Source: Escherichia coli O157:H7 (lineage in GTDB: Bacteria; Pseudomonadota; Gammaproteobacteria; Enterobacterales; Enterobacteriaceae). Taken from it: DNA of 64,000 nucleotides. The translations under genes and the position numbers were made by a program. The DNA lies in the NCBI RefSeq assembly GCF_013167455.1, contig NZ_CP038328.1; one strand, written 5' to 3'. The notes below the pieces were generated by a model. The model did not search any database and was not told where the DNA came from. It worked only from the letters and a program-made list of their open reading frames with translations. Below, piece after piece: positions 1-64,000 of this stretch (positions are counted from its first letter, which is position 1; each line of letters begins with the position of its first letter).

Positions 1-8867: not shown

Positions 8868-11853
8868 TTATTCAAACAGGGCTTCAATATCGTTAATTAG
8901 CTCGCTGGCGGTGATGGCATCGAGTACGGAGAACTGCGCTTCCTGTGTTGAATTACTCCCCCAGCCATAGCTTTCTGCGTTGCCTTCCCATAGCCACAGC
9001 TTGCTTAAGATTTGCTCGGCACTCAGTTCGGCTGGCGACATGCCTACCGCAAAACCTTCATCGATTTCCATGATTAACGACCAGCGGCCCAGAGGTTTGA
9101 TCATCCAGCCGATCCAGCCTCCATCCTGCGGGGTGCCCTTTATCCAGCCTTTATTCGCCAGCCCCATGACCCGACCGCTCGGGCATTTTCTGCCTGCCCA
9201 GCGGGTCAGTTCGCTGGCGTTGCGCTCGGCTTCTGTCAGGGCGTAACTGTTACGGTCAAGCTGACGGAACGGTGGTAGCAGTTCATAGTCGGCAAAAAGC
9301 TGACCAAAGGCGGTAGCATCCGTCGGTGATATTTCCAGAACGTGAGGAATGCCAACAGAGATATCGCCTTCCGGCAGGGTGAAAAGATCATCGTCAGCGG
9401 TGCTGTAGCTGTTATCTTCCGCCACGCGGAAGCACGTCAGTAGCTGGTTTTCGGTGCTATAAACGCCCCAAATCAGACGGCGGGTTAAGTGGCGTACCAG
9501 TGGATGTTCAACCAGGAAGAGCTGAAAGTTTTCTGGCGACCAGCGGCGACGCAGGCACATGGCGGATTCCAACCTTGCTACCTGCTGGGCGGCGACGGTA
9601 CGCGCATCTTTTTTCAGCAGTTTGTAGCGGTTAACAGCATCGTTCGCCTGTGATTCATCATCGCTTTTGTTTGGTTTGGGCAGGTCTTTCAGACGGCTGC
9701 CAGAAACATCACGCACAAACGGTTTTAAGGTTTCATCAAAGCTGACGGTGAACTGGCGTGAGCCGAAATCCAGCAGCAACGAACCGTTATCATCCAGACC
9801 GAGATCCGGTGCTAACCGATCTTCAAGCTCTGCCACCGTGAGTTCGCGGCTTTCGGCAATGCCGGCAATTTTTTCTTTTGCCCGCTCCTGTAATGCTTTG
9901 AATTTCAGTTTCTGGGCAATACCGTTAAGCTGCATCAGGGCGATATCACTACCGATAGCGGCGAGAATATCCAACCCAACGGTGGCGCGTTTATGCTGGG
10001 ATTCACCAGGCCAGGCGCGTATTAATGGCGTCAGTTTGCGGGCGGTGTCATCGTTACCAAGAACGCCTAACGCAGTGAACGCCCAACTCTCTTTCGACGG
10101 TGCGCCCGCAGTCAGCCAGGCGGTAAACAGATCCCAGGCAAATTCAGCCAGTGAGTCGGCGGTACAGGCATCTTTCACCTGCAATAATCCCGGATACAGG
10201 GCCTCTTCCTGAGGGAAGCGGAGCATTTCACCGAGGTGCTGGAGTGCGCTATCTGGCAGTACCTTGCTGCTATTTTTGAGTTTCGGGCGAGTCCATAATG
10301 GAGGTTGATAAAACAACGGTAAAGGGGGGATTTTCGCCGGGTATTTACCCACAGGACTGTTGTCGTTATTTTTATTTTGAGTTTCCCAGGGCGGCGAGAC
10401 TAGTACCATTGGTAGAATTTCTGAGTTTGCAAAATCTTCATTGCGACTATTCAGCAATTGCTGACATTGTTGCAATAAATTTGCCGCTTGCGACGATAAT
10501 CCGATGACTAATTTTTCGACAAATAAAGGATTTGCATTAAGTAATGAAACCAGCAATGTATGTTTGCGTTTATCATCTTTTTTTACCAATGCTTCGGCTA
10601 ATGCCACTATCGTTGCAGAAGGAAAATTTTCGGCACTTTTTATTCGTAATGGCCAACGGATGATTAATACATTTCAGTACGTCACCGCAATTATCTTCTT
10701 CAGCATAGGGAGTCAGGCGAGCCAGTGCCGCTATACCTTGCTCCCGTAATACCGTAGCTGACCAACTGGCACCATAGGTGTTAAATACATCAATGTATTG
10801 ATAGTTCTCCAGTATTTCGAGCGTGAATGGATCTGTCGCTACCAGTTTCAACATTTCAAGTTGTGGAACATCTGCGACCTGGTGTAAACGATGTACGATC
10901 TCATGGGCCACTTCGGGTATTTCTGGCATTAAAATGGCAATTAACGGTTGGCGATAGAGTGATATATCTGGTAACGCAACGAGTAATTTTGCAATGCAAT
11001 TTTGCCATACTTCTTCTTCTGCTAGTGATAAATGTTTACGCAGACGTAAACTAAATTTGTCGTTATTCCTTCTATAACTGTCCTTGCTGCTATCTGCATA
11101 ATTAATAAAGAAAGTCAAATGTTCATCTTTATAGTCAAAATCGAAATCAATTTGCCACCAGAAGATGACAGTTTCAGTTGCGTATTCGATACCGAAGGTG
11201 CTTACAATTTCATCCAGCAACTCGGATGAGGTTTCATCATTCCAGCCCTGACAAAAACATATTTCCAGAAAAGTAAGTACCGCCATAGTACGCGCGGGTA
11301 TCTCAGTCTTTTGGGCCTTAATTAAGCTGATTGCCTGGCTAATCGCATCAGCCCATTCATCAGAGCATGAGCTGTAATCGAAAGTCAGATTTTTATAATA
11401 ATGATAAGTACGATTTGCCAATCGGGAAATTAAATTTTGTTTCTCGGGTTTGGTTGGTTTTTTTACTGGCTCTCCCGGCCAAAGGCGGTGGCTGAGGGCA
11501 TGGCGGGCAATATTCGGGGGAAGAATAATGGGATCGTTGTCTGCCAGCCAGGGTAAACCATTAGTTGCTGCCTGGCGATTTATTGAGGCTTTTTCCTCTG
11601 TGACCAGGACTTTCTTTGCTGAGGCATCATGTGAGTGAGCGTTAGCGTCTACTTGCTCCACATACCCCTTCTTCACCTTCTCCGCAATCAGCTTCAGTGC
11701 TGCTTTTTCCGCCGCCGCAGTATCTGCAAAGCTTTTTACCTGACTTTGCCCGTTGGTACCGACTTTACCCCAGTTAATATGCAGCTCGTTTCCCTGCTGC
11801 TCCACCGCCCAGAATTTATGTGATTTTTCGTCCTGATAAATATAGGTTTTCAT
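8868..11853 (-). pseudogene. molR/yehI-family paralog with WGR N-terminal domain, disrupted by a frameshift near 10575-10675
   Basis: Track ORFs 10573..11853 (MKTYIYQDEKSHKFWAVEQQGNELHINWGKVG...) and 8868..10607 overlap in different frames. The first frame matches yehI up to INHP, the second resumes at ENFPSAT, consistent with a single indel; the downstream piece begins at GTG, not ATG. Confidence 0.6.
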
Positions 11854-11865
11854 TGTTAAATCCTT

Positions 11866-14800
11866 TTAATCAAACAGTGATTCAATGTCGTTAATCAGCT
11901 CGCTGGCGGTGATGTCGTCGAGCATGGAGAAAGTGAGTGAGGATTGTTTACCGTAGCGATCATCTGGCGAGGTGATTTTTACGCTTTCAACCGGGTGCTG
12001 GTCGCCATACCCCGTTTCACCATAAATTAATGAAAAAGGTTCCGTTTCAAGTTCGAGATCGCCATGAGGGGTTGTTTTGCGCATCGCATAAACGCTGCCG
12101 CTTTCTTCCAGACGTTGCCAGCCTCTGCGTTCCAGCCCGACAATGCGTCCGGCCTGGCAAAGCCGTCCTTGCCAGCGTGTCAGTTCGTGAGTATTACGTT
12201 CATTATCAGCAAGGTGATAGCTACCTCGCTCGAGCTGTTGGAAAGGGGGAAGCAGTTCGTAATCAGCGTAAATTTGCCTGAATGCAGCGGCGGATTCAGG
12301 GGATATTTCCAGCACATGCGGAATACCGATGTTTCCTGCTGGCAGCGTGAATAACTCATCCTGCGCATCGCTGTAAGTGCTGTCTTCTGCCACGCGAAAA
12401 CAGGTGATAAGGGCGTTTTCATCGTTATAAACCCCCCATAACAGCCGTCGGGTTAAGTGACGTACCAGCGGATGCTCCACCAGAAACAGGCGGAACTGCT
12501 CTGCCGTCCAGCGTCTGCGCTGGCACATAGCCTGTTCCAGACGATCAATCTGCTGGCTGGCTATGGCGCGTACATCTTTTTTCAACTGTTTGAAGAGATT
12601 AACCGCGTCAGTTGCCTGAGTTTTTTCATCGCTCTGGTTTGGCTTAGGTAAATCTTTCAGGACTTTGCCGTTTGCATCGCACACTACAGGTTTTAAGGTT
12701 TCGTCAAAACCAACGGTGAATTTGCGGGGGCCGAAATCCAGTATCAGCGAGCCACTGCTATCAAGCCCTAAATCTGGAGCCAGGCGGTCTTCCAGTTCAG
12801 CCATAGTCAGCCCACGGTTTTCAGCAACTATGTTGATTTTCTCGCGGGCATGTTCCTGTAATGCTTTGAATTTAATTTTTCGCGCGATGCCATTAAGCAG
12901 CATTAGCGCAACATCGCTGCCAATATCAGCTAATACATCCAGCCCGGACACCGCCCGTTTATGCTGGGATTCCCCAGGCCAGGCGCGGATAAGCGGGGTT
13001 AATTTACGCGCGGTGTCGTCATTGCCTAAAATCCCAAGCGAAGTAAATGCCCAGTTTTCTTTTGCGGGTGCGCCAGCTTCTGTCCAGGCGGGATACAGAT
13101 CCCAGCCAAATTCAGCCAGTGATTCGCGGGTGAAGATTTCTCTAATGATATCCAGCCCAGCGTAGGCGGTAATGTCGCGAGGAAAGCTCAGCATAGTGCC
13201 GAGGTGGCGCATAGCGTCATCTGACAGAGGCAGGTTGTTACTTTTAAGCCGTGGTCTGCGCCACAAGGTGAACTGATAAAAGCCGGGCAGTGGGGCGATT
13301 TTAGCGGGATATTCTTCCAGTGGGTCGCTATCGAACAATGTTGCCAGCGCAGCTAAAACATCAGGTTGATTATATCCTTGCGCGATTTCCTCAATCGTTT
13401 CTCGCTGGTTTAAATTCACCAGCAGACGAAGCGCCTGGCGGGCACAATCACGATCTTTTCCTTTTTTGCCCAGGGCCACAGGAAGCAGCCCGGCGGCGGC
13501 ATGGCGTGGATAATCAGTTAGCCAGTTTCGCGCATCTTCATAAGACATTTTTTTCTGTAATTGTTGCGCCATCGGTAAGGCCAGTTCACTGACACCGAGG
13601 AAAAAGGGGAAGAAGCACAGACGTCGTGGATCACGTTGCAGGCAGGCCATAAATGCAGGTATGGCGGCGCTACCAAAAATTGCCAGAATATTTCCCTCAC
13701 CAGAGTAGTTATCTTCTTTGACTATCTGGTTAAGAAAAGAAATGGCCTGTTGACCAGGCAGGTAACAGAGGGCAATGAGATTCCAGCTTTTGTATGCATT
13801 GTTATGATAATGCACAAATTCAGCATTGAGTGCTGGAAAATCGAAGCGTAGCAGGGCATCAACGGCGCTTTGTGGCGCCGGAATTTTTTCGTATATTTTT
13901 TCTCCGCTCTCCCGCCATTTTTCAAAACCAAGATGCCACAGTATTTGTTGCTCCGGTGTAAGCGGTATTAAGTGTTTCTCCCAGCTTGCTTTTTTGATCG
14001 GCGGCAGGTCGGTAAACAATGTTTGTTTTGTCGCCTGCTGTTGGGCTATTTGCTGGAAGTGGGTGACAAGGTAAGTACGGGTCAGTTTTTTGGTAATCTC
14101 TGGAGTGACATCAGAAACAGAAGGAACTGGAAGCACTGGAAGATCAAACACAGGCGTATTTTTCTTTTTCTCTTTGGTCATCCAGGGCGGCGAAACAAGC
14201 AGCTCCGGCAACATATCCACAGTGGCATATTCACATTCTTCAGCGACTGACTGCGGACGACATTCAGATAAGATGCCTGCCGCTTTAGCATTAACCCAGG
14301 GAATGACGTCGCATACTAACTCTGGCGTGGCGGTAATCAGTTTGACAAGCGCTTTACGCCACTCTTTATCTTCATGTATTGCCAGCAAAGTAGCATAAGC
14401 CGCAATAGCCGCAGCGGGATGCTTTTGACTGGCCTTGCTTAAGTATTCCAGGTGCTTTTTCTTACCAATTACACCGAGGATCAGAATTTGAATCGCATCC
14501 GGGTGATTCGTTTTCCATAGCCATTTGACAAGATTTTCAGTCTCGCTGATGCGTTCGAAGAGATAAGTGGGATTGTCAGAATGGTCTTCCGTAAACTCAA
14601 GAAGTATCCGGCTTACACCGCGCACCCCATTATTTGCCAACAACATTGCCAGATAAGCGCGAAAATTACGAAAATCACGATACAACGGTGGGAAGTCGTA
14701 TTTTTCCACTGTACTCAGAGCAGTATCATCGGTTATCACCAGTCTTAACCAGGTCATCGCCGGGACGTTTTGGTCTGCATAGCGTAGATCTATAGCATGG

Positions 14801-15675
14801 GCGATATCCGGGCGTTCAGGGAGCAGTAACGCCGCAAAAGGTTGCCGTGCGGGGGATAGCGTCGGAATGGCGGTGAGTACTTTATCTACACAGCGTTGCC
14901 ACTCATCTTCTGAAGCGAGTGAAAGATGATGACATAGACGTTGATGCTAACTAGGTAGCGATTCTGCTTCGTGATTAGGTGGAATGATGGTGGTTACTGC
15001 GCCTTTTACTGGTTTATATTTGAGTTGAAGGGCAAAAAGGACGATTTCAACGGCGCTTTCCAGACCACAGCGAATGACTAAGTCATCGACCAGTTCATCT
15101 GCAGAGTAAGAGTTCCAAAAACTCCAGAGCAATGCTGCATCAGATTGCGCACTCCCTGTCTGTTGATTATCCAGAATTCGCCTTTGTAACTCAGCAAAAG
15201 CCTGCTGCCAGTTTTCAGGATAAGAGCGGTAATTGTTGTCGGGATCATATGCCCTGGTGTTATCTGCAATACGCTTCCATATCTCACCGTCTTTGCGCAG
15301 ATAATTGATCTCTCTGGGGCGAGAGCGATGAGGAAAAGCAAATCGGTTAATATCGTCAGTTACCGGAATAACTGCATCATCAGCCAGCCACGGGCGTTGG
15401 TTTTTACTCTCAGGGGAAGTTTCAACTTCAGGAGTGGCTTTGGTGATGGGGGGGATATGCACGTTTGCTGAAGCATTTTCCACATAGCCTTTTTTCGTTT
15501 TCTCCGCGATAAGCTTCAGTTTCGCTTTTTCCGCTGCTGCAACATCCGCAAAACTTTTTATCTGGCTTTGCCCGTTAGTGCCGACTTTGCCCCAGTTGAT
15601 ATGCAGCTCGTTTCCCTGCTGCTCAACCGCCCAGAATTTATGTGATTTTTCGTCCTGATAGATAAAGTGTCTCAT
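11866..15675 (-). pseudogene. molR: molR-like giant protein (WGR domain N-terminus), interrupted by one in-frame TAG at 14947-14949
   Basis: Track ORFs 14947..15675 and 11866..14757 lie in the same minus frame; the 189 nt between them are open in that frame. 1269 codons end to end, close to the ~1264 aa I recall for intact MolR. N-terminus MRHFIYQDEKSHKFWAVEQQGNELHINWGKVG. Confidence 0.65.
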
Positions 15676-15815
15676 TCTGCATCCCTGTAATTTTATCCAG
15701 TTGAATGCAGATGCTACCAGTATTTATACGGGTTAGAGAGAGACAAAATCGTAAGAAAACAACTTTAGGAATTTATAAAGAAAAGGCGCTGTCGATGCAG
15801 CGCCTTGAAGGGGGA

Positions 15816-17849
15816 TTATTTCACCTGATGACCCGGTTTAGCACCGGCATCCGGGCTTAGCAGGAAAATATCTTTCCCGCCAGGACCGGCAGCCATCACC
15901 ATGCCTTCAGAGATACCGAAGCGCATTTTACGTGGTGCCAGGTTAGCCACCATAATGGTGTGACGACCAATCAGTGCCTGCGGATCTGGGTAAGCAGAAC
16001 GAATGCCGGAGAAGACATTGCGTTTTTCACCGCCGAGATCCAGCGTCAGGCGTAGCAGTTTGTCAGAACCTTCAACAAACTCTGCGTTTTCAATCAGCGC
16101 CACGCGCAGGTCAACTTTGGCGAAGTCGTCAAAGGTGATGGTTTCCTGAATCGGATCATCTGCCAGTGGGCCAGTAACTGGCGCGGCAGCTGCTTTCACT
16201 TCTTCTTTAGACGCTTCCACCAGTGCTTCAACCTGCTTCATATCGATGCGGTTATACAGCGCCTTGAACGGATTCACTTTGTGGCCCAGCAGCGGTTGCT
16301 GGATACCATCCCAGGTCAGTTCTGTATTGAGAAATGCTTCTGCGCGCTCGGTCAGTTTCGGCAGTACCGGCTTCAGGTAAGTCATCAGCACGCGGAACAG
16401 GTTGATGCCCATTGAGCAAATCGCCTGCAGGTCAGCATCGCGGCCTTCCTGTTTTGCCACCACCCACGGAGCCTGTTCATCGACATAGCGGTTAGCCAGA
16501 TCAGCCAGCGCCATGATTTCGCGCACTGCTTTACCAAATTCGCGGCTTTCCCACGCTTCACCAATCACTTCAGCGGCATCAGTGAAGGTTTTGTACAACT
16601 GCGGGTCAGCCAGTTCGCTTGCCAGCACGCCGTCAAAACGCTTGTTGATAAAGCCCGCATTACGAGAGGCCAGGTTAACCACTTTGTTAACGATATCGGC
16701 ATTCACGCGCTGAACGAAATCTTCCAGGTTGAGATCGATATCATCAATGCGCGAAGAGAGTTTCGCAGTGTAGTAGTAACGCAGGCTGTCGGCGTCAAAA
16801 TGATTCAGCCAGGTGCTGGCTTTAATAAAGGTACCGCGAGACTTAGACATCTTCGCGCCGTTCACCGTCACATAGCCATGAACAAACAGGTTGGTCGGCT
16901 TGCGGAAGTTGCTGCCTTCCAGCATTGCTGGCCAGAACAGACTGTGGAAGTAAACAATATCTTTACCGATGAAGTGGTACAGCTCGGCGGTGGAGTCTTT
17001 CTTCCAGTATTCATCGAAGCTTACGCTGTCGCCGCGCTTGTCGCACAGATTCTTGAAAGAACCCATATAGCCAATCGGCGCATCCAGCCAGACGTAGAAA
17101 TATTTACCCGGCGCGTTCGGAATTTCAAAACCGAAGTACGGCGCGTCGCGGGAGATATCCCACTGTTGCAGACCGGATTCAAACCACTCCTGCATTTTAT
17201 TTGCCACCTGCTCCTGCAACGCACCGCTGCGGGTCCATGCCTGCAACATTTCGCTGAAAGAGGGCAGATCAAAGAAGAAGTGTTCAGAATCACGCATTAC
17301 CGGGGTAGCGCCAGAAACCACCGATTTCGGCTCGATCAGTTCAGTCGGGCTGTAGGTCGCGCCGCAGACTTCGCAGTTATCGCCGTATTGATCCGGGGAT
17401 TTACATTTCGGGCAGGTGCCTTTCACAAAACGGTCCGGCAGGAACATGCCTTTTTCCGGATCGTACAGCTGAGAGATGGTGCGGTTTTTAATAAAACCGT
17501 TTTCTTTCAAGCGAGTATAGATAAGCTCAGACAACTGGCGGTTCTCTTCGCTGTGCGTCGAGTGATAGTTGTCATAGCTGATGTTAAAGCCTGCGAAATC
17601 AGTCTGATGCTCCTGACTCATTTCGCCAATCATCTGCTCCGGGGTGATACCAAGCTGCTGAGCTTTCAGCATGATCGGTGTACCGTGGGCATCGTCGGCG
17701 CAGATGAAGTTGACCTCGTGGCCGCGCATTCGCTGGTAACGGACCCAGACATCAGCCTGGATGTGCTCCAGCATATGGCCGAGGTGGATTGAGCCGTTAG
17801 CGTACGGCAGTGCGCACGTCACCAGAATTTTCTTCGCGACTTGAGTCAT
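15816..17849 (-). CDS. metG: Methionine--tRNA ligase
   Basis: Track ORF with HIGH motif ([14 protein letters not shown]) and KMSKS; start at [19 protein letters not shown] gives 677 aa. Confidence 0.95.
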
Positions 17850-17980
17850 AGTAGGCATTACTTCTTAATAGTGAAAAGGGGTTAGATAGTACCAAATGGG
17901 AAAATGTTAAGTAAGTACTTCTCTATATTCTTCAGGTAAACTATCAGCTGATGGTTTATCTATACAAAAAAGGAGTCGGG

Positions 17981-19090
17981 ATGAACGAACAATCCCAGGC
18001 CAAATCACCAGAAGCCTTGCGCGCAATGGTCGCCGGGACACTGGCCAATTTTCAGCACCCAACCCTGAAGCATAACCTCACCACGCTGAAAGCGTTGCAC
18101 CATGTCGCCTGGATGGACGACACGTTGCATGTGGAACTGGTTATGCCATTCGTCTGGCATAGCGCGTTTGAAGAGTTAAAAGAGCAATGTAGCGCCGAAC
18201 TGCTGCGTATCACCGGGGCGAAAGCTATCGACTGGAAACTGTCGCACAATATCGCCACCTTAAAACGCGTGAAGAATCAGCCGGGTATTAATGGCGTGAA
18301 GAACATCATTGCGGTCAGTTCCGGTAAAGGCGGCGTGGGTAAATCCTCCACGGCGGTAAACCTGGCGCTGGCACTGGCGGCGGAAGGGGCGAAAGTCGGC
18401 ATTCTGGACGCCGATATCTACGGCCCATCAATTCCCACCATGCTGGGCGCAGAAAATCAGCGTCCAACTTCGCCGGACGGTACCCATATGGCACCGATTA
18501 TGTCTCATGGCCTGGCAACCAATTCAATTGGTTATCTGGTCACTGACGACAATGCGATGGTGTGGCGTGGACCGATGGCGAGCAAGGCGTTAATGCAGAT
18601 GTTGCAGGAAACCTTGTGGCCGGATCTCGACTATCTGGTGCTTGATATGCCGCCAGGCACCGGTGACATTCAATTGACGCTGGCGCAAAACATTCCAGTA
18701 ACTGGTGCAGTCGTGGTCACCACCCCGCAGGACATCGCGTTGATCGATGCGAAAAAAGGCATTGTGATGTTCGAGAAAGTCGAGGTTCCGGTGCTCGGTA
18801 TTGTCGAGAACATGAGTGTGCATATTTGCAGTAACTGTGGTCACCATGAACCGATTTTCGGTACCGGTGGTGCAGAGAAACTGGCTGAAAAATACCATAC
18901 ACAGCTGCTGGGGCAGATGCCGTTACACATCTCCTTACGTGAGGATCTCGATAAAGGCACGCCAACGGTTATCAGCCGTCCGGAGAGCGAATTTACCGCT
19001 ATCTACCGCCAGCTGGCTGACCGCGTTGCAGCTCAGCTCTACTGGCAGGGTGAAGTCATTCCAGGCGAGATTTCCTTCCGCGCGGTCTAA
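17981..19090 (+). CDS. mrp: Fe-S cluster carrier ATPase Mrp/ApbC
   Basis: Start MNEQSQAKSPE after SD aaggag; P-loop SGKGGVGKSS; CxxC motif (CSNCGH); 369 aa; divergent from metG. Confidence 0.9.
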   Translation: MNEQSQAKSPEALRAMVAGTLANFQHPTLKHNLTTLKALHHVAWMDDTLHVELVMPFVWHSAFEELKEQCSAELLRITGAKAIDWKLSHNIATLKRVKNQPGINGVKNIIAVSSGKGGVGKSSTAVNLALALAAEGAKVGILDADIYGPSIPTMLGAENQRPTSPDGTHMAPIMSHGLATNSIGYLVTDDNAMVWRGPMASKALMQMLQETLWPDLDYLVLDMPPGTGDIQLTLAQNIPVTGAVVVTTPQDIALIDAKKGIVMFEKVEVPVLGIVENMSVHICSNCGHHEPIFGTGGAEKLAEKYHTQLLGQMPLHISLREDLDKGTPTVISRPESEFTAIYRQLADRVAAQLYWQGEVIPGEISFRAV

Positions 19091-19120
19091 CGCCTATTAA
19101 CCATTCTGGTTATTCTTCAT

Positions 19121-19161
19121 ACACCGCAGAGATGTTATATTGATGCGGTGTATTTGTTTTT
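19121..19161 (+). terminator. Intrinsic terminator downstream of mrp
   Basis: Stem acaccgca(19121-19128)/tgcggtgt(19144-19151) followed by T-run 19153-19161. Confidence 0.6.
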
Positions 19162-19351
19162 GCCGCATTAATGAACACTTATTTAATACTGCGAATATTC
19201 AGTGGATCTTAGTCCGAAACTGTACAAAGGCGATTGATTGTGCAACCACTGTCTCTTTATCATCCCTCGTGGCTGTGTAGCGGATGTACAGCTATAGTGT
19301 GTTATGCACTCAATCTACCCGGCATAACCTTTACTACAGGGATAACGTTCA

Positions 19352-19633
19352 ATGAATAAGTATTGGTTGTCAGGAGCTGTTTTTCTTGCTTATGGACTAG
19401 CATCACCCGCGTTCTCTTCTGATACTACAACATTAACCATCAATGGCAGAATTAGTTCCCCTACATGCAGTATGGATGTTGTTAATAATCATCTTCAGCA
19501 ACGTTGTGGGCAGTTGTTACAACGAGTTGAAACCAACTATCGTGCTTCTTCTACTGCAAAAGGCGTTACGACAGAAGTGGTAGCTGTGGGTAATAACGAC
19601 AAACGCAAAATCGTGTTAAATCGCTACGATTAA
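19352..19633 (+). CDS. yehE: YehE, small secreted protein upstream of the yeh fimbrial operon
   Basis: 93-aa ORF with signal peptide MNKYWLSGAVFLAYGLASPAFS; position between mrp and yehD. Confidence 0.7.
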   Translation: MNKYWLSGAVFLAYGLASPAFSSDTTTLTINGRISSPTCSMDVVNNHLQQRCGQLLQRVETNYRASSTAKGVTTEVVAVGNNDKRKIVLNRYD

Positions 19634-19924
19634 TTTGCCAACACCGTTTTAAGCATATTTAAAAAGCCAAAATCATTCCTATGAATGATTTCGGCTTTTT
19701 TATTCATCCCATAAATGTTATTTACGGTAATTTACGGTAATTAATCAGTTTCAAAAATGTTTGTTATAGCGAATTATTTGTTGTATTTATATTGCATTAG
19801 TTAATTTGTTTTAAATCAACAAAACAATATGTTTACATTGCGGCAACCTTTTTGATGTGAGAAATTTGTTTCCAAGAGATACAGACTCTTAACAAAACAA
19901 AATAAACTTATTAAGGAATGCATC

Positions 19925-20467
19925 ATGAAACATTCAATTATTGCTGTCGCTGTCTTATCTTCTGTATTTATGAGTGCTGGTATTTTCGCTGCTGAAGTAG
20001 ATACCGGAACTTTAACCATTAAAGGTAATATTGCAGAATCACCATGTACATTTGTCGCTGGCGGTGATTCAGTCAGTATTAATATGCCGACTGTACCCAC
20101 CACTGTATTTGATGGTAAAGCGAAATATTCAACTTATGATGGCGCGGTTGGTGTAACCAGCAGTATGCTGAAAATTACTTGTCCGAAGACTATTGATGGC
20201 GTAAAACTTTCGTTGATCACCAACGAGAAAATTCTTGGTAATGATAAGGCAATATCCAGTAGTAATGACACAGTTGGATACTATCTCTATTTGGGAGATA
20301 GCAGTGACGTACTGGATATTTCCGCACCATTTAATATTGAAAGTTATAAAACTGCTGATGGACAATATGCAATACCGTTTAAGGCAAAATATCTGAAGTT
20401 GACTGACAGTGGTGTTGCATCTGGTACAGTTAACTCTTCATTGGTTATGCGTGTTGCCCAGGATTAA
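19925..20467 (+). CDS. yehD: Fimbrial major subunit YehD
   Basis: 180-aa ORF, signal peptide ending FA|AEV, type-1-fimbrial-subunit-like; first gene of a chaperone-usher cluster; SD aaggaa. Confidence 0.85.
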   Translation: MKHSIIAVAVLSSVFMSAGIFAAEVDTGTLTIKGNIAESPCTFVAGGDSVSINMPTVPTTVFDGKAKYSTYDGAVGVTSSMLKITCPKTIDGVKLSLITNEKILGNDKAISSSNDTVGYYLYLGDSSDVLDISAPFNIESYKTADGQYAIPFKAKYLKLTDSGVASGTVNSSLVMRVAQD

Positions 20468-20507
20468 ATATTTAAAATAATCATCTTGTTTTTTCAGTAA
20501 GTTAAAA

Positions 20508-20531
20508 TGGCCGCCATATTCATGGCGGCCA
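20508..20531 (+). promoter_or_regulatory. Perfect 10-bp-stem hairpin between yehD and yehC (no U-run)
   Basis: tggccgccat / attc / atggcggcca; position typical of the stem-loops that set subunit-to-assembly-gene stoichiometry in fimbrial operons. Confidence 0.4.
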
Positions 20532-20554
20532 GCATAAATATAAGAGGCATTAAG

Positions 20555-21229
20555 ATGAAAGGGTTATTATCTTTACTCATCTCTTCTATGATATTCCCCG
20601 TGCATGCCGGAATGGTTATTTTCGGGACCCGTATCATTTACCCGGCAGAGCAGAAAGAGGTCATGGTACAACTGATGAATCAGGGAAACCGCTCTTCGCT
20701 GATGCAGGCGTGGATTGATGATGGCGACACGTCTCTGCCGCCAGAAAAGATTCAGGTTCCTTTCATGTTAACGCCACCAGTAGTGAAAGTAGCGGCCAAT
20801 TCTGGGCAACAAATAAAAATTAAAATCATGCCTAATAAATTACCCAGTAATAAGGAAAGTATTTTTTATCTTAATGTTCTGGATATTCCACCGAATAGCC
20901 CAGAAGATGAAGGAAAGAATGCGTTAAAATTTGCCATGCAAAACAGAATCAAGTTGTTTTACCGACCTGCTGGTATTGCTCCGGTAAATAAAACGACTTT
21001 TAAAAAATTACGAGTGAGTCGTAGCGGTAATAACGTAGTCATAAAAAATGACTCGCCAAATTGGGTAACGATTTCTGATGTTAAGGCTAATAACGTCAAA
21101 GTGAATTATGAAACAATCATGATTGCACCACAAGAAAGTCAGAATGTTAGTGAAAAAAATAATAATGCGAATGGCTGGCAACTGACCATTATCGATGATC
21201 ACGGCAACTATATTAGTGACAAAATTTAA
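20555..21229 (+). CDS. yehC: Periplasmic fimbrial chaperone YehC
   Basis: Start MKGLLSLLISSMIFPVHA after SD aagagg; an upstream in-frame ATG at 20507 would sit inside the hairpin. PapD-like chaperone. Confidence 0.8.
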   Translation: MKGLLSLLISSMIFPVHAGMVIFGTRIIYPAEQKEVMVQLMNQGNRSSLMQAWIDDGDTSLPPEKIQVPFMLTPPVVKVAANSGQQIKIKIMPNKLPSNKESIFYLNVLDIPPNSPEDEGKNALKFAMQNRIKLFYRPAGIAPVNKTTFKKLRVSRSGNNVVIKNDSPNWVTISDVKANNVKVNYETIMIAPQESQNVSEKNNNANGWQLTIIDDHGNYISDKI

Positions 21230-21244
21230 TTGCAGGAGCTGCCT

Positions 21245-23725
21245 ATGTTGAGAATGACCCCGCTTGCATCAGCAATAGTCGCGTTATTGCTCGGCATTGA
21301 AGCACATGCAGCAGAAGAAACCTTTGACACCCATTTTATGATGGGAGGAATGAAAGGTGAGCAAGTAACAAATTTGCGTCTTGATGATAATCAGCCTTTA
21401 CCTGGGCAGTACGACATTGATATTTATGTCAATAAACAATGGCGTGGAAAATATGAGATTATCGTCAAAGATAACCCACATGAAACTTGCCTGACGCGTG
21501 AAATTGTAAAGCGGTTAGGTATAAATAGCGATAATTTTGCACGCGAAAATCAGTGTTTAACATTTGAGCAACTTGTTCAGGGCGGAAGCTACTCCTGGGA
21601 TATTGGGATTTTTCGTTTGGATCTCGCTGTTCCGCAAGCCTGGGTTGAAGAGCTGGAAAATGGTTACGTTCCGCCAGAAAACTGGGAGCGGGGAATCAAT
21701 GCGTTTTATACGTCTTATTACGTAAGTCAGTATTACAGTGACTATAAAGCCTCGGGCAATAGTAAGAGCACTTATGTGCGTTTTAACAGTGGGCTAAATT
21801 TGCTGGGATGGCAGCTGCATTCAGATGCCAGTTTTAGCAAAACGGATAATAATCCTGGTGAGTGGAAAAGCAACACGCTGTATCTGGAGCATGGATTTTC
21901 TCAAATTCTCGGTACGCTGCGTATTGGTGATATGTACACCTCAGCCGATATATTTGATTCCGTTCGCTTCACCGGGGTTCGGTTATTTCGTGATATGCAG
22001 ATGTTGCCAAACTCGAAGCAAAATTTTACCCCACGGGTACAGGGGATTGCCCAGAGTAACGCGTTGGTAACTATTGAACAGAACGGTTTTGTCGTTTATC
22101 AGAAAGAGGTTCCACCAGGTCCGTTTTCGATTAGTGATTTGCAGTTAGCGGGCGGAGGGGCGGATCTTGATGTTAGTGTTAAGGAAGCCGATGGTTCTGT
22201 GACTACGTATCTGGTGCCTTATGCGGCAGTACCTAATATGCTGCAACCTGGTGTATCAAAATATGATTTTGCGGCAGGCCGTAGTCATATTGAAGGTGCG
22301 AGCAAGCAAAGTGATTTTGTCCAGGCGGGTTATCAGTATGGTTTTAATAATTTATTGACGCTGTATGGCGGCACGATGGTTGCTAATAATTACTATGCCT
22401 TTACCCTCGGAACAGGTTGGAACACGCGTATTGGCGCAATTTCAGTCGATGCAACTAAATCGCACAGTAAGCAAGACAATGGTGATGTGTTTGACGGACA
22501 AAGTTATCAAATTGCCTATAACAAATTTTTGAGCCAAACATCAACACGTTTTGGTCTGGCGGCCTGGCGTTATTCGTCGCGTGATTACCGCACATTTAAC
22601 GATTATGTGTGGGCAAATAATAAAGATAATTATCGTCGTGATAAAAACGATGTCTATGATATTGCCGATTATTACCAGAATGATTTTGGTCGCAAAAATA
22701 GCTTTTCCGCCAATATGAGTCAGTCATTGCCAGAAGGCTGGGGATCTGTGTCATTAAGTACTTTATGGCGTGATTACTGGGGGCGAAGCGGCAGTAGTAA
22801 AGATTATCAACTGAGTTATTCCAATAACTGGCGGCGGATAAGCTATACCCTCGCGGCAAGCCAGGCGTATGACGAGAACCACGCCGAAGAGAAACGCTTT
22901 AATATTTTTATATCGATTCCCTTTGACTGGGGCGATGACGTTACGACGCCGCGACGGCAAATATATATGTCTAACTCAACGACCTTTGATGATCAGGGTT
23001 TTGCTTCAAACAATACCGGATTATCGGGAACCGTTGGGAACCGCGATCAGTTTAACTATGGTATCAACTTGAGCCATCAACATCAGGGAAATGAAACGAC
23101 AGCTGGGGCCAATTTGACCTGGACCGCACCGGCCGCAACAGTGAATGGCAGCTATAGTCAGTCGAGTACTTATCGACAGGTCGGAGCCAGTGTTTCAGGG
23201 GGACTGGTTGCCTGGTCTGGTGGCGTTAATCTGGCGAACCGTCTTTCCGAAACGTTTGCTGTGATGCATGCGCCGGGAATCAAAGATGCTTATGTCAATG
23301 GGCAAAAATATCGTACAACAAACTGTAATGGTGTGGTGGTGTACGACGGACTGACACCTTATCGGGAAAATCACCTGATGATGGATGTGTCGCAAAGCGA
23401 TAGCGAAACAGAATTACGCGGGAACCGTAAAATGACCGCCCCTTATCGCGGCGCGGTCGTTCTGGTTGATTTTGATACCGATCAGCGTAAGCCCTGGTTT
23501 ATAAAAGCATTAAGATCCGATGGACAGCCATTAACGTTTGGTTATGAAGTCAATGATATGCATGGTCATAACATTGGTGTTGTCGGCCAGGGCAGTCAGA
23601 TATTTATTCGCACCAATGAAATACCGCCAGCGGTTAATGTGGCAATTGATAAGCAACAAGGGCTTTCATGCACAATCACCTTCGGTAAAGAGATTGATGA
23701 AAGTAAAAATTATATCTGTCGGTGA
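21245..23725 (+). CDS. yehB: Outer-membrane fimbrial usher YehB
   Basis: Start MLRMTPLASAIVALLLGIEAHA (SD caggag); 826 aa. Confidence 0.85.
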   Translation: MLRMTPLASAIVALLLGIEAHAAEETFDTHFMMGGMKGEQVTNLRLDDNQPLPGQYDIDIYVNKQWRGKYEIIVKDNPHETCLTREIVKRLGINSDNFARENQCLTFEQLVQGGSYSWDIGIFRLDLAVPQAWVEELENGYVPPENWERGINAFYTSYYVSQYYSDYKASGNSKSTYVRFNSGLNLLGWQLHSDASFSKTDNNPGEWKSNTLYLEHGFSQILGTLRIGDMYTSADIFDSVRFTGVRLFRDMQMLPNSKQNFTPRVQGIAQSNALVTIEQNGFVVYQKEVPPGPFSISDLQLAGGGADLDVSVKEADGSVTTYLVPYAAVPNMLQPGVSKYDFAAGRSHIEGASKQSDFVQAGYQYGFNNLLTLYGGTMVANNYYAFTLGTGWNTRIGAISVDATKSHSKQDNGDVFDGQSYQIAYNKFLSQTSTRFGLAAWRYSSRDYRTFNDYVWANNKDNYRRDKNDVYDIADYYQNDFGRKNSFSANMSQSLPEGWGSVSLSTLWRDYWGRSGSSKDYQLSYSNNWRRISYTLAASQAYDENHAEEKRFNIFISIPFDWGDDVTTPRRQIYMSNSTTFDDQGFASNNTGLSGTVGNRDQFNYGINLSHQHQGNETTAGANLTWTAPAATVNGSYSQSSTYRQVGASVSGGLVAWSGGVNLANRLSETFAVMHAPGIKDAYVNGQKYRTTNCNGVVVYDGLTPYRENHLMMDVSQSDSETELRGNRKMTAPYRGAVVLVDFDTDQRKPWFIKALRSDGQPLTFGYEVNDMHGHNIGVVGQGSQIFIRTNEIPPAVNVAIDKQQGLSCTITFGKEIDESKNYICR

Positions 23726-23735
23726 GAGGTGAAAT

Positions 23736-24770
23736 ATGATGTTCAGAAATAGAATATTACTAATATTTATATTGTGGGCTAATTTTACCTGGGCTGGGTG
23801 TCGTACTACTGCATCATTAAATATTACAGATGGTATTAATGTTGGGGAGATTTTAGCGAATGAAACTTCCTTTAGTAAAAGTGTCGTGTTTACTGGGATA
23901 TCTTGTGATACGAGCACGGATAAAATAGTTTATAAAAATATCCAAAGTGATTGGGTTGAAGTTGGGCCTTTTGGTAATGGCGAAAAATTAAAGGTTAAAA
24001 TAGAGTCTTTAGGTAAAACCAGCGACACAATTGGGAAATCCAGCAATGCGCAGGCAGTATTACCTTATGTGGTTAAAATAGCCAGAGGCACACCTGATTT
24101 TACTGGAGAAAGAAAATCTACCTGGTTTATTTCAGATACCGTGATTGCAAATATTGGCGGTGAGTCATCGTCATCCATCGATTTTTGGTTGGGTATTTGT
24201 AAGGCATTGAAGTTTAACTGGTGTGTGAATTATCTCACCAGCAAACTGGCGGGGGATACATTTACGCTTGGGTTAAATATTTCCTATTATCCTAAAAATA
24301 CGACCTGTAAGCCTGAAAACACCGTTATAAAAGTAGATGATATCGCCTTGTTCCAGCTCAGAAATCAGGGAAAGATTGCGGCGAACAGTAAGGAAGGAAC
24401 AATTACGTTGAAATGTGATAATCTTTTCGGCGACAAAAAACAAGCATCGCGGAATATGGTTGTATATCTTTCTAGCAGTGACTTAGTTAAAGGAAGTAAT
24501 ACTATTTTGCGTGGTAAAACAGATAATGGTGTAGGGTTTGTGTTGGATCTAACAGAACCACCAAAAGGGACTGAGGCTGCCATTAAAATTTCGGCCAACG
24601 GCGATCAGGGCGCGGCGACATCATTATGGAAAACAGATAAACCAGGAGTTTCATTAAATAGCAACATTATTAATATACCAGTCATGGCCAGTTACTATGT
24701 ATATGATGAAAAAAAAGTTAAATCTGGCGCACTGGAAGCAACCGCATTAATCAACGTGAAATACGATTAA
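23736..24770 (+). CDS. yehA: Fimbrial adhesin-like protein YehA
   Basis: 344-aa ORF with signal peptide, last gene of the cluster. Confidence 0.8.
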   Translation: MMFRNRILLIFILWANFTWAGCRTTASLNITDGINVGEILANETSFSKSVVFTGISCDTSTDKIVYKNIQSDWVEVGPFGNGEKLKVKIESLGKTSDTIGKSSNAQAVLPYVVKIARGTPDFTGERKSTWFISDTVIANIGGESSSSIDFWLGICKALKFNWCVNYLTSKLAGDTFTLGLNISYYPKNTTCKPENTVIKVDDIALFQLRNQGKIAANSKEGTITLKCDNLFGDKKQASRNMVVYLSSSDLVKGSNTILRGKTDNGVGFVLDLTEPPKGTEAAIKISANGDQGAATSLWKTDKPGVSLNSNIINIPVMASYYVYDEKKVKSGALEATALINVKYD

Positions 24771-24826
24771 TAACAAGCAAGATGAGCAAGTGGCTAATAA
24801 TAAGAAATAATAAGGTGTCTGCATTT

Positions 24827-24853
24827 CCCCCTCTCTCCGAGGGGGCTTTTTTT
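24827..24853. terminator. Intrinsic terminator between convergent yehA and rcnB
   Basis: Stem ccccctc(24827-24833)/gaggggg(24839-24845), T-run 24847-24853, A-rich on the other side. Confidence 0.6.
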
Positions 24854-25190
24854 AGCGATGATAAAAAATCTCACCGTCGTAGGCTTTAATGATTTTACCG
24901 TCGGTGTCGCTGATCAACACGTACGCGCCACCCATATAGGTCCAGTGCGTCCCGGCATCCGGCGCGGGCAGGTTACGCAACTGCCACTGCTTAATGTTGT
25001 ACTCATCGGTACGGTACATCTCTGGTACGGTGTCCCCTGGTTTGTAATGCTTAAAGTCAGCAATGAAACTGCTTAACTCATACTTAGAAATTCCCGAGGT
25101 ATTGGTCGAACCCGCGGTGGCTGGTGCGGCCCAGGCGGCACTGGTAACCAGCAAAAGCGCACCCAGCAACATCTTATTTTTAATGGTCAT
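24852..25190 (-). CDS. rcnB: Periplasmic Ni/Co homeostasis protein RcnB
   Basis: Start MTIKNKMLLGALLLVTSAAWA (ATG 25190); 112 aa; downstream of rcnA. Confidence 0.8.
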   Translation of the reverse strand: MTIKNKMLLGALLLVTSAAWAAPATAGSTNTSGISKYELSSFIADFKHYKPGDTVPEMYRTDEYNIKQWQLRNLPAPDAGTHWTYMGGAYVLISDTDGKIIKAYDGEIFYHR

Positions 25191-25407
25191 AAACTCTCCA
25201 CTTTGGGGATCTGTAATATCAGTCGCATATCTTTCCTGCCATACAATATAACTGACAAGCGATATTTTGTTAGTGATCCCATGATTTCGTAAAAAGTGTA
25301 AATGAAAGGATGTAGCAAAAGCATCCTCATTGAGCGAGAAGTGAGCGGAATAAGCTGATTTAAGAATCATCCTGGGCTAAAAGGATAGCGAAGCCCAGGT
25401 GATTGTT

Positions 25408-26259
<852 letters not shown>

Positions 26260-26296
26260 GATAATAATTCTTAGTATTAATTCGGCAATCTGATTC

Positions 26297-26351
26297 TACT
26301 CCCCCCCAGTACCTGATACTACCCCCCAGTACCTGATACTACCCCCCAGTA
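26297..26351. promoter_or_regulatory. Three tandem RcnR operator-like boxes (TACT-N7-AGTA) at 20-bp spacing
   Basis: Boxes at 26297-26311, 26317-26331 and 26337-26351, each TACT + C-run + AGTA, separated by cctga; matches the published RcnR site TACT-G6-N-AGTA on the other strand. Confidence 0.65.
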
Positions 26352-26399
26352 GATTAATAGTGCTATGATTTTTCATGTTCTTGTTAACCAGGTGTTGCC

Positions 26400-26672
26400 A
26401 TGTCTCATACAATCCGTGATAAACAGAAACTGAAAGCGCGTGCCAGTAAGATTCAGGGCCAGGTCGTGGCGCTCAAGAAAATGCTCGACGAGCCGCACGA
26501 ATGCGCTGCAGTTTTACAACAGATTGCTGCTATCCGTGGCGCGGTAAACGGTCTGATGCGGGAAGTGATTAAAGGTCATCTAACGGAACATATCGTTCAC
26601 CAGGGGGATGAGCTAAAACGTGAAGAAGATCTGGATGTTGTTCTGAAGGTGCTGGATTCTTATATCAAATGA
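26400..26672 (+). CDS. rcnR: Ni/Co-responsive repressor RcnR (CsoR/RcnR family)
   Basis: 90-aa [24 protein letters not shown]..., divergent from rcnA. Confidence 0.9.
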
Positions 26673-26781
26673 AAGTGCCTAATATGGCCGTAGTTGAGGC
26701 AATAAATAGAGGGACAAGTGACGTTAAGCTGAATTAGAGTAAATGGCGTGAGGACACACGCCATTCGAGGTTATAGTTTGA

Positions 26782-27096
26782 TTAATTTTCGAAAAATTGC
26801 TTCACAGCCCAGCCACCATGACCACCTGGAGTTATGAATGAAACAAAACCTTTGTCATCTACGCTCTGGATTTCTACCGTCATTGATTCATCTAACACGC
26901 GACATTTATTGGATGTAATGAGACTCAGCATAGCCTGTTGGTCATTGTCCTGGATGTAACTGATCATCTCGTAAAAGTCAGTTAACTTTTTACAGTTAAA
27001 TGTACCTTCTTTAAGTGTTGCGCTGTCTCCGTGACTTAGTGCGAATGCATTTGGCATCATTGCCACAAAGATGACGGTAACGAGTAGTTTTTTCAT
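26782..27096 (-). CDS. Hypothetical small secreted protein (104 aa, signal peptide, 2 Cys)
   Basis: ATG 27096 with SD aagagg; signal peptide MKKLLVTVIFVAMMPNAFA; 9 nt downstream of the preceding ORF; in AT-rich DNA. Confidence 0.5.
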   Translation of the reverse strand: MKKLLVTVIFVAMMPNAFALSHGDSATLKEGTFNCKKLTDFYEMISYIQDNDQQAMLSLITSNKCRVLDESMTVEIQSVDDKGFVSFITPGGHGGWAVKQFFEN

Positions 27097-27105
27097 TTTA
27101 GCCTC

Positions 27106-27453
27106 TTATAATTCAGAACATTCACTGATGTTGTAAGTGCCTTTTCTACCATCATCGTTTACGAGATGTAGCACGAAGATGATGGGATTGGCATCAATGA
27201 AAGATACAGAGACGTTCCCGCTTTCGGTGCTATACATCTTTGCAATCTGTTTTTCACCAATATATGAGAGATCCCAACTCACTCCGTTCAAGCTAAAATG
27301 CATCTGTTTGCCGTCAATATCGATGGAGGATTGTGCCGTAACGGTTTTCCCATTGCTGCCAATTTGACCCTGCTGAAGAGCATCACATTTATAGGAGCTT
27401 GCATAAGTAGATAGAGGTAGTAGCAGAAGTGCAGCAAAAATTTTACTCTTCAT
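27106..27453 (-). CDS. Hypothetical small secreted protein (115 aa, signal peptide, 2 Cys)
   Basis: ATG 27453; signal peptide MKSKIFAALLLLPLSTYA; first gene of an apparent two-gene operon in AT-rich DNA. Confidence 0.5.
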   Translation of the reverse strand: MKSKIFAALLLLPLSTYASSYKCDALQQGQIGSNGKTVTAQSSIDIDGKQMHFSLNGVSWDLSYIGEKQIAKMYSTESGNVSVSFIDANPIIFVLHLVNDDGRKGTYNISECSEL

Positions 27454-28503
27454 ATTTTCCCTTTGCTTGGATTTGGGTTACCTATTTTGGGGTAGTCATT
27501 ATAAAACTATTAATTAGTAAAACGAACAAGTTTTCATTTGTTTAGCAATGGTATTGTTTAGGTTTGAAATTATTACGTATTTTCATAGCAATAGGTTGGA
27601 TAAACAGCAGTTCAGGGAACAAGTTGCACTATCTACATACTTTTCCGCTTTCCATTGCATGTTAGGTAATAGATAGCCTTTGCCCGTAAGACTAAAAATA
27701 TTAGAAATGACTCATTCGAATACCTTCTATTCACCTTAATATAGGTTTGATTATTGTAATCGTTTAATGTGTCTTATGATTTTTTCCTACTTTTCATTTG
27801 CATAATATAGGGGGCACAGCATGCTCTTGAAATTAATTATTAAAATATTTAAATTTTACAGCACACAACTACTTTTCGTTGTCTTATGTGTTGAACGTAC
27901 TTCGAGTATAGGTAGGGTTGTATATATATTGCGTGGGTAGAGTTAGAATAGAGGAAGCATCATTTATAGAATATTCAAGAACGTTAGCCTGTGATCAATA
28001 AATAAAAATATCAAATGGTGTTCAAACATATTTTTCTATGAAAAATCCAGCCATCTATGATGAATTTTTAGATCCATTTTAATTAAAGTATGATTATGAA
28101 CCAAGATTTAGCCAAGAATGGGGGTATAGCGCGTATCCAATGACACCGGAAAACGCATCTATGAAGTCCTTATTTATCTCTATAAGAGGAAATCAACACT
28201 AATAAAATGTAGTGATGTAACATATCGAGCAGGTTGCTCTGATGCTGGTCTTCAACTGTGGCTTAAACAGCTATCAAACTTCGGTGTTATTGAGATGAAA
28301 GAATTATCATTCTCAACTATCAATCTCAAAAAGCTAGAGAAAATAGACCTTAATTATTCCACTCTCTAAATTTATCTATTTATTTAAAGTAAAAATGAAA
28401 ATATTATGGTATCAGCTACGTGGTGGTAACTGGTTTTTATGATCATAGGTACATATACAGGGAACCCTGGAAAACGAAAGTAATATATTGATGATTTCGT
28501 TTG

Positions 28504-28743
28504 TTATAACTTCGTGGTATCAAGTCCGGCGGCTTTGAGTCGCTCGGTAAGATTTCTCATTTTGCTGAACTCTGTAGCAAAGCTGGCTTTAAGTCCTACA
28601 CCTTCGCAAAACTCTTTTGCCGTGACGTTTTTCAGATGGTCAGCGTATTTGATCATCTGGAGGTGCATTTCCATCGTTTGGCTATTTCGTGGTGCGCTGC
28701 TAATGGCTTGCTTAATGTTCTCGTAGATCTGGGTTTCTGTCAT
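28504..28743 (-). CDS. Hypothetical small cytoplasmic protein (79 aa)
   Basis: ATG 28743 preceded by SD aggtga (the track's 28761 start is TTG); no signal peptide; family not recognised. Confidence 0.45.
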   Translation of the reverse strand: MTETQIYENIKQAISSAPRNSQTMEMHLQMIKYADHLKNVTAKEFCEGVGLKASFATEFSKMRNLTERLKAAGLDTTKL

Positions 28744-28944
28744 TTTTATCTCACCTATCAAATTTAGATAAATAATATAAATTAGCTAATTAAGATAGTC
28801 TACAGTTTTTACCACCTGAATGATGGGTGTGAATTGTTTCTTTTTCATTACTGATATGGGGTACACAGTGAAGACGTAATGAATGGAGGCGAGCTTGCAT
28901 CTGCAAGCCTCTTCCCCTAAGCTGGCACAAAATATAGAGATTCA

Positions 28945-29076
28945 ACCAAACGACTCGGGGTGCCCTTCTGCGTGAAGGCTGAGAAATACCCGTATCACCT
29001 GATCTGGATAATGCCAGCGTAGGGAAGTCACGGACCACCAGGTCATTGCTTCTTCACGTTATGGCAGGAGCAAACT
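28945..29076 (+). promoter_or_regulatory. TPP riboswitch (THI element) in the thiM leader
   Basis: Sequence ggggtgcccttctgcgtgaaggctgagaaatacccgtatcacctgatctggataatgccagcgtagggaagtc matches the thiM TPP aptamer; expression platform runs to the thiM SD/ATG. Confidence 0.85.
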
Positions 29077-29865
29077 ATGCAAGTCGACCTGCTGAGTTCC
29101 GCGCAATCTGCGCACACGTTACACCTTTTTCACCAACATTCCCCTCTTGTGCACTGCATGACCAACGATGTGGTGCAAACCTTTACTGCCAATACCTTGC
29201 TGGCGCTCGGTGCATCGCCAGCGATGGTTATCGAAACCGAAGAGGCCAGTCAGTTTGCGGCTATCGCCAGTGCCTTGTTGATTAACGTTGGCACACTGAC
29301 GCAGCCACGCGCACAGGCGATGCGTGCTGCCGTTGAGCAAGCAAAAAGCTCTCAAACACCCTGGACGCTTGATCCAGTAGCGGTTGGTGCGCTCGATTAT
29401 CGCCGCCATTTTTGTCATGAACTTTTATCTTTTAAACCGGCAGCGATACGTGGTAATGCTTCGGAAATCATGGCATTAGCTGGCGTTGCTAATGGTGGAC
29501 GGGGAGTGGATACCACTGACGCCGCAGTTAACGCGATACCCGCTGCACAAACACTGGCACGGGAAACTGGCGCAATCGTCGTGGTCACTGGCGAGGTGGA
29601 TTATGTTACCGATGGCCATCGCGCCGTTGGCATTCACGGTGGCGATCCGTTAATGACCAAAGTGGTAGGAACTGGCTGTGCATTATCGGCGGTTGTCGCT
29701 GCCTGTTGTGCGTTACCAGGCGATATGCTGGAAAATGTCGCATCTGCCTGTCACTGGATGAAACAAGCCGGAGAACGCGCAGTCGCCAGAAGCGAGGGGC
29801 CAGGCAGTTTTGTTCCACATTTCCTTGATGCGCTCTGGCAATTGACGCAGGAGGTGCAGGCATGA
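29077..29865 (+). CDS. thiM: Hydroxyethylthiazole kinase
   Basis: 262-aa ORF directly after the TPP riboswitch; followed by overlapping thiD. Confidence 0.9.
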
Positions 29866-30662
29866 AACGAATTAACGCTCTGACGATTGCCGGTACTGAT
29901 CCGAGTGGTGGTGCGGGGATTCAGGCCGATCTTAAAACCTTCTCGGCACTTGGCGCTTATGGTTGCTCAGTTATTACTGCACTGGTGGCGCAAAATACCC
30001 GTGGCGTACAGTCGGTGTATCGCATTGAGCCTGATTTTGTCGCCGCCCAGCTCGATTCGGTGTTCAGCGATGTGCGAATCGATACCACTAAAATCGGTAT
30101 GTTGGCGGAAACCGATATTGTTGAAGCGGTGGCAGAACGGTTGCAACGTTATCAGATCCAAAACGTGGTACTCGACACCGTTATGCTGGCAAAAAGTGGC
30201 GACCCACTGCTTTCACCTTCGGCAGTTGCCACGCTACGCAGTCGATTATTGCCACAGGTTTCATTAATAACGCCAAACTTGCCCGAAGCTGCTGCCTTGC
30301 TCGACGCGCCACACGCGCGCACCGAACAGGAAATGCTGGAACAAGGGCGAGCGCTGTTGGCGATGGGCTGTGGCGCAGTGCTAATGAAAGGTGGCCATCT
30401 GGATGATGAGCAAAGCCCGGACTGGCTGTTTACCCGCGAGGGTGAACAACGGTTTACCGCACCGCGCATTATGACCAAAAACACCCACGGCACTGGTTGT
30501 ACACTCTCTGCGGCGTTGGCTGCACTACGCCCGCGCCATACAAACTGGGCTGACACCGTACAGGAGGCAAAAAGCTGGCTTTCATCGGCGTTAGCCCAGG
30601 CCGACACGCTGGAAGTTGGTCACGGTATTGGTCCGGTTCACCACTTCCACGCCTGGTGGTGA
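29862..30662 (+). CDS. thiD: Hydroxymethylpyrimidine/phosphomethylpyrimidine kinase
   Basis: 266-aa ORF, start overlaps the thiM stop (ATGA); PfkB-like motifs. Confidence 0.9.
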
Positions 30663-30726
30663 GCACCGTACTATAGCTGCTTTGGTTATTGTCAGCCTTT
30701 GGCACTGACATTCAGGGATGAAACCA

Positions 30727-31545
30727 ATGCAGCTAAGAATTACCAGTCGAAAAAAACTCACCGCTCTATTATGCGCTCTTGGGCTAATTTCCATCGTTGC
30801 AATTTATCCGCGTCAGACGGTGAATTTTTTCTATTCGACAGCAGTTCAGATTACAGACTACATCCACTTCTACGGTTATCGCCCGGTTAAATCTTTCGCT
30901 ATTCATATTCCTGCCAGTTACACCATTCACGGAATAGATGTTTCGCGCTGGCAGGAGCGGATCGACTGGCAGCGGGTGGCAAAAATGCGCGATAACGGTA
31001 TCCGCTTACAATTTGCCTTTATCAAGGCGACGGAAGGCGAAAAGCTGGTGGACCCCTATTTTTCGCGTAACTGGCAACTAAGCCGCGAAAATGGCCTGCT
31101 GCGCGGGGCGTATCATTATTTCTCCCCGTCGGTAGCAGCGCCTGTTCAGGCGCGATTATTTCTGCAAACGGTGGATTTCTCACAAGGCGATTTCCCTGCC
31201 GTGCTGGACGTAGAAGAACGGGGAAAATTATCGGCAAAAGAATTACGCAAGCGGGTAAGTCAGTGGCTAAAAATGGTCGAAAAAAGTACGGGAAAAAAGC
31301 CGGTTATTTACTCAGGAGCCGTTTTTTATCACACCAATCTGGCGGGCTATTTCAATGAATATCCGTGGTGGGTGGCTCACTACTATCAACGTCGCCCGGA
31401 CAATGACGGCATGGCCTGGCGTTTCTGGCAGCATTCCGACCGTGGGCAGGTAGATGGCATTAATGGTTCGGTGGATTTTAATGTGTTTAATGGCACAGAG
31501 GAGGAGTTGCAGGCATTCGTTGATGGGATTAAAGAAACGCCTTAA
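30727..31545 (+). CDS. yegX: Putative GH25-type lysozyme-like glycosidase YegX
   Basis: Track ORF 30718..31545; the second ATG gives 272 aa; start choice uncertain. Confidence 0.7.
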   Translation: MQLRITSRKKLTALLCALGLISIVAIYPRQTVNFFYSTAVQITDYIHFYGYRPVKSFAIHIPASYTIHGIDVSRWQERIDWQRVAKMRDNGIRLQFAFIKATEGEKLVDPYFSRNWQLSRENGLLRGAYHYFSPSVAAPVQARLFLQTVDFSQGDFPAVLDVEERGKLSAKELRKRVSQWLKMVEKSTGKKPVIYSGAVFYHTNLAGYFNEYPWWVAHYYQRRPDNDGMAWRFWQHSDRGQVDGINGSVDFNVFNGTEEELQAFVDGIKETP

Positions 31546-31596
31546 ATAAGAAGCAGTGATATACTCCCACCAGACTCCCTGGCAGGAAAAAGACAA

Positions 31597-32343
31597 ATGG
31601 AACAAGCGCATACCCAGCTGATTGCCCAACTGAACGAGCGTATTTTAGCGGCGGATAACACGCCGCTTTATATTAAGTTTGCCGAAACGGTAAAAAATGC
31701 CGTGCGCAGCGGGGTGCTGGAGCATGGCAATATTTTGCCCGGTGAGCGTGATTTAAGTCAGTTAACCGGCGTTTCACGCATTACGGTGCGCAAGGCGATG
31801 CAGGCGCTGGAAGAAGAGGGTGTGGTGACGCGTTCGCGCGGTTACGGCACGCAGATCAACAACATCTTCGAATACTCGTTGAAAGAAGCGCGAGGTTTTT
31901 CTCAGCAGGTGGTATTGCGCGGGAAAAAGCCCGATACGCTATGGGTTAACAAGCGTGTCGTGAAATGTCCCGAAGAAGTCGCGCAGCAGCTGGCGGTCGA
32001 AGCGGGAAGTGATGTCTTTTTGCTTAAGCGTATTCGCTATGTCGATGAAGAAGCGGTATCGATTGAGGAATCGTGGGTTCCGGCGCATTTAATTCATGAT
32101 GTTGATGCCATCGGAATTTCTCTTTATGACTATTTCCGCAGCCAGCACATTTACCCACAACGTACACGTTCCCGCGTTAGCGCCCGGATGCCAGATGCCG
32201 AGTTTCAGTCACATATTCAGTTAGATAGCAAAATACCGGTGCTGGTGATCAAGCAAGTGGCGCTTGACCAACAGCAACGGCCTATTGAGTACAGCATTAG
32301 CCACTGTCGCAGCGATCTATACGTTTTTGTGTGCGAGGAGTAG
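31597..32343 (+). CDS. yegW: GntR-family transcriptional regulator YegW
   Basis: 248-aa ORF with N-terminal wHTH (LPGERDLSQLTGVSRITVRKA) and UTRA-like C-terminus. Confidence 0.8.
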   Translation: MEQAHTQLIAQLNERILAADNTPLYIKFAETVKNAVRSGVLEHGNILPGERDLSQLTGVSRITVRKAMQALEEEGVVTRSRGYGTQINNIFEYSLKEARGFSQQVVLRGKKPDTLWVNKRVVKCPEEVAQQLAVEAGSDVFLLKRIRYVDEEAVSIEESWVPAHLIHDVDAIGISLYDYFRSQHIYPQRTRSRVSARMPDAEFQSHIQLDSKIPVLVIKQVALDQQQRPIEYSISHCRSDLYVFVCEE

Positions 32344-33282
32344 TTCCTCGCGCGTTGGCGCACAATCACCGCCCCGATGCCCGACAACCCACGACGCCAC
32401 TGCATTGCCCAGTAATACGGCATCCGCCAGTGGCAGACCAGAGGCCAACCCGGCAAGTACGCCACCTGCATGACTGTCGCCCGCCCCAATGGTGTCTACA
32501 ACTTGCGTGGGAAATGCCGGAATGCAGCCAGAAGCGTCGTTGCTGAAATACCATGCGCCCTCTTTATCGAGACGAATGATCAACGGCGTGGCAAATTTCT
32601 CCTGCCATTGCTTGCCAAGTGTTGTTATCTCTGCGGATAAAGCAAAACGTTCGGCGGCAATCTCAGCCTCCTGACGATTGAGCGACACTAAAGGTCGACA
32701 GGCCATGATCCGCGCCAGTAATGCCTCCGGGATATCGCCAATACGTGGGCCAAAATCGATAAACGGCGTCACGTCTTGCAGCTTTTCCAGCCATTCCACT
32801 AATAATTCGCCGCAGGGCGAGGCCAGTTGATAACCGGAAAAATAGAGCAGGCTGCCAGGCGCAACGGTTAATCGCGCCAGCCACTGGCGATTCCACTGAT
32901 TTTCCACACCGCTGAATGACATAAAAGTGCGTTCGCCATCCGGCTCAACCAGCGCCAGACACCAGCCGTTATCACCTTCGGCGTTATCGATCAGGCTGAT
33001 TAAGCCCTCTTTTGCCATCCGGTTGCGAATAATCTCCGCCCACACGCCCTGACCGAGCGGCAAGGCGTTACCCGCTTCGATGCCGAGGCGCTTTAACGCC
33101 ACGGCAATATTCAGTGCGCAGCCGCCAACGTTAACGCTCTGCTGTTTCAGTTCGATATCGCACCCACGCCAGGGGAGGGCATAAGCGTCGGCGATCACAT
33201 CAATGACTGCCGCGCCAATCACCATAACCGGCTGACGCGTGGTTAATTCAGGCAGCAGCGTGTGTAATCGAGCGCCGCTCAT
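32317..33282 (-). CDS. yegV: PfkB-family sugar/nucleoside kinase YegV
   Basis: 321-aa ORF with ribokinase-like motifs (GAGD, DTIGAGD). Confidence 0.8.
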   Translation of the reverse strand: MSGARLHTLLPELTTRQPVMVIGAAVIDVIADAYALPWRGCDIELKQQSVNVGGCALNIAVALKRLGIEAGNALPLGQGVWAEIIRNRMAKEGLISLIDNAEGDNGWCLALVEPDGERTFMSFSGVENQWNRQWLARLTVAPGSLLYFSGYQLASPCGELLVEWLEKLQDVTPFIDFGPRIGDIPEALLARIMACRPLVSLNRQEAEIAAERFALSAEITTLGKQWQEKFATPLIIRLDKEGAWYFSNDASGCIPAFPTQVVDTIGAGDSHAGGVLAGLASGLPLADAVLLGNAVASWVVGHRGGDCAPTREELLLAHKNV

Positions 33283-34283
33283 GCCGCCTCCCGTTGTTGA
33301 CGATATTTCGCCAGCGCTGTGGCATAGCGGTTGAAATCAAGCTGATTTACCGCATCCAACTCCGCCTTTAACGCAGGATCGATAGCGTTAATGCCATGCA
33401 ACGCGCCGCAGATTGCCGTCGCCATAGCACCGATGGTGTCTGTATCGCCGCCAAGGTTAGCGCACAGGACGGCGCAGCGATTCGGGTCGGTTTGTGCCAG
33501 TTCAACCAGCGCAATGGCGCACGGAACGGACTCAATAGTGCTGGTACCTGCGCCAACGACCTGGTAAAGCTGTTCGCTGGCGGATTCAGTGCCGTCGGCA
33601 TTGCGCACAATTTTCAGCGCAATCTCCAGCCGCGCTGCCAGTGAGGCGCTGAACGTGGTGGTGCGTTTTTGCTGTGCATGTCGCGCAATTGAAGGCAATG
33701 AATCAACAATCGCTGACCAGCTTTCTCCGTCAATAGCACGAGAAATCGCCCATGCGATGACTACCGCGCCCGCAACCGCCAGATCGGATTTATGGGTCGG
33801 GCTCGACGCCAGCGCCACATCATTAATAAAGGAATCAACATCACGCGCCGGAAGCAAACAACCTAATGGCGAGACGCGCATCGCTGCGCCGTTGGTCACG
33901 CCGTTGTTTTCCAGTTCAGCAACGGGTTTACCGTCGCGAATGGCGTTAAGCGCAATCTTCGAGGTCGGACCTAGTACGTTTTTGTTAAAGGCGTCGAAAC
34001 GCAGCGCCCAGTCGAGAATATTACGCCCAATCAGATTCGGGTCGATCTTGCCTTCACGTTCCAGTAACGCATCCGCCAGACACAGCGCCATCGAGGTATC
34101 GTCGGTGAATTCGGCGCGGTTAAAATAACAGGCCGCGTTGTTCTCCTTTGGTCCAGGCAGAAAACGGTCAATCCAGCCAAAGTGTGCTTTAACGCGGCTG
34201 CGTGGCCAAAGCTCGGAGGGCATCCCCATCGCATCCCCTAACGCCTGCCCATAAAGAGCACCGAGAATACGTTCTGTTTTCAT
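33279..34283 (-). CDS. yegU: ADP-ribosylglycohydrolase-family protein YegU
   Basis: 334-aa ORF; overlaps yegV start and yegT stop (operon yegTUV). Confidence 0.8.
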   Translation of the reverse strand: MKTERILGALYGQALGDAMGMPSELWPRSRVKAHFGWIDRFLPGPKENNAACYFNRAEFTDDTSMALCLADALLEREGKIDPNLIGRNILDWALRFDAFNKNVLGPTSKIALNAIRDGKPVAELENNGVTNGAAMRVSPLGCLLPARDVDSFINDVALASSPTHKSDLAVAGAVVIAWAISRAIDGESWSAIVDSLPSIARHAQQKRTTTFSASLAARLEIALKIVRNADGTESASEQLYQVVGAGTSTIESVPCAIALVELAQTDPNRCAVLCANLGGDTDTIGAMATAICGALHGINAIDPALKAELDAVNQLDFNRYATALAKYRQQREAA

Positions 34284-35557
34284 TTAACTTCCCCTTGTGT
34301 CAACGCAATATCGCGATCATCGACCTTGATAGCCGTAATTTCGTTGTCGGATTCGCGGAAAAAGATCATGAACAGCACGGCGATAATGGCAATCATCACC
34401 GCGCCAAAAGTCCACATCCCGGACCAGTTGAAAGTCAGTCCGTTTACCGGTTCCTGATAAGCGAACATCTTTTCCATCATCACACCGCCAAGACGATAGC
34501 CGAGCAAACTGCCGAAGCCCTGGCAGCAGAGCGTGATCAGTCCCTGCGCAGCGGTACGCATATGCACGGGGGCTTTTTTATCGACATAGATGTAAGCGGT
34601 AACGTAGTAAAAATCGTAACTTACGCCGTGCAGCAAAATGCCGAGGAACAGTAACGCGTAGGTGAAATATTCATCCGCACTACCGTAAATAAAGAAGCCA
34701 TAGCGGATCGCAGCGGTGACCAGACCAAGCAATAATACCTTTTTGATACCAAAGCGTTTGGTGAAAAACGGCAATGCCAGCATAAAGAATATTTCAGAGA
34801 ACTGGCCGAGCGTCATCCAGCCGGTGGCGTTTTTCATGCCAACTTCGGTCAGATAACCGTTGGCAAAGATGTAATAGAACGCCAGTGGCATCGCAAACAG
34901 GAATGAACAGAAGAAAAAGACGAGGAAGTTTTTATCGCGCAGCAGGATCAGCGCATCCAGGCCGAGCATGACTTTAATGTCCATTTTGCCGGTGCTTTTT
35001 GGCGGCGTGTCGGGCAGGAAAAACGCAAACACACCGAGCAGAGCAGAACTTCCGGCGGTAATCAGCAGCGGGATGTTAGTCGGTGAGATATCGGCATACC
35101 CCAGCATTTGCGGCAAGAAACCACATGCCAGACCAGAGGCAATCCAGCCGATAGTGCCCATCACACGAATGCGCGGGAAATCACGCTCCACATCCGGCAC
35201 GTTGGCAAAAGCGATGCTGTTAGTCAGCGCAATGGTCGGCATATAGGTTAGCGAGTAGGCCAGCAGTAACGGGAAGAACCCGGCAAAAGTGGTCTGTTGC
35301 GCAGCGAAATACATCAGCGCCGCACCAGTGAACATCAATACCGCCAGCACTTTCTGCGCCGAGAAAAAGCGGTCAGTGATGGAGCCAACCAGAATTGGCG
35401 ACAGGATCGCCGCAATGGCTGTGCAGGCATACGACCAGCCAATTTCTCCGGCACTAAAACCGCTTTTACTTAACCACAGCCACAATGGCACAAACCACGC
35501 GCCCCAGATAAACCATTCAACAAACATCATGAACGACAGCTTTGTTGTTGTTTTCAT
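34280..35557 (-). CDS. yegT: MFS nucleoside transporter YegT
   Basis: 425-aa polytopic membrane protein, NupG/XapB-like. Confidence 0.8.
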   Translation of the reverse strand: MKTTTKLSFMMFVEWFIWGAWFVPLWLWLSKSGFSAGEIGWSYACTAIAAILSPILVGSITDRFFSAQKVLAVLMFTGAALMYFAAQQTTFAGFFPLLLAYSLTYMPTIALTNSIAFANVPDVERDFPRIRVMGTIGWIASGLACGFLPQMLGYADISPTNIPLLITAGSSALLGVFAFFLPDTPPKSTGKMDIKVMLGLDALILLRDKNFLVFFFCSFLFAMPLAFYYIFANGYLTEVGMKNATGWMTLGQFSEIFFMLALPFFTKRFGIKKVLLLGLVTAAIRYGFFIYGSADEYFTYALLFLGILLHGVSYDFYYVTAYIYVDKKAPVHMRTAAQGLITLCCQGFGSLLGYRLGGVMMEKMFAYQEPVNGLTFNWSGMWTFGAVMIAIIAVLFMIFFRESDNEITAIKVDDRDIALTQGEVK

Positions 35558-35813
35558 CTTTTAATTCCTTCATGACAGGTAATGTAAGGTACGCGATGAC
35601 AATACCACTTAATAATACCTTTTAAATACCTTTGCGGTGAAAACTTGACCGCGCTAACATTTTTTCTGATGAATCGAGCCAACAGAAAACGCTGAAAAAA
35701 CATCCAAAAGATGGAAAAACTCGCCCGTAACGACCAGGATTATGATTGCCCGCAAAAGGCGGGCCAGGACAATCCATAGCCGATATCCAATCGGAATTTA
35801 CGGGAGCATAGTA

Positions 35814-36866
35814 ATGACAGATATTGCGCAGTTGCTTGGCAAAGACGCCGACAACCTTTTACAGCACCGTTGTATGACTATTCCTTCTGACCAGCTTTAT
35901 CTCCCCGGACATGACTACGTAGACCGCGTGATGATTGACAATAATCGCCCGCCAGCGGTGTTACGTAATATGCAGACGTTGTACAACACCGGGCGTCTGG
36001 CTGGCACAGGATATCTTTCTATTCTGCCGGTTGACCAGGGCGTTGAGCACTCTGCCGGAGCTTCATTTGCTGCTAACCCGCTCTACTTTGACCCGAAAAA
36101 CATTGTTGAACTGGCGATCGAAGCGGGCTGTAACTGTGTGGCATCAACTTACGGCGTGTTGGCGTCGGTATCGCGGCGCTATGCGCATCGCATTCCATTT
36201 CTCGTAAAACTTAATCACAACGAGACGCTAAGTTACCCGAATACCTACGATCAAACGCTGTATGCCAGCGTGGAGCAGGCCTTCAACATGGGCGCGGTGG
36301 CGGTTGGTGCGACTATCTATTTTGGCTCGGAAGAGTCACGTCGCCAGATTGAAGAAATTTCTGCGGCTTTTGAACGTGCGCACGAGCTGGGCATGGTGAC
36401 AGTGCTGTGGGCCTATTTGCGTAACTCCGCCTTTAAGAAAGATGGCGTTGATTACCATGTCTCCGCCGACCTGACTGGTCAGGCGAACCATCTGGCGGCA
36501 ACCATAGGTGCAGATATCGTCAAACAAAAAATGGCGGAAAATAACGGCGGCTATAAAGCAATTAATTACGGTTATACCGACGATCGCGTGTACAGCAAGT
36601 TAACCAGCGAAAACCCGATTGATCTGGTGCGTTATCAGTTAGCTAACTGCTATATGGGCCGGGCCGGGTTGATAAACTCCGGTGGTGCTGCAGGCGGTGA
36701 AACTGACCTCAGTGATGCAGTGCGTACTGCGGTTATCAACAAACGCGCTGGCGGAATGGGGCTGATTCTTGGACGTAAGGCGTTCAAGAAATCGATGGCT
36801 GACGGCGTGAAACTGATTAACGCCGTGCAGGACGTTTATCTCGATAGCAAAATTACTATCGCCTGA
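35814..36866 (+). CDS. fbaB: Fructose-bisphosphate aldolase class I
   Basis: Start [35 protein letters not shown] (ATG 35814, SD gggag); 350 aa. Confidence 0.9.
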
Positions 36867-36884
36867 TACGAACGGCACTACCCC

Positions 36885-37000
36885 GTAGGACGGATAAGGC
36901 GTTTACGCCGCATCCGGCAACCTATGCCTGATGCGACGCTGAAGCGTCTTATCATGCCTACGCAGCGCTGCCACATATGTTTACGCCGCATCCTGCATAA
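36885..37000. repeat. REP/BIME cluster downstream of fbaB
   Basis: Imperfect palindromes of the gccggatgcggcgtaaacgccttatcc type (ggataaggcgtttacgccgcatccggca; gcctgatgcgacgctgaagcgtcttatcatgcctac). Confidence 0.6.
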
Positions 37001-37020
37001 AACCACGCGCACTTTGTTGC

Positions 37021-37048
37021 GGCTTCCCTCCGGGAGGCCGTTTTTTTT
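37021..37048 (+). terminator. Intrinsic terminator after fbaB
   Basis: ggcttccctccgggaggcc hairpin followed by T8. Confidence 0.65.
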
Positions 37049-37110
37049 GCCTTTCATTCCTCTATTAATTTTCATATTGTCGTTTTTGTGATCGTTATCT
37101 CGACATTTAA

Positions 37111-39310
<2,200 letters not shown>

Positions 39311-39319
39311 GGACGGTAT

Positions 39320-39772
39320 ATGACTAACCTGTTTGTTCGTAGCGGAATTTCTTTTGTCGATCGTAGCGAAGTTTTAACCCATATCGGTAATGAGATGCTC
39401 GCCAAAGGTGTGGTTCATGATACCTGGCCACAGGCATTAATTGCCAGAGAAGCAGAATTCCCTACCGGGATAATGCTTGAGCAGCACGCCATTGCAATAC
39501 CGCATTGTGAGGCGATTCATGCTAAGTCGTCAGCCATTTATCTGTTAAGGCCAACAAATAAAGTTCATTTTCAGCAAGCGGATGATGATAATGACGTGGC
39601 GGTATCGTTGGTTATTGCGTTGATTGTGGAAAATCCGCAGCAGCAATTGAAACTTTTACGCTGTTTATTTGGCAAGTTACAACAGCCCGATATCGTTGAG
39701 ACACTAATCACTCTTCCTGAAACTCAGTTAAAGGAATACTTCACAAAGTATGTTTTAGATTCAGACGAATAA
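39320..39772 (+). CDS. gatA: Galactitol PTS enzyme IIA
   Basis: 150-aa ORF in gat operon order. Confidence 0.9.
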   Translation: MTNLFVRSGISFVDRSEVLTHIGNEMLAKGVVHDTWPQALIAREAEFPTGIMLEQHAIAIPHCEAIHAKSSAIYLLRPTNKVHFQQADDDNDVAVSLVIALIVENPQQQLKLLRCLFGKLQQPDIVETLITLPETQLKEYFTKYVLDSDE

Positions 39773-39802
39773 ATCCCTCTGTAACAATAAAAAGGACTAT
39801 TT

Positions 39803-40087
39803 ATGAAACGCAAGATTATTGTCGCTTGCGGAGGCGCGGTTGCGACCTCTACGATGGCGGCGGAAGAAATTAAAGAGTTGTGTCAGAGTCATAATATTCC
39901 TGTTGAATTAATCCAGTGTCGGGTTAATGAAATAGAAACCTATATGGATGGCGTGCATTTGATATGCACCACTGCCAGGGTGGATCGTAGTTTTGGCGAT
40001 ATTCCGTTAGTTCACGGCATGCCTTTTGTTTCTGGTGTCGGTATCGAAGCATTACAAAATAAAATTCTGACTATCTTACAGGGGTGA
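39803..40087 (+). CDS. gatB: Galactitol PTS enzyme IIB
   Basis: 94-aa ORF with N-terminal Cys ([11 protein letters not shown]). Confidence 0.9.
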
Positions 40088-40090
40088 CCT

Positions 40091-41446
40091 ATGTTTTCAG
40101 AAGTCATGCGTTATATTCTCGATCTCGGCCCTACGGTGATGTTGCCGATTGTCATCATTATTTTTTCTAAAATTTTAGGCATGAAGGCAGGCGATTGCTT
40201 TAAAGCGGGTCTGCATATCGGGATTGGCTTTGTTGGCATTGGCCTTGTGATTGGCTTAATGCTGGATTCCATTGGCCCGGCGGCGAAAGCGATGGCGGAA
40301 AATTTCGACCTGAATCTGCATGTGGTCGATGTCGGCTGGCCGGGCTCTTCACCAATGACCTGGGCGTCGCAAATTGCGCTGGTGGCGATTCCGATTGCGA
40401 TTCTGGTTAACGTGGCGATGTTACTGACCCGTATGACGCGGGTGGTAAATGTTGATATCTGGAATATCTGGCATATGACCTTCACCGGCGCGTTGCTGCA
40501 TCTGGCAACCGGTTCATGGATGATAGGGATGGCAGGTGTGGTAATTCACGCGGCGTTTGTTTATAAGCTCGGCGACTGGTTTGCCCGCGATACCCGAAAT
40601 TTCTTTGAGCTGGAAGGCATTGCTATTCCGCACGGTACGTCGGCGTATATGGGGCCGATTGCGGTGCTGGTCGATGCTATCATCGAGAAAATCCCAGGCG
40701 TTAACCGTATTAAATTTAGCGCCGACGATATTCAGCGCAAATTTGGCCCGTTTGGCGAGCCTGTCACCGTGGGTTTTGTGATGGGGCTGATTATCGGCAT
40801 CCTCGCGGGTTACGATGTCAAAGGTGTATTGCAGCTGGCGGTAAAAACGGCGGCGGTGATGCTGCTAATGCCACGGGTGATTAAACCCATCATGGATGGT
40901 TTAACGCCCATCGCTAAGCAGGCCCGTAGTCGTTTACAGGCGAAGTTCGGCGGTCAGGAGTTCCTGATTGGCCTGGATCCCGCATTACTGCTGGGGCATA
41001 CGGCGGTGGTATCGGCAAGCCTGATTTTTATTCCGCTCACCATTTTAATTGCTGTTTGTGTTCCTGGTAATCAGGTACTGCCGTTTGGCGATCTTGCCAC
41101 TATCGGCTTCTTCGTGGCGATGGCGGTCGCGGTGCATCGTGGAAATCTGTTCCGCACCTTAATCTCGGGTGTCATCATTATGAGCATCACCCTGTGGATC
41201 GCGACGCAAACTATTGGTTTGCACACCCAACTGGCGGCTAATGCTGGGGCGTTAAAAGCCGGGGGTATGGTGGCTTCAATGGATCAGGGCGGTTCTCCCA
41301 TTACCTGGTTACTGATTCAGGTTTTCTCCCCGCAAAATATTCCCGGTTTCATTATTATCGGCGCAATTTATCTTACCGGTATTTTCATGACCTGGCGTAG
41401 AGCGCGTGGCTTTATTAAACAAGAGAAAGTCGTTCTCGCAGAATAA
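40091..41446 (+). CDS. gatC: Galactitol PTS enzyme IIC
   Basis: 451-aa polytopic membrane protein. Confidence 0.9.
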   Translation: MFSEVMRYILDLGPTVMLPIVIIIFSKILGMKAGDCFKAGLHIGIGFVGIGLVIGLMLDSIGPAAKAMAENFDLNLHVVDVGWPGSSPMTWASQIALVAIPIAILVNVAMLLTRMTRVVNVDIWNIWHMTFTGALLHLATGSWMIGMAGVVIHAAFVYKLGDWFARDTRNFFELEGIAIPHGTSAYMGPIAVLVDAIIEKIPGVNRIKFSADDIQRKFGPFGEPVTVGFVMGLIIGILAGYDVKGVLQLAVKTAAVMLLMPRVIKPIMDGLTPIAKQARSRLQAKFGGQEFLIGLDPALLLGHTAVVSASLIFIPLTILIAVCVPGNQVLPFGDLATIGFFVAMAVAVHRGNLFRTLISGVIIMSITLWIATQTIGLHTQLAANAGALKAGGMVASMDQGGSPITWLLIQVFSPQNIPGFIIIGAIYLTGIFMTWRRARGFIKQEKVVLAE

Positions 41447-41493
41447 TTTTTACCTGAGGGGGAGGTTATCCCCCTTAACAATTAGGAGTTTTT

Positions 41494-42534
41494 ATGAAAT
41501 CAGTGGTGAATGATACTGATGGTATCGTGCGCGTTGCAGAAAGCGTCATTCCTGAAATTAAACATCAGGATGAGGTGCGGGTAAAAATTGCCAGCTCGGG
41601 CTTATGTGGTTCCGATTTACCCAGGATATTTAAAAATGGTGCACATTATTATCCAATAACGTTAGGCCATGAATTTAGCGGCTATATTGATGCGGTAGGA
41701 TCCGGTGTTGATGATTTACACCCTGGCGATGCGGTTGCCTGTGTGCCGTTATTACCCTGTTTTACTTGTCCAGAGTGTTTGAAAGGGTTTTATTCCCAGT
41801 GCGCAAAATATGATTTTATTGGCTCACGGCGTGATGGTGGATTTGCCGAATATATTGTCGTTAAGCGAAAAAATGTCTTTGCTCTACCCACGGATATGCC
41901 TATTGAGGATGGGGCTTTTATTGAGCCGATTACCGTTGGCCTGCATGCTTTTCATTTAGCGCAAGGTTGTGAGAATAAAAACGTTATTATTATTGGTGCC
42001 GGAACCATTGGCCTGCTGGCTATTCAGTGCGCTGTCGCGCTGGGAGCAAAGAGTGTGACGGCTATCGACATTAGCTCAGAAAAACTGGCACTGGCAAAAT
42101 CTTTCGGTGCGATGCAAACATTTAACAGTAGCGAAATGAGCGCGCCGCAAATGCAGAGCGTTTTACGCGAACTGCGCTTTAATCAGCTTATCCTCGAGAC
42201 GGCTGGCGTACCGCAAACTGTCGAACTGGCGGTAGAGATTGCCGGTCCTCATGCCCAACTGGCACTGGTGGGCACGTTGCATCAGGATCTGCATTTAACA
42301 TCGGCAACGTTTGGCAAAATATTGCGTAAAGAGCTGACGGTTATCGGCAGTTGGATGAACTACTCCAGCCCTTGGCCGGGGCAGGAGTGGGAAACGGCGA
42401 GCCGGTTGCTGACAGAACGTAAGTTAAGCCTGGAGCCATTAATCGCTCACCGTGGAAGCTTTGAAAGCTTCGCCCAGGCGGTGCGTGACATCGCTCGTAA
42501 TGCTATGCCGGGCAAAGTGTTGCTCATTCCCTGA
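41494..42534 (+). CDS. gatD: Galactitol-1-phosphate 5-dehydrogenase
   Basis: 346-aa Zn-dependent MDR-family dehydrogenase (GHEFSG; GAGTIGLL). Confidence 0.9.
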   Translation: MKSVVNDTDGIVRVAESVIPEIKHQDEVRVKIASSGLCGSDLPRIFKNGAHYYPITLGHEFSGYIDAVGSGVDDLHPGDAVACVPLLPCFTCPECLKGFYSQCAKYDFIGSRRDGGFAEYIVVKRKNVFALPTDMPIEDGAFIEPITVGLHAFHLAQGCENKNVIIIGAGTIGLLAIQCAVALGAKSVTAIDISSEKLALAKSFGAMQTFNSSEMSAPQMQSVLRELRFNQLILETAGVPQTVELAVEIAGPHAQLALVGTLHQDLHLTSATFGKILRKELTVIGSWMNYSSPWPGQEWETASRLLTERKLSLEPLIAHRGSFESFAQAVRDIARNAMPGKVLLIP

Positions 42535-42633
42535 AACCGCGGGCCAGCGTGATGCTGGCCCGGTATTGTGCAAAACAGATCATTCACCAATGGTCCCCCT
42601 TCGTTTACACTAGCCACAATTGAATATGGGTAA

Positions 42634-43413
42634 ATGACGATGAATTCATTCGAGCGAAGGAATAAGATCATCCAATTAGTGAATGAACAGGGAACCGTGC
42701 TTGTTCAGGATCTGGCGGGAGTATTTGCTGCCTCGGAAGCGACAATCCGTGCCGATTTGCGCTTTCTCGAACAAAAAGGCGTGGTTACGCGCTTTCATGG
42801 CGGTGCGGCGAAAATAATGTCTGGTAATAGTGAAACCGAGACCCAGGAAGTCGGGTTTAAAGAGCGATTTCAGCTTGCCAGCGCGCCAAAAAACAGAATA
42901 GCGCAGGCGGCAGTCAAAATGATCCACGAAGGGATGACCGTTATTCTCGACAGCGGAAGTACGACAATGCTTATCGCCGAAGGATTAATGACCGCCAAAA
43001 ATATCACGGTGATTACCAACAGTCTCCCGGCAGCGTTTGCCCTTTCCGAAAATAAAGACATTACTCTGGTCGTCTGTGGTGGCACGGTCCGCCATAAAAC
43101 GCGCTCGATGCATGGTTCCATTGCCGAGCGTTCATTGCAGGATATTAATGCCGATTTAATGTTTGTCGGTGCTGATGGTATTGATGCGGTTAATGGTATT
43201 ACGACCTTTAATGAAGGTTATTCGATTAGCGGGGCGATGGTCACCGCCGCAAATAAAGTGATTGCCGTTCTCGATTCATCGAAATTTAATCGTCGCGGTT
43301 TTAATCAGGTACTGCCAATCGAAAAAATTGACATTATTATTACCGATGATGCCGTGTCAGATGTGGATAAACTGGCATTGCAGAAGACACGGGTAAAATT
43401 AATTACGGTGTAG
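42634..43413 (+). CDS. gatR: DeoR-family repressor of the gat operon, apparently intact
   Basis: 259-aa uninterrupted ORF with N-terminal HTH and DeoR C-terminal domain; no IS element inside. Confidence 0.8.
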   Translation: MTMNSFERRNKIIQLVNEQGTVLVQDLAGVFAASEATIRADLRFLEQKGVVTRFHGGAAKIMSGNSETETQEVGFKERFQLASAPKNRIAQAAVKMIHEGMTVILDSGSTTMLIAEGLMTAKNITVITNSLPAAFALSENKDITLVVCGGTVRHKTRSMHGSIAERSLQDINADLMFVGADGIDAVNGITTFNEGYSISGAMVTAANKVIAVLDSSKFNRRGFNQVLPIEKIDIIITDDAVSDVDKLALQKTRVKLITV

Positions 43414-43425
43414 TATTGTTCTGTA

Positions 43426-43457
43426 TGCCGGATAAGGTGTTTACACCGCATCCGGCA
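43426..43457. repeat. REP element after gatR
   Basis: tgccggataaggtgtttacaccgcatccggca palindrome. Confidence 0.55.
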
Positions 43458-43494
43458 TTACGGATTCTCCCTGGTTCAAGAGAGAATAGTTTGA

Positions 43495-44394
43495 TTAACG
43501 CAATAATGGACAATCTGGTGGTAATCGACAACGCAACGCCGCCGGAAGTATTTCAATATGGAAGTTTTGCCCACTCAACGGTTCGCCATCAAGATTAAAA
43601 GTGATTTCGTGTGGGGCTTGTATATCAAACCACGACGAAGCGCCTTCGATAATATTCGGGTTATCTTCGTCAGATTTTAAGGTTGATACGAGAGCCGGAA
43701 GAATTTCATCGCCGGTAAAAATGCGCAGTTGCAGCAAGCCATCGTTAATTAACGCGTTCGGGCACAATTGTTGACCGCCACCGGCCTGACGCCCGTTACC
43801 AATACCAATGACCAGGGCGTCACCTTGCCAGTGAAAGTTTTCACCGCGGATTTCACAACGGTCCGGTTGCAGAGTATCCATGCGCATTAAGCCATGAATG
43901 ATGTAAGAGACGCCACCCAGCGCGGCTTTTAATTTTTCCGGCGTTTCTGTGGTAATACGCGTCCCAAATCCGCCTGTCGCCATATTAATAAAACAGGTTT
44001 GTTTGTTGACCTGCGCCATATCTATCGCAATGGCGTTACCGGCAATTGCCAGTTTCAGCGCCTTATCCAGTGCCTCAGGAATCCCTACACTGGTGGCAAA
44101 ATCATTGGCGGTTCCTAATGGCAAAATTCCCAGCGCGGGTATGTCATCCCCCTCACACTGAATCAACGCCGTAGAAACTTCATTAATGGTGCCATCGCCA
44201 CCACCGGCAATCACCGTTGCGACGCCCAACTTCCGGGCCTCCTCTACATATCGTGCGGCATCGCCTTTCTCCCAGGTGACCCGCACATGGATCGTCATTC
44301 CTTCCTCACGCAACAGCATAATTGCTTCGCGCAAGGGTAGATTGTCAGTACTTTTGCCATTAAGAATCAGTAAGCTGGCGGGAAATTCTGCCAT
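43495..44394 (-). CDS. yegS: Lipid kinase YegS (DAGK-like)
   Basis: 299-aa ORF with GGDGT motif. Confidence 0.85.
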
Positions 44395-44799
44395 GATCGT
44401 ATGTGCCTTTATGATTGGTCTATAGATAGTGTAGAGCAGAAAAGAAAAGGTGGAGTCAGAACAGGATGAAAGTCGGAGGATAAATAGTCAGTTCAAGTAT
44501 GGAGGATTCAGTGGTTACCACCAGGAGCTTGCAATGGGGACAGCGAATACTAACGGCAGCCACCGATAAATTTCAAAAAAGAGCATATACCTAATATTCA
44601 ACTAAACAGTGGCTTCTTCAATATAATATATTAAAGCCTCCATGGAGTTACCCGGAAGGGCCTCCATGTCCGTAATTCCTACTTATGTAGGAAATGTTTT
44701 ACAGAACATTTATTATAATCCTATTCAATTATAATAATCATGCCATTATTATATTTAAACACTAGAGAGTGTCGTTGGTATTTAATGGGGGAAGGTGAG

Positions 44800-45117
44800 A
44801 TGAAAAAGATAGCTGCTATATCATTAATTAGTGTTTTTCTTATGTCTGGTTGTGCTGTGCATAATGATGAGACAAGTATCGGTAAATTTGGTCTTGCATA
44901 TAAAAGTAATATTCAGCGTAAACTCGATAACCAATACTACACCGAAGCCGAAGCTTCTTTAGCCAGGGGCAGAATATCTGGTGCAGAAAATATAGTAAAA
45001 AATGATGCAGCCCATTTCTGTGTTACTCAGGGCAAAAAAATGCAGATAGTTGACCTGAAGACAGAAGGTGCAGGATTACATGGCGTCGCTCGTCTGACAT
45101 TCAAATGTGGAGAGTGA
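44800..45117 (+). CDS. yegR: Small lipoprotein-like protein YegR
   Basis: Start MKKIAAISLISVFLMSGC (lipobox LMSGC) after SD aaggtgag; 105 aa. Confidence 0.7.
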   Translation: MKKIAAISLISVFLMSGCAVHNDETSIGKFGLAYKSNIQRKLDNQYYTEAEASLARGRISGAENIVKNDAAHFCVTQGKKMQIVDLKTEGAGLHGVARLTFKCGE

Positions 45118-45274
45118 GAATATTTTTTGGTAAGCGTCAAACATGCGCGTTCTGGTTGTGCTTAGCCGGAACCTGTGCGAGCACGATGCCGTTACGTGAA
45201 AGGCATCGTGCTATGAAGGGAGATTCTATCGATGTGGTCAATGGAAGACGGTTATCAGGGATAGGGCTTATGCA

Positions 45275-45362
45275 TAAAAAATAAGCCCGTGTAAGGGAGA
45301 TTACACAGGCTAAGGAGGTGGTTCCTGGTACAGCTAGCATTTTATGGGTTATGTTTTTCAGC
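45275..45362 (-). ncRNA. cyaR: CyaR (RyeE) Hfq-dependent sRNA
   Basis: Minus strand reads GCUGAAAAACAUAACCCAUAAAAUGCUAGCUGUACCAGGAACCACCUCCUUAGCCUGUGUAAUCUCCCUUACACGGGCUUAUUUUUU, matching CyaR as I recall it, including the terminator hairpin and U-run. Confidence 0.75.
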
Positions 45363-45446
45363 GAAACGGATGATAACCTTAATAAATGCAGCTGTATGTG
45401 ATCGGTTTCTAAGAATTTTCCATCCGGGAAAAATAATCGAAATTAA

Positions 45447-46808
45447 TCACTTACCGTGGGGGTTACGCGTAGTTTCCCCGGAGAAATTACGCATCAGCAG
45501 CGCGTAATTTAGCTCAAGATCCTGCGGCACCGGGAGCCACACAGTATAACCATCGCCTGGTGCTACCGGCATAGCTTCGCCTTTGGCGTTTTCCATGTGC
45601 TCAAGGGTAAAGTTAATGTTGCCTTGCGGCGTCATCAGCTCAAGGCTGTCGCCAACGGAGAATTTATTTTTCACCGCTACCGCCGCGAGGTCCCCCTTGC
45701 GCTCACCGGTAAACTCACCAACAAACTGCTGGCGGTCAGAAACTGAATAACCGTATTCGTAGTTCTGATAATCGTCGTGAGTATGACGACGCAGGAAACC
45801 TTCGGTATAGCCACGATGCGCCAGACCTTCCAGAGTTTCCAGCAGGCTGGTATCGAACGGTTTGCCCGCAGCGGCATCATCGATAGCTTTACGATAAACC
45901 TGTGCGGTGCGTGCGCAATAGTAGAAAGATTTAGTACGGCCTTCGATTTTCAGCGAATGCACGCCCATTTTGGTCAGGCGTTCTACATGGGCGATGGCGC
46001 GCAGATCTTTCGAGTTCATGATGTAAGTGCCGTGCTCATCTTCAAACGCGGTCATATACTCGCCCGGACGCTGGGCTTCTTCGATCATAAACACTTTGTC
46101 GGTTGGCGCGCCGATACCCAGCGTCGGCTCAACATTTTGCACCGGAATCGGCTCGTACTTGTGTACGATGTTGCCAACGTCATCTTCTTTCCCTTCCTGG
46201 ACGTTGTACTCCCAGCGGCAGGCGTTGGTGCAGGTACCCTGGTTCGGATCGCGCTTGTTGATATAGCCAGAGAGCAGGCAGCGACCGGAGTAGGCCATGC
46301 ACAGTGCGCCGTGAACGAAGATCTCGATCTCCATATCCGGCACCTGATTGCGGATCTCTTCAATCTCTTCCAGCGACAGCTCGCGAGAGAGGATCACGCG
46401 GGTCAGTCCCATTTGCTGCCAGAATTTCACCGTCGCCCAGTTCACGGCGTTAGCCTGTACCGAGAGATGGATCGGCATTTCAGGGAAGTGCTCACGCACC
46501 AGCATAATCAGCCCTGGATCGGACATAATCAGCGCATCCGGCCCCATTTCCACCACCGGTTTCAGGTCACGGATAAAGGTTTTCAGCTTGGCGTTGTGCG
46601 GTGCAATGTTGACCACGACATAAAACTTTTTCCCCAGCGCGTGGGCTTCATTGATGCCGAGCTGAAGGTTTTCGTGGTTGAATTCGTTGTTGCGCACACG
46701 CAGGGAGTAACGCGGCTGGCCCGCATAAACAGCATCTGCGCCATAAGCGAAAGCGTAACGCATATTTTTCAGCGTTCCCGCCGGGGAAAGGAGTTCCGGT
46801 TTAAACAT
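45447..46808 (-). CDS. yegQ: Peptidase U32-family protein YegQ
   Basis: 453-aa ORF with U32 family motifs. Confidence 0.85.
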   Translation of the reverse strand: MFKPELLSPAGTLKNMRYAFAYGADAVYAGQPRYSLRVRNNEFNHENLQLGINEAHALGKKFYVVVNIAPHNAKLKTFIRDLKPVVEMGPDALIMSDPGLIMLVREHFPEMPIHLSVQANAVNWATVKFWQQMGLTRVILSRELSLEEIEEIRNQVPDMEIEIFVHGALCMAYSGRCLLSGYINKRDPNQGTCTNACRWEYNVQEGKEDDVGNIVHKYEPIPVQNVEPTLGIGAPTDKVFMIEEAQRPGEYMTAFEDEHGTYIMNSKDLRAIAHVERLTKMGVHSLKIEGRTKSFYYCARTAQVYRKAIDDAAAGKPFDTSLLETLEGLAHRGYTEGFLRRHTHDDYQNYEYGYSVSDRQQFVGEFTGERKGDLAAVAVKNKFSVGDSLELMTPQGNINFTLEHMENAKGEAMPVAPGDGYTVWLPVPQDLELNYALLMRNFSGETTRNPHGK

Positions 46809-46955
46809 AATTCTCTCGTTCTGATGACAGGTCAGATCCGCTTCACCTGATGAAGCGGTTAGGGGAGTGCCCCCACTTTAAGGGCGGGCATTGTAGCGCT
46901 GTAGGGGGGATCTGGTAAAGCGCCGGACGCCAACAACCCACGCCCGGCATCGTAA

Positions 46956-47288
46956 TTACGTATTGTCTTTCACCGTCTGGCTTGTGCCATTGGCTTTAAC
47001 GGAGGCAATTCCGGTTTCACGAGATTGCGCGGTGGCATACATCTGGCTGGAGCCGATAATTTGATGATTGGCGGCTTTCAGATTGAAATAGAATTTGCCG
47101 TTGCTTGCCGTTTTTTTCTCATAGCGTTCTTCTTGCGGGCTGTTGCTACGCACCGACGCGATGCCCTTTTCCGCAGAGGCTTTTGAGGTATACAGCTCGC
47201 TGGTGAGGATCGTCTCACCATTGCCCGCTTTTAGCACAAACCGGAACTGACTATCACTGCTCTTACTGAGTTCAAACCAACCAGCCAT
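46956..47288 (-). CDS. yegP: UPF0339-family small protein YegP (tandem DUF1508 repeats)
   Basis: Start MAGWFELSKSSDSQFRFVLKAGNGE; internal duplication (…KASAEKGIASV… / …AQSRETGIASV…); 110 aa. Confidence 0.7.
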   Translation of the reverse strand: MAGWFELSKSSDSQFRFVLKAGNGETILTSELYTSKASAEKGIASVRSNSPQEERYEKKTASNGKFYFNLKAANHQIIGSSQMYATAQSRETGIASVKANGTSQTVKDNT

Positions 47289-47478
47289 AATGACTCCTTG
47301 ATTGAAATTGCGTATCGAAAACAGCATCTAAAGGTGCTGTTTACCGATTAAAGTATGAGCGATTTTCTGATGCCTGCCAGGGCGGAGAGATAATGTCAGT
47401 TTGCTGACCATGCGTGGGATAATGTTGCCGGATCTGGTCTGAATGCCATCTCGGGCTAACAAAGTAATGTCGCTAAAA

Positions 47479-48201
47479 CTAAACGATGCGGCAGGCGTCG
47501 GCTTCCCAGCGGTAACCGACGCCGTAAACGGCGCGGATAAATGACTGTTCGGCGTCGAGAGATTCCAGCTTGCGGCGCAGGTTTTTAATGTGGCTGTCGA
47601 TGGTACGGTCGGTTACTACGCGGTAGTCGTCATAAAGATGATTGAGCAATTGCTCGCGGGAGAACACTTTTCCTGGTTCATGAGAGAGCGTTTTCAGCAG
47701 ACGAAATTCCGCAGGCGTCAGGTCAAGCATTTTACCGCGCCATGAAGCCTGAAAACGACCTTCGTCGATAATCAACGGGCTTTCAGCATCCTGTTGCTGC
47801 AACTCACGCTGCGGTTTGCAACGGCGCAAAATGGTTTTGACACGCGCTACCACTTCCCGTGGGCTGTACGGCTTGCAAATGTAGTCATCTGCGCCAATCT
47901 CCAGCCCTAGCAGGCGGTCGATCTCTTCGATTTTTGCTGTCACCATCACGATAGGAATGTCAGAAAAACGACGAATTTCCCGGCACAGCGTCAGGCCATC
48001 GGTGCCAGGGAGCATCAGATCCAACAGGATCAGATCCGGCGGCGTCTGGCGCACGTACGACAGTACCTGATCGCCGTGGCTGATAAGCGTCGGCGCATAG
48101 CTCGCAGCACGCAGATAATCAATGAGCAACTGTCCCAGCTTCGGTTCATCTTCCACGATCAAAATACGCGGTGTGTTTTCGTCGATTGGTAACTCGGTCA
48201 T
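47479..48201 (-). CDS. baeR: OmpR-family response regulator BaeR
   Basis: 240-aa ORF with receiver domain (ILIVEDE, phospho-acceptor D in [10 protein letters not shown]) and wHTH. Confidence 0.9.
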
Positions 48202-49601
48202 ACTTCTCTCTGTAAATCCCGTTCCAGCGGTAACTCTACTGTAATGCTTACCCCGCCAAAAGGCGAATGGGCGGCAATAATGCGGCCATTATGTGCTTCA
48301 ACAATGTTCAGGCAAATCGCCAGCCCCAGCCCGGAACCGCCGCTGGCGCGGTTGCGGGAACCTTCGGTGCGATAAAAACGTTCAAACAATTTTTGTAGCT
48401 GATCGTCACTGACACCTGGCGCACTGTCGGCAAAGGTCAGGCGCACCGTTTTGTCGTGCTGCTCGGCAGAGATTTTCAGGCTGCCGCCGCTGTCAGTGTA
48501 GCGCAGGCTGTTTTCCAGTAAGTTATTGAATAACTGCATTAAACGGTCGCGATCGCCAAATACGGTGATACTGTCTGGCAGGGAAAATTGCAGTTTCAGG
48601 CCACGGCTGGCAAATCGTTCGCGAAATGCGCCGCCTGCCACTTCCAGCAGTGGGATCAAATCTACCGGTGCTTTTTGATAGGCGAGAGCGCCTTCATCAG
48701 ACATCGACAACTGATGAAGATCGTCAACCAGTTTGGTCAGTGTACCGACCTCCGCCTGTAAAGACGCCACCGTCTCCGGCGTGAATTTGCGCACGCCATC
48801 CTGAATGGCTTCCAGTTCACCGCGCAGCACCGCTAATGGCGTACGCAGTTCGTGAGAAATATCGGCCATAAAATCGCGCCGCATTTGCTGGTTTTTCTCC
48901 AGCGTGCTGGCGAGCTGGTTGAAGTCTTGCGCCAGTTTGCCCAGTTCATCTTCACTGGTGGGCGTTACGCGGGTAGTGAAATCGCCCGCCGCCAGTTTGT
49001 GCGTGCCATCGACAAGTCGTTTTACCGGTGCCAGCAAACCGCGCGCCAGCAGAAAAGTAGCGAGTGCCGCGAGTAACGTTGCCAGGGCGACAATCAGCCA
49101 GCTGGTTTGCCGCTGTTGTTTATCGAAATTGATATCAGTATTGCGGGTCAGCCGCTCAACAGGGGAGGCAATCACCGCGCCCACTTCCGCACCGTTGACC
49201 AGAATGGGTCGCCGTGTACCGTCAGGTGGAATCGGCGCTCGCGGACCAACCAGCACCTTGTTGTTTTGATCAACCACCCAGAACTGAGTACGCCAGCCGT
49301 GTGGTGGCATACCCGGGCCGGGTTTATCTTCCGAATTATCGTGTTCAAATGAACGCAGGATCTGAAAGACAAAGCGATCATTGTTGCGCAGGAAGCGCCA
49401 GTTGCCATGCTGCGCATACTGCTCGCCAAGCGCATCACTTAACAGTTGTAATCGCTGTTCATTACCATGCTTGATGTAATCAATAAAGCCACGCTCAAAA
49501 CTGATACGCACCGCCCAGTGCATACTGATCAGCAAGACAATGCAGGTGGCGAAAATCGCCAGAAACAGTTTGCCGGTAATACCAGGTCGCCAGAACTTCA
49601 T
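48198..49601 (-). CDS. baeS: Envelope-stress sensor histidine kinase BaeS
   Basis: 467-aa ORF with two TM segments, HAMP, H-box (SHELRTPL) and ATPase domain; overlaps baeR start. Confidence 0.9.
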
Positions 49602-51013
49602 TGCGCGCTCCTTTTTCGCCGCGAAATAGCTACATTTTGATGCGTATCGTTCGGCACTCTGGCAAAGATGAACGCCGGAAGGGCGATGATAAACGCCATG
49701 CTAAGCCAGGTGTACATAAAGACGGTTTGTGTGGTGCTGCTGTCGACGCTGACATGCTGCGAACCAAAAAGTCCCAGCAACAGCCCGGCGATGGTGACGC
49801 CGATACTCATCGACAATTGCATAATCATCGACAGCAGACTGTTGCCGCTGCTCGCCAGATTGTCCGGGAGATCTTTCAGCGTCAGGGTGTTCATGGAGGA
49901 GAAACGGGTCGAGTTGACCATCCCTTGTAAAAACAGGACGAACGGCAAAACGTAGTACCAGCCCAACAGAGCGGTAGTCATAAACAACAGGGTGACCAGC
50001 GACAGACCCAGCGTGGTCGCTACCAGTACCCGACGATAACCAAAGCGATTCACCACCTGTACAACAATCCGCTTCATCCCCATGCTGCCAAGCACCATCG
50101 GGATCATCATCAGTCCGGCATGAAACGGTGAGAAGCCAAGGCCAATTTGCAGGAAAACCGGCGTCATAAAGGGCAACATGCCGCTACCGATACGTCCGGC
50201 AAAGCTCCCCGCCAGGCCCAGCGAAAAGGTACGAGTGCGGAACAGTTTCAGACTGAAAAGAGCGCGGTTGTTATTTCTGGCGTGCAGCAGATAAAGCACC
50301 AGTGCCACCACACCAACTGCGACCAGGCCAGTAATCGCCAGCGGCGATAAACCTGTACCTTTACTGCCGTCCAGCGCCAGGGTTAATACCGCCATGCCAA
50401 CCGCCAGCAATAAAAAGCCGGAAAGATCAAAGCGCCGCGTCTGCATGGTGTAGTTCGGCATTAACATCAATGTGGCGATCGCACCGATAATCCCCACCGG
50501 AATGTTGATCAAAAAGATCCAGTGCCACGACGCGTACTCCACCAGCAGACCGCCGAGCGCCGGACCGAGCAGCGGACCGACCTGACCGGGTAACGTGACA
50601 AAGGTCATCGCCGCCATATATTGCTCGCGCGGTACGATTTTCATCACCGTCAACCTGCCGACCGGCACCATCATCGCACCGCCAACGCCCTGTAACGCGC
50701 GTGCCAGCAACAGTTCGTTCAGCGTGCCGGAAAGCGCGCAAAACAGTGAACCGAGAGTAAACAGCACGATAGCGGTAAAGAAAATATTGCGCACGCCGAC
50801 TTTGTCCGCCAGCCAGCCGCTGGCGGGCAGCATCACCGCCACGGTCAGCACATAAGAGACAATGACCATGTGCATATGCAACGGACTTTCCCCGAGGCTT
50901 TGCGCCATTGAGGGAAGGGCGGTGTTTACGATGGTGGTGTCCAGCGACTGCATAAAGAAGCCGAAAGCCACAATCCACAATTGCCAGCGGGTGCTGTCGG
51001 GAAGATCTGTCAT
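49598..51013 (-). CDS. mdtD: MFS transporter MdtD
   Basis: 471-aa 14-TM-like MFS protein between mdtC and baeS. Confidence 0.9.
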
Positions 51014-54000
51014 TTACTCGGTTACCGTTTGTTTAGATTTACGCGAAAAACGCAGCCGCAGACGGTCGAAAAAGAGATATACCACCGGCGTGGTATACAG
51101 CGTCAGGAGCTGACTCATCACCAGACCGCCGACAATGGTGATCCCCAAGGGTTGCCGCAGCTCCGAGCCGTCACCGCCCGACAACACCAGCGGCAGCGCG
51201 CCAAACAGCGCCGCCAGGGTAGTCATCATAATCGGGCGAAAACGCAGCAGACAGGCCTGGAAAATAGCTTCCTGCGGCGTCAGGTTACCGTGCCGTTGGG
51301 CTTCAAGCGCAAAATCGACCATCATAATGGCGTTTTTCTTCACAATGCCGATTAATAGCATGATCCCTATCAGGGCGATTAGGCTGAACGGGGCATTGAA
51401 CAGCTCCAGCGCCAGCAGCGCTCCAACGCCCGCCGAGGGCAGGGTGGAGAGAATCGTCAGCGGATGTACGTAACTCTCGTAAAGGATACCCAGCACGATA
51501 TACACCGTGGCGATGGCGGCGATAATCAGGATCACCTGTGAGTTCATCGTCTCCTGGAACACCTGCGCCGTGCCGGCAAAACTGCCGCGCACCGTCGAAG
51601 GCACACCAAGCTGGGTCATTGCGCGATCGATCGCCGCACTGGCGTCCGAGAGCGATTTTCCGGTCGGCAGGTTGAACGAGATGGTCGAGGCTGCCGATAA
51701 TCCCTGATGATTCACCGATAGTGGGGCATTCGCCGGTTGCCATTTAGCGAAATACGACAGCGGGATCGCTTTTCCTTCGTTATTGATTACGAACATTTTT
51801 TCCAGCGCGCTGATGTCCTGGGTATAGCGCGGATCCACTTCCATCACCACTTTATACTGGTTCATCGGCTGGTAAATGGTCGAGATTTGCCGCTGACCGA
51901 AGGCGTTATTTAACAGGCTGTTGGCGGCCTGTACGTCGATTCCCAGCCGTGCCATGGTGTCGCGATCGTAAACCAGATTCATCTCCGCGCCGTTATCCTG
52001 CTGATCGGAGTTCACGTCCGCCAGTTCCGGCAATGTCGCCAGTTTTTTGCGGATTTTCGGCTCCCATTCGCGCAGTGCCGCCAGGTCGTCGGATAACAAC
52101 GTGTACTGGTAGCTGGCGTTCGACTGACGTCCGCCAACGCGAATATCCTGTACCGCCATCAGGAACAGATTCGCCCCCGGTTCTTTCGCCAGCTTCACGC
52201 GTAGACGGTCAATAATTTGCTGCGCTGTTTCGCTGCGTTCGTCGCGTGGCTTGAGGGTGATAAACATCATCCCGCTGTTCACTCGCGAACCGCCGGTAAA
52301 GCCGGTGACATTATCCACTGCCGGATCGTCACGGATAATTTTCATGAAATCCTGCAACTTACCGCGCATCGCCTGAAACGAAATACTCTGATCCGCCTGT
52401 ATCCCGCCCATCAACACGCCAGTGTCCTGCTCCGGGAAGAAGGTTTTCGGAATCGAGATATATAGCCAGATATTCAAAGCAATGGTGCCAAGCAGCACCA
52501 TGCCCACCAGACGGGTATGATTGAGCACCCATTTCAGTGACTTACCATAGCCTTGTTGCAGGGCTACCAACATGCGACCAAAACCACGCAGTCGCTTTTG
52601 CTCGCGCGGCTTGCTGGCTTTCAGCATCCAGCCACACATCATTGGCGTTAATGTCAGAGAAACCAGCAACGAAATACCAATGGCGATAGAAAGCGTCACG
52701 GCAAACTCGCGTAACAGTCGGCCCGGCAATCCGCCCATCAACAGCAGCGGCAGGAACACCGCCACCAGCGACAGACTCATCGACAGCACCGTAAAACCGA
52801 CTTCGCGAGTACCTTGCAGTGCGGCTTGCAACGGTTTCATTCCCGCTTCCAGATGACGTGCAATGTTTTCCAGCACCACGATGGCGTCATCCACCACGAA
52901 ACCAGTAGCGATGGTGAGCGCCATTAACGAAAGGTTATTGAGACTGAATCCGCACAGGTACATCGCCGCAAACGTACCAATCAGCGAAACCGGCACCGCA
53001 ACGGCGGGAATAATAGTGGCGCGACCCGAGCGCAGGAATAAAAAGACCACCAGAATCACCAGCGCCACCGAGATAATCAGCGTTTGCTCGACTTCTTCCA
53101 GCGAGGCGCGAATGGTGGGGGAGCGATCCTGGGCAATTTGCAGATCAATCGCCGCCGGAATGGTTTCCTGCAACTCCGGTAATTTTGCCCGGATGCTGTC
53201 TACCGTCTGGATAATATTGGCTTCCGGCAATTTGCGGATCATCAGTAAAATAGCCGGTTTGGCGTTGGTCATCCCGGCGTTGCGCACATCCTGCACTGAG
53301 TCGGTCACCGTCGCCACATCGCCCAGACGAACCGCGCCGCCGTTGTTGTAGTGAATAATCAGCGGCTGATATTCAGCGGCGGTTTTCAGTTCATCGTTGG
53401 TCTGGATCTGCCAGCGGTGAGTGCCATCTTCCAGCGCCCCCTGCGGTTTACGCACGTTGGCATTGCTGATGGCAGTGCGTACGTCGTCCAGCGACACGCC
53501 CTGATTAAACAGCGCCTGCGGGTTCAGCCCGACGCGCACGGCGGGCAGCGAGCTGCCGCCGACATCGACATCACCGACACCGTCGATTTGCGAAATCGTC
53601 GGAGCCAGCTGCGTCGAGGCGAAATCGTACAGTTCACCCTGCGAATAAGTATCGGAGGTTAGCGTGAGGATCATAATTGGCGCATCCGACGGGTTCGCTT
53701 TGCGATAAGTCGGGCGGCTGGGCATCCCACTGGGCAGCAGACTTTGTGCGGCGTTGATCGCCGCCTGCACATCACGCGCCGCACCGTTGATATCCCGGTC
53801 AAAATCAAACTGCAAAATAATACGCGTGCTGCCGAGCGAACTGCTGGAGGTCATTTCACTGACCCCGGCAATGCGCCCAAGTGAGCGCTCCAGCGGCGTG
53901 GCAACGGAAGACGCCATTGTCTCCGGCGACGCACCGGGCAGCGAGGCGCTGACCATAATCACCGGAAAATCGACCTGCGGCAGCGGGGCGACCGGCAGCA

Positions 54001-54091
54001 TACGGAAACCCAGTATGCCGCACAGGGTAATGGCGACCGACAGTAAAATCGTCGCCACCGGGCGGTAAATGAAGAGGGCAAAAAACTTCAC
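51014..54091 (-). CDS. mdtC: RND multidrug efflux pump subunit MdtC
   Basis: 1025-aa RND permease; paralogous to adjacent MdtB. Confidence 0.95.
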
Positions 54092-57000
54092 TTACGCCTC
54101 CTCTTCATGGCGAGCAAAGCGACTTTTGGTCCACAATGCCAGGCGGTCAAACAGCAGATAAATCACCGGCGTGGTGAACAGCGTCAGCACCTGGCTGACA
54201 ATCAGGCCGCCGACCATGCCGATACCTAACGGACGACGTAGTTCCGCGCCGACCCCGGTACTCAACATCAGCGGCAGCGCGCCAAGCAGAGCCGCCAGGG
54301 TGGTCATCAGGATCGGACGAAAACGCAACAGACAAGCCTGGTAGATTGCATCGCGCGGCGACATGCCTTGCTCGCGCTCAGCAGCCAGCGCGAAGTCGAT
54401 CATCATGATGGCGTTCTTCTTCACGATACCGATCAGCAAAATAATGCCGATAATCGCAATCACATCCAGTTCGCTACCGGCAATCATTAACGCCAGCAGG
54501 GCGCCAACACCTGCCGTGGGTAGCGTCGAGAGAATGGTGATCGGGTGAATAAAGCTCTCGTACAGAATGCCGAGCACGATATACATCGCCACCACCGCCG
54601 CGACAATCAGCCAGACAGTGCTGCCCAGCGCCGACTGGAAGGCGAGGGTGCTGCCCTGGAATTGCGTGGTGATATCCACCGGCAGATTCAGCGTCTTCTC
54701 GGTGTCCATAATTGCCTGCACCGCATCGCCCAGCGAATAGTTATCCGGCACGTTAAAGGAGATGGTCGTTACCGGGAACTGATCCAGATGGTTGATGGAA
54801 AGCGGCGCAAAACGCTGCTCAATTTTGGCAATTGAGCTTAGCGGCACCACGCCGCCGTCGCTGCTGGTCAGGCGAATGGTATCCAGCGCCGCGAGGCCTG
54901 GGGTATTTTCGGTATTGTGCTCCAGCACTACACGATACTGGTTAGCCTGAGTATAAATAGTGGAAATCAGTCGCTGACCAAACGCGTTGTACAGGGCGTT
55001 ATCGACATCCGCCATGCTGATCCCCAGACGGCTGGCGCTGTCGCGATCAACATTGACATACGCCACCAGCCCTTTGTCCTGCCAGTCGCTGGAGACATCA
55101 GAAATCTGTGGCAGCTGCTGGAGTTTTTCCATCAACTGTGGCACCCAGGTACTGAGCGCATCCAGTGACGTGGCCTGCAAGGTAAACTGGTACTGGGTGC
55201 GGCTGACCTGAGTATCGATGGTCAGGTCCTGCGTTGGTTGCAGGAAGAGATCGACGCCCGGCACTTTATCCACCGCCGTTTGCAGACGGGCGATGACTTT
55301 TTGCACCCGATCATCACGTTCATCCAACGGTTTGAGGTTGATCTGCAAACGCGCACTGTTCAGCGACGGGTTAGTGCCATCAACGCCAACAAATGAGGTC
55401 AGACTTTGCACTGCCGGATCCTGCAAAATCACGTCCGCGACCTGGCGTTGCCGCTGGGCCATATTGGCAAAGGAGCTGGATTGCGGTGCCTGCAAAGTGC
55501 CCTGAATAATGCCGTTATCCTGTACCGGGAAGAAACCTTTCGGAATGAACACCCACAATAGAACGCTAAGCAGCAGCGTGCTGAGCGCCACGCTTAAGGT
55601 CAGCCACGGATGATTCAGCACTTTCGCCAGTCCACGACCATAGGCGGCGATTATCCTGTCGAACATTTTTTCCGAGGCACGGGAGAAGCGGTTCTGTTTA
55701 CGCAACGACTCCTGGCTGAGCATCCGTGCGCACATCATCGGTGTCAGGGTTAGCGACACCACGGCTGAGATTAAAATCGCTACCGCCAGGGTAATAGCAA
55801 ATTCGCGGAACAGTCGCCCGACGATATCGCCCATAAACAGCAGTGGGATCAACACCGCAATCAGCGAGAAGGTCAGCGAGATAATGGTAAAGCCGATTTC
55901 ACCTGCGCCTTTGAGCGCCGCCGCCAACGGTTTTTCGCCTTTTTCGATATAGCGGGAAATATTTTCGATCACCACGATGGCGTCATCGACCACGAACCCG
56001 GTGGCGATAGTTAACGCCATCAGCGTCAGGTTATTGATTGAAAAATCGAGAAACACCATGACCGCGAAGGTGCCGATTAACGACAGCGGCACTGCAACGC
56101 CGGGAATGATGGTCGCCGGAATATTGCGCAAAAACAGGTAGATAATCATGACTACCAGCGCGATAGCCATCATCAATTCAAACTGAGTATCATCGACGGA
56201 TGCGCGGATATTGGTGGTACGGTCAGAAAGTACCGTCACCTTCACCGATTTCGGCAGACTCTCGGTGAGCTGTGGCAGCATCTGCCGGATGCTGTCGGCG
56301 GTGGAGATAATGTTAGCACCGGGCTGGCGCTGAACATTCATCACAATGGCCTGTTCTTTATTCGCCCATGCGCCGAGCCAGCTGTTTTCTGCACCTTGCT
56401 CTACAGTTGCGACATCGCCCAGACGAATCGGCGCGCCGTTCTGGTAGGCGATGATTAGCTGGCGATACTCTTCGGCGGATTGCATCTGGTCGTTAGCGGA
56501 AAGCGTAACCGCACGGGAAGGGCCGTCAAGGCTACCTTTAGCCGAGTTAACGTTAGCGCCGGTAATGGCGGTGCGCACGGTTTCGCTGGTCAGGCCGAGG
56601 GCGGCAATCGCCTGAGCGTTAAGTTTGACGCGAACAGCCGGACGCTGGCCGCCGGAAAGCGTCACCAGGCCGACGCCGGAAATCTGCGAGATTTTCTGCG
56701 CGACGCGGGTTTCCACCATATCTTCCACTTGCGTCATCGGCATGGCTGTTGAGGTGACGGCGAGCGTCATGATCGGCGGATCTGCCGGGTTCACTTTGCT
56801 GTAAACCGGCGGGTTAGGCAGATCGCTCGGCAACAAGTTGGTCGCAGCGTTAATCGCGGCCTGCACTTCCTGCTCGGCGACATCCAGCGGTAATGTTAGC
56901 TGGAACTGTAAAGTGATAACTGACGCACCGCCGGAACTTTGCGACGACATCTGTTTCAGGCCAGACATCTGCCCGAACTGGCGTTCGAGCGGCGCGGTAA

Positions 57001-57214
57001 CGGCAGAGGTCATGACATCCGGGCTCGCACCTGGGTAGAGCGTGACCACCTGAATGGTCGGATAGTCCACTTCCGGCAGCGCCGAAACGGGCAGGGCGCG
57101 ATAACCGATAATCCCGGCGAGTAAGATCGCCACCATCAGCAGCGTGGTGGCCACAGGACGCATAATAAACAGGCGCGACGGGCCGCCTGTGCTGCTCGGG
57201 GGTAACACTTGCAT
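54092..57214 (-). CDS. mdtB: RND multidrug efflux pump subunit MdtB
   Basis: 1040-aa RND permease; start overlaps mdtA stop. Confidence 0.95.
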
Positions 57215-58461
57215 CAGGAGCGAGCTCCTTTTTTCGCGTATTCGCGGCTGGTGGCTTTCTCTTCCGGAGTGGTGGCGCTCTGGGCTTCCACCACTTCCAC
57301 TTTCGCCCCTTCGGTCAGGCGATCAATGCCGTCTGTCACCACGCGATCGCCCGCAGAAATACCTGCGCGGATCACCACTTTCTGACTGTCCTGAATGCCC
57401 GGCGTCACCAGATGTTTGCTGACCTTGTTTTCGCTATTCAGCACCCAGACAAAATGGCCTTCATTGCCCATTTGCAGGGCGGCTGTTGGGATCACTACGG
57501 CGTTTTGTTCGGTGTCGACTAACATGCGCGCGTTAACAAACTGATTGGGAAACAGCGCATCATCCTGATTATTAAAGCGTGCTTTCACTTTAATCGTACC
57601 GGTAGTGGCATCGATTTGGTTATCGAGACTTAACAGCGTGCCTTCACTTAATTTCTTCGAGTTGGTGCGATCCCAGGCTTCTACCACCAGCGGTTTTCCG
57701 GCTTTTTGCGCCTGCACGACGGTAGCGATATCGCTTTCCGGCAGGGTAAAGAGCAAATCGATAGGATGCGTCTGGGTGATCACCACGATCCCGGTGGTAT
57801 CACCACTGGAGATTTGGTTACCAACATCAACCTGCTTGAGACCAACGCGACCATCGACTGGTGCGGTAATACGGCTCCAGTCGAGTTGCAGCTGCGCGCT
57901 GGCGACGCTTGCTTCATCAGCCTTAATGGTGCCTTCGGTTTCACTGACCAGCGCCTGTTGGGCATCCAGCTCCTGGCGGGAGACGAGATTGGTTTTTGCC
58001 AGTTGCTGATAACGCGCCAGATCACGGCGGGCGTTGGTAAGCGTGGCTTTATCTTTTGCCAGTTGGCCCTGGGCTTGTGCTAATGCAACTTTGAACTGGC
58101 TGGGGTCAATTTCTGCCAGTAAATCGCCAGCTTTGACCTGCTGGCCTTCCTGGAAATGTAACGCCATCAGTTGACCGTCCACGCGGCTACGCACCGTAAC
58201 AGTATTAGCAGCGGTAATGGTGCCAAGCCCGGTGAGGTAACGCGGAACTGCCTGTTCTACGGCGGTCGCCGCCTGAACCGGGGCTAATGGGCCGGAACGC
58301 ATACCACGGCGACCACCCGCTGGCGATTGCTGCGCTTGTTTCGTCGCCCCTGGGGCTGCACTCTGGGAGTCATTGCGGCCTTGCCAGAACCAGAATGCGG
58401 CGATGGCGGCGATAACTACCACGATTACGATTACCCAACGGGATTTATAACTGCCTTTCAT
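57214..58461 (-). CDS. mdtA: RND efflux membrane-fusion protein MdtA
   Basis: Start [26 protein letters not shown] (ATG 58461, SD aggaagag); 415 aa. Confidence 0.9.
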
Positions 58462-58506
58462 CGTTAAGAGTTTCTCTTCCTGAAACGTTTCGCGGAATGA
58501 TACTAG

Positions 58507-58524
58507 TGTAGCCAGCCAATAAGG
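58507..58524 (-). promoter_or_regulatory. BaeR-box-like sequence upstream of mdtA
   Basis: Plus strand gccaataagggagaaaaa is the complement of TTTTTCTCCCTTATTGGC, one mismatch from the BaeR consensus TTTTTCTCCATDATTGGC as I recall it. Confidence 0.45.
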
Positions 58525-58689
58525 GAGAAAAATGGAGGAATTATGAAACACTATCGGGAATCGTCTGAATGGCGGGCACATTTGCGAGCACGCATCCAGT
58601 AATAACACAGGAAACTATTTTATCTACGCGTTAGCGATAGACTGCTTGCATGGCGAAAGGAGGTAAGCCGACGATTTCAGCGGGACGCT

Positions 58690-58833
58690 GAAACGGGAAA
58701 GCCCCCTCCCGAGGAAGGGGCCATAAATAAGGAAAGGGTCATGATGAAGATACTCATCATCGTGGTGCTCTTAGTGATTAGCTACCCAGCATACTAAGAC
58801 TACCAGGGCGGGGGAAACCCCGCTCTACCCTCA
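58690..58833 (-). ncRNA. Sib-family antisense sRNA (antitoxin), copy 1
   Basis: Minus-strand promoter (-35 TTGACA = plus 58863-58868, 17-bp spacer, -10 TACTTT = plus 58840-58845); transcript spans the ibs ORF antisense and ends at a hairpin near 58700-58722. Coordinates approximate. Confidence 0.5.
58740..58796 (+). CDS. Ibs-family type I toxin peptide, 18 aa (MMKILIIVVLLVISYPAY)
   Basis: ATGATGAAG start after aaagggtc SD-like stretch, TAA stop; IbsB-like sequence. Confidence 0.75.
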
Positions 58834-59018
58834 CTCCTGAAAGTATGCCTTCACGTTCAGAATGTCAATCCGCAGGCTTTGCAGTCTGCGATCCTGCCAG
58901 CAAATATTCTTTGCGAGACGTTACGCAATAATCACAGAGGAAACTATTTTATCCGCAAGTCAGCGATAGACTGAATTCAGGGCGAAAGGAGGTAAGCCGA
59001 CGATTTCAGCGGGACGCT

Positions 59019-59161
59019 GAAACGGGAAAGCCCCTCCCGAGGAAGGGGCCTTAAATAAGGAAAGGGTCATGATGAAGTGGATCATCATCGTGGTGCTCTT
59101 AGTCATAAGCTTCCCGGCTTACTAAGACTACCAGGGCGGGGGAAACCCCGCTCTACCCTCA
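59019..59161 (-). ncRNA. Sib-family antisense sRNA, copy 2
   Basis: Same promoter architecture (TTGACA = plus 59191-59196; -10 TACTTT = plus 59168-59173); antisense to the second ibs ORF. Coordinates approximate. Confidence 0.5.
59069..59125 (+). CDS. Ibs-family type I toxin peptide, 18 aa (MMKWIIIVVLLVISFPAY)
   Basis: Second repeat unit; ATGATGAAG...TAA. Confidence 0.75.
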   Translation: MMKWIIIVVLLVISFPAY

Positions 59162-59346
59162 CTCCTGAAAGTATGCCTTCACGATAAGATTGTCAATCTG
59201 CAGGCTTTGCAGTCTGCGATCCTGCCAGCAAATATTCTTTGCGAGACGTTACGCAATAATCACACTGGAAACTATTTTATCCGCAAGTCAGCGATAGACT
59301 GCATGCATGGCGAAAGGAGGTAAGCCGACGATTTCAGCGGGATGCT

Positions 59347-59495
59347 GAAACGGGAAAGCCCCTCCCGAGGAAGGGGCCTTAAATAAGAAAAGGGTTATGA
59401 TGAAGCACGTCATCATACTGGTGATACTCTTAGTGATTAGCTTCCAGGCTTACTAAGAACACCAGGGGGAGGGGGAAACCTTTCCCTAACCCTCA
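59347..59495 (-). ncRNA. Sib-family antisense sRNA, copy 3 (SibA-like)
   Basis: Promoter TTGACA (plus 59525-59530), 17-bp spacer, -10 TAATTT (plus 59502-59507); antisense to the third ibs ORF. Coordinates approximate. Confidence 0.5.
59397..59456 (+). CDS. ibsA: Ibs-family type I toxin peptide, 19 aa (MMKHVIILVILLVISFQAY), IbsA-like
   Basis: Third repeat unit, nearest yegL as ibsA is in K-12; ATGATGAAG...TAA. Confidence 0.7.
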   Translation: MMKHVIILVILLVISFQAY

Positions 59496-59676
59496 CTCCT
59501 GAAATTATGTCACTCCGCCCTTAGTGTCAATCGACGGCTCTCCGTTCTTGCGAGGCGAATAGCAAAATTTTCTGCGCCGCCGGGCCTAATTCTGAAAGTT
59601 TCTTCGTTTGCTCTTATTTCATTATTGCAATCGGTATGATACCGGACCTCAATAATTCTCTAAGAAAGGATTTCTT

Positions 59677-60336
59677 ATGAGCGAACAAATCACGTTTGCC
59701 ACCAGCGATTTTGCCAGTAACCCGGAACCACGTTGCCCCTGCATTTTGCTGCTGGATGTTTCTGGTTCGATGAACGGTAGACCCATTAATGAACTTAACG
59801 CCGGATTGGTTACCTTTCGCGATGAGCTGCTTGCCGACCCGCTGGCCTTAAAAAGAGTGGAACTTGGTATTGTGACGTTCGGCCCGGTGCATGTGGAACA
59901 ACCCTTTACCAGCGCCGCTAATTTTTTCCCGCCCATCCTGTTTGCCCAGGGGGATACACCAATGGGTGCCGCCATTACCAAAGCCCTGGATATGGTAGAG
60001 GAGCGGAAACGTGAGTATCGTGCAAATGGTATTTCGTATTATCGCCCGTGGATTTTCCTGATCACCGATGGTGCACCAACCGATGAGTGGCAGGCTGCCG
60101 CCAACAAAGTGTTTCAGGGGGAAGAAGATAAGAAGTTTGCCTTCTTTTCCATCGGTGTTCAGGGGGCGGATATTAAGACTCTGGCACAAATCAGCGTTCG
60201 TCAGCCTTTGCCACTGCAGGGATTACAATTCCGTGAACTGTTTAGCTGGTTATCCAGTTCGCTGCGTTCGGTTTCCCGCTCCACGCCGGGAACGGAAGTT
60301 GTGCTGGAAGCGCCAAAAGGCTGGACGTCAGTGTGA
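59677..60336 (+). CDS. yegL: von Willebrand factor A domain protein YegL
   Basis: 219-aa ORF with VWA MIDAS-like start (LLLDVSGSM) and SD aaagga. Confidence 0.8.
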
Positions 60337-61094
60337 GCTGGCGTCTGGTTTATGCATCCGCTGTTGGAACGTCGCACATTAGCGCTGATTTACCTTGTCA
60401 GGATGCCTGCCAGATGCAGGTTGCCTGGCTAAATGACCAGCAGCCATTACTGGTGATGTTCCTTGCTGATGGCGCAGGCAGTGTCTCGCAGGGTGGCGAA
60501 GGCGCGATGCTTGCCATCAATGAAGCGATGGCTTATGTGTCGCAAAAAGTGCAGCACGGTGAATTTGGACTCAATGATATTCTCGCCACGGATATTGTGC
60601 TGACCGTTCGTCAGCGACTTTTTGCCGAGGCGGAAGCTAAAGAATTAGCAGTTCGCGATTTTGCCTGCACGTTTCTGGGATTGATTTCATCGGCTAACGG
60701 CACCTTGATTATGCAGATTGGCGATGGCGGCGTGGTGGTGGATTTTGGTCACGGTCTGCAATTACCGCTTACGCCGATGGTGGGTGAATATGCCAATATG
60801 ACGCATTTCATTACCGATGAAGATGTCGTTTCCAGACTGGAAACTTTCACCAGCACTGAGCGTGCGCATAAAGTTGCAGCATTTACGGATGGTATTCAGC
60901 GACTGGCGTTAAATATGCTGGATAATTCTCCGCATGTGCCTTTCTTTACCCCGTTTTTCAATGGACTGGCGGCAGCAACGCAGGAACAACTCGATTTATT
61001 ACCTGAATTGTTAAAGCAGTTTTTGTCGAGCCCAGCGGTAAACGAGCGTACCGATGATGATAAAACGTTGACACTGGCGCTGTGGTTACCATGA
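60333..61094 (+). CDS. yegK: PP2C-like Ser/Thr protein phosphatase YegK (PphC)
   Basis: 253-aa ORF overlapping the yegL stop; conserved acidic motifs ([12 protein letters not shown]). Confidence 0.8.
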
Positions 61095-63031
61095 AACCCA
61101 CTTTATATACTGCTACTGGTGAGTGCGTTACGCCAGGCCGTGAACTGGGCAAAGGTGGCGAAGGCGCGGTTTATGATATCAATGAGTTTGTCGATAGCGT
61201 CGCCAAGATTTATCACACGCCGCCACCCGCCTTAAAACAGGACAAACTTGCCTTTATGGCTGCGACAGCTGACGCGCAGTTGTTGAATTATGTCGCCTGG
61301 CCGCAGGCAACGCTTCACGGTGGACGAGGCGGAAAAGTTATCGGTTTTATGATGCCAAAAGTTTCTGGTAAAGAACCGATTCATATGATCTATAGCCCGG
61401 CACATCGTCGCCAGAGTTATCCTCATTGTGCGTGGGATTTTCTACTCTATGTTGCGCGCAATATTGCTTCATCTTTTGCTACGGTTCACGAGCACGGGCA
61501 CGTCGTGGGGGACGTAAACCAGAACAGCTTTATGGTAGGTCGCGACAGCAAAGTGGTGTTGATCGATAGTGACTCCTTTCAGATTAACGCCAATGGCACA
61601 CTGCATTTATGCGAAGTCGGCGTGTCGCATTTTACGCCGCCAGAGCTACAAACCTTGCCATCATTTGTCGGTTTTGAACGTACCGCGAATCACGATAATT
61701 TTGGCCTTGCGTTGCTGATTTTTCACGTCTTGTTTGGTGGGCGGCATCCTTATTCTGGTGTGCCGCTTATCTCTGATGCGGGTAATGCGCTGGAGACGGA
61801 TATTGCCCATTTCCGTTATGCCTACGCGTCAGACAACCAGCGACGTGGTTTAAAACCGCCGCCACGATCGATTCCGCTGTCGATGTTACCGGGCGATGTT
61901 GAAGCCATGTTTCAGCAGGCATTCACGGAAAGTGGCGTGGCAACCGCGCGTCCGACGGCAAAAGCGTGGGTAGCGGCACTGGATTTACTACGCCAACAGT
62001 TAAAGAAATGTACCGTTTCGGCAATGCATGTTTACCCCGGTCATTTGACTGACTGCCCGTGGTGTGCGCTGGATAATCAAGGCGTTATCTATTTTATTGA
62101 TCTCGGCGAAGAGGTCATTACCACCAGTGGTGATTTTGTGCTGGCGAAAGTCTGGGCGATGGTGATGGCGTCAGTAGCACCGCCAGCATTGCAATTGCCA
62201 TTACCCGATCATTTCCAACCGACTGGCAGGCCGCTTCCTTTAGGCCTGTTACGGCGCGAATACATCATTCTGATTGAGATCGCACTGTCAGCGTTATCGC
62301 TGTTGCTTTGCGGCCTTCAGGCAGAACCGCGTTATATTATTTTGGTTCCTGTGCTGGCGGCTATCTGGATTATTGGCAGTCTGACAAGCAAAGTTTATAA
62401 AGCAGAAATCCAGCAACGCCGTGAGGCATTTAATCGCGCGAAAATGGACTATGACCATTTAGTCAGCCAGATCCAACAGTTGGGCGGGCTGGAAGGTTTT
62501 ATCGCCAAACGGGCGATGCTCGAAAAAATGAAGGACGAAATTCTCGGGTTACCGGAAGAGGAGAAACGCGCTCTGGCAGCACTTCATGACACTGCAAGGG
62601 AACGGCAGAAGCAGAAGTTTCTGGAGGGATTTTTTATTGATGCTGCCTCTATTCCCGGCGTTGGCCCTGCGCGTAAAGCGGCGTTACGGTCTTTTGGTAT
62701 TGAAACAGCCGCGGATGTTACCCGTCGTGGGGTTAAGCAAGTTAAAGGGTTTGGTGATCATCTGACCCAGGCGGTTATCGACTGGAAAGCGAGCTGTGAA
62801 CGCCGTTTTGTGTTCAGGCCGAACGAAGCGGTAACGCCTGCAGAAAGACAAGCGGTAATGGCGAAAATGGCCGCCAAACGACATCGGCTGGAATCGGCGT
62901 TGACTGTCGGCGCGACAGAGTTGCAGCGATTCCGCCTTCATGCTCCAGCACGGACCATGCCGTTGATGGAACCGTTACGTCAGGCGGCAGAAAAACTGGC
63001 TCAGGCGCAGGCAGATTTAAGCCGCTGCTGA
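61082..63031 (+). CDS. yegI: Hanks-type protein kinase-like protein YegI
   Basis: 649-aa ORF overlapping the yegK stop; N-terminal kinase-like domain (GKGGEGAVY; HGHVVGDVNQNS), C-terminal TM/coiled-coil region. Confidence 0.8.
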   Translation: MVTMKPTLYTATGECVTPGRELGKGGEGAVYDINEFVDSVAKIYHTPPPALKQDKLAFMAATADAQLLNYVAWPQATLHGGRGGKVIGFMMPKVSGKEPIHMIYSPAHRRQSYPHCAWDFLLYVARNIASSFATVHEHGHVVGDVNQNSFMVGRDSKVVLIDSDSFQINANGTLHLCEVGVSHFTPPELQTLPSFVGFERTANHDNFGLALLIFHVLFGGRHPYSGVPLISDAGNALETDIAHFRYAYASDNQRRGLKPPPRSIPLSMLPGDVEAMFQQAFTESGVATARPTAKAWVAALDLLRQQLKKCTVSAMHVYPGHLTDCPWCALDNQGVIYFIDLGEEVITTSGDFVLAKVWAMVMASVAPPALQLPLPDHFQPTGRPLPLGLLRREYIILIEIALSALSLLLCGLQAEPRYIILVPVLAAIWIIGSLTSKVYKAEIQQRREAFNRAKMDYDHLVSQIQQLGGLEGFIAKRAMLEKMKDEILGLPEEEKRALAALHDTARERQKQKFLEGFFIDAASIPGVGPARKAALRSFGIETAADVTRRGVKQVKGFGDHLTQAVIDWKASCERRFVFRPNEAVTPAERQAVMAKMAAKRHRLESALTVGATELQRFRLHAPARTMPLMEPLRQAAEKLAQAQADLSRC

Positions 63032-63043
63032 GCCATTTTTCAA

Positions 63044-64000
63044 TTAACGAAACACCACTTCCGCCCAGCGTGCCAGCCCGGCGGTGACGGAGCCAAAGTC
63101 ATCGCCGCCTGCAATCGGAATGCCCGGCAACTGTTCTGCCAGCGCTTTTTTAATCAGCGGAGAACGGGCGCTTCCGCCGGTCAGGTAGATAACGTCCGGT
63201 TTTTCCTGGGCGTTATCCAGCGCCAGTTGCACCTGTTCCTGAATCCGCGCCAGTGGCTGGCTGAGGGCGCTTTCCAGCCCTTGCTGGCTAATCAGCGTAG
63301 CCAGTTCATCGCTGATAAACGGCAGTGAGGCGCGGGTTTCCGCTACGCTTGAAAGCGCAATTTTGCACTCTTCTGCGCTACGCACCAGGCGATAGCTTAA
63401 ACGCTGACGCCAGACTTTCTGTAGCAGGGCCACTTTTTCCGGTTCGCGGGCATCGCGTACCAGATCGTTAAGCAGACGACCGTTGGCACTACTGTAGAAA
63501 TCACTCTGCGCAGGTACGTCGTTGATGGCAACCGCATTCCACCACGGCAGAATCGGCAGGGCGATGCCTTTTTCGGTTTCGCCACCCATACCCAGCAGTG
63601 GCATCAGGTTTTTAAACGCCAGTGCGATATCCAGATCGTTACCGCCAATACGGCAACCACTGTGACCCAGCAGGCTGGCTTCACGATCGAGACGCGAACG
63701 CCACTGCGGCCCCATCAGCAGCAATGAACAGTCAGTCGTACCACCGCCGATATCCACCACCAGTACCCGTTTTTCTTCCTGTAAGGTGGCTTCGTAATCC
63801 AGCCCAGCCGCTACCGGCTCGTACTGGAATACCACGTCCCTGAATCCGGCACGCTTCGCCGCGCGTTCCAGAATCCCTTGCGCCTGGGCGTTTGCTTCAT
63901 CGCCGCCCAGCCCCTGGAAGTTGATCGGGCGACCAATCACCGCCTGAGTAATCGCTTCTGGCAGCTGCGCTTGCGCCTGCTGGCGAATGTGCAACATCAT
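63044..64000 (-). CDS. yegD: Hsp70/actin-fold ATPase YegD, C-terminal part (5' end beyond window)
   Basis: Minus frame open to the window edge; Hsp70-like motifs (DIGGGTTD, LTGGSARSPLI); convergent with yegI. Confidence 0.8.
   Translation of the reverse strand: MMLHIRQQAQAQLPEAITQAVIGRPINFQGLGGDEANAQAQGILERAAKRAGFRDVVFQYEPVAAGLDYEATLQEEKRVLVVDIGGGTTDCSLLLMGPQWRSRLDREASLLGHSGCRIGGNDLDIALAFKNLMPLLGMGGETEKGIALPILPWWNAVAINDVPAQSDFYSSANGRLLNDLVRDAREPEKVALLQKVWRQRLSYRLVRSAEECKIALSSVAETRASLPFISDELATLISQQGLESALSQPLARIQEQVQLALDNAQEKPDVIYLTGGSARSPLIKKALAEQLPGIPIAGGDDFGSVTAGLARWAEVVFR

Follow-up and report, generated by a model that had tools for sequence, protein, structure and literature searches.

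The gene adjacent to metG in the yeh cluster of E. coli K-12, molR, is annotated as two loci: yehF (b2115), a protein-coding gene for a WGR protein of 274 residues, and the pseudogene yehH (b4499). In K-12, molR appears among the members of the SOS regulon (PMC6590174), and BglJ-RcsB acts as its activator (PMC3950696). In a sublineage of ST131, the resistance transposon TnMB1860 was described in the metG/DUF4132/yeh region (PMC9334617). Apart from these three reports, a search of the literature on molR as a pseudogene, the yeh cluster and DUF4132 yielded almost nothing relevant. Two uninterrupted genes of 1269 residues at the same position, those of FDN-9 (WP_053274648.1) and of the ST131-type EC190759 (WP_329489000.1), are annotated as 'WGR and DUF4132 domain-containing protein'.

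Here, the metG-proximal gene of E. coli O157:H7 is compared with these alleles, based on a DNA stretch of 64,000 nucleotides (the window) that spans yehP through metG to yegD. The gene is interrupted by an amber codon, and across the amber site the window shows 100% identity to chromosomes of E. coli O157:H7.

Organization of the interrupted gene and its neighbors

Translation of the whole interval 11866-15675 on the minus strand reveals a single in-frame TAG at codon 243, read as CTA at 14947-14949 of the plus strand. The reading frame totals 242 + 1 + 1026 = 1269 codons up to the natural stop, and besides codon 243 there are no stops and no indels across this length. In line with this, the sequence-only reading had placed an amber codon at 14947-14949 within an otherwise open frame of 1269 codons, all of which is borne out by translation. 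It had also taken the downstream open reading frame as the continuation of the same gene. This holds as well, since the frame is uninterrupted in the intact FDN-9 allele, which differs at only 9 of 3810 bases. The features of the gene and of its upstream region are as follows.

14947..14949, minus strand: amber codon TAG, codon 243, derived from TGG (Trp) by a G-to-A change at base 14948 (C-to-T on the plus strand)
14950..15675, minus strand: 5' open reading frame of 242 codons with start codon ATG at 15675-15673, the sole part expected to be translated
about 15469-15660, minus strand: WGR domain (PF05406), residues 6-69, inside the 5' open reading frame
11866..14946, minus strand: rest of the frame downstream of the amber codon, 1026 codons plus the natural stop at 11866-11868
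about 12118-12669, minus strand: DUF4132 (PF13569), residues 1003-1186, inside the downstream open reading frame
15676..15815, minus strand: spacer between metG and the gene, whose promoter region shares 99% identity with the one upstream of K-12 molR/yehF
15806-15783, minus strand: terminator-like hairpin of metG, in the spacer
15702-15683, minus strand: LexA-box-like sequence AACTGGATAAAATTACAGGG of the form CTG-N10-CAG, 8 nt upstream of the start codon

The 242-residue product of the 5' open reading frame matches the WGR profile (PF05406) with E = 1.1e-19 and 70.8 bits, the cut-off being 22. The downstream open reading frame contains a full-length match to DUF4132 (PF13569; profile positions 1-179 of 179, E = 6.6e-52), a domain that is encoded after the amber codon yet presumably untranslated. 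With an N-terminal WGR and a C-terminal DUF4132 domain, the gene belongs to the WGR plus DUF4132 (MolR/YehI-like) family. In searches for structural homologues, the WGR domain alone matches a solved structure (2ra8).

The LexA-box-like sequence AACTGGATAAAATTACAGGG is identical in K-12, ST131 and O55:H7. The strict LexA pattern CTGT-N8-ACAG has no matches in the window. If AACTGGATAAAATTACAGGG functions, the truncated gene of O157 would still be SOS-inducible.

In O157:H7, three tandem paralogues follow metG at distances of 9-12 nt from each other: the amber gene, a middle paralogue and yehI. A further interrupted gene of the cluster, yehM, is located beyond these.

8868..11853, minus strand: middle WGR/DUF4132 paralogue, starting 12 nt past the end of the amber gene
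5229..8858, minus strand: yehI, an intact DUF4132 paralogue without WGR domain, starting 9 nt past the end of the middle paralogue
231..2510, minus strand: yehM (DUF5682), with TAG at codon 510 (981-983), flagged by RefSeq as an internal stop

Because of the 9-12 nt spacings, yehI is probably co-transcribed with the two genes preceding it. Only about 407 of 5426 genomes have the middle paralogue. Compared with FDN-9, it is missing 47 bp at about 10644/10645, resulting in a frameshift, and its 5' open reading frame ends with TGA at 10573-10575. About 300 of the 5426 genomes carry the junction created by this deletion. The stop in yehM (Q510*) replaces CAG (Gln, as in K-12) by TAG, and the exact allele is carried by 299 complete genomes.

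PADLOC returned no family match for YehI, YehL, YehM, YehP or YehQ, and for the middle paralogue just a sub-threshold match to WGR_XIII (E = 0.0046). Membership of the cluster in a known anti-phage defence system was rejected on the lack of a PADLOC family match.

The spacer between yehK and yehL (3690-4691) contains two direct repeats about 610 nt apart, in copies of 300 nt that are 87% identical. Each repeat holds a match to the OrzO-P antitoxin RNA (Rfam RF02083; 3721-3796 and 4332-4405, minus strand), identifying the zor-orz type I toxin-antitoxin pair, which is unannotated in the RefSeq record examined. In K-12, the yehK-yehL spacer measures just about 300 nt. At a larger scale, ECP19-798 (NZ_CP066756.1) differs from the window by about 28,800 position-wise mismatches and is not collinear with it over the full length, from about 25 kb onward. 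This could reflect an insertion or deletion beyond about 15.7 kb, gene coordinates agreeing up to that point.

Origin and distribution of the amber codon

Codon 243 is TGG in FDN-9, in the ST131-type EC190759 and in O55:H7 CB9615, all of which read ...SLPSWHQRLC... at this position. The closest intact allele is that of FDN-9, which has equal length, is uninterrupted and is 99.8% identical (8 of 1269 codons different). The EC190759 allele is likewise uninterrupted and shares 91% amino-acid identity; for the CB9615 allele the figures are 85% at the amino-acid and 87% at the nucleotide level. Since these three alleles carry TGG, codon 243 went from Trp to amber through a G-to-A transition in the coding strand, not through a change of TTG (Leu). 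The latter origin, TTG to TAG, was the one put forward in the sequence-only reading and is refuted by the TGG codon of FDN-9, EC190759 and CB9615. The Leu assignment arose because the site had been aligned to paralogues (FSLRLRKHLSL versus SLPSWHQRLCHHLSL) across a 2-residue indel, while orthologous alleles have Trp at the site and differ there in length by two residues from the paralogues. The ancestral codon is therefore best read from orthologous alleles, not from paralogues.

Of 5426 complete E. coli genomes, 298 exactly match a 61-mer containing the TAG, and 219 others match the same 61-mer with TGG instead. Among the matches listed, all TAG carriers with a serotype label are O157:H7, including EDL933 and the beta-glucuronidase-positive PV15-279. 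Within the genomes sampled, TAG was seen solely in O157:H7-type genomes, the other alleles examined all having TGG. The amber codon, yehM Q510* and the 47-bp deletion appear to travel together with the O157:H7 clade. Their genome numbers are nearly equal (298, 299 and about 300), and the interrupted gene can serve as a marker of that clade. In RefSeq (PGAP), the O157:H7 gene is labelled a pseudogene, with a note of an internal stop. The chance that faulty sequencing or assembly of one record produced the TAG, a general possibility for any single-base difference, is practically negligible. The identical allele recurs in 298 complete genomes, assembled independently and coming from many laboratories and platforms, which already refutes such an error, and the amber codon is thus a real, inherited allele, as the RefSeq flag also indicates.

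The allele of O55:H7 CB9615 is a different one, in which codon 243 is TGG and a separate stop lies at codon 764; as it has TGG, the O157 lesion is not common to CB9615. In the same strain, the genes for the usher YehB and the chaperone YehC are pseudogenes and yehM is intact (9678-12847 and 17722-24567 of the CB9615 stretch), and the fragments of the split middle paralogue lie about 1.3 kb apart. The allele differences between O55:H7 and O157:H7 would fit an exchange of segments by recombination between lineages.

On the plus strand, the 12-nt stretch CTAACTAGGTAG (14947-14958) carries TAA (14948), TAG (14952) and TAG (14956) in three different frames. The presence of these stops had been pointed out from the sequence alone and is correct, but they have no separate meaning, being a by-product that shows no excess over shuffled sequence. 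The intact allele reads CCAACTAGGTAG there, so that the TAA goes back to the amber's own base change, which is C-to-T when seen from the plus strand. The two TAGs come from reading the codons CTA CCT AGT (Leu-Pro-Ser) in antisense. Across the 64-kb window, 12-nt stretches with stops in all three frames were counted four times on the plus strand and seven times on the minus strand, versus 6.8 ± 2.8 expected from mononucleotide shuffles. Such stretches are uncommon, yet not in excess over chance in the window, and stops on the antisense strand carry no information.

Consequences of the interruption and alternative readings

The gene is very probably a pseudogene resulting from a plain nonsense mutation that arose once in the O157:H7 ancestor and was inherited clade-wide. 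The in-frame stop is absent from the closest intact alleles and the remaining frame is kept, as expected of a nonsense pseudogene. According to this explanation, Trp243 would have changed to amber once in the ancestor of the O157:H7 clade, and the whole lineage would have inherited the change. Translation would stop after 242 residues. The product would then be no more than an N-terminal fragment with the WGR domain, and the 1026 codons beyond the stop, DUF4132 among them, would be lost from it. We infer that no full-length protein is made; polar effects on the closely spaced downstream paralogues are possible. The locus would be a dispensable accessory one in decay, the amber codon being one of three inactivating lesions in the yeh cluster. 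The pseudogene is already known, as it is flagged in RefSeq, and represents ordinary gene decay.

Selection on the locus may have been relaxed. The amino-acid changes derived in O157 are A296D, T862P and L1227H, all downstream of the stop, and T862P strikes a residue that is conserved in every paralogue compared. The intact FDN-9 allele likewise has three changes at conserved sites. The derived changes would fit relaxed constraint, the numbers being too small for proof.

Full-length protein is very unlikely to be still made through readthrough of the amber codon, be it with the help of a suppressor tRNA or through programmed or leaky decoding. The downstream frame is open for 1026 codons, which would be in line with readthrough, but this openness is explained by a recent mutation, the gene being only 9 bases (8 codons) away from an intact allele. 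At this site UAG is followed by C, and UAG followed by C is counted among the weaker terminators. On the other hand, the stop is not conserved, since relatives have TGG, and it is therefore not a recoding site. A second gene of the cluster, yehM, is also interrupted by TAG, in agreement with the sequence-only remark that both large-gene interruptions are TAG. That remark is correct for the amber gene and yehM and missed a third interruption, that of the middle paralogue, whose 5' open reading frame ends with TGA. Of the G:C-to-A:T transition paths to a nonsense codon, 48% in the amber gene and 51% in yehM give TAG, for a joint value of about 0.25, so a pair of nonsense mutations arising by transition would both be TAG in about 25% of cases. 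Moreover, the adjacent paralogue was killed by a 47-bp deletion, a lesion beyond any suppressor. An amber suppressor had been proposed as a check, and searches covering supE-type and supF-type alleles gave no indication of one. The supF-type tyrT (anticodon CTA) is found in 0 of 5426 complete genomes. The supE-type glnV/glnX is present in 155 of 5426, fewer than the 298 TAG carriers, and all supE-type carriers among the 60 matches listed are K-12 laboratory-type. No tRNA genes were found within the 64-kb window. The two TAGs as a hint at suppression were accordingly rejected on the mutation-path counts, the third, non-nonsense lesion and the suppressor searches. Re-initiation was also considered. 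The first in-frame start after the amber codon is the ATG at 14757, 64 codons downstream, and re-initiation there is unsupported, as no Shine-Dalgarno-like sequence was found before it. From these observations, translation is concluded to end at codon 243, though natural readthrough of UAG followed by C at a low level, or re-initiation, may still occur.

Another reading takes the stop to be tolerated or favoured at a module boundary, such that a free-standing WGR module of about 240-275 residues, controlled by SOS and BglJ-RcsB like K-12 YehF, retains an independent function. The K-12 gene is stopped at L275* (TTA to TGA), within two aligned codons of O157 W243*, both stops lying just before the conserved motif RL(R/C)xHLSL, and K-12 yehF is annotated as protein-coding. 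K-12 and O157 also agree at 99% in the promoter region, and the first 242 codons are free of O157-derived amino-acid changes. Yet different types of mutation produced the two stops, in alleles that are only about 39% identical, and a single near-coincidence among few disrupted alleles, with a chance of roughly 1%, is not compelling post hoc; the nearness of W243* and L275* is probably a coincidence. Finding three substitutions all downstream of the stop is expected at about 53% by length alone. Other lineages break the gene elsewhere, as illustrated by the stop at codon 764 of CB9615 and by IS4, IS600/IS1 and IS1203 insertions, all independent breaks in other strains. The lesions of K-12 molR and the TnMB1860 insertion of ST131 count among these repeated inactivations as well. 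In a survey of truncated forms, in which the 242-residue fragment was compared with a large protein database, truncated WGR proteins of 135-423 amino acids were scattered in length, with no pile-up at 242-275, many matches being contig-edge partials. A preferred break point is thus unsupported by this survey. We consider a retained module function improbable, and hold it equally doubtful that the gene 'fissioned' twice at one domain boundary under convergent selection for an SOS-inducible WGR module, as opposed to neutral decay. Neutral decay following a single nonsense mutation remains the preferred explanation, and inactivation is frequent in the metG-yehI slot, a variable locus.

Comparison with K-12 molR and other family members

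The O157 gene resembles K-12 molR in its location in the metG-yehI slot, in its WGR-plus-DUF4132 architecture and in being a pseudogene whose frame is stopped close to where the N-terminal module ends. Upstream, 151 nt are 99% identical, including the LexA-box-like sequence. The coding regions, in contrast, share about 39% amino-acid identity over the first approximately 960 residues (1-966) and 58% over the last 315 (965-1269), and the C-terminal part of K-12 molR is instead 88-95% identical to the O157 middle paralogue. The lesions differ as well, K-12 molR having L275* (TTA to TGA) and a 1-nt insertion at codon 949. The K-12-type allele is found in 3008 of 5426 genomes and the O157/ST131-type allele in 1643 of 5426.

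The two genes thus share slot and promoter, without the close coding identity of an orthologue, for which yehI, at 94%, serves as the benchmark. The name molR, used in the sequence-only reading, is consequently appropriate as to position, promoter and family, but not as to coding identity (about 39% and 58%), the K-12 C-terminal part being nearer to the middle paralogue. Judged by these comparisons, the amber gene corresponds to molR in position and belongs to its family, without being a close orthologue, and the name should not be transferred from K-12 to the O157 allele.

Homology between K-12 and O157 breaks sharply early in the coding region (15673-15820 of the window), the first two codons, ATG AGA, being identical. 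At least two deeply diverged allele classes occupy the metG-yehI slot. The mosaic appearance of K-12 molR suggests recombination among paralogues or diversifying selection.

YehI and the amber gene product have DUF4132 and the central region in common and are about 32% identical over some 1250 residues. YehI differs in being without an N-terminal WGR domain, in being intact in O157:H7 and in its 94% identity between K-12 and O157. The closest likeness is to the proteins of FDN-9 and EC190759 (identities of 99.4% and 91%, respectively, over 1269 residues), which agree with the O157 gene in position and domains and differ from it by TGG at codon 243 and an uninterrupted frame.

Follow-up and report, generated by a model that had tools for sequence, protein, structure and literature searches.

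The spacer upstream of the fimbrial gene yehD (Z3276) in Escherichia coli O157:H7, a regulatory region carrying a low-copy 10-bp repeat of variable length

The TAAA tract of nadA in N. meningitidis and the TA tract of hifA/hifB in H. influenzae tune expression by slippage. In E. coli O157:H7, low-copy VNTR loci serve MLVA typing, and to our knowledge the repeat described here is not part of the published MLVA schemes. Cpx control of pili (pap, curli and bfp) is an established theme as well, and envelope stress includes the misfolding of pilus subunits.

In strain K-12, yehDCBA was described as a cryptic chaperone-usher operon silenced by H-NS (Korea et al. 2010, as summarized in PMC5797941), which belongs to the H-NS regulon and could be de-repressed by SlyA (PMC5797941). 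The yehD/yehE spacer of K-12 figures among the 'promoter islands' bound by H-NS (PMC3661553), and the K-12 operon lies within a static extended protein-occupancy domain (PMC12266141). The Z3276-Z3279 operon has a share in both the LEE expression and the pathogenicity of EHEC (PMC11287998, PMC6060243), and Z3276 is widely used as a PCR marker for O157:H7. The corresponding pilus, Yhl, is almost confined to phylogroup E (PMC12778044). This control region has already been studied, and what is new here is a repeat varying from one to three copies, together with a candidate CpxR site.

The window, that is, the whole stretch of DNA which was analysed, comprises 64,000 nucleotides of E. coli O157:H7, and its positions 19634-19924 form the yehE-yehD (Z3276) intergenic spacer. 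This spacer of 291 bp was 100% identical to that of O157:H7 strain ECP19-598 and 99.7% identical to that of EDL933. The local gene order was metG (minus strand), apbC/mrp (plus strand), yehE, fimbrial subunit, chaperone, usher and a 344-aa adhesin, and the features of the spacer and its two flanking genes are collected in Table 1. The tip adhesin of the operon (23736-24770) matched the receptor-binding domain of YhlD from strain Sakai (PDB 8V9V, E=2e-111) and gave no match to PDB 9N4G, so the pilus is the one called 'Yhl' (Yeh-like) in the naming of PMC12778044.

Table 1. Features of the yehE-yehD spacer and its flanking genes (positions in the window)
Feature	Position	Strand	Basis or remark
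yehE (DUF2574, 93 aa), gene 5' of the spacer	19352..19633	+	ORF; Pfam DUF2574 E=1e-41; RefSeq in EDL933 and K-12
TTAAGCA, single copy in the window	19649..19655	+	alignments
Intrinsic terminator of yehE, hairpin with 18-bp arms and T-run	19661..19706	+	arms 19661-19678 / 19683-19700; inverted repeat, RNA fold
Perfect 10-bp tandem repeat, ATTTACGGTA x2.3	19720..19742	+	Tandem Repeats Finder; copy number strain-variable
Candidate CpxR site, GTAAATTACCGTAAA, exact GTAAA-N5-GTAAA	19721..19735	-	consensus and PSSM match
Conserved regulatory core (probable promoter and 5'UTR)	19782..19906	+	identity profile, multi-species alignments
FNR-like palindrome, TTGTT-TTAA-ATCAA	19806..19819	.	sequence; conserved in three genera; overlaps ArcA region
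Ortholog of the K-12 ArcA-P direct-repeat region (MG1655 2190321-2190363)	19807..19849	-	40/43 bases identical
Shine-Dalgarno / CsrA-binding GGA motif, AUUAAGGAAUGC	19910..19921	+	just 5' of start codon
yehD = Z3276 = 'yhlA', major fimbrial subunit, operon gene 1	19925..20467	+	ORF; Pfam Fimbrial; RefSeq WP_000682830.1

The GC content of the spacer was 27.1% against 49.9% for the whole window, which made it the GC minimum (0.267) of the 15-28 kb profile, with 27.7% upstream of the conserved core and 25.6% within it. A preliminary description had called the region upstream of yehD strongly AT-rich, which was borne out, and the flanking genes were verified as yehE (DUF2574) and a fimbrial subunit. 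The AT content exceeds the genome average, as at fimbrial promoters of the H-NS type.

A DUF2574 (yehE-like) gene was also observed alongside yeh-like operons in three genera. The one in Citrobacter is co-oriented and adjoins apbC and metG, while the one in Superficieibacter is divergent and found in another genomic context. YehE begins with a stretch that resembles a signal peptide, and this N-terminus has a short, statistically weak likeness to that of YehD (E=0.27). That the linkage is conserved gives a hint that YehE may be part of the fimbrial system.

The spacer is composed of four modules, namely the yehE terminator, a fast-evolving repeat spacer, a core of 125 bp and a Shine-Dalgarno sequence which binds CsrA. 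The first module is a strong intrinsic terminator of yehE. Its hairpin starts 28 bp past the yehE stop codon, is followed by a T-run and folds at -18.2 kcal/mol (z=-7.1); the hairpin in EDL933 reaches -22.4 kcal/mol, and that of the window strain is weaker because of one A.C mismatch in the stem, which also explains why a simple terminator scanner missed it. At about position 19692 in this stem, the window strain carries C, while EDL933 and most O157:H7 genomes carry T. The hairpin can also form on the minus strand, and it was kept across alleles and species with changes on both arms.

Some further variation was observed around the terminator. The TTAAGCA motif is tandemly duplicated (TTAAGCATTAAGCA) in a non-O157 sub-haplotype which includes SCPM7615, 17MR471 and ECCTRSRTH03, and represents a second small length polymorphism. 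In FDAARGOS_943, an IS1A is inserted between yehE and the repeat and the terminator region is replaced (766-1463 of the fetched locus). In LP5-1, an ISApl1 lies directly 5' of the conserved core (1-797 of the fetched locus) and has taken the place of the sequence before it, with only query positions 178-285 still matching. This upstream length variation and the IS insertions near Z3276 could be useful for the design of PCR assays. For coding or structured-RNA genes, only spurious frames of 20-25 aa were found in the spacer, and a search of 19100-20100 against Rfam (E<=1) returned only sub-threshold, unrelated matches (eukaryotic snoRNAs and a miRNA) far below the gathering scores.

The third module, the core, was delimited by an alignment of ten E. 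coli genomes spanning all identity classes and by the identity profile between the O157 and K-12 alleles. The core was 92-98% identical between these two alleles and its flanks 56-85%, and the repeat fell in the least conserved windows of 50 bp (56-58% identity to K-12). Four other Escherichia species, which were found by scanning with a 22-mer of the core and represented by one genome each, had a near-invariant core (E. albertii, E. whittamii, Escherichia sp. E1V33 and Escherichia sp. MOD1-EC7003). The syntenic loci of Citrobacter and Superficieibacter, which were reached through YehD homologues, kept only the core centre TTG(T/C)TTTAAATCAA(C/T)AAAACA...TT(T/C)ACATTG(C/A)G..AAC and the Shine-Dalgarno sequence, and nothing of the repeat region was conserved in these two genera.

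The sense strand of the core showed no structured leader on RNA folding (z=-0.95 and -0.48), and since neither a significant fold nor an Rfam match was obtained, the conservation is best read as that of protein-binding DNA. The core most likely holds the promoter. A sigma-70 consensus scan gave no hit in the intergenic region and one in 19200-20100, where 3.6 would be expected, and the 'promoter island' label of the K-12 spacer was not reproduced for the O157 spacer by this simple scan. The hexamers TATATT (19788) and TTTACA (19833), picked by hand, are speculative candidates. As the core is bounded within a locus which diverges by about 20-45% between alleles, it indicates where the promoter should be sought.

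The core is under strong purifying selection and holds the ArcA-P direct repeats as well as the FNR-like palindrome. This palindrome agrees at nine of ten positions, thus is one base away, with TTGAT-N4-ATCAA, which we take to be the FNR consensus. In K-12, yehD is ChIP-positive for FNR (PMC2690998), a signal that we infer to belong to this palindrome. The sequence of the K-12 ArcA-P site came from an ArcA ChIP-seq study (supplementary file 4 of PMC3798270), in which yehDCBA was 5.4-fold up in an arcA mutant. The fourth module is the Shine-Dalgarno sequence, the published target of CsrA, which in EHEC binds the RNA of the yeh 5'UTR beside the start codon in gel shifts that depend on GG (PMC11287998). 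The only GGA near the start codon is that of the Shine-Dalgarno sequence (19915-19917), and AAGGA was invariant in every alignment, including the E. coli alleles, the other Escherichia, Citrobacter and Superficieibacter. The published ArcA, FNR and CsrA sites are all located outside the repeat, in the conserved core and the Shine-Dalgarno sequence.

The second module, about 75 bp long, is an AT-rich spacer that evolves fast and has the 10-bp repeat in it. Tandem Repeats Finder reported a period of 10, 2.3 copies and 100% match, with the sequence ATTTACGGTAATTTACGGTAATT; with one mismatch tolerated, the array extends back to 19717 and counts about 2.6 copies. The preliminary description had placed a 10-bp unit repeated about 2.7 times at 19725-19751. 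A 10-bp tandem repeat is indeed real, but its position, copy number and sequence have to be corrected: the 27-mer ggtaatttacggtaatttacggtaatt quoted there is absent, the true 27-mer at 19716-19742 being TGTTATTTACGGTAATTTACGGTAATT with two bases different, and the interval was shifted by about 9 bases and ran into non-repeat sequence. When the 291-bp region was simulated 20,000 times with matched composition, 65 runs gave a self-match of at least 13 bases with an offset between 4 and 20; the number expected per 64 kb is 0.03. Because simulations so rarely yield such a match, the repeat is a real duplication instead of an effect of AT-richness. The RNA fold of the repeat was unremarkable (-5.8 kcal/mol, z=-2.0). 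A further ATTTACGGTA at 34681-34690 (minus strand) was considered as a member of a repeat family and was discarded as a chance 10-mer inside an ORF of 425 aa.

Among the 5,426 complete genomes of E. coli, 369 carried the O157-type spacer, one match being on a record labelled as plasmid. Copy number was scored with synthetic queries of 3.3, 1.3 and 2.3 copies, followed by alignment of the fetched sequences. At least nine of the 369 genomes had 3.3 copies (TB21-1, HB6, UTME-1, RIMD 0509939, 33F4/32F4/33E, 17MR471 and FDAARGOS_943), a single genome, ATCC 43889, had 1.3 copies, and the remaining O157-type genomes, including EDL933 and 86-24 and making up about 97% of the 369, had 2.3 copies. The allele with 3.3 copies occurred on the O157 haplotype (TB21-1 and 33F4) as well as on the non-O157 one marked by the 7-bp TTAAGCA duplication (17MR471 and FDAARGOS_943), so the repeat was expanded at least twice. 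The earlier suggestion that the element is prone to slippage, to be checked by comparing repeat number between strains, was thus substantiated by 1.3, 2.3 and 3.3 copies on at least two haplotypes. For 4.3 copies, no span of 143 bp was present in the records, and the corresponding BLAST query was uninformative, joining two overlapping pieces of genomes with 2.3 copies. Outside E. coli, 1.3 copies were found in E. whittamii and 2.3 copies in Escherichia sp. E1V33.

In the remaining E. coli alleles, a degenerate version of the same length is present, which in K-12 is ATTTACATAAATCTACATTAATT. Among the sampled rows of the K-12-type allele (3,107 genomes), no 10-bp indel was detected and the spans were 123-125 bp only; this control included at most 37 genomes under 95% identity. 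The lack of indels in the degenerate K-12 version is the expected outcome if slippage requires perfect repeat identity.

As to its origin, the repeat is the perfect, allele-specific form of a direct repeat, TTTAC-N5-TTTAC, which is older and imperfect. Perfection was most likely attained when the array shrank to a single unit that was then duplicated anew, which is the simplest course because the two units share one and the same difference from K-12 (ACGG versus ACAT). Replication slippage still alters the repeat at a low rate, as the natural alleles of 1.3, 2.3 and 3.3 copies indicate.

The wider locus has a history of its own. The apbC gene is about 100% identical to that of K-12, and the drop in identity begins at the apbC-yehE spacer; within apbC, a block of 86-94% identity to K-12 at 18208-18480 looks like a small recombination mosaic. 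The O55:H7 lineage is regarded as the ancestor of O157:H7, and at this locus O55:H7 strain RM12579 has a yeh allele of the K-12 type, in which yehC and yehB bear a pseudogene annotation. The spacer of Escherichia sp. E1V33 is almost identical to the O157 spacer. Comparison over 19200-21400 of the window suggests that recombination replaced the allele in the lineage of O157:H7, in which case the 'Yhl' pilus would be an allele of the yeh locus, not a separate locus.

Taken together, we consider it rather probable that the region is a regulatory spacer with a low-copy length polymorphism which has little or only a modulatory effect on yehD and is no on/off switch. The repeat itself is probably neutral or at most modulatory. 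Since the operator sites follow 65-85 bp further downstream, the spacing of the promoter hexamers would be unaffected by its copy number. Any effect would most plausibly come about through the number of in-phase GTAAA pentamers available to a CpxR-type regulator, or through an altered H-NS-bound tract. As it stands, little changes with respect to the known picture, which is that of a leader silenced by H-NS (in K-12) and controlled by ArcA, FNR and CsrA, with a minor polymorphism added. The natural variants ATCC 43889 (1.3 copies), EDL933 and 86-24 (2.3 copies) and TB21-1 and RIMD 0509939 (3.3 copies) allow a quick expression test.

It is possible, if on balance doubtful, that the repeat is a working operator of CpxR~P or of another OmpR-family regulator, by which the Yhl fimbriae would be tied to envelope stress. 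The candidate site is the sole exact match in 64 kb to GTAAA-N5-GTAAA, the CpxR consensus as quoted in PMC9600279, with 0.13 matches expected; the match was however noticed post hoc, after several regulators had been considered. With a PSSM built from 41 published sites (Table S1 of PMC9600279), it scored 17.1 bits, which was rank 1 in 64 kb, exceeded 33 of the 41 known sites and was attained by 13 of 5,000 simulated regions of matched composition, and the first 12 of its 15 bases are those of the published degP2 site. Such a score has to be read against more than 10,000 PSSM hits in K-12 and against high-scoring, EMSA-positive sites which may be without regulatory effect (PMC9600279). Neither a link between CpxR and yehD or yeh was found in a literature search, nor are yehD, yehE and yehC contained in the supplements of PMC9600279. 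The literature likewise yielded nothing usable on H-NS at Z3276 or on a transcription start of yehD in O157.

The conservation of the site points in both directions. The exact GTAAA-N5-GTAAA was found in the O157-type allele, in E1V33 and in E. albertii, the last of which keeps both pentamers around a diverged 5-bp spacer (GTAAATTGTTGTAAA, 15.0 bits), and the K-12 version, which like the others precedes the core anchor by 111 bp, still scored 12.1 bits. On the other hand, many E. coli alleles have a degenerate site (0.5-8.3 bits, with 8.3 bits for M217 and 0.5 bits for Eco15 at that position), its surroundings are the least conserved part of the spacer, and E. whittamii, ATCC 43889, Citrobacter and Superficieibacter lack the box. 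Retention of the pentamers, as judged from the alignments, hints that selection may act on them rather than neutral drift.

If CpxR were the regulator, slippage would tune the site, since the variant with 1.3 copies has no box (its score falls to 2.4 bits), that with 2.3 copies has one, and that with 3.3 copies has two overlapping boxes formed by three in-phase pentamers. A slippage-tunable operator of this kind, where copy number would heritably reset the CpxR~P control of the O157:H7-specific Yhl fimbriae, seems improbable to us. If true, natural variants of low, medium and high response would be at hand, e.g. ATCC 43889, EDL933 and TB21-1.

Similarly small is the chance that the repeat is mainly part of an H-NS silencing tract, in which copy number would set the strength of silencing through phased, bendable A/T-rich units that nucleate or extend the filament. 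The GC content of 27% fits this, and the AATTT tracts are in phase because the unit corresponds to one helical turn; yet all 290 bp are equally AT-rich, and 10-20 extra bases would add little. The rotation ACGGTAATTT of the unit agrees with 7 of the 10 positions of what we take to be the H-NS nucleation motif, TCGATAAATT, a likeness which is weak. The K-12 counterpart is bound and silenced by H-NS, whereas in EHEC the native promoter drives detectable expression of the operon (PMC11287998). The silencing by H-NS that had been presumed for the AT-rich region upstream of yehD is backed by published work for the K-12 allele of the same spacer.

Very improbable is a classical contingency locus, in which slipped-strand mispairing would turn the fimbriae on and off, for although a tandem repeat lies 5' of a fimbrial operon and its copy number differs between related strains, it has 2-3 copies of a 10-bp unit (2.3 in the window, instead of a long hypermutable tract), about 97% of genomes share one copy number, and it is placed 65-85 bp from the ArcA/FNR sites, outside the core and any ORF, where neither a reading frame nor the -35/-10 spacing would be altered if the promoter lies in the core. 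Two other kinds of phase switch were discarded as well. A pap-like Dam/Lrp switch was rejected on the absence of GATC from the region. For a fimS-like inversion, only short AT-rich inverted repeats were present, and all alignments listed were single-piece and colinear, with no orientation variants.

Two other repeats were observed in the window, both at rcnA. One is a perfect hexanucleotide repeat, TCGTGG x6.3 (25826-25863), in a minus-strand ORF (25408-26259; Pfam NicO, rcnA), where it falls within the His/Asp-rich stretch (HDHDHDHDHD) of the nickel/cobalt efflux protein RcnA; this tract is likely to vary in length in frame. Another is a 20-bp unit, CCCCCCAGTACCTGATACTA x2.5, at 26302-26351 just 5' of rcnA, with junctions of the form TACT-A-C6-AGTA, which resemble what we take to be the paired operator motif of RcnR (TACT-G6-N-AGTA, on the other strand).

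Compared with known systems, the yeh repeat is like the low-copy VNTRs used in MLVA of O157:H7 in being a short tandem array that varies in copy number from strain to strain, but it is far less diverse, with three alleles of which one is dominant. The TAAA tract of N. meningitidis nadA and the TA tract of H. influenzae hifA/hifB likewise lie 5' of an adhesin or fimbrial gene and vary in copy number; they are composed of many 2-4-bp units, change at high rates, are located at core-promoter or regulator sites and have proven effects, whereas the yeh repeat has 2-3 units of 10 bp, is variant in about 3% of genomes and lies outside the conserved core. With the CpxR boxes of the Cpx regulon (cpxP, degP, ppiA and motA; Table S1 of PMC9600279), the candidate site shares the exact consensus at 17.1 bits, but it was made by tandem duplication and is allele-specific and copy-variable. 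It lies upstream of a pilus operon, and pilus operons are among the known targets of Cpx control.

The closest relative is the yehDCBA operon of K-12, which occupies the same locus (apbC-yehE-yehD) with the same architecture and AT-richness. The yehE, spacer, yehD and yehC of the O157 or 'Yhl' type are only 56-85% identical to their K-12 counterparts, and the perfect repeat of O157:H7 is replaced in K-12 by the degenerate ATTTACATAAATCTACATTAATT, while the terminator and the core, including the ArcA-P site, are shared by both at 92-98% identity.

Follow-up and report, generated by a model that had tools for sequence, protein, structure and literature searches.

An intercistronic stem-loop between the major pilin and chaperone genes of the Escherichia coli O157:H7 yeh fimbrial operon, conserved across alleles with and without a U-tract

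The DNA analyzed here is a stretch of 64,000 nucleotides from Escherichia coli O157:H7 (contig NZ_CP038328.1), referred to below as the window, in which the yeh genes all lie on the plus strand, flanked by apbC/mrp and rcnB. The yeh operon corresponds to EHEC fimbrial locus 9 (Z3276-Z3279), of the gamma4 class, with yehD being Z3279 (PMC11287998). An earlier note on this DNA, made from the sequence alone, had placed a perfect stem-loop between yehD and yehC, and both the gene names and the position of the hairpin given there are correct. The features of the locus, in order along the window, are the following.

19352-19633, plus strand: yehE.
19925-20467, plus strand: yehD, the major fimbrial subunit gene, O157-type allele (open reading frame; PGAP "fimbrial protein" on a 100% identical record).
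20502-20507, plus strand: TTAAAA tract abutting the 5' side of the stem, which reads on the minus strand as a UUUUAA tail after the hairpin.
20507-20509, plus strand: upstream in-frame ATG, overlapping the first two stem bases and equivalent to the K-12 reference start of yehC; probably unused.
20508-20531, plus strand: perfect RNA hairpin in the yehD-yehC spacer (from sequence, folding and RNAalifold).
20522-20524, plus strand: second in-frame ATG, opening the 3' arm of the hairpin; probably unused.
20532-20541, plus strand: tail GCATAAATAT, AU-rich, predicted to be single-stranded and without a U-run; its K-12-type counterpart is TTTTAATTT.
20542-20547, plus strand: Shine-Dalgarno (SD) sequence AAGAGG of yehC, 7 nt 5' of the ATG at 20555 and 10 nt 3' of the hairpin.
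20555-21229, plus strand: yehC, the periplasmic chaperone gene, 224 aa (PGAP start on an identical record).
21245-23725, plus strand: yehB, the usher gene (PGAP annotation of an identical record).
23736-24770, plus strand: yehA, coding for an adhesin-like subunit (PGAP annotation of an identical record).

The hairpin is composed of a 5' arm TGGCCGCCAT (20508-20517), the loop ATTC (20518-20521) and a 3' arm ATGGCGGCCA (20522-20531), giving 10 pairs without a mismatch, among them 7 G-C pairs, around a loop of 4 nt, and the description of a perfect 10-bp inverted repeat in the earlier note is thus exact. It begins 40 nt past the yehD stop codon and ends 10 nt short of the yehC SD and 23 nt short of the yehC ATG at 20555. 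The sequence 3' of the stem is GCAUAAAUAU, in which the U-run is absent, again as had been stated. The isolated hairpin has a folding energy of -18.6 kcal/mol and the 93-nt intergenic context reaches -29.3 kcal/mol (z = -5.25), a fold equaled by none of 200 shuffles. Only two perfect hairpins in the 64-kb window combine a stem of 10 bp or more with a 3-8 nt loop, the other one being all A/T, against 0.45 +/- 0.78 in dinucleotide shuffles of the window. The yehD-yehC hairpin, in short, is not a product of chance. Its pattern has a single match in the window, even when 3 mismatches are allowed, and the yehD-yehC intergenic region is found in one copy per genome. A REP/BIME or other mobile element was discarded for a hairpin that is single-copy and has no dispersed copies with the REP consensus, and a permissive E-value scan of 18500-25500 with the Rfam covariance models returned chance-level matches only (E >= 2, far below gathering scores).

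Two further candidates around the spacer were also rejected. In the minimum free energy fold of the O157 sequence, AUCAUCUU (approximately 20481-20488; UCAUCUU) pairs with AAGAUGA (20552-20558) over the yehC start codon, enclosing the hairpin. This long-range helix is absent from every other Escherichia allele and from the RNAalifold consensus and, being specific to the O157 sequence, it was therefore rejected as a translational occluder. A promoter-like site, TTGCCC-16-AATAAT at 20454-20481, which would put the hairpin in a 5' untranslated region, agrees at 9 of 12 positions, is no commoner than in shuffles and is not conserved in K-12.

The observation that an in-frame ATG lies inside the hairpin holds, two such codons in fact touching it, and the ambiguity in the yehC start that had been drawn from it can be settled. 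The ATG at 20555 is the sole candidate with an SD and the sole start kept in all relatives. The ATG at 20507 lacks an SD and is replaced by CTG in E. whittamii and by TTG in E. albertii; no in-frame start codon of any kind occurs in the upstream yehC extension of E. coli E69 and SCPM, and in the Salmonella and Citrobacter relatives the reading frame is interrupted by stop codons 1-11 codons upstream. The ATG at 20522 has no SD either, is CTG in E. albertii and is buried in the stem. The crystallised mature FimC provides a further reference point, with its residue 1 aligning to Gly19 of the 224-aa YehC (Gly35 of the long form): translation from 20555 yields a normal signal peptide of 18 residues, MKGLLSLLISSMIFPVHA, and the long form would need one of 34. 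Both upstream codons were rejected on SD, conservation and signal-peptide length, and by these comparisons the translation start of yehC resolves to the ATG at 20555. In MG1655, yehC (b2110; NC_000913.3, 2190926-2191645) is annotated from the upstream ATG as a protein of 239 aa, with the hairpin and its U-tract falling within the coding sequence. Since the upstream start is not conserved and lacks an SD, the reference K-12 annotation (b2110, UniProt YehC) is probably 15 codons too long at the N-terminus, concealing the element in a coding sequence.

Several other inverted repeats are present in the window. Approximately 30 nt past the yehE stop codon (19633), at 19661-19700, lies an 18-bp inverted repeat, AAAAAGCCAAAATCATTC / GAATGATTTCGGCTTTTT, 94% complementary and with a 4-nt gap, which is flanked by an A-tract and, on its opposite side, by a T-tract, and hence resembles an intrinsic terminator working in both directions between yehE and yehD. 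At 24827-24845, between the convergent yehA and rcnB genes, a terminator-like hairpin CCCCCTCTCTCCGAGGGGG is followed by CTTTTTTT and is probably the real terminator of the yeh operon. Finally, two near-identical perfect 9-bp hairpins, AAGGGGGAAAACCGCTTCCCCCTT (4153-4176) and AAGGGGGAATACCGTTTCCCCCTT (4762-4785), lie 609 nt apart and may represent a repeated terminator or a repeat unit.

The window carries the O157-type yeh allele, and its spacer matches without a difference that of O157:H7 strains, EDL933 among them. Among 5426 complete E. coli genomes, the O157-type spacer was found in 368 and the K-12-type in 4906, and spacers with 95-99% identity occur in eight E. coli genomes lying outside the comparison set. 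Across yehEDCBA (approximately 19100-24810), identity to K-12 ranges from 72 to 93% between yehE and yehB and drops below 50% in yehA, as against 97-100% in the flanks; at 4-fold degenerate sites, the identity between the two types is 0.48 in yehD and 0.53 in yehC. The divergent yeh locus is an old allelic replacement, common to E. albertii, E. whittamii and cryptic-clade sequences. The K-12-type spacer contains an orthologous hairpin, GGCCGCUAU-CCC(C)-AUGGCGGCC, located at the same position, with the same SD, 9 of 10 stem pairs shared and 22-23 nt between hairpin and start codon. In contrast to the O157-type hairpin, whose stem is closed by an additional U-A pair, whose loop measures 4 nt and which lacks a U-tract, it is followed by the canonical U-tract UUUUAAUUU. 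An A-rich tract 5' of the stem is found in all four O157-type lineages and also in the K-12-type (AAUAAACAU). Two rearranged loci were noted along the way. O157:H7 TR01 (NZ_CP033605.1, 2862734-2863118) is a recombinant, of O157-type in yehD and in the spacer's first half and of K-12-type, hairpin and U-tract included, from the hairpin on, the junction falling at the hairpin. In E. coli DETEC-P61 (NZ_CP116152.1, 1635375-1635615), an IS1A lies inside the 5' arm of a K-12-type hairpin, after GGCCG, and splits yehD from yehC.

Conservation of the stem was analyzed in an alignment of seven Escherichia sequences (O157, E. whittamii, Escherichia sp. MOD1, E. albertii, K-12, E69 and SCPM). In these, 97% of stem cells are paired, compared with 14-61% when the partners are slid, and RNAalifold predicts the yehD-yehC helix and nothing else. 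Two pairs have been altered on both sides: E. whittamii and E. albertii have A-U in place of one G-C pair, and in MOD1 the double change affects another pair. Between-allele identity is 0.80 in the stem columns and falls to 0.48 in the upstream spacer, 0.33 in the loop and 0.41 in the tail; the segment from SD to ATG, at 0.96, is the sole one above the stem. Owing to these compensatory changes, and to an identity of 0.80 beside 0.33-0.48 in the flanks, the aligned alleles show the stem to be under selection. A scan of metagenomes for O157-type variants recovered four contigs, all of them identical to the window and hence adding no covariation information.

The strand on which the stem acts is addressed by its G.U pairs. 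A U.G pair occupies one stem position in all K-12-type sequences, and O104:H4 and TR01 have a G.U pair at the outermost stem position; the sister operon family shows 9 G.U cells, against 2 that are compatible with pairing in the antisense RNA alone. Such pairs favor the sense strand because they become A.C mismatches in an antisense RNA, and they therefore hint at a sense RNA in the K-12-type alleles and in the sister family. The covariation of that family is not significant against shuffles (171/500). In the O157-type group, every stem change is strand-symmetric and there are no strand-diagnostic G.U pairs, so that for these sequences an antisense RNA or a role at the DNA level fits equally well. 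A comparison of sense and antisense folding energies over 29 loci, which are not independent of one another, favors the sense strand in 19 against 9 (p = 0.06), and is only suggestive.

The capacity of the hairpin to terminate transcription was scored on both strands with the formula of d'Aubenton Carafa et al. (1990), combined with modern energy parameters, the resulting d-scores being a relative index only. On this index, three K-12-type sequences score +3 to +16 in the sense direction (K-12, +14.7) and the four O157-type lineages -37 to -44 (window, -37.4). The antisense scores show the reverse, at -35 to -40 for the K-12-type and +19, +4, +26 and +14 for the O157-type lineages (window, +19.3), the latter being positive because UUAAAA precedes the stem. 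The 8-nt sense tail of the window, GCAUAAAU, holds two U, neither of them proximal (T-score 0.25). Congruently, a scan for consensus terminators flagged the minus strand only, as TGGCCGCCATGAATATGGCGGCCA followed by TTTTAACTTA, and reported nothing on the sense strand. The sense strand thus presents the G+C-rich stem of at least 5 bp and the 3-8 nt loop of an intrinsic terminator but no U-tract within 0-2 nt, whereas the antisense strand presents stem and U-tract but no known transcription unit to terminate. In the wider family, 9 of 27 loci score as sense terminators, several more are borderline and many sense tails are U-rich. From its sequence, the K-12-type hairpin should be a leaky intrinsic sense terminator.

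Published work bears on what happens at this spacer in O157. The yeh locus has been found by RT-PCR to be a single transcript in EHEC 86-24 (PMC11287998), and a single PtetA promoter placed before ECs2914-2918 leads to surface Yeh fimbriae (PMC7098969). Both results show that at least some read-through past the hairpin occurs in O157, and efficient termination by the O157-type hairpin is unlikely. A search of the literature on yehD/yehC terminators, 3' ends, sRNAs and locus tags returned nothing direct, Term-seq or decay measurements on yeh included; a riboswitch-entropy paper that touches on the locus concerns the region upstream of yehD and not the yehD-yehC spacer (PMC4448311), and the K-12 yeh operon has been placed within a statically silenced chromatin domain (PMC12266141).

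Hairpins at this position are a general feature of related operons. With YehC as the query, 29 enterobacterial loci were recovered from Escherichia, Salmonella, Citrobacter, Klebsiella, Superficieibacter and several metagenome-assembled genomes, and all 29 present a G+C-rich hairpin between a pilin-sized open reading frame and the chaperone start (-12.5 to -22 kcal/mol; median z of spacer folding across the relatives' loci, -3.4). Their stem sequences are unrelated (ACCGGCAG..., GCCGGTGG..., TCGGCGGC...). In K-12 itself, strong hairpins are found at the equivalent position in elfA-elfD, yraH-yraI and yadN-yadV, and fimA-fimI also has a hairpin there, located within the sRNA FimR2. Given this distribution throughout the relatives and the K-12 fimbrial operons, the element belongs to a known and widespread design: the yehD-yehC hairpin is an ordinary intercistronic stem-loop of fimbrial operons that, in the O157-type, comes without the U-run. 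The analogy drawn in the earlier note with mRNA-stabilising or attenuating structures of chaperone-usher operons accordingly gains from the selection on the stem, the 29 relatives and the K-12 operons. Its attenuating half fares worse, efficient attenuation being unlikely in the O157-type because the U-tract of the K-12-type is absent and read-through is documented.

Taking these results into account, it seems reasonable to propose, at about even confidence, that the hairpin works in the sense-strand mRNA, where it would protect the 3' end of the yehD message and thereby raise pilin relative to the assembly genes, acting in the O157-type as an exonuclease barrier rather than as an efficient terminator. 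Lying just past the major-pilin gene, the hairpin would uncouple the expression of yehD from that of the genes for chaperone, usher and adhesin. In the K-12-type, stem and U-tract together would bring about leaky intrinsic termination. In the O157-type, RNA polymerase would mostly pass the hairpin, since the U-tract is missing; an endonuclease would then cut the AU-rich RNA downstream, and the stem, assuming that it forms in vivo, would stall 3'-to-5' exonucleases (PNPase, RNase II). What would remain is a stable yehD-only message, more abundant or longer-lived than that of yehCBA, and hence far more pilin than assembly machinery, in a scheme of selective processing and stabilisation such as that of malE-malF and the papA mRNA 3' end. 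The genes yehB and yehA would be those whose dosage relative to yehD the hairpin sets.

Two features expected of a 3' protective hairpin are found here, namely a stable stem-loop 3' of a cistron needed in excess and its conservation by selection. Moreover, the 40 nt between the yehD stop codon and the hairpin should keep the latter clear of ribosomes terminating there. An RNase E-like RN|WUU motif (GC|AUU, 20547-20551) is also present, in a pattern too degenerate to count as evidence. A fimbrial operon of this kind faces a demand of approximately 1000 pilins per assembly protein, and the hairpin is an obvious candidate for meeting it in yeh. Yeh fimbriae contribute to colonisation and virulence-gene expression in EHEC O157:H7 (PMC11287998), and the two alleles, with near-identical stems that either have or lack the U-tract, could serve to separate termination from RNA stabilisation.

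A first alternative is that the O157-type hairpin acts, despite its poor U-tract, as a residual leaky sense terminator or attenuator, so that yehCBA would be transcribed less than yehD, in the way presumed for the K-12 allele. In the K-12-type, carried by 4906 genomes, this stem has UUUUAAUUU after it and scores positively as a terminator, as do 9 of 27 loci in the family, and RT-PCR and fimbriation prove only that some read-through takes place. Efficient intrinsic termination in E. coli, however, needs a proximal U-tract, and the tail GCAUAAAU offers two U, neither of them proximal, a T-score of 0.25 and a d-score of -37.4. This U-less tail is common to four deeply diverged lineages and would hence represent a stable state rather than recent decay, which makes residual sense termination an unlikely account of the O157-type element. 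A difficulty for the exonuclease barrier is the conserved O157-type A-tract 5' of the stem, for which a pure barrier would have no need and which makes the element a good antisense terminator. The O157-type element might be an intrinsic terminator for antisense transcripts arising in the AT-rich yehC/yehB, shielding yehD and its promoter from transcriptional interference. The minus-strand-only scan result, the O157-type antisense d-scores of +4 to +26 against sense scores of -37 to -44, the opposite polarity of the K-12-type and the strand-symmetric O157-type stem changes would all agree with it. Yet neither a gene nor a known transcript occupies the minus strand here, where the closest gene on that strand is rcnB, 4.3 kb away, and promoter-like minus-strand sites in yehC/yehB number 14, against 17.7 expected from shuffles. 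The A-rich tract, moreover, is present in the K-12-type as well (AAUAAACAU) and may for that reason be mere ancestral AT-rich spacer, the dichotomy in polarity comes from only two independent clades, and the G.U pairs of the K-12-type and sister families favor the sense strand. We consider antisense termination quite unlikely on this evidence, and extend a similarly low probability to a broader proposal, in which the yeh alleles constitute a natural polarity switch: a sense terminator in the K-12-type and, in the O157-type lineage (O157:H7, E. albertii, E. whittamii and a cryptic clade), a U-less element that would perhaps be a dedicated antisense terminator or insulator, or the source of a FimR2-like RNA. 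If such a switch were true, the O157 lineage would have rewired the manner and level of expression of Yeh and possibly of other genes.

That the hairpin is the core of a FimR2-like sRNA, intercistronic or derived from the 3' untranslated region and with targets elsewhere, appears very unlikely. The equivalent fimA-fimI spacer does encode FimR2 (PMC9723502), likewise with a hairpin without U-tract, deletion of the whole yeh locus alters the expression of 130 EHEC genes (PMC11287998), and AU-rich single-stranded flanks on either side of the stem, together with a location after the major subunit gene, would suit an sRNA. Nevertheless, no GGA is found in the loop AUUC or anywhere in 20468-20554, so that the CsrA-binding feature of FimR2 is missing; loop and flanks, with identities of 0.33-0.48, are poorly conserved, which disfavors a conserved seed; Rfam gives no match and no sRNA at yehD has been reported in the literature; and the phenotype of the yeh deletion is more simply explained by the loss of fimbriae. 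Slighter still is the probability of a DNA-level palindrome, acting as a protein site or recombination hotspot, or of a functionless relic of the K-12-type terminator, even though the 24-bp palindrome is perfect, the TR01 recombination junction falls at the hairpin and an IS1 is inserted within the stem in one strain. The relatives keep a stem with unrelated sequences, as would be expected of RNA pairing and not of a protein recognition sequence, and both compensatory double changes and G.U intermediates are seen. A neutral relic is ruled out by a stem identity of 0.80 where silent sites reach approximately 0.5, and a single-copy element is neither a REP nor a MITE.

Protection of the yehD message by a sense-strand hairpin, the reading we prefer, has known parallels. 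Stem-loops between cistrons, downstream of a pilin gene, have been familiar ever since pap was studied in the 1980s (Baga et al. 1988). The papA mRNA has an RNase-resistant structure at its 3' end, and intergenic 3' protective structures have been described more generally (PMC5927463). Like the yeh hairpin, the papA stem-loop is stable and lies directly 3' of the major-pilin gene and 5' of genes for minor subunits and assembly, and it gives both an RNase-resistant 3' end and a high ratio of pilin to assembly proteins (PMC5927463). It differs in that it has been described as a terminator, whereas the yeh hairpin has no U-tract and shares no sequence homology with it. The malE-malF element offers a parallel in mechanism, in which an intergenic stem-loop shields the more-needed upstream cistron from 3'-to-5' exonucleases after a downstream endonucleolytic cut (PMC5927463); the mal element, however, consists of REP repeats, present many times per genome, and the yeh hairpin is single-copy and operon-specific.

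The closest counterpart in position is found in the fim operon. FimR2 (b4838) is an annotated non-coding RNA in the MG1655 fimA-fimI spacer (4543674-4543708), where the hairpin likewise has no U-tract, and it has been described as a 35-nt sRNA that RNase E releases from the fim transcript and that depends on its stem-loop for stability (PMC9723502). FimR2 therefore shows that at least one intercistronic hairpin of a pilin gene has a trans-acting role. Both elements are intercistronic hairpins right after the major subunit gene, without U-tract and with single-stranded flanks open to cleavage by RNase E, but FimR2 combines two CsrA-binding GGA motifs with a weak 5-bp stem, whereas the yeh hairpin has a 10-bp stem and no GGA. 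In this company, the yehD-yehC hairpin is a real, selected element of a long-known kind, set apart by the fact that the O157-type allele has lost the U-tract and kept the stem.

Follow-up and report, generated by a model that had tools for sequence, protein, structure and literature searches.

The window analysed here is a 64-kb stretch of an Escherichia coli O157:H7 genome that carries the rcnB-rcnA-rcnR locus. Among the metal sensors of the CsoR/RcnR family, RcnR serves as the model for Ni/Co. Its gene, rcnR (26400–26672, plus strand), codes for a Ni(II)/Co(II)-responsive repressor of 90 aa and is divergent from rcnA (25408–26259, minus strand), which codes for a Ni/Co efflux pump of 283 aa; rcnB, the gene of the accessory subunit (24852–25190, minus strand; position taken from the EDL933 annotation with an offset of +999), lies 3′ of rcnA. 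Both flanking genes had been named correctly in the preliminary description of this DNA, as they match NCBIfam models well above cut-off: NF007454 for RcnA (581 bits) and the equivalog NF011613 for RcnR (197 bits, cut-off 138). The RefSeq annotation of the identical EDL933 locus agrees. The RcnR protein of the window is 100% identical to that of K-12.

Several features of the surroundings may be recorded here. Within rcnA, a 6-bp tandem repeat of 10.2 copies (25826–25886) encodes the His/Asp-rich loop of RcnA, HDHDHDHDHDHEHHHHH, and the length of the protein differs by strain (283 aa in the window, 274 in K-12, 269 in WW2, 276 in MS1657 and 281 in SY3626). On the other side of the operator, O157:H7 carries about 2.2 kb (26673–28945) inserted between rcnR and the thiM TPP riboswitch, whose distance from each other in K-12 is 92 bp. 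Three small genes lie in this insert, annotated as coding for an outer membrane protein (26782–27096, minus strand), a hypothetical protein (27106–27453, minus strand) and a protein with an HTH-like domain. In WW2, the place of thiM directly downstream of the TPP riboswitch is taken by an integrase gene. The O157:H7 rcnB-rcnA-rcnR locus (24680–26672) stands apart: over 1,909 columns it differs by 100–109 SNPs, about 5%, from all other E. coli in the comparison, and these differ by 1–54 SNPs among themselves. This suggests that the whole locus may be an old or imported allele in this lineage. Farther off in the window are two pairs of paralogous repeats in the 86–88% identity range, one between yehL and yehK (3690–4183 and 4301–4792), the other in or beside DUF4132 (yehH/yehI-like) genes (11657–11842 and 15479–15664); of the three DUF4132 genes, two carry a pseudogene annotation in EDL933.

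Between the divergent rcnA and rcnR genes, three TACT-N7-AGTA boxes occupy positions 26297–26351 at an exact 20-bp period, in the order TACTCCCCCCCAGTA-CCTGA-TACTACCCCCCAGTA-CCTGA-TACTACCCCCCAGTA. The rcnA-proximal box 1 (26297–26311), 37 bp from the rcnA start codon, is of the form TACT-C7-AGTA and has the same sequence as site 1 of K-12. A CCTGA linker (26312–26316) separates it from box 2 (26317–26331; TACT-A-C6-AGTA), identical in sequence to K-12 site 2, and a second CCTGA linker (26332–26336), found only in the three-box allele, leads to the rcnR-proximal box 3 (26337–26351; again TACT-A-C6-AGTA), which is followed by GATTAATAG, as K-12 site 2 is, and lies 48 bp from the rcnR start codon. 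Boxes 2 and 3 and the linkers are identical base for base, and the stretch from 26302 to 26351 is perfectly 20-periodic over 2.5 units. With a 7-bp spacer and an unbroken C6/G6 tract in each (C7, A-C6 and A-C6), all three boxes satisfy the type-1 CsoR/RcnR site TACT-G6-N-AGTA. The 64-kb window contains 3 matches to TACT-N7-AGTA, all in the operator, where 0.35 would be expected by chance, and three or more matches occurred in 0 of 100 shuffles of the window. Tandem Repeats Finder describes 26297–26351 as 2.8 copies of a 20-bp period with 97% matches and no indels. The strict period and the assignment of one TACT-C7-AGTA and two TACT-A-C6-AGTA boxes sharing a CCTGA linker, both noted in the preliminary description, were thus confirmed, the period also by re-checked coordinates and by this independent program.

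Genomes differ in the length of the C-tract of box 1 (26301–26307 in the window). At least 20 records of varied sources, e.g., SY3626 and XH990, have C9, which would make the box TACT-N9-AGTA; the tract is C11 in 21EVA, where rcnR is also annotated as frameshifted, and C6 in strain 8E. GB2005 has C5 in both boxes, and four ET strains share its 268-bp match length. Some of these C-tract variants may be homopolymer sequencing errors.

In the accessible portions of the literature, the K-12 rcnA-rcnR operator is described as containing two type-1 CsoR/RcnR-family sites (Iwig & Chivers 2009; Blaha et al. 2011), and E. coli RcnR as recognising two TACT-G6-N-AGTA sites with one tetramer on each, site 2 being among those bound (Iwig & Chivers 2009 via PMC7055735, PMC3902906 and PMC7105576). 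In Salmonella, tetramer and DNA were modelled at a ratio of 2:1, and a cell was reported to hold about 22 RcnR tetramers (PMC5709419). Two sites in K-12 had also been given in the preliminary description, which named an alignment showing three boxes in that strain as one way to overturn its reading. The alignment agrees with the literature: K-12 MG1655 has two boxes, not three, in the form TACTCCCCCCCAGTA-CCTGA-TACTACCCCCCAGTA, and the window operator equals that of K-12 plus one extra unit, TACTACCCCCCAGTACCTGA, made up of site 2 and a linker. The intergenic region is correspondingly 140 bp long in the window and 120 bp in K-12. The window allele is therefore a variant of the canonical two-site E. 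coli rcn operator and departs from the canonical form itself. To our knowledge, repression by tandem sites and DNA wrapping has been described for the two-site K-12 operator only, and we know of no RcnR-DNA structure.

The standing of the three-box allele within the species was surveyed with a 291-bp query including both flanks, searched against 5,426 complete E. coli genomes, in 5,363 of which the locus was matched. The great majority, 5,346 (about 99.7%), fall into a band of 90–95% identity that corresponds to a 20-bp gap and hence to two boxes; among the matches listed, those of this band, K-12 MG1655 included, span 271 bp, i.e., the query minus 20 bp. Full-length three-box alleles were found in 5 of the 5,363 genomes (about 0.09%), none of them O157. 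EDL933 and every other O157-type record, about 331 genomes with an O157-type flank, have two boxes, and Sakai is not among the three-box matches of the complete-genome survey. Among the 5,367 matches to the rcnA-rcnR region, one is borne by a plasmid and not by a chromosome; 63 of the 5,426 genomes gave no match to the region, and a few, e.g., ET979, match on the rcnA side only.

Against this background, the relationship of the window to its closest relatives is simple. From 1000 to 51000, the window differs from EDL933 (CP008957) by two SNPs (19692 and 47453) and the 20-bp insertion, and by nothing else; the SNP at 19692 is apparently private to the window. Across rcnB-rcnA-rcnR there are 0 SNPs in 1,909 aligned gap-free columns, the 4 kb downstream of rcnR are 100% identical to many O157:H7 genomes, and a 20-kb query from the window matches O157:H7 genomes over 19,981 bases. 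Relative to two-box O157:H7, the insertion can be placed in any 20-bp register within 26302–26351 (BLAST puts it at 26302–26321). Because the window matches two-box EDL933 over 50 kb apart from two SNPs and this insertion, the third box is best read as a recent, private 20-bp tandem duplication in an otherwise ordinary O157:H7 background. The window and EDL933 differ by a whole repeat unit on near-identical backgrounds, which is the signature of slippage-type copy-number polymorphism.

The normal two-box operator contains the substrate for such an event, since two copies of the 10-bp direct repeat CCCCCCAGTA lie 20 bp apart in it. One TACTACCCCCCAGTACCTGA unit would be added if the strands slipped and mispaired at these repeats, or if exchange between them were unequal, and slippage at CCCCCCAGTA is most likely the cause of the third box. 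The same process predicts two products: a gain of 20 bp, giving three boxes, and a loss of 20 bp, giving a single TACT-C7-AGTA box followed by GATTAA. Both exist. Four further genomes, EC26, N39, N47 and the O111:H8 strain 8E, have three boxes through the same 20-bp unit, and WW2 has reached three boxes by a different route, a 23-bp duplication that copies the box-1 unit and lies between CTGAT microhomologies. A synthetic one-box query retrieved the one-box allele from 9 of the 5,363 genomes (0.17%), namely 90-3040, 97-3250, 97_3250, 2013C-3492, 00_3230, 10_253, YPE10, MS1657 and VTB96929v; four of the nine (90-3040, YPE10, MS1657 and 97-3250) were verified at sequence level. In this allele, which is the reciprocal deletion product of the duplication, TACT-C7-AGTA alone is left in a 100-bp intergenic region and the divergent promoters are 20 bp closer than in K-12. 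A four-box allele was sought with a synthetic query and not found in complete E. coli genomes; the top matches were ordinary 271-bp loci split in two. A search of the literature, in a library that is itself incomplete, found no earlier report of a duplication or indel at the rcn operator.

The kinship of these alleles was followed in a SNP matrix of the 1,909 gap-free columns of rcnB-rcnA-rcnR. No other three-box allele comes within 100 SNPs of the window; three-box 8E is 1 SNP from one-box 97-3250, and three-box N39 and N47 are 8–9 SNPs from one-box MS1657. As the variants sit on unrelated backgrounds in this matrix, the pattern implies at least five independent gains (window, EC26, N39/N47, 8E and WW2) and at least four losses (90-3040, YPE10, MS1657 and the 97-3250 group). 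Operator copy number thus changes recurrently, yet each variant is always rare and has not spread: all three-box alleles are singletons or tiny clones, a distribution equally compatible with a neutral or slightly deleterious transient and with a functional role. Reversion by deletion should moreover be easier than the forward event, since the repeat of the three-box allele is longer and perfect (50 bp periodic), and this could by itself account for the rarity.

A private insertion in a single record raises the question of whether the extra 20 bp are an artefact of sequencing, cloning or assembly, for instance slippage in a library clone or during PCR, with the strain itself being two-box. This reading draws on the absence of three boxes from the approximately 331 other O157-type genomes, on the window being identical to none of the 5,426 complete RefSeq genomes and on its carrying SNPs that are missing from the best-matching O157 genomes. 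It has to contend with the size of the 55-bp repeat, which is far shorter than any read and makes assembly collapse or expansion unlikely, and with the insertion itself, which comprises exactly one whole unit and keeps the register perfectly. Alleles of this kind are, furthermore, carried by 5 independent complete genomes, and 9 have the reciprocal deletion, indicating that such changes arise in vivo. Taken together, an artefact is an unlikely explanation, and a recent duplication in the strain is the reading retained below.

Three-box rcn operators also occur natively outside E. coli. When one genome per species was scanned for sets of three TACT-N7-AGTA boxes separated by linkers of 3–8 bp, 57 loci emerged, of which 15 lie between rcnA and rcnR homologues: 13 in Enterobacteriaceae (nine Enterobacter representatives, Lelliottia nimipressuralis, Klebsiella grimontii, K. 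spallanzanii and K. indica) and 2 in Vibrionaceae. About 40 of the 57 were set aside as tandem arrays in MAGs without rcn genes nearby; long arrays of 21-bp units containing TACT-N7-AGTA were seen, for example, on contigs of Prevotellaceae, Treponema and Geomonas, with no rcn genes near and unrelated to RcnR. The Enterobacter/Lelliottia/Klebsiella operators are laid out as TACT-C7-AGTA, 6 bp, TACT-A-C6-AGTA, 6 bp and TACT-C(A/C)-G5-AGTA. All 13 Enterobacteriaceae share the same boxes 1 and 2; box 3 comes in two versions, and variation is seen in the linkers, specifically in the first. This combination amounts to a phylogenetic footprint of three functional sites. In Photobacterium halotolerans and Vibrio cincinnatiensis, linkers of 5 bp space three boxes at a 20-bp period, and RcnR and RcnA are 72–78% identical to their E. 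coli counterparts. A literature search found no publication on three-site RcnR operators or on the E. coli polymorphism, again within an incomplete library. By its geometry, the E. coli duplication recreates an arrangement that in other genera is native and, evidently, functional.

What the third box may do depends on where the promoters lie. A search of the literature for experimentally mapped rcnA and rcnR transcription start sites yielded nothing usable, and both promoters are placed here by reading the sequence, with the alignment as a further guide for rcnR. A putative extended -10 element of rcnR, TGCTATGAT, is found at 26361–26369 (plus strand) and would put box 3 over about -39 to -25; a putative -10 element of rcnA, TAGAAT, at 26293–26298 (minus strand), overlaps the outer TA of box 1. 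An AGTGCTA core lies 8 nt past the last box in the alignment of E. coli, Photobacterium and Vibrio alike. Two weak promoter candidates from a consensus scan were rejected, as transcription from them would begin at or inside coding sequences.

The region can be regarded as an operator common to the divergent rcnA and rcnR promoters, with one extra unit. Because the inserted unit is identical to the neighbouring one, the two boxes nearest to each core promoter would stay in place, and a third would be gained further upstream, at about -65 to -51 for rcnA and about -79 to -65 for rcnR, given the putative promoters. The two start sites would come to lie 20 bp, or about 1.9 helical turns, further apart. 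A third apo-RcnR tetramer would most likely bind the added box, because this box copies K-12 site 2 exactly, keeps the 5-bp spacing and meets an identical RcnR. When Ni and Co are absent, rcnAB and rcnR would be expected to be repressed as tightly as before or slightly more so; any change should be buffered by the autoregulation of RcnR through the same operator, and induction by Ni/Co should remain intact. It is plausible that the third box alters the cooperativity of Ni/Co repression, as the preliminary description proposed. The account as a whole, namely a recent slippage duplication, a bound third tetramer, equal or slightly tighter repression and intact induction, is considered probable.

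A more ambitious reading treats the three-box allele as an adaptive variant, selected for shifting the Ni/Co set-point or for making rcnAB induction more or less cooperative; the locus would then be a contingency (VNTR) switch that works at a low rate among 1, 2 and 3 operator copies. Gains and losses do recur on many backgrounds, and the conserved native three-box state of other genera suggests that such an operator is evidently workable. The frequencies speak a different language: three-box and one-box alleles make up about 0.09% and 0.17% of genomes, sit at the tips as singletons or tiny clones and are fixed in no lineage, and in metagenome contigs the E. coli-type three-box operator was found 0 times against 66 contigs with the exact two-box core. 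Nor is there an evident link to metal-rich sources, the isolates coming from urine, CSF, stool and sludge. Adaptation is accordingly judged very unlikely. It is nonetheless tempting to speculate, as quite a long shot, that the rcn operator acts as a low-rate copy-number dial, its 1-, 2- and 3-site states being interconverted by slippage at CCCCCCAGTA and each having its own basal level of RcnAB and its own Ni/Co threshold. Were this so, the three-site state would reproduce the geometry of Vibrionaceae and, with a 21-bp period, that of Enterobacter/Klebsiella, and the locus would offer a ready-made system for studying site number, helical phasing and DNA wrapping in CsoR/RcnR-family repression.

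That three boxes are ancestral and were retained in this strain as in Vibrionaceae, with two boxes as a derived deletion, might be argued from the gap-free alignment of the window boxes with native Photobacterium and Vibrio boxes and from Vibrionaceae RcnR/RcnA being closer to E. coli (72–78%) than Enterobacter's (about 60–63%), but this is effectively refuted for this strain by the lack of any SNP across the locus against two-box O157 genomes, with only 2 SNPs in 50 kb, by the base-for-base identity of boxes 2 and 3 and the linkers, and by the prevalence of two boxes, in over 99% of E. coli across all phylogroups; retention would call for hundreds of independent identical deletions. Because boxes 2 and 3 and the linkers are identical and the closest genomes are two-box, the third box of the window was in all likelihood not inherited by descent, and the likeness to native three-box operators is convergent.

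The recent duplication adds to a well-characterised two-site operator a rare three-box copy-number variant in E. coli. The variant probably matters little to the biology of O157:H7: it is private to one sequence, and RcnR autoregulation is expected to buffer its effect. Its value lies elsewhere: natural alleles with 1, 2 and 3 sites, the same spacing and the same RcnR form a clean series for examining stoichiometry, cooperativity and interference between divergent promoters, and the native three-site operators of other genera indicate that the two-site picture is not general.

Set beside the K-12 operator, the window shares the locus, the divergent genes, RcnR, the sequences of boxes 1 and 2, the CCTGA linker and both flanks, bar one lineage SNP downstream; it differs in having three sites instead of two, a core of 55 bp instead of 35 bp, an intergenic region of 140 instead of 120 bp and putative -10 elements that would be 20 bp further apart. 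The operators of Enterobacter, Lelliottia and Klebsiella likewise have three boxes between rcnA and rcnR, and their boxes 1 and 2 share the E. coli sequence, whereas their period is 21 bp (6-bp linkers), their RcnR is only about 63% identical and their rcnR-proximal box has an inverted tract (TACT-CA-G5-AGTA or TACT-CC-G5-AGTA). The closest geometrical match is with Vibrionaceae, whose operators align with the window box for box and gap-free, with the same C-tract orientation and the same distance from the last box to AGTGCTA. Their boxes and linkers, however, are mutually diverged (e.g., TACTCCTCCCTAGTA), which points to an old and inherited arrangement, while boxes 2 and 3 of the window are exact copies. 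As for copy-number variation located in a promoter, a familiar case is that of Haemophilus influenzae, where TA repeats lie between the divergent hifA and hifB promoters. In both systems slippage, on the reading preferred here, changes the number of repeats between divergent promoters and thereby alters promoter or operator geometry; the rcn unit, in contrast, is 20 bp long and present in 1 to 3 copies, its variants occur at about 0.1–0.2%, the spacing of the core -10 and -35 elements is unchanged, and the locus shows no sign of rapid reversible switching.

Follow-up and report, generated by a model that had tools for sequence, protein, structure and literature searches.

A probable decayed remnant of a small anti-phage integrative island at the thiM riboswitch of Escherichia coli O157:H7

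Genomic islands that target tRNA and tmRNA genes, with integrases of the P4 type, encode the integrase at one end and are bounded at both ends by direct repeats of the target. The target itself is a conserved structured-RNA sequence, the displaced part of which is restored by the element, and such islands often decay into integrase-less remnants. At the thiM locus of E. coli B, the EcoBLMcrX island has been described as 'adjacent to thiM' and variable among isolates (Fomenkov et al., PLoS One 2017, PMC5487053); in the main text and supplementary files of that paper the riboswitch is absent, and integrases are mentioned only for the DE3 prophage and another B island. An 'rcnR-thiM' defence locus, comprising a type IV restriction system on a 7,956-bp, eight-gene insert, is listed in a supplementary table of Hochhauser et al. 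(PLoS Genet 2023), where it is given the mobile-element type 'None', no hotspot number and no integrase or att analysis. RptR, encoded in the RRDM defence island of enteropathogenic E. coli (EPEC), is a repressor whose structure and biochemistry have been described (Zhang et al., NAR 2025, PMC12255303). It contacts DNA through residues E58, S60 and K61 of helix alpha4, dimerises through E25, L69, A72 and L74, and recognises 6-bp palindromes (TAGCTA, TAGATA, TATCTA or TATATA) in its own promoter, where an arrangement of 'two sites flanking a non-site' is sufficient for repression (PMC12255303). The terms thiM, riboswitch and integrase have no occurrences in the main text of the latter paper. 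Literature searches, the coverage of which was incomplete, returned no account in which a riboswitch serves as attB, and nothing relevant on an rcnR/thiM hotspot, on a thiM genomic island with an integrase or on the ECs locus tags discussed below.

Position, composition and distribution of the islet

Within the 64-kb stretch of O157:H7 DNA analysed here (the window), blastn alignment to K-12 delimits an islet of 2,272 bp (26671-28942, no strand assigned), which stands where K-12 has its native 90-bp spacer between rcnR and thiM. The K-12 site is empty, with a 222-bp intergenic region in which rcnR is followed by these 90 bp and then by the riboswitch. The left breakpoint falls inside the stop codon of rcnR (26400-26672, plus strand), which reads TGA at the O157 islet and TAA in K-12, and the right junction is precise relative to K-12. 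The left junction is a secondary deletion and is identical in all of the islet-bearing genomes, which number 339 of the 5,426 complete E. coli genomes (6%) and belong chiefly to O157:H7 and O55:H7.

An earlier note on this DNA had described about 2.3 kb of AT-rich sequence between rcnR and the TPP riboswitch and had proposed its horizontal acquisition, and both observations are upheld. The GC content of the islet is 0.366, against a mean of 0.497 for the window (sd 0.046, 2.27-kb windows), which makes it the lowest-GC 2.27-kb stretch in the 64 kb, with only 0.2% of windows equally low. The segment is not present at the rcnR-thiM junction in all E. coli, its composition is not core-like, and the same genes occur at this site in other strains and genera within islands that carry an integrase. 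The position of the islet between core genes, and the fact that the O157 segment has no flanking repeats of its own (blastn against K-12), might be taken to suggest ancestral E. coli DNA that was lost from K-12 and most other lineages. This is extremely improbable, as every E. coli island with an integrase has the complete K-12 90-bp spacer at its left end, which marks the spacer as the ancestral state, as the integrase fragment and arm sequences of the islet are common to Klebsiella and Citrobacter elements, and as the GC content (0.37 versus 0.50) and the restriction to 6% of genomes point away from it. The islet is instead probably a decayed and immobilised remnant of a family of small anti-phage integrative islands of the Enterobacterales. 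Neither this decayed, immobile state nor the riboswitch as a site of integration had featured in the earlier note.

Intact islands and the riboswitch as a probable att site

Intact islands of 7.7-11 kb are found at the thiM site in other E. coli strains and in Klebsiella, Citrobacter, Enterobacter and Erwinia. Their left end is occupied by a tyrosine integrase gene, and they further encode defence cargo in the form of restriction enzymes (type IV or methyl-directed), TIR-STAND, GmrSD and SIR2, and a DNA-invertase-like serine recombinase, together with a C-protein-like HTH protein and a replication-initiator-like protein. An exported protein resembling that encoded by gene B of the O157 islet is also present, while gene A occurs in only some of the islands, and rptR is located at the right end in the E. 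coli intact islands examined. The islands are flanked by a duplicated segment of the riboswitch, consisting of an 82-bp repeat with a 51-bp common core, on which grounds the riboswitch aptamer very probably serves as the att site.

The window contains the complete thiM TPP riboswitch aptamer (28946-29042, plus strand; Rfam RF00059), which scores 71.2 bits (gathering score, 54.3) and spans model positions 1-105. It overlaps the 82-bp att sequence (28943-29024, plus strand), to which the direct repeat at both ends of the intact islands is 100% identical, and alignments of the junctions between native and island arms place the common crossover core at 28974-29024 (51 bp). Both the att sequence and the TPP riboswitch are present once in the O157 window and twice in the intact relatives. 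Two Rfam TPP riboswitch copies, with the integrase gene situated ~67 nt after the left copy, were observed in three E. coli strains, Klebsiella and Citrobacter; the thiM-proximal copies score 71-73 bits and the integrase-proximal copies 60-63 bits. The thiM flank of the intact islands is constant and the opposite flank differs between genera. Among complete E. coli genomes, 5,701 copies of the 82-bp sequence occur in 5,424 genomes, an excess of ~277, and members of the integrase family are encoded in 222 genomes, 178 of which have a full-length copy, truncated forms being numerous. Individual genomes contain up to three riboswitch copies and two integrase copies. An attL junction followed by an integrase of 65-79% identity is likewise present at eight of the nine matching species-representative loci, namely those of Enterobacter, Silvania, Atlantibacter, three Citrobacter, Erwinia and a metagenome-assembled genome labelled Flavobacterium, which is probably contamination. 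The ninth locus, in Pantoea septica, retains the attL junction without an integrase match. The comparative structure of these loci suggests that members of the family are able to excise and integrate.

The right-hand 440-1,100 bp of the islet share 86-89% identity with the islands of strain 20, ETEC1732 and ATCC 8739. This portion ends in an island-derived right arm (28858-28942, plus strand) that is conserved across genera and includes a GGGGTACA repeat (28858-28865), the palindrome GCTTGCA-TC-TGCAAGC (28893-28908) and, extending across the junction, the invariant block CTTCCCCTAAGCTGGCA…TATAGAGATTCAA (28911-28945). The arm presumably comprises one or more integrase arm sites and a replacement promoter for thiMD, the expression of which in O157 would then proceed from island-derived upstream DNA with the promoter in a new position. 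A sigma-70 scan of the island arm yielded no consensus thiM promoter, and the candidate -10 elements TATAGA and TAAGCT picked out manually are weak and are not asserted here.

Genes and gene remnants of the islet

The ~1 kb of AT-rich, non-coding DNA with degenerate ORFs that had been reported in the islet (27454-28503; GC 0.318) contains no annotated gene, but pieces of several are discernible. The 3' end of a tyrosine integrase gene (27591-27686, plus strand; tblastn E 4e-6 and translation), interrupted by an in-frame stop, reads …YLHTFPLSIAC*VIDSLC in comparison with …RYLHTFPLSTVCYVIDGLC in the intact integrase, so that ~30 C-terminal codons are left and the intact integrase gene of an integrative island is absent. 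It is followed by the 3' remnant of a replication-initiator-like winged helix-turn-helix (wHTH) gene (27939-28082, plus strand), also with an in-frame stop, in which a degenerate C-terminus resembling the SSB tail (…DEFLDPF versus …DFDIPF) is recognisable, and by the remnant of an 81-aa wHTH gene (28139-28336, plus strand), which has lost its start and has no callable ORF, with 76% amino acid identity to residues 16-81 of WP_000617145. Two further stretches, the leftmost ~65 bp (26673-26735) and ~250 bp at 27687-27938, gave no blastn or tblastx match to the loci that were compared.

Gene C (ECs_2908; 28504-28743, minus strand) is intact, codes for 79 aa and is preceded by the Shine-Dalgarno sequence AGGTGAG, in agreement with the earlier note. 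The note had not recognised its product, which can be assigned to the RptR family: it shares 69% identity (53/77 aligned residues; E 1.5e-31) with RptR (PDB 9R2Z chain A), matches Pfam HTH_73 (PF24718; E 2e-30, residues 2-71) and is identical at seven of the seven critical residues E25, E58, S60, K61, L69, A72 and L74 in the HMMER alignment to 9R2Z. Upstream of the gene is a predicted rptR promoter and operator array (28764-28802, minus strand; -35 TAGACT, -10 TATATT) with sites phased at 9 bp. Two canonical RptR sites, TAGCTA (28783-28788) and TATCTA (TAGATA; 28765-28770), are located on the minus strand to either side of the predicted -10, with two near-sites in the same 9-bp register. In the 64 kb this pairing is seen a single time, where 0.01 would be expected, and the array is retained in strain 20, ETEC1732 and ATCC 8739. 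As in RptR, the array overlaps the -10 and has the layout of two sites flanking a non-site that is sufficient for repression (PMC12255303). A homodimer of the gene C protein would be expected to bind TAGCTA/TATCTA over its own -10 and, because the defence cargo is gone, to regulate only itself. While RptR of EPEC heads Type I RM/DarTG2 genes, gene C in O157 is followed by convergent pseudogene debris, and the minus strand downstream of it contains no ORF, Type I RM, DarTG2 or other defence gene. The gene C orthologues in E. coli B (EcoBLMcrX) and ETEC1732 do head defence genes, with rptR in the latter preceding a DUF6998/methyl-directed restriction enzyme gene. Since rptR in the intact island of strain 20 is likewise without a co-directional downstream gene, the description of gene C as orphaned from its cargo may not be fully adequate.

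Genes B (ECs_2909; 27106-27453; 115 aa) and A (ECs_2910; 26782-27096; 104 aa) are both encoded on the minus strand, with a gap of 9 nt between them, and constitute a B-A operon of which B is the first gene. The earlier note's account of two adjacent minus-strand genes with signal-peptide features and two cysteines each is matched by the sequence. Both N-termini display a lysine-rich start, a hydrophobic core and an AxA-type cleavage motif (NAFA/LS and STYA/SS), and the homologues are conserved in the mature part but variable over the first 19-20 residues, features which suggest that A and B are exported via Sec-type signal peptides. Each protein has exactly two cysteines (C35 and C65 in A, C23 and C112 in B), which are invariant among the homologues. 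A terminator-like hairpin (26746-26759, minus strand) downstream of gene A belongs to a block that is conserved with the ETEC1732 and Citrobacter islands, and the A-B block has 76% nucleotide identity to the ETEC1732 island. With dN/dS values of 0.06-0.08 for gene A and 0.04-0.05 for gene B (0.04-0.08 for A, B and C together), the B-A pair is a conserved module of thiM islands under purifying selection. It is found at 74-85% amino acid identity in pig ETEC, Klebsiella pneumoniae, Citrobacter and Buttiauxella, and lies inside thiM-adjacent islands wherever its context was examined (ETEC1732, K. pneumoniae and C. freundii).

This distribution bears on the proposal that the islet is virulence-type cargo with secreted effectors gained by the EHEC lineage, a reading prompted by its AT-rich composition, its small exported proteins and its near-limitation to O157:H7/O55:H7 among complete genomes. 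Such a role is very unlikely, as the same pair is present in the taxa just named and shows no likeness to known effector families, while the lineage limit is explained by vertical inheritance of a single deletion product with an identical left junction in 339 genomes. The earlier suggestion of secreted effectors is thus unsupported, given that the signal peptides are of the Sec type only and that the pair travels with anti-phage islands in non-pathogens.

Immunity proteins had been suggested as well, and here the structure models offer some guidance. The model of B is an eight-stranded antiparallel beta-barrel for which fold matching returns the PliC/MliC/PhiA inhibitors of peptidoglycan hydrolases, which are periplasmic, as the closest folds, but with an identity of 5-10% and a barrel topology common to many unrelated proteins, so that an inhibitor role of B is a prediction; avidins, lipocalins, Cap15 and de novo designs match at similar Z. 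Protein A is predicted to be an SH3/Tudor-like small barrel with a two-helix insert. B may accordingly be an immunity protein in the sense of its fold resemblance to these inhibitors, with A possibly its SH3-like partner, roles that are read solely from low-identity fold likeness to a very common barrel topology. It is conceivable, if rather unlikely, that the pair forms a periplasmic protective module whose selection preserved the fragment during decay of the island, B inhibiting, or giving immunity to, a peptidoglycan hydrolase that reaches the cell from outside (a phage lysin, a T6SS effector or host lysozyme) and A binding the cell wall. Against this, B has no match to MliC or any other Pfam family even at E<=10, or to NCBIfam or PADLOC, its barrel matches the unrelated folds mentioned above at similar Z, no inhibitor loop motif of the MliC/PliC type is recognisable and no cognate hydrolase is encoded nearby. 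The protective function is compatible with the origin of the islet as a decayed island.

The A and B proteins had no significant match to any Pfam, NCBIfam or PADLOC family or to known effector families. NCBIfam returned nothing for A, B or C, so that no support could be traced for the RefSeq naming of A as 'outer membrane protein'. For A, the hits to PADLOC HEC-01B (E 0.019) and Pfam DUF4369 (E 0.041) are too weak to be significant and were discarded. Full-length PHROGs matches for A, B and C lead only to unannotated, high-numbered families of the same length as the query; they were set aside as uninformative and probably stem from mis-called prophage regions. An exhaustive profile search for B gave only two full-length 50%-identity clusters, too few for a deep alignment, and word-indexed homologue searches for the pair gave only close relatives.

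Decay of the island and comparison with known systems

The islet is probably the fossil of a mobile element whose class has apparently not been described before and whose chromosomal attachment site is a riboswitch aptamer. Its integration would have been a site-specific recombination event within the TPP aptamer that precedes thiM. The element would have contributed its own copy of the aptamer 5' half and upstream DNA, so that thiMD would keep a complete riboswitch; the integrase would come to lie downstream of the native thiM promoter and of an aptamer copy without the 3' P1 strand. A presumed series of deletions in the O157:H7/O55:H7 lineage would then have removed attL, the native thiM promoter, the defence cargo, the recombinase and all but ~30 C-terminal codons of the integrase, with the left deletion ending exactly at the rcnR stop codon. 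The parts that would still function, given their intact ORFs and purifying selection, are the B-A operon, encoding two putative periplasmic proteins, and the RptR-family repressor. The order of the pieces is unlike that of any single intact island, with A-B to the left of the integrase 3' remnant where the integrase is leftmost in intact islands, so that a tandem array and at least three deletions must be assumed, and the remnant may derive from one or, more likely, two tandem island members. No direct progenitor combining an O157-type A-B (>95% identity) with an integrase was found among E. coli genomes, in which O157-type A-B has four relatives of 76% identity only. Inversion by the invertase-like recombinase as the cause of the gene order was rejected, since A-B and the integrase remnant both keep their usual orientation.

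The proteins ECs_2908-2910, long annotated as 'hypothetical', gain a context as an RptR-type orphan repressor and a conserved exported island module, with the surrounding AT-rich DNA as island debris. More broadly, the thiM TPP riboswitch, which is among the most conserved bacterial non-coding sequences, would be a landing site for anti-phage islands across the Enterobacterales, which would explain why rcnR-thiM is a variable defence locus that earlier surveys left without a mobile-element assignment. For experimental work, the thiM islands also provide an att/integrase pair that is compact and well defined and, in B, a tiny family of orphan proteins. The choice of att site might be regulatory rather than merely positional, through a promoter swap that would place thiMD on element DNA with a rebuilt aptamer and the integrase on the native thiM promoter with a P1-less aptamer, such that thiamine status could modulate integrase expression and island stability. 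This is improbable; if true, thiamine-salvage expression in O157:H7 would be permanently dependent on foreign DNA.

Among the described systems, the EcoBLMcrX island occupies the same site, and its first gene, ECD_02033 (81 codons, starting MQMTETQI), is the gene C orthologue. It differs in keeping a methyl-dependent restriction enzyme of the DUF6998 family directly downstream, which O157 has lost, and in lacking the A-B pair. The 7,956-bp rcnR-thiM insert, as tabulated by Hochhauser et al., fits an island of the strain 20 type, while the O157 remnant is without a recognised defence system. Relative to the islands in tRNA and tmRNA genes, the target of the thiM islands is a cis-regulatory riboswitch in an mRNA leader, and the element replaces the 5' half and the promoter, whereas tRNA/tmRNA islands replace the 3' end of the RNA gene. 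Because the 5' half and promoter are replaced, thiMD would depend on element DNA and the integrase would lie behind a host promoter. In rebuilding the split riboswitch and replacing the host promoter, the thiM island would extend the logic of tRNA/tmRNA targeting to a cis-regulatory RNA.

Boundaries, composition and distribution of the islet

The DNA of the window is of the O157:H7 type, being 100% identical to that of EDL933, Sakai and many others. Alignment with E. coli K-12 MG1655, where the gap between rcnR and thiM is only 222 bp, shows homology ending at position 26670, within the rcnR stop codon (rcnR end, 26672), and restarting at 28943, with 90 bp of K-12 swapped for 2,272 bp in O157. 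The thiM TPP riboswitch (28946-29042; Rfam 71.2 bits) and the thiM start (29077) follow. The islet, described in an earlier note as AT-rich, has a GC content of 0.366, the minimum among all 2.27-kb stretches of the 64-kb window (mean 0.497, sd 0.046), and its central non-coding kilobase one of 0.318. The gene layout proposed there also stands, with genes A (ECs_2910; 26782-27096, minus strand, 104 aa) and B (ECs_2909; 27106-27453, minus strand, 115 aa) separated by 9 nt, and gene C (ECs_2908; 28504-28743, minus strand, 79 aa) preceded by the Shine-Dalgarno sequence AGGTGAG. A and B carry the anticipated signal peptides, their N-termini being of the Sec type, and two cysteines each, both invariant. 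The suggested horizontal origin is upheld when judged by presence or absence, as the whole segment occurs in only 339/5,426 complete E. coli genomes, nearly all O157:H7/O55:H7 with a few others, in every case with full coverage and an identical left junction. The A-B block is found in 343 complete E. coli genomes, the four additional copies being just 76% identical.

A second low-GC stretch (23500-24850; GC 0.34-0.41) lies beyond rcnAB over a yehA-type fimbrial gene, where the window holds the RefSeq 'fimbrial protein' allele WP_001301545.1 and E. coli strains 20, ETEC1732, ATCC 8739 and 503025 hold other accessions, annotated as 'putative fimbrial-like adhesin protein'. The rcnA gene (25408-26259) is 852 nt long here, 840 nt in the Sakai annotation, 825 nt in K-12 and 804 nt in strain 20, presumably through variation in the repeat of its His/Asp-rich loop. 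Rfam further places three tandem Sib antitoxin RNAs, two OrzO-P antitoxin RNAs, CyaR and a naRNA4 element in the window (as listed, 58726-59530 (-), 3721-4405 (-), 45279-45364 (-) and 36888-36958 (+)); the OrzO-P RNAs mark the zorO-orzO locus typical of O157.

The thiM riboswitch and the islands beside it

The same junction is filled with different DNA in other strains, in which the complete islands, once the loci are extended, span 7.7 kb (strain 20, 503025), 8.9 kb (ATCC 8739) and 11.0 kb (ETEC1732). On the left of the E. coli islands, rcnR is followed by a K-12-type 90-bp spacer, a first annotated TPP riboswitch copy and, starting ~67 nt after this copy, the gene for a tyrosine integrase of 434-435 aa; on the right, the cargo is followed by a minus-strand homologue of C, a second TPP riboswitch copy and thiM. 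From left to right, the intact islands encode the tyrosine integrase (phrog_1) and, in a first cargo slot, one of an HNH type IV methyl-directed restriction enzyme, TIR-STAND (PDC-S60), GmrSD and SIR2. Next come a B-like exported protein, adjoined by A in some islands, a C-protein/CapH-like HTH protein, a DNA-invertase-like serine recombinase (phrog_125) and a replication-initiator/DnaD-like wHTH protein with an SSB-tail-like C-terminus (…DFDIPF). A small wHTH protein follows, then DUF6998 in a second cargo slot (PADLOC mREase_II, E 9.5e-97) and, at the right end, the C homologue. The N-terminus of the island DUF6998 protein, MIAREAY, resembles the MSAREAY that the published primer for cloning EcoBLMcrX encodes, and BL21 has its EcoBLMcrX locus annotated as DUF6998. 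The C-termini of the replication-initiator-like proteins (…DFDIPF or …FDPIPF; island loci L006 28494-29213, L008 820-1482 and L007 27937-28710) resemble the acidic C-terminal tip of SSB, which recruits SSB-interacting proteins.

The two riboswitch copies have 82 bp in common, 100% identical to window positions 28943-29024. Junction alignments show the left copy to comprise the native promoter and the repeat, running on into island DNA (GGCCRAAA…), and the right copy to comprise island DNA and the repeat, running on into the native 3' P1 strand, the expression platform and thiM. In ETEC1732, BL21, Klebsiella and Citrobacter, the right copy has an element-specific variant (CAATCTACATGACTCGG…CTTCTTAAATGAAGG) as its 5' part, leaving a core of 51 bp (GAAGGCTGAG…GCGTAGGG; 28974-29024) as the common crossover region; within the aptamer, this core is the most conserved part. 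The thiM-proximal copies score 71-73 bits in Rfam versus 60-63 bits for the integrase-proximal copies, because the 3' P1 strand is absent from the latter. In Klebsiella pneumoniae and Citrobacter freundii the same architecture lies beside thiM (Pfam HK), with a gene other than rcnR on its far side, so that the target is the thiM leader rather than the rcnR-thiM interval. Comparative structure shows the thiM TPP riboswitch aptamer serving as the putative attachment site (attB) of an integrase-borne island family, whose members bring along a 5' aptamer half and upstream DNA of their own.

A scan for attL, the riboswitch core fused to the left island arm, in one genome per species matched nine loci, eight of which have a 65-79%-identical integrase ~70 nt downstream (Enterobacter, Silvania, Atlantibacter, three Citrobacter, Erwinia and a MAG labelled Flavobacterium, the last probably contamination). 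The ninth, in Pantoea septica (L023 5429-9704), has the junction only ~3.3 kb from thiM and no integrase match, and is therefore another decayed form. The 82-bp sequence is present in 5,701 copies in 5,424 complete E. coli genomes (~277 extra, at most three per genome), and the integrase family in 222 complete E. coli genomes, of which 178 have it at full length; truncated forms are numerous. In C. freundii (L009 10750-11901 and 20267-20315), an IS (rve transposase) lies between A and the resolvase gene, and a P2-type capsid gene just past the integrase-proximal riboswitch copy suggests that a second element is stacked at this site.

The native 90-bp region upstream of thiM is lacking in O157. 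The 85 bp before its riboswitch are island-derived, contain a GGGGTACA repeat, the palindrome GCTTGCA-TC-TGCAAGC and an invariant CTTCCCCTAAGCTGGCA…TATAGAGATTCAA block, and are conserved from E. coli to Klebsiella, including in islands without rptR. In all genera examined, GGGGTACA / GAGGTACA motifs, candidate arm-type binding sites of the integrase, occur as two to three repeats in the right arm, and further copies lie around the start codon of the integrase gene in the left arm (28858-28865 in the window; attL and attR arms of L006 and L007). Integrase arm sites and the promoter that would drive thiMD once the element has integrated presumably lie in this 85-bp stretch, in which the scan found no consensus promoter.

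An 'island adjacent to thiM', variable among isolates, was described in 2017 (PMC5487053); that paper's main text and available supplementary files never mention the riboswitch, and integrases only for other elements. A 2023 pan-genome survey (Hochhauser et al., PLoS Genet) gives an 'rcnR-thiM' type IV restriction locus the mobile-element type 'None'. The main text of the paper on the repressor RptR (PMC12255303) is silent on thiM, the riboswitch and integrases. The literature searched, of incomplete coverage, yielded nothing on a riboswitch as attachment site or on ECs_2908-2910, so that the att-site observation is probably, not certainly, new. The ancestry of the islet points to an unusual and apparently undescribed variant of site-specific islands, which target and rebuild a riboswitch.

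The decayed O157 islet and its exported protein pair

The degenerate ORF remnants that the earlier note had described in the non-coding stretch prove to be pieces of integrase, Rep-like and small wHTH genes. The islet comprises the A-B block (26736-27539; 76% nt identity to that of ETEC1732), an integrase C-terminus (27591-27686, plus strand; …YLHTFPLSIAC*VIDSLC versus …RYLHTFPLSTVCYVIDGLC in the island integrase) that takes in the catalytic-tyrosine region and has an in-frame stop, the 3' end of a Rep-like gene (27939-28082, plus strand) with an internal stop, a small wHTH remnant (28139-28336, plus strand; 76% protein identity to residues 16-81) whose start is lost, and an island right end (28355-28942; 86-89% nt identity to those of intact islands). 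A degenerate …DEFLDPF tail is retained in the Rep-like remnant. The islet is immobile, since a second riboswitch copy, the K-12-type 90-bp spacer and an integrase gene are all absent. Simple deletions from a single element cannot have produced its order of pieces, in which the integrase fragment stands right of A-B and both keep normal orientation. The most economical history would start from two tandem elements and take three or more deletions, of which the leftmost ended at the rcnR stop codon; tandem occupancy occurs in other genomes (up to three riboswitch-repeat copies in complete E. coli genomes), and no direct progenitor of the O157 islet was found. As a kind of object the islet is ordinary: a genomic island in decay that retains a single identifiable regulator and two exported orphan proteins. 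A 103-aa database protein (P0039), a chimera in which 48 N-terminal residues of RptR precede the C-terminal half of the B-like protein, is evidence for another island deletion variant, joining two same-strand genes.

Neither A nor B has a match in Pfam, NCBIfam or PADLOC, and both families are narrow. Homologues of A (74-85% identity) occur in Klebsiella, Citrobacter and other Enterobacteriaceae, while B forms just two full-length clusters among 1.84 billion representatives, the B type and a 43%-identical 'B-like' type, which has no A beside it in the islands of strain 20 and ATCC 8739. The order B then A beside the resolvase gene is seen in all contexts examined, the thiM-adjacent islands of ETEC1732, K. 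pneumoniae and C. freundii. Both families are maintained by selection, as indicated by dN/dS values of 0.04-0.08. AlphaFold models of mature B (pLDDT 88, pTM 0.79) and mature A (pLDDT 90.6, pTM 0.75) are confident. For A, the model gives an SH3/Tudor-like barrel into which two helices are inserted; its longest alignments in the PDB are with SH3b domains of cell-wall enzymes, and its best AFDB matches are uncharacterised exported proteins of ~105 aa and lipoproteins from many phyla. No support was found for its RefSeq label 'outer membrane protein'. The leading guess for B, and a doubtful one, is a periplasmic peptidoglycan-hydrolase inhibitor, by resemblance of the model rather than family membership.

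Gene C and the RptR family

Gene C belongs to Pfam HTH_73 (E 2e-30) and matches PDB 9R2Z (79 aa, titled 'Transcription factor'; E 1.5e-31, 69% identity), which is RptR, a homodimeric repressor of an EPEC defence island described in 2025 (PMC12255303). RptR binds 9-bp direct repeats with TAGCTA, overlapping the -10 box; the site variants TAGATA, TATCTA and TATATA are allowed, and two sites suffice for repression, even with a non-site between them (PMC12255303). In the alignment to 9R2Z, gene C keeps all residues singled out for RptR (E25, E58, S60, K61, L69, A72 and L74). The minus-strand sequence upstream of it, CTATCTTAA-TTAGCTAAT-TTATATTAT-TTATCTAAA, ends 21 nt before the ATG and holds two canonical sites 18 bp apart and two near-sites in register, the array being spanned by a predicted -35 (TAGACT) and -10 (TATATT). 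This paired pattern occurs once in the window versus 0.01 expected, and is conserved upstream of C in other islands.

In E. coli B, the C orthologue ECD_02033 ('MQMTETQI…') occupies the same site, immediately upstream of the gene for the restriction enzyme EcoBLMcrX, and restriction is reduced when transposons insert into it (PMC5487053). The C homologue of ETEC1732 precedes a DUF6998 enzyme, and nothing follows gene C in O157. The homology to RptR, the operator array and the orthologues heading cargo elsewhere mark gene C as a predicted RptR-family autorepressor whose cargo has been lost, with binding in this strain put forward from the sequence. On the 238-kb plasmid pPSS-08-1_1 (L015 6006-7551), the immediate neighbour of an RptR homologue is a tyrosine integrase, and a BREX system is close by, indicating that RptR-type genes travel with other integrase-linked defence modules too.

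Follow-up and report, generated by a model that had tools for sequence, protein, structure and literature searches.

The window, a stretch of 64,000 nt from Escherichia coli O157:H7 (GCF_013167455.1, contig NZ_CP038328.1), contains an uninterrupted gatR which, judging from its sequence, is very probably the wild-type, functional gene of this strain. The ORF listing of the window gives a single 259-aa ORF on the plus strand (42634..43413), starting with ATG and having zero internal stops. It follows gatYZABCD directly and has gatD and yegS as its neighbours, which is the position expected of GatR. The initial annotation had described a DeoR-type repressor gene following gatYZABCD, with a clean frame of 259 codons and no IS element. 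All of this holds: six intact genes precede gatR on the same strand, and Pfam matches to HTH_DeoR and DeoRC confirm the type of repressor. The only refinement concerns length, as the 259 codons are those of the maximal ORF and the RefSeq gene encodes 257 aa.

Reading frame and genomic context of gatR

The coding sequence and its immediate flanks comprise the following features.

42535..42639, plus strand: gatD-gatR intergenic region, presumably with a weak gatR promoter, 100% identical to K-12
42540-42562: G+C-rich hairpin CGGGCCAGC-GTGAT-GCTGGCCCG, lacking a T-run, in the gatD-gatR spacer
42640..43413, plus strand: gatR CDS with the RefSeq start (taken from an O157:H7 record of identical sequence), 257 aa plus stop codon, 774 nt (WP_001303580.1)
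43427..43456, no strand assigned: REP-like palindrome between gatR and the convergent yegS, 100% identical to K-12

The maximal ORF opens at 42634, two codons before the RefSeq start, which is the second in-frame ATG (42640). The distance from a GGG to the ATG is 9 nt for the start at 42640 and just 3 nt for the ATG at 42634. Since the RefSeq start lies at 42640, 9 nt past the GGG, the 259 codons describe the maximal ORF and not the annotated gene, and the accepted length of GatR is 257 aa.

The gene order fbaB-gatYZABCD-gatR-yegS is the same in K-12 and HS, with fbaB upstream of gatY and yegS lying 3' of gatR in convergent orientation. Over 961 bp around gatR, many O157:H7 genomes match the window at 100% identity, and most other E. 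coli do so at 95-99%. The spacer between gatR and yegS (43414-43494) is 100% identical to K-12. A scan for consensus promoters and terminators over 42400-43600 revealed neither a sigma-70 site between gatD and gatR nor an intrinsic terminator.

Elsewhere in the window, the CyaR (RyeE) sRNA gene was found between yegQ/trhP and yegR (45279-45364, minus strand; Rfam, 100.7 bits). In K-12, cyaR has beside it the PR-X cryptic-prophage remnant (ogrK, yegZ), which is missing from the window. In a comparison with O157:H7 strain PV15-279, the window proved collinear at 99.3-99.8% identity, save for an IS1203 present only in PV15-279. At 11866-14757 (minus strand) the window has a 963-aa ORF free of IS; in records that match the window exactly over 12900-14500, the annotation is that of a DUF4132 domain-containing protein. 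Its counterpart in PV15-279 is a pseudogene split by IS1203 and annotated as WGR-domain and DUF4132-domain fragments. O157:H7 strains are therefore polymorphic for this IS1203 insertion, and the difference is irrelevant to gatR.

Domain composition and family assignment of GatR

Two Pfam domains cover most of the protein.

42655..42813, plus strand: N-terminal DeoR-type helix-turn-helix DNA-binding domain, residues 6-58 (PF08220 HTH_DeoR, E=1.3e-16)
42886..43347, plus strand: C-terminal DeoRC effector-sensing domain, residues 83-236 (PF00455, E=2.5e-51)

The HTH_DeoR match scores 60.5 bits against a cut-off of 21, as is proper to the helix-turn-helix of the DeoR/GlpR family, and the DeoRC match, that of a sugar-phosphate sensor, scores 174 bits against a cut-off of 31.8. 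With these E-values a chance ORF is excluded. The C-terminal part also aligns by sequence with a solved structure of a DeoR C-terminal domain (7l6l), and residues 6-58 show no difference from the HS and K-12 proteins. Within the family, the protein is identified as the GatR orthologue, sharing 256 of 257 residues both with HS GatR and with K-12 GatR after exclusion of IS3E. Some sources label members of this cluster 'galactitol utilization operon repressor'.

The top NCBIfam models for this protein are AgaR (232.3 bits) and SrlR (226.1 bits). Both identities were rejected, as the scores are below the equivalog thresholds (260 and 350, respectively); such sub-cut-off scores are as expected for a distinct paralogue. 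AgaR and SrlR (GutR) are E. coli paralogues of the DeoR family that have the two-domain architecture in common with GatR, and probably also the mechanism of a repressor released by a phosphosugar. They differ from it in genomic context, which for GatR is gat and not aga or srl. Orthologues in other enterobacterial genera (Kosakonia, Enterobacter, Phytobacter and others) show approximately 71-75% identity. In Salmonella Typhimurium, GatR likewise represses gat promoters, and repression is abolished when the protein lacks its HTH (PMC7972205).

IS insertions in K-12 and BL21 and their absence in the window

The initial annotation had noted that gatR is disrupted by an IS in K-12 laboratory strains, giving constitutive gat expression. 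The annotation of NC_000913.3 and the literature (PMC5850726, PMC3446290, PMC9189660) agree with this. In NC_000913.3, gatR (b4498) is a two-piece pseudogene containing an IS3E of 1258 bp (2170171-2171428) with insE5 and insF5. The element is located after nucleotide 299 of gatR and is flanked by a 3-bp target duplication, GTC on the strand of the record and GAC on that of the gene. The constitutive gat expression of MG1655 has been ascribed to this IS in gatR (PMC5850726, PMC3446290, PMC9189660, PMC5094792); our account of the K-12 IS history draws on how MG1655 is annotated and on subsequent papers citing the original work. The MG1655 pseudogene is orthologous to the window gene and occupies the same position after gatD, the difference being that gatR in the window has no IS3E.

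A second laboratory lineage carries another insertion, an IS1 at CGATTTCA, which is independent of the IS3E event of K-12. Carriers of gatR::IS1 in the BL21 lineage include BL21(DE3), C41, C43, T7 Express, NEBExpress and others; gatR of REL606 has been reported as intact (PMC3446290). Since the two events are independent, GatR has been lost twice, by a different IS in each of two major laboratory lineages. Both sites were located in the window.

42865..42872, plus strand: IS1 insertion site of BL21-lineage gatR, CGATTTCA, unoccupied here (comparison with BL21-lineage gatR)
42936..42938, plus strand: IS3E insertion site of K-12 gatR, GAC, unoccupied here (comparison with MG1655)

With both sites empty and the gene collinear with that of HS, gatR of the window is not of the IS-disrupted laboratory type.

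Frequency of intact and interrupted gatR

From 5,426 complete genomes searched by BLAST, 5,109 have some match to gatR and 4,756 have one place covering at least 80% of it, counts that register large interruptions only, as frameshifts are missed and insertions of the size of IS1 are joined over. The K-12 IS3E::gatR junction was found in 344 of the 5,426 genomes, the matches listed being K-12 derivatives. The full IS1::gatR junction was found in 35, and here the matches listed are BL21 derivatives and one human isolate; a 36th record at coverage of at least 80% proved to be only an IS1. Almost all large interruptions thus come from two laboratory lineages, and therefore an uninterrupted gatR is the norm. 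An intact gene is already known as the usual wild-type condition, shared by nearly all E. coli from nature, and in this respect the window offers nothing new.

Disruption of gatR by IS is recurrent. In the mouse gut, the unregulated gat operon of K-12 is rapidly inactivated and strongly counter-selected, and in a gatR-restored strain fresh IS insertions arise in gatR (PMC5850726). These new insertions point to recurrence, which fits the two independent laboratory events.

Comparison with HS and reconstituted K-12 GatR

From 42640 onwards, gatR of the window is collinear with the IS-free gene of E. coli HS, differing at 11 of 774 nt. When the two K-12 fragments are joined, they also give 774 nt, and the comparison with the window again reveals 11 nt differences and one residue difference (E241D). 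After IS removal, K-12 GatR is identical to HS GatR. HS GatR agrees with the window protein in locus, in its length of 257 aa and in its two domains, and experiment has shown the HS allele to act as a repressor: Sousa et al. put HS gatR in place of the K-12 pseudogene and obtained a regulated gat operon in MG1655 (PMC5850726). An alignment to K-12 gatR had been proposed initially as a check, and it uncovers no disabling mutation, E241D being the sole amino-acid change.

43360..43362, plus strand: codon 241, GAT (Asp), the sole amino-acid difference from K-12/HS GatR (Glu), from the alignment

This residue is one basis for the reading that, with an intact frame, E241D or lineage-specific changes in the promoter and leader of gatY make repression or induction less effective and leave gat partly constitutive or poorly inducible, a reading we regard as very unlikely. 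The rarity of Asp among close relatives would favor it: 40 of the 41 representatives at identity of at least 95% have Glu and a single one has Asp, and an alignment with 15 further sequences from E. coli and Shigella shows no Asp here. Against it, the exchange of Glu for Asp is conservative, and residue 241 lies beyond the end of the DeoRC match, outside both Pfam domains. Farther away the position varies freely, since the 68 orthologue representatives below 80% identity have D (21), E (20), K (17), A (5), R (4) or Q (1), with D as the commonest residue. We therefore rejected E241D as a disabling change; where residues vary freely, a conservative substitution is implausible as a cause of inactivation.

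The gatY promoter region

The other basis for altered regulation is the presumed operator region.

37040..37164, plus strand: gatY promoter and 5' leader, presumed GatR operator region (haplotype alignment)

This region has a CRP-like TGTGATCGTTATCTCGACA and repeated TTTCAT motifs. It is more diverged than the gatR coding DNA, which has 95-99% identity to most genomes: from 4,829 genomes matching 37040-37170, 4,387 do so at 90-95% identity and 295 at 99% or more. We aligned 11 haplotypes, namely those of the window, K-12, HS, BL21, O145:H28 and six others. Among these, the window has one private SNP, a T at 37149, 16 nt before the ATG of gatY. The divergence from most genomes and the private SNP both speak for weakened regulation, as does the variable oxidation of galactitol among O157:H7 isolates (PMC4809568). 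On the other hand, most of the remaining O157 variants are at sites that are variable in the other haplotypes and common to some of them. The invariant or nearly invariant blocks, AATTTTCA(T/C)ATTGTCGTTTTTGTGATCGTTATC(T/G)CGA and ATTTCATT(A/G)T(A/G)TTTTGAAATCGAAA, are untouched in the window. The short repeats returned by a repeat search of the gatY promoter were not taken as operators.

In the spacer between fbaB and gatY there is a REP/BIME cluster (36888-36958, plus strand) with a match to Rfam naRNA4 (68.3 bits). At the 5' end of this spacer there is a 9-bp difference from K-12, and several SNPs occur in it as well.

The gat cluster lies inside a 131-kb O-antigen-associated recombination tract that distinguishes O157:H7 from O55:H7 (PMC2806823), and this tract is probably the reason for the distinct O157 haplotype of the gat region. 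One could further propose that a gat region acquired with the tract, with its lineage-restricted E241D and its diverged gatY promoter and leader (including the SNP at 37149), alters the set-point of galactitol catabolism, or how readily it is induced, compared with other E. coli, and thereby plays a part in how the strain fares in competition for galactitol in the gut of cattle or humans. We consider this very unlikely.

The gat structural genes

The six genes preceding gatR are all open in the window.

37165..42534, plus strand: gatYZABCD, all open, presumed targets of GatR repression (ORFs, RefSeq)
37165-38019, plus strand: gatY, open
38048-39310, plus strand: gatZ, open
39320-39772, plus strand: gatA, open
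39803-40087, plus strand: gatB, open
40091-41446, plus strand: gatC, open, 451 aa
41494-42534, plus strand: gatD, open

Five of the gat proteins have the same length as in K-12, with 0-5 amino-acid substitutions each. In MG1655, which besides the IS3E in gatR also carries a 2-nt frameshift in gatC, the latter is a pseudogene due to an insertion of GG about 915 nt into the gene; the window gatC has no such frameshift.

These genes bear on the possibility that GatR works while the gat pathway is unused, a silent defect elsewhere (substitutions in GatZ, GatY or GatB, or the host background) making regulation irrelevant. The substitutions relative to K-12 (5 in GatZ, 4 in GatB and 2 in GatY) are what might suggest such a defect. 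It is nevertheless the least likely of the readings considered here: no gat gene is closed, the RefSeq protein accessions of O157:H7 GatA and GatC are those of HS, and GatD, with 0 substitutions relative to K-12, has an accession also found in a BL21 derivative. Furthermore, oxidation of galactitol by O157:H7 isolates has been observed in Biolog plates (PMC4809568), which argues for a pathway in use. In the same study, oxidation varied approximately 3-fold among O157:H7 isolates whose gat sequences were identical, which indicates that factors outside the gat locus also modulate expression.

Regulation of galactitol catabolism

We can soundly infer that regulated galactitol catabolism is probably retained in this strain, as the initial annotation had supposed, since gatR is uninterrupted, free of disabling mutations and similar to that of HS. 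Repressors of the DeoR family bind through their HTH to operators at target promoters, and a phosphorylated intermediate of the pathway triggers release by acting on the DeoRC domain. Galactitol is converted by GatABC to galactitol-1-phosphate and by GatD to tagatose-6-phosphate, which is phosphorylated to tagatose-1,6-bisphosphate and cleaved by GatYZ. Following this pattern, the HTH of GatR would bind operator DNA at the gatY promoter and keep gatYZABCD off. Galactitol would be imported and phosphorylated by the GatABC phosphotransferase system, and a phosphorylated intermediate would then bind the DeoRC domain, GatR leaving the DNA and the gat operon being induced. CRP-cAMP would provide catabolite control of the operon. 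Repression by GatR in this strain and the operator positions are thus putative, deduced from the genome sequence, as is the identity of the inducer, which comes from knowledge of the DeoR family.

A literature search returned no measurement of gatYZABCD expression in O157:H7 with versus without galactitol. Genes named as 'galactitol PTS' (Z4875-Z4877) have been reported as induced in bovine gut contents (PMC6199705); they were set aside, as these tags come from elsewhere in EDL933 and are not identified as gatABC. That study makes no mention of gatR.

The gat locus of the window appears to be of the normal, regulated type, a correct annotation-level point of low importance, and constitutive gat expression in K-12 is a laboratory peculiarity. 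Galactitol is described as a contested gut carbon source in papers cited in PMC11445065. Because of this contest, and of the counter-selection of the unregulated K-12 operon in mice, Gat phenotypes of K-12 or BL21 should not be transferred to O157:H7 or to wild strains.

Follow-up and report, generated by a model that had tools for sequence, protein, structure and literature searches.

The gap between yegR and yegQ in the Escherichia coli O157:H7 sequence studied here (GCF_013167455.1, NZ_CP038328.1) is the P2 attachment site of E. coli in its unoccupied state, and a conspicuous hairpin located in the same gap takes no part in the P2 junction. The analysis covers a window of 64,000 nucleotides, which shows 100% identity to O157:H7 chromosomes over 1201 bp, and positions given below are those of the window unless another sequence is named. 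Comparison with related genomes and with P2 further suggests that this 'empty' site forms one end of a fossil P2-type insertion carrying yegR, a reading which is well supported statistically and of modest interest. The yegR transcript most likely carries the hairpin as a 3' stem-loop that is not under selection or is incidental at best.

The gap extends over 329 bp (45118-45446), in agreement with the spacing of about 330 bp given in the initial annotation. To its left lies yegR (44800-45117, plus strand), an open reading frame encoding a lipoprotein of 105 residues (Pfam PF27694), and to its right the host gene yegQ, also called trhP (45447-46808, minus strand), recognised as an open reading frame and from the annotation of matching genomes. 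The host neighbour on the far side of yegR is the lipid kinase gene yegS (43495-44394, minus strand), an open reading frame of 299 residues annotated under this name in matching genomes. The small RNA CyaR (RyeE), which had been placed in the gap on the minus strand, was indeed detected there at 45279-45364, with a full-length match to the Rfam family RF00112 (model positions 1-85 of 85) at 100.7 bits, the gathering score being 47, and an E-value of 4.8e-20. A CRP-like site, a -10 element and an intrinsic terminator with a U-tail are all present. On reading the sequence, the promoter was assigned to 45370-45412 (minus strand), with TATCAT as the -10 element (45375-45370) and TGTGATCGGTTTCTAA as the CRP-like site (45397-45412), the centre of which lies approximately 40.5 bp upstream of the cyaR start; CyaR is known to be under CRP control (PMC3333887). 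A terminator scan located the intrinsic terminator of CyaR at 45284-45311 on the minus strand, where an 11-bp stem is followed by TATTTTTTAT. yegR and cyaR are convergent.

When the gap sequence was searched against phage records, positions 45275-45302 were found to be identical to P2 positions 24355-24382 (28/28 bases), and the P2 record annotates the attP/Int core at 24356-24382. By this identity the P2 attB core, the classical 'locI' site, occupies 45276-45302, covering the 3' half of the CyaR terminator, and cyaR is restored upon integration because these 27 bp are present in the phage as well. Occupied sites are arranged around the same core. In four lysogens the attL junction runs from yegR through the hairpin and the core directly into the P2 P' arm and int, and in a P2-like prophage of Citrobacter braakii the attR order is ogr, terminator, P arm, core and cyaR, the arrangement of ogr, P arm, core and cyaR being found in K-12 as well. 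P2-type integrases would be expected to cross over within the 27 bp of the core. The window shares with P2 'locI' and with the K-12 remnant PR-X both this core at the cyaR 3' end and the neighbouring genes. The locus is a standard example of integration at the 3' ends of small-RNA and tRNA genes (ssrA, rybB, sdsR and tRNA genes), where the core overlaps the terminator of the RNA gene and is duplicated while the gene stays intact; rybB and ssrA (PMC3032704) and sdsR (PMC3333887) are analogous prophage sites. 'cyaR RNA' appears in a published table of P2-type insertion sites, together with 'ogr-D'' in K-12 (PMC3032704). Earlier work has already established the attachment site, the overlap between it and the cyaR terminator, and the remnant in K-12. 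Both locI and the K-12 remnant were reportedly described by Barreiro and Haggard-Ljungquist in J Bacteriol in 1992, and Int/IHF-dependent recombination at this site is on record for E. coli C.

Empty sites are the rule in E. coli. With a 181-nt probe spanning the core, an uninterrupted site was observed in 4207 of 5423 complete E. coli genomes (78%), the remainder breaking at 45268-45275, and with a longer probe, which tolerates inserts of up to about 1.1 kb, the two sides were joined in 4564 genomes. From these two counts, approximately 357 genomes carry an insert of K-12 size and approximately 860 a larger one. Break points at 45268-45275 and at 45302 divide the site at the core in about 1200 genomes. 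The ogrK and yegZ sequences of K-12 are absent from the window, as they are from about 78% of the 5,423 complete genomes, which bears out the earlier proposal that the window represents the unoccupied state.

The initial annotation had also placed a P2 remnant with ogrK and yegZ here in K-12, and this was accurate: the 'cryptic prophage PR-X', 629 bp in length and comprising the D' pseudogene yegZ and ogrK, is annotated exactly between yegR and cyaR. On the yegR side, K-12 retains the hairpin, the 63 bp after it and bases 1-18 of a copy of the core (...AAATAAGCCCGTGTA). This truncated copy ends at the equivalent of 45293/45294, where microhomology of a few bases marks its fusion to the 3' portion of P2 gene D (near P2 position 23745-23757). 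To the right of gene D follow ogrK, its terminator, the P arm and a full core leading into cyaR. PR-X is the right end of a P2-type prophage, left between the truncated and the full copies of the core. On alignment of the window with K-12, the junction of the remnant does not map to the hairpin, contrary to what had been proposed; its boundaries lie 63-80 bp to the right of it. As compared with K-12 the window is the empty state, and the annotated 629-bp remnant omits yegR, the hairpin and the older arm relics described below. We suggest that the annotated boundary of PR-X in K-12 understates the phage-derived DNA at the locus.

The older relics delimit a block of about 800 bp (44474-45274) which contains yegR and the hairpin and which, judged from sequence comparison, is quite probably the residue of an earlier P2-type integration at the same core. 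The block is missing in E. fergusonii, the one outgroup species sampled, whose locus was found through its YegQ protein. The order there is yegQ, cyaR, core, 85 bp and yegS, with yegR, the hairpin and the arm-like sequence all absent. In a global alignment with this locus the homology, which extends from yegS as far as 44473, stops at that position and resumes at 45275, the exact left edge of the core. The GC content of the block is 34-38%, compared with 50-57% in yegS and yegQ.

At the left end of the block, directly after the host bases that adjoin the intact core in E. fergusonii, there is a degenerate copy of the 27-bp P2 core on the plus strand (44479-44508), a putative attL relic that includes the best ungapped match to the core within the block (17/27 at 44482-44508). 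Local alignment to P2 places a candidate relic of the P' arm, the integrase-side arm of attP, immediately after it (44509-44611, plus strand). The core part taken alone is not significant, its score of 8.0 being reached by 715 of 2000 shuffles. Core and P' arm taken together (44482-44611) align to their P2 counterparts with a score of 25.5, where shuffled sequences give 11.2 +/- 2.1 and none of 2000 scores as high. Among 3192 sliding tiles covering both strands of the window, this was the top score outside the real core. The next unrelated tile, at about 26405-26540, scored 21.5 with many gaps and is probably a chance match. A reverse-complement control for the attL relic was not significant.

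At the right end, alignment to the P2 arm identifies a probable P arm relic at 45226-45275 (plus strand) with a score of 20, the shuffles giving 9.1 +/- 1.6 with 0/2000 as high. It includes TCGATGTGGTCAATG (45229-45243), an exact 15-mer copy of the first Int arm-type repeat of P2, at which the P2 record annotates the Int P-arm site, and the same 15-mer opens the P arm of the live P2-like prophage in C. braakii. The consensus of Int arm sites has been given as tgTGGaCa (PMC3448106). Some E. coli variants carry a longer and more P2-like P arm relic. The att-derived flanks stand in the correct order and orientation, and the breakpoint of the absence in E. fergusonii falls at the core. As the block is bounded by a decayed core with P' arm on one side and by a decayed P arm with an intact core on the other, the present attB would be the attR of the fossil insertion, with yegR and the hairpin inside. 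The earlier statement that the gap is free of prophage remnants is accurate for PR-X only, since these apparent P2-type att-arm relics flank the whole yegR block.

No phage gene is recognisable in the block, in which only yegR remains, and in a BLAST search of 44440-44810 and 45118-45446 against phage records, the only matches besides those of 28-35 bp to the P2 core were to records that include host flank or a K-12-type remnant. The absence of surviving phage genes and the chromosomal setting of yegR homologues elsewhere count against a fossil insertion. These two points, along with the reliance on a single outgroup species, leave a small chance that there is no fossil at all, E. fergusonii having deleted yegR and its surroundings and the arm-like matches being coincidental. 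However, such a deletion would have its right breakpoint at the core edge to the base, and two independent arm-like matches, each above all 2000 shuffles, would have to occur by coincidence in the right order and orientation. Salmonella too has a P-arm-like relic to the left of the same core, and a sequence 78% identical to the right end of phage 186 occupies part of the corresponding place in another Escherichia lineage. With an older integration as the preferred reading, E. fergusonii may never have acquired the block or may have lost it by integrase-mediated excision; both fit. Like cryptic or 'grounded' prophage remnants, the block is bounded by att sequences, low in GC and absent from a sister species, whereas its decay is extreme and its one remaining gene encodes a lipoprotein and has a chromosomal location in other genera. 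No earlier report of such a fossil at this locus was found in the literature.

If this is correct, a previous integration of the same kind supplied the end that textbooks treat as a 'bacterial' attachment site, which is a modestly useful side result, and yegR, an uncharacterised lipoprotein gene, is likely of horizontal origin. The locus may also serve as a simple test case of whether arm-type integrase sites in the host flank affect site preference. It is improbable, in our estimate, that the leftovers are still functional, either with the invariant Int arm repeat, 33 bp from the core, favouring P2 integration here or with the hairpin insulating the convergent yegR and cyaR transcripts. The segment comprising the Int repeat and the next bases (45229-45252, TCGATGTGGTCAATGGAAGACGGT) is invariant in 13/13 E. 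coli sequences of an unbiased set and in nearly all IMG/VR copies, and is conserved more strongly than the neighbouring hairpin.

Homologues of yegR in Cedecea-like genomes have ordinary chromosomal, non-phage neighbours (phnA, GNAT, nitroreductase and Ivy genes), and are followed by a paralogous second lipoprotein gene which is intact there. In B2-type strains such as ST131, and in an Escherichia sp. representative (strain SCPM-O-B-8794, hereafter L008), a decayed 5' part of this second gene is observed right after the yegR stop codon. The remnant measures about 170 bp in ST131 and is longer in L008. The corresponding stretches are 918-1090 in locus L002, 4319-4530 in L008 and 4322-4642 in L011, one of the loci with the second gene. 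Comparison with the B2-type strains and L008 places the site of the remnant, deleted both in the window and in K-12, at 45118-45126. L008 shares with E. coli the left junction, yegR and everything up to 45180, in agreement with a fossil insertion. From the equivalent of 45181 to the core it carries a filler of about 130 bp (4577-4704 in L008), including some 80 bp with 78% identity to the phage 186 right end and, after these, a P2-like arm, which is most simply read as a later prophage decaying leftwards. The hairpin is missing from L008 and is therefore dispensable there. 'Divergent' YegR proteins (76-88% identity) were considered as outgroups and discarded, as they derive from error-laden long-read assemblies of ordinary E. 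coli. In Salmonella enterica the sequence to the left of the same core contains a short hairpin and a P-arm-like relic (TAGTGTGGTCAATTTTTGGATGTGG); no significant attL relic was detected beside yegS in Salmonella. The Salmonella locus also has, before yegS, an island with a gene for an SseK/NleB-family effector and a CesT-like chaperone gene.

The hairpin of the window consists of a perfect 11-bp stem with an 11-nt loop on the plus strand, and starts 62 nt past the yegR stop codon. The inverted repeat was correctly described as perfect, but it had been placed four bases too far to the right (45184-45216); its true span is 45180-45212, with the arms agcacgatgcc at 45180-45190 and ggcatcgtgct at 45202-45212. 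It does lie beside cyaR as had been stated, 'just beside' here meaning a distance of 66 nt to the CyaR 3' end. The stem is G+C-rich, and the predicted RNA fold has an energy of -20.8 to -24.6 kcal/mol, with z-scores of -4.7 on the plus strand and -5.1 on the minus strand and 0/200 shuffles as stable. Intrinsic terminators have short loops of 3-8 nt; the hairpin may alternatively be drawn with 14 bp, one mismatch and a 5-nt loop. It is the sole perfect stem-loop of at least 11 bp with separate arms in the whole 64-kb window, where by our own estimate about 0.3 would be expected by chance (about 1e-3 for the gap). The hairpin was found in 5400 of 5426 genomes, with a median of one and a maximum of two places per genome (5414 genomes). 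Membership of a repeat family of the REP/BIME type was ruled out by this single copy.

A second, imperfect stem-loop (GTTCTGGTT/AGCCGGAAC) is predicted in the yegR 3' UTR at 45151-45174 (plus strand) from the fold of 45130-45278, and its pairs are not kept in ST131 or L008. To the right of the hairpin, AAGGGAGATT (45216-45225) was considered as a second copy of the core and taken as chance, its 15/27 ungapped matches being equal to the shuffle mean and K-12 having AAGGAGGATT instead. In E. coli 1218KP an IS3-family element is inserted at the equivalent of about 45224, 12 bp to the right of the hairpin, indicating that the gap tolerates disruption.

Variability was assessed on 13 E. coli sequences that were not chosen by hairpin pattern, six of which are low-identity hits over 45165-45266. 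In this set 4 of 22 stem positions vary (18%) and 3 of 11 loop positions, while 16-19% of positions vary in the flanks on either side. The corresponding figures are 4/47 for the arm relic, 1/27 for the P2 core and 0/62 for cyaR outside the core. Being as variable as its flanks, the stem gives no sign of selection. The loop variants observed are GTTACG, GATAAG and AATAAG. In the stem, a common B2-type substitution (45189 C>T) results in G-U pairing on the yegR strand and in an A-C mismatch on the minus strand, and the rare singletons are 45202 G>A and 45209 T>A, which break pairs, and 45211 C>T, which gives G-U. No compensatory changes were observed in the stem: two of its four variable sites break a pair and two give G-U.

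On this evidence the hairpin may be regarded as a 3'-UTR stem-loop of the yegR transcript, whose effect on yegR transcripts, before they enter antisense cyaR, would most likely go no further than incidentally hindering 3'-5' exonucleases or weakly stopping transcription. Stable stem-loops that lack a U-tract at the 3' ends of Rho-terminated E. coli mRNAs are a described class (Dar and Sorek 2018, PMC6061677). The hairpin resembles this class in being a stable 3'-UTR stem-loop with no U-rich sequence after it, but the RNA that follows it (45213-45275, plus strand) has 11% C and 33% G and is not a C-rich Rho-loading site. This C-poor, G-rich downstream RNA counts against the exonuclease-barrier idea. 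No entry for yegR was found in the Term-seq supplementary tables searched.

That the hairpin is simply a neutral leftover within the fossil block, whether a relic or a palindrome formed by chance, with no selected function, has in our judgement slightly less than an even chance of being correct. The equal variability of stem and flanks, the lack of covariation and the pair-breaking singletons at 45202 and 45209 all agree with neutrality, the occurrence of one such stem-loop in 64 kb exceeds chance by little, and the L008 lineage lacks the hairpin while still having yegR. Against this, the hairpin is kept in nearly all genomes (though so is the rest of the block), and the commonest stem change, at 45189, preserves pairing on the yegR strand.

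The hairpin is unlikely to be a canonical Rho-independent terminator, whether serving yegR only or, in both directions, yegR and cyaR together. Such a terminator is suggested by a G+C-rich stem placed shortly after the yegR stop codon between two convergent genes, and the initial annotation had offered it as a possible role. However, no T-run follows the stem on either strand, the sequence being ATGAAGGGAG on the plus strand and CGCACAGGTT on the minus strand, the loop has 11 nt, and the scan that called the CyaR terminator made no call here. Compensatory substitutions are lacking and rare strains have stem-breaking changes. The terminator role was not borne out in its canonical form. The hairpin lies in a position like that of the intrinsic ogr (F-operon) terminator, which closes the last rightward operon of P2-like phages, just to the left of the TCGATGTGGTCAATG arm repeat, a likeness of synteny only. 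It is separated from the repeat by 16 nt with no T-run, as against 7 nt in the phages (a 6-nt T-run and one base). A decayed phage ogr terminator was tried as its origin and rejected, the alignment score of the hairpin region alone with P2 being reached by 264 of 2000 shuffles and that with C. braakii by 1257 of 2000. Likewise, the hairpin or its preceding 60 bp gave no significant match as the end or terminator of the second lipoprotein gene (loci L010-L012).

A role on the minus strand is highly unlikely. Under this proposal, CyaR read-through transcripts would load Rho at 45275-45213 and pause or end at the hairpin, thereby protecting yegR against antisense transcripts. On that strand the tract of 63 nt separating the hairpin from the CyaR terminator is C-rich and G-poor (C/G = 3.0), and the hairpin is equally stable there. 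Yet this argument is purely compositional, in a tract that owes its base composition to the phage arm, CyaR has a strong terminator, and the B2-type change at 45189 produces a mismatch on just this strand.

The suggestion that the hairpin is the attachment site or scar of the K-12 P2 remnant, prompted by its being the most conspicuous structure near cyaR and matched by the departure of the L008 lineage from E. coli exactly at its left edge (45180/45181), can be virtually dismissed: the P2 core lies elsewhere (45276-45302), the K-12 junctions are base 18 of one core copy and the full core, the intact hairpin, 63 bp to the left of the core, keeps an identical position in the empty, K-12 and lysogen states, and in IMG/VR each of the 73 hairpin hits preceded by host-like sequence falls in host flank, with none in a phage attP. 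The hairpin is thus settled as not being the P2 junction, and this main point amounts to housekeeping.

Carriage of the hairpin by a living phage was also considered and rejected. A scan of IMG/VR returned 96 stretches. The 73 preceded by host-like sequence are all prophage calls extending into host flank; among the remaining loci, those examined were cut at a contig end or were apparently unrelated chance matches. In INPHARED only records with host flank or with a K-12-type remnant were found. The record ON470606.1 (phage vB_EcoM-720R8) and about 70 IMG/VR UViGs include host flank, in the form of gatR, yegS, yegR or 381 bp up to the hairpin, and hits to such records are therefore no evidence of phage carriage.

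Two minor features concern the host neighbours. In E. fergusonii and some E. coli (two loci each), yegP and yegQ are separated by a parD/parE toxin-antitoxin pair, which is not present in the window. Just downstream of yegS, at 43426-43461, there is a sub-threshold match to the Rfam family naRNA4 (36 bits, compared with 59.5), which resembles a REP-type palindrome.

Follow-up and report, generated by a model that had tools for sequence, protein, structure and literature searches.

A three-module Ibs/Sib type I toxin-antitoxin array between mdtA and yegL of Escherichia coli O157:H7 as a probable state of a copy-number polymorphism

Introduction

How did the interval between mdtA and yegL in Escherichia coli O157:H7 come to hold three Ibs/Sib type I toxin-antitoxin modules, and are these distinct circuits or copies of one another? 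K-12 (MG1655) has only two modules at this site, sibA/ibsA adjoining yegL and sibB/ibsB adjoining mdtA, as the first-pass annotation of the O157:H7 sequence had stated. That annotation took three copies to be unusual and attributed the extra one to duplication followed by divergence. The comparisons described here lead to a different reading, to which we assign a probability of about 0.9: the mdtA-yegL locus of O157:H7 consists of three distinct type I modules and represents one state of a copy-number polymorphism that extends from one module to at least four.

The Ibs/Sib family, its mechanism, its tandem duplication and its higher number in O157:H7 have been described: there are seven ibs genes in the Sakai strain (PMC2887945), compared with five in K-12 (PMC2943612). 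The Sib RNAs of K-12 are ~140 nt long, are made constitutively and cover the whole ibs ORF together with its ribosome-binding site; overproduction of Ibs damages the cell envelope and kills; two independent recognition domains of the antisense RNA lead to a block of translation and to RNase III-linked decay; and the toxicity of overproduced Ibs, like its relief by the cognate Sib RNA, has been demonstrated for K-12 members of the family (PMC2943612, PMC4147584). The DNA analysed here, referred to below as the window, is a 64,000-nt stretch of an O157:H7 chromosome (GCF_013167455.1, NZ_CP038328.1). Its last 25 kb (39001-64000) are 100% identical to the corresponding DNA of O157:H7 strains EDL933 and Sakai and of many other O157:H7 genomes, and 298 database records match this segment at 99% identity or better. 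The anatomy of the locus, family membership, population frequency, cross-lineage orthology and mosaic patterns were computed directly; what is said of transcription, toxicity, repression and specificity is carried over from the K-12 experiments.

Anatomy of the array

Three head-to-tail units of ~328 bp each occupy the interval (58581-59570). Tandem Repeats Finder reports them as a single array (58600-59509, period 328, 2.8 copies, 90% matches, score 1449), and a repeat-family search of the region yields three-copy families at a spacing of 328-334 nt. The Tandem Repeats Finder result and the annotation of the flanks uphold the earlier description of a ~330-bp unit present three times between mdtA and yegL. 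On the left lies mdtA (57214-58461, minus strand), which encodes a multidrug efflux membrane fusion protein; its start codon is at 58461 and its 415-aa translation begins MKGSYKSRW. On the right lies yegL (59677-60336, plus strand), encoding a vWA-domain protein. (Both assignments are transferred from the PGAP annotation of the identical locus.) The repeat search, Tandem Repeats Finder and alignment to the K-12 units delimit unit 1 (module 1; 58581-58909, plus strand, ~329 bp) and unit 2 (module 2; 58910-59237, plus strand, 328 bp). Unit 3 (59238-59570, plus strand), which is delimited by the repeat search, by K-12 alignment and by the mosaic test described below, is a hybrid: it is of the ibsA/sibA type but with an IbsB-type 5' UTR.

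In every unit the plus strand carries an Ibs ORF of 18-19 aa, beginning in all three cases with ATGATGAAG, and each ORF is overlapped over its full length, on the minus strand, by a full-length match to the Rfam SIB_RNA family. The first ORF (58741-58797, plus strand; 18 aa, MMKILIIVVLLVISYPAY) is identical to RefSeq WP_012767742.1 and the second (59069-59125, plus strand; 18 aa, MMKWIIIVVLLVISFPAY) to WP_012767741.1; the third (59397-59456, plus strand; 19 aa, MMKHVIILVILLVISFQAY) is K-12 IbsA, WP_010723109.1. The peptides of ORF 1 and ORF 2 match the Pfam Ibs_toxin family (PF13956) over the entire model (positions 1-19 of 19), with E values of 9.4e-8 and 4.8e-10, respectively. These matches and those to Rfam RF00113 show that the original identification of three Ibs/Sib modules was right. 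NCBIfam HMMs run on padded Ibs peptides returned no Ibs match, only noise; PGAP nevertheless names all three toxins, calling ORF 1 an Ibs family toxin in genomes identical at this locus. The IbsB-like peptides of modules 1 and 2 are of different types, MMKIL..SYPAY and MMKWI..SFPAY, respectively. They differ at residues 4-5 (IL versus WI), which is the N-terminal difference already pointed out in the first-pass annotation. A further difference, Y versus F at residue 15, was not mentioned there.

The antisense RNAs and their promoters

The three matches to RF00113 span the whole model (positions 1-147) with scores of 144.9, 140.1 and 140.1 bits (E ~1e-30), the gathering score of the family being 56. 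The ends of the RNAs are placed by homology to the annotated K-12 genes: a 137-nt Sib RNA 1 (58696-58832, minus strand, 140.1 bits) by homology to sibB (b4437), a 136-nt Sib RNA 2 (59025-59160, minus strand, 140.1 bits), likewise by homology to SibB, and a 143-nt SibA-like RNA 3 (59352-59494, minus strand, 144.9 bits) by homology to SibA. With ends so placed, each Sib span includes the whole ORF and 40-45 nt upstream of it. All three RNAs are predicted to fold into one architecture, with helices P1, P5 and P6, a single-stranded J1/7 and a terminator hairpin.

The antisense promoters that had been proposed from the sequence, TTGACA separated by 17 nt from TACTTT or TAATTT, can be read in all three units. 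The predicted Sib1 promoter (58840-58868, minus strand) has its -35 TTGACA at 58868-58863 and, after a 17-nt spacer, its -10 TACTTT at 58845-58840, the hexamers of the K-12 sibB promoter. The Sib2 promoter (59168-59196, minus strand; TTGACA at 59196-59191, 17 nt, TACTTT at 59173-59168) is identical to that of K-12 sibB from the -35 element through the start site, and the Sib3 promoter (59502-59530, minus strand; TTGACA at 59530-59525, 17 nt, TAATTT at 59507-59502) is identical to that of K-12 sibA. Run over 58400-59700, a generic scan for promoters and terminators called no Sib promoter and no canonical T-rich terminator. The Sib -10 hexamers match TATAAT at only three of six positions, the Sib1 -10 element falls under the threshold of the scanner, and the terminator tail reads UUUCC(C)GUUU, which is not a U-run. 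The missed calls are not counted against function, K-12 having the same promoters. The promoter of the toxin gene is less distinct: alignment with the region upstream of ibsC brings out GAAACTATTTTAT...GCGATAGACTG, a block that is conserved at 90-125 nt before each ATG and is a candidate ibs promoter, but no convincing pair of -35 and -10 elements could be assigned in that alignment.

By analogy with K-12, each module would work as follows. The plus strand would encode an 18-19 aa hydrophobic membrane toxin, and the minus strand would give rise to a constitutive antisense RNA of ~140 nt that spans the ORF, the start codon and the Shine-Dalgarno sequence. Pairing of this Sib RNA with the ibs mRNA of its module would start at an exposed loop, TRD1, directed at the 3' half of the ORF, and also at the single-stranded TRD2, directed at the translation initiation region, with the P6 loop assisting. 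Pairing would then block translation and bring on RNase III-dependent decay, so that toxin would be made only upon loss of Sib.

What distinguishes the modules

The recognition elements just referred to were defined in SibC (PMC2943612). TRD1 is the loop of P5 and has its target within the ORF; TRD2 is the single-stranded J1/7 and its target is the initiation region, with the P6 loop required (PMC2943612). The 10 substitutions between Sib1 and Sib2 are confined to the equivalents of these elements: five are in TRD1, four in the P6 loop and one in TRD2. With an even spread of substitutions over the 136 nt, such clustering would have a probability of ~3e-5 (7e-4 if seven clusters are counted), a rough estimate, TRD1, the P6 loop and TRD2 being also the only unpaired segments. 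The stretches of P6 loop and TRD1 that tell the Sib RNAs apart are the antisense of AAGATACTC/GTGATTAGCTACCCAGC, AAGTGGATC/GTCATAAGCTTCCCGGC and AAGCACGTC. What Sib1 and Sib2 have in common is a 26-nt identical run that spans the segment complementary to the start codon and Shine-Dalgarno sequence and forms the TRD2 core; their single TRD2 difference lies at its edge. The shared core makes some cross-repression between modules 1 and 2 possible, a point that is taken up below.

The third RNA is of a mixed kind. SibA-like RNA 3 differs from K-12 sibA (b4436) at eight positions, all but one of them in the 3' third. The corresponding DNA (59352-59400), which specifies that third of the RNA together with the 5' UTR of ibsA, is of the IbsB/SibB type (GCCCCTCCCGAGGAAGGGGC) and not of the SibA type found in K-12 and ST131 (GCCTCTCCCGGAGAAGAGGGC). 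Its TRD2 edge and terminator being of SibB type, the SibA-like RNA of O157:H7 may differ in target range from K-12 SibA.

Module number in the population

Copy number was assessed in 5,426 complete E. coli genomes with a 121-nt probe for the junction between successive units. In the genomes that were checked, the number of junctions plus one equals the number of modules: K-12-type genomes have one junction and two modules, O157:H7 PV15-279 two junctions and three modules, and ST131 three junctions and four modules. Of the 5,426 genomes, 5,301 contain the junction, which occurs 8,921 times in all and at most six times in any one, so that some genomes seem to hold up to seven modules; five junction matches are on plasmid records. 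An evenly spaced sample of 60 genomes divides into 29 with one junction, 22 with two and nine with three; its mean of 1.67 is close to the overall figure of 1.68 (8,921/5,301). A second sample of 40, drawn from a search with the whole locus, comprises 15 collinear three-module arrays, 17 with two modules, two with one and four with four, the remainder being one three-module array with a disrupted mdtA side and one partial match.

Three modules are thus found in ~37-40% of sampled genomes, two in 43-48%, four in 10-15% and one in a few percent; these proportions are estimates from evenly spaced samples (n = 40 and 60) of ranked match lists, in a collection that is biased toward clinical lineages. 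That three modules are a common state of the locus is robust to this bias. The idea that three copies are out of the ordinary is contradicted by this comparison with K-12 and other E. coli, in which half of the sampled genomes have at least three modules. A literature search for population-level studies of ibs-sib copy number found nothing specific.

Age and exchange of modules

The order of modules in different lineages bears directly on their age. In ST131 and other B2 strains it is MMKIL..SYPAY, MMKWI..SFPAY, MMKLL..SWPAY, IbsA; in O157:H7 it is MMKIL..SYPAY, MMKWI..SFPAY, IbsA; in O55:H7 TB182A it is MMKIL..SYPAY, IbsA; FDAARGOS_1303 has MMKIL..SYPAY and MMKLL..SWPAY, and N137 has IbsA only. 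Modules 1 and 2 of the four-module ST131/B2 arrays are orthologous to those of O157:H7, being in the same order and encoding identical peptides, whereas the third IbsB-like module (MMKLL..SWPAY) is lacking in O157:H7. Orthologous units of O157:H7 and ST131 differ at 10-11 positions in 328 nt, whereas within one genome module 1 differs from module 2 at 35. For module 1, two of these orthologue differences lie inside the Sib transcript and eight outside; for module 2, none lies inside and 11 outside; neither ORF has any. Between modules 1 and 2 of O157:H7, on the other hand, 11 positions differ inside the Sib transcript and 24 outside, with nine in the ORF. Because orthologues differ so much less than the two modules do inside Sib, modules 1 and 2 are, on this comparison, old paralogues, already separate before distant E. 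coli phylogroups diverged. The same counts have the form expected if each Sib/ibs core is under purifying selection. The 76-nt core of module 2 is found exactly in 1,942 complete-genome records, including O145:H28 and O111:H8, and the module 1 core in 1,118, with 3,357 records at 95% identity or better.

Outgroups among the GTDB representatives extend the history of the site. Citrobacter species have a single IbsA-like module adjoining mdtA, with a 19-aa peptide (e.g., MMKHVIILVILLVISLPAY); E. albertii has a single IbsB-like module beside mdtA, with an 18-aa peptide (MMKLLIIVVLLVISLPAY); one other Escherichia lineage likewise has a single IbsB-like module, and another Escherichia species has two. 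In E. whittamii the exact MMKWI peptide is encoded beside mdtA. (The E. whittamii and E. coli E69 loci are cut at the array and give no copy number.) These loci come from a contig scan with the 16-mer ACCCTCACTCCTGAAA, which returned 113 stretches when ~139 chance matches were to be expected (298 Gb, both strands); only 16 Escherichia/Citrobacter loci are real, and most of the 113 stretches are there by chance. The site is older than the genus Escherichia, and the expansion of the array appears to have taken place within it.

How the number changes is suggested by a mosaic test, in which sites that distinguish two parental module types were scored in reduced arrays. K-12 ibsB is of module 1 type, apart from one private change, as far as codons 4-5 and of module 2 type from position +38 of the ORF through the Sib promoter. 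In the ibsA unit of O157:H7, sites upstream of -16 are of IbsB type and those from -1 onward are those of K-12 ibsA, as would be expected if a crossover close to the start codon of ibsA had removed one unit. A single switch, at a different place in each case, is also seen in the ibsA unit of O55:H7, in that of N137 and in the second unit of FDAARGOS_1303. Such single-switch chimeras point to unequal homologous crossover between units as the means by which module number would shift, and gene conversion could account for some of them. Candidate hot spots for crossover are a 23-nt stretch of identity within the ORF and the interval from the Shine-Dalgarno sequence to the ATG. The patterns suggest that the K-12 and O157:H7 arrays are both reductions of larger arrays, rather than the latter being an expansion of the former: K-12 is more likely the reduced state because its ibsB has the appearance of a recombinant between module types that larger arrays contain. 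Since a single stretch of DNA specifies the toxin on one strand and the antitoxin on the other, every chimera would remain a matched pair; the cis-antisense layout presumably keeps the products of crossover self-complementary.

Alternative readings

A recent, lineage-specific event would be another account of the O157:H7 array: a two-module locus like that of K-12 duplicated its ibsB/sibB unit, after which the two toxins became different at the N-terminus. The two modules of K-12 fit such a history, as do the two modules (module 1 and ibsA) of O55:H7 TB182A, a close relative, which indicate that copy number has changed near the O157:H7 lineage. It is hard to reconcile with the occurrence in ST131, a member of a distant phylogroup, of both peptides in unchanged order, each Sib core there having only 0-2 differences from its O157:H7 counterpart while modules 1 and 2 are separated by 11; with the wide distribution of the exact module 2 core, O145:H28 and O111:H8 included; and with the presence of the MMKWI peptide in E. 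whittamii. K-12 ibsB is itself a mosaic of module types, and at least three modules are present in about half of the sampled genomes. We consider recent duplication followed by divergence, which was the earlier explanation of the extra copy, to be extremely unlikely; it is not borne out by the order of modules shared with ST131. Decay is scarcely a better candidate. In this account one or two of the units make no toxin or no Sib and persist only because tandem repeats are lost slowly. Chromosomal type I loci can degenerate (PMC2887945), the freedom of copy number to vary down to one implies that no single module is indispensable, and the Sib -10 hexamers are weak by comparison with consensus. 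Against this, each of the three units retains an intact ORF, Shine-Dalgarno sequence, pair of -35 and -10 hexamers and predicted Sib structure; the promoters of Sib2 and Sib3 do not differ from their K-12 counterparts; and the distribution of changes between O157:H7 and ST131 (0-2 in each core and none in an ORF, with 8-11 in the flanking 190 nt) is the pattern of purifying selection. Non-functional units are very unlikely.

Modules 1 and 2 might be functionally redundant, each Sib RNA repressing the mRNA of the other module, so that the extra module adds dosage and not a separate circuit. Sib1 and Sib2 have the 26-nt run in common, engineered contiguous helices of 22-25 bp sufficed to repress a non-cognate ibs (PMC2943612), and repression of ibsA by non-cognate Sib RNAs has been described (PMC2943612). 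The five TRD1 and four P6-loop differences nevertheless set the two modules apart; in SibC the function of TRD2 required a matching P6 loop (PMC2943612), and the K-12 Sib RNAs, the ibsA case excepted, act on their cognate targets only (PMC2943612). On balance we think redundancy somewhat improbable, and return to three distinct modules at a locus of variable copy number as the preferred reading.

Related systems and prior annotation

The O157:H7 array shares with K-12 ibsA/sibA and ibsB/sibB its site, orientation, unit length of ~328 bp, promoter hexamers and RNA architecture, and the units of the two strains align in register. What sets it apart is the number of modules, two IbsB-like peptides of which neither is K-12 IbsB (MMKLLIIVVLLVISFPAY), and a SibA-type RNA with a TRD2 edge and terminator of SibB type, unlike those of K-12 SibA. 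The ibsC/sibC pair shares the fold, and its variable recognition elements occupy the same positions, onto which the differences between modules 1 and 2 map exactly; it is present in single copy at another locus, and SibC differs from the O157:H7 Sib RNAs throughout TRD1 and TRD2. The ldr/rdl genes of K-12 and the zorO-orzO/zorP-orzP genes of EHEC are also tandem arrays of small hydrophobic toxins with RNA antitoxins in one intergenic region, and their copy number also varies by strain (PMC2887945). They belong to families unrelated to Ibs/Sib, however, and in them the antitoxin pairs with the 5' UTR and not with the whole ORF (PMC8594479).

The zor-orz array is also in the window (3721-4740). 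Two matches to Rfam OrzO-P (RF02083), at 3721-3796 and 4332-4405 (both minus strand; 99.9 and 88.8 bits), each lie ~240 nt upstream of a 29-aa ORF, one at 4043-4132 (plus strand; MDSLTQKLTVLIAVLELLVALLRLIDLLK) and the other starting at 4652 (plus strand; MDTLTQKL...). This second tandem type I array is the zorO-orzO/zorP-orzP pair (Z3289/Z3290), which is absent from K-12 (PMC2887945). Other Rfam matches above the gathering score are to the CyaR/RyeE sRNA (45279-45364, minus strand), a TPP riboswitch (28946-29042, plus strand) and naRNA4, a REP-derived nucleoid-associated RNA (36888-36958, plus strand), which are expected chromosomal features.

The Ibs/Sib locus itself is already known: it belongs to a known family, all of whose sequence-level defining features it shows, at a known site, it is annotated in a reference pathogen, and its three-module state is found in more than one-third of sequenced strains. 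In EDL933, PGAP lists the three toxins under the accessions given above. Reference annotation does miss part of the locus. The Sakai RefSeq record (NC_002695.2, 2827800-2830200) has no gene annotated between yegL and mdtA, and the PGAP records contain three Ibs coding sequences and no Sib ncRNA feature, which makes the antitoxins invisible in standard annotation. What is mildly new is descriptive: the distribution of module number in the population, the recombinant make-up of both K-12 ibsB and the ibsA unit of O157:H7, and the exact coincidence of the differences between paralogues with published recognition elements.

Implications

With at least three modules in about half of sampled complete E. 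coli genomes, K-12 is unrepresentative at this locus. One may ask whether the array does more than vary in length. Crossovers in the ORF and initiation region would recombine TRD2, P6-loop and TRD1 elements, and the array could in that way be a natural generator of new toxin-antitoxin specificities. We offer this as a speculation, and an unlikely one. Were it true, strains would carry differing sets of partly insulated circuits. Modules 1 and 2 having a common TRD2 but distinct TRD1 and P6 loops, and the SibA-type RNA having a SibB-type 3' end, a hierarchy of cross-repression different from that of K-12 would be predicted for O157:H7. The natural modules (MMKIL, MMKWI, MMKLL..SWPAY, IbsA and their chimeras) are well suited to tests of the rules for TRD1, TRD2 and the P6 loop that have been derived from SibC and SibD.
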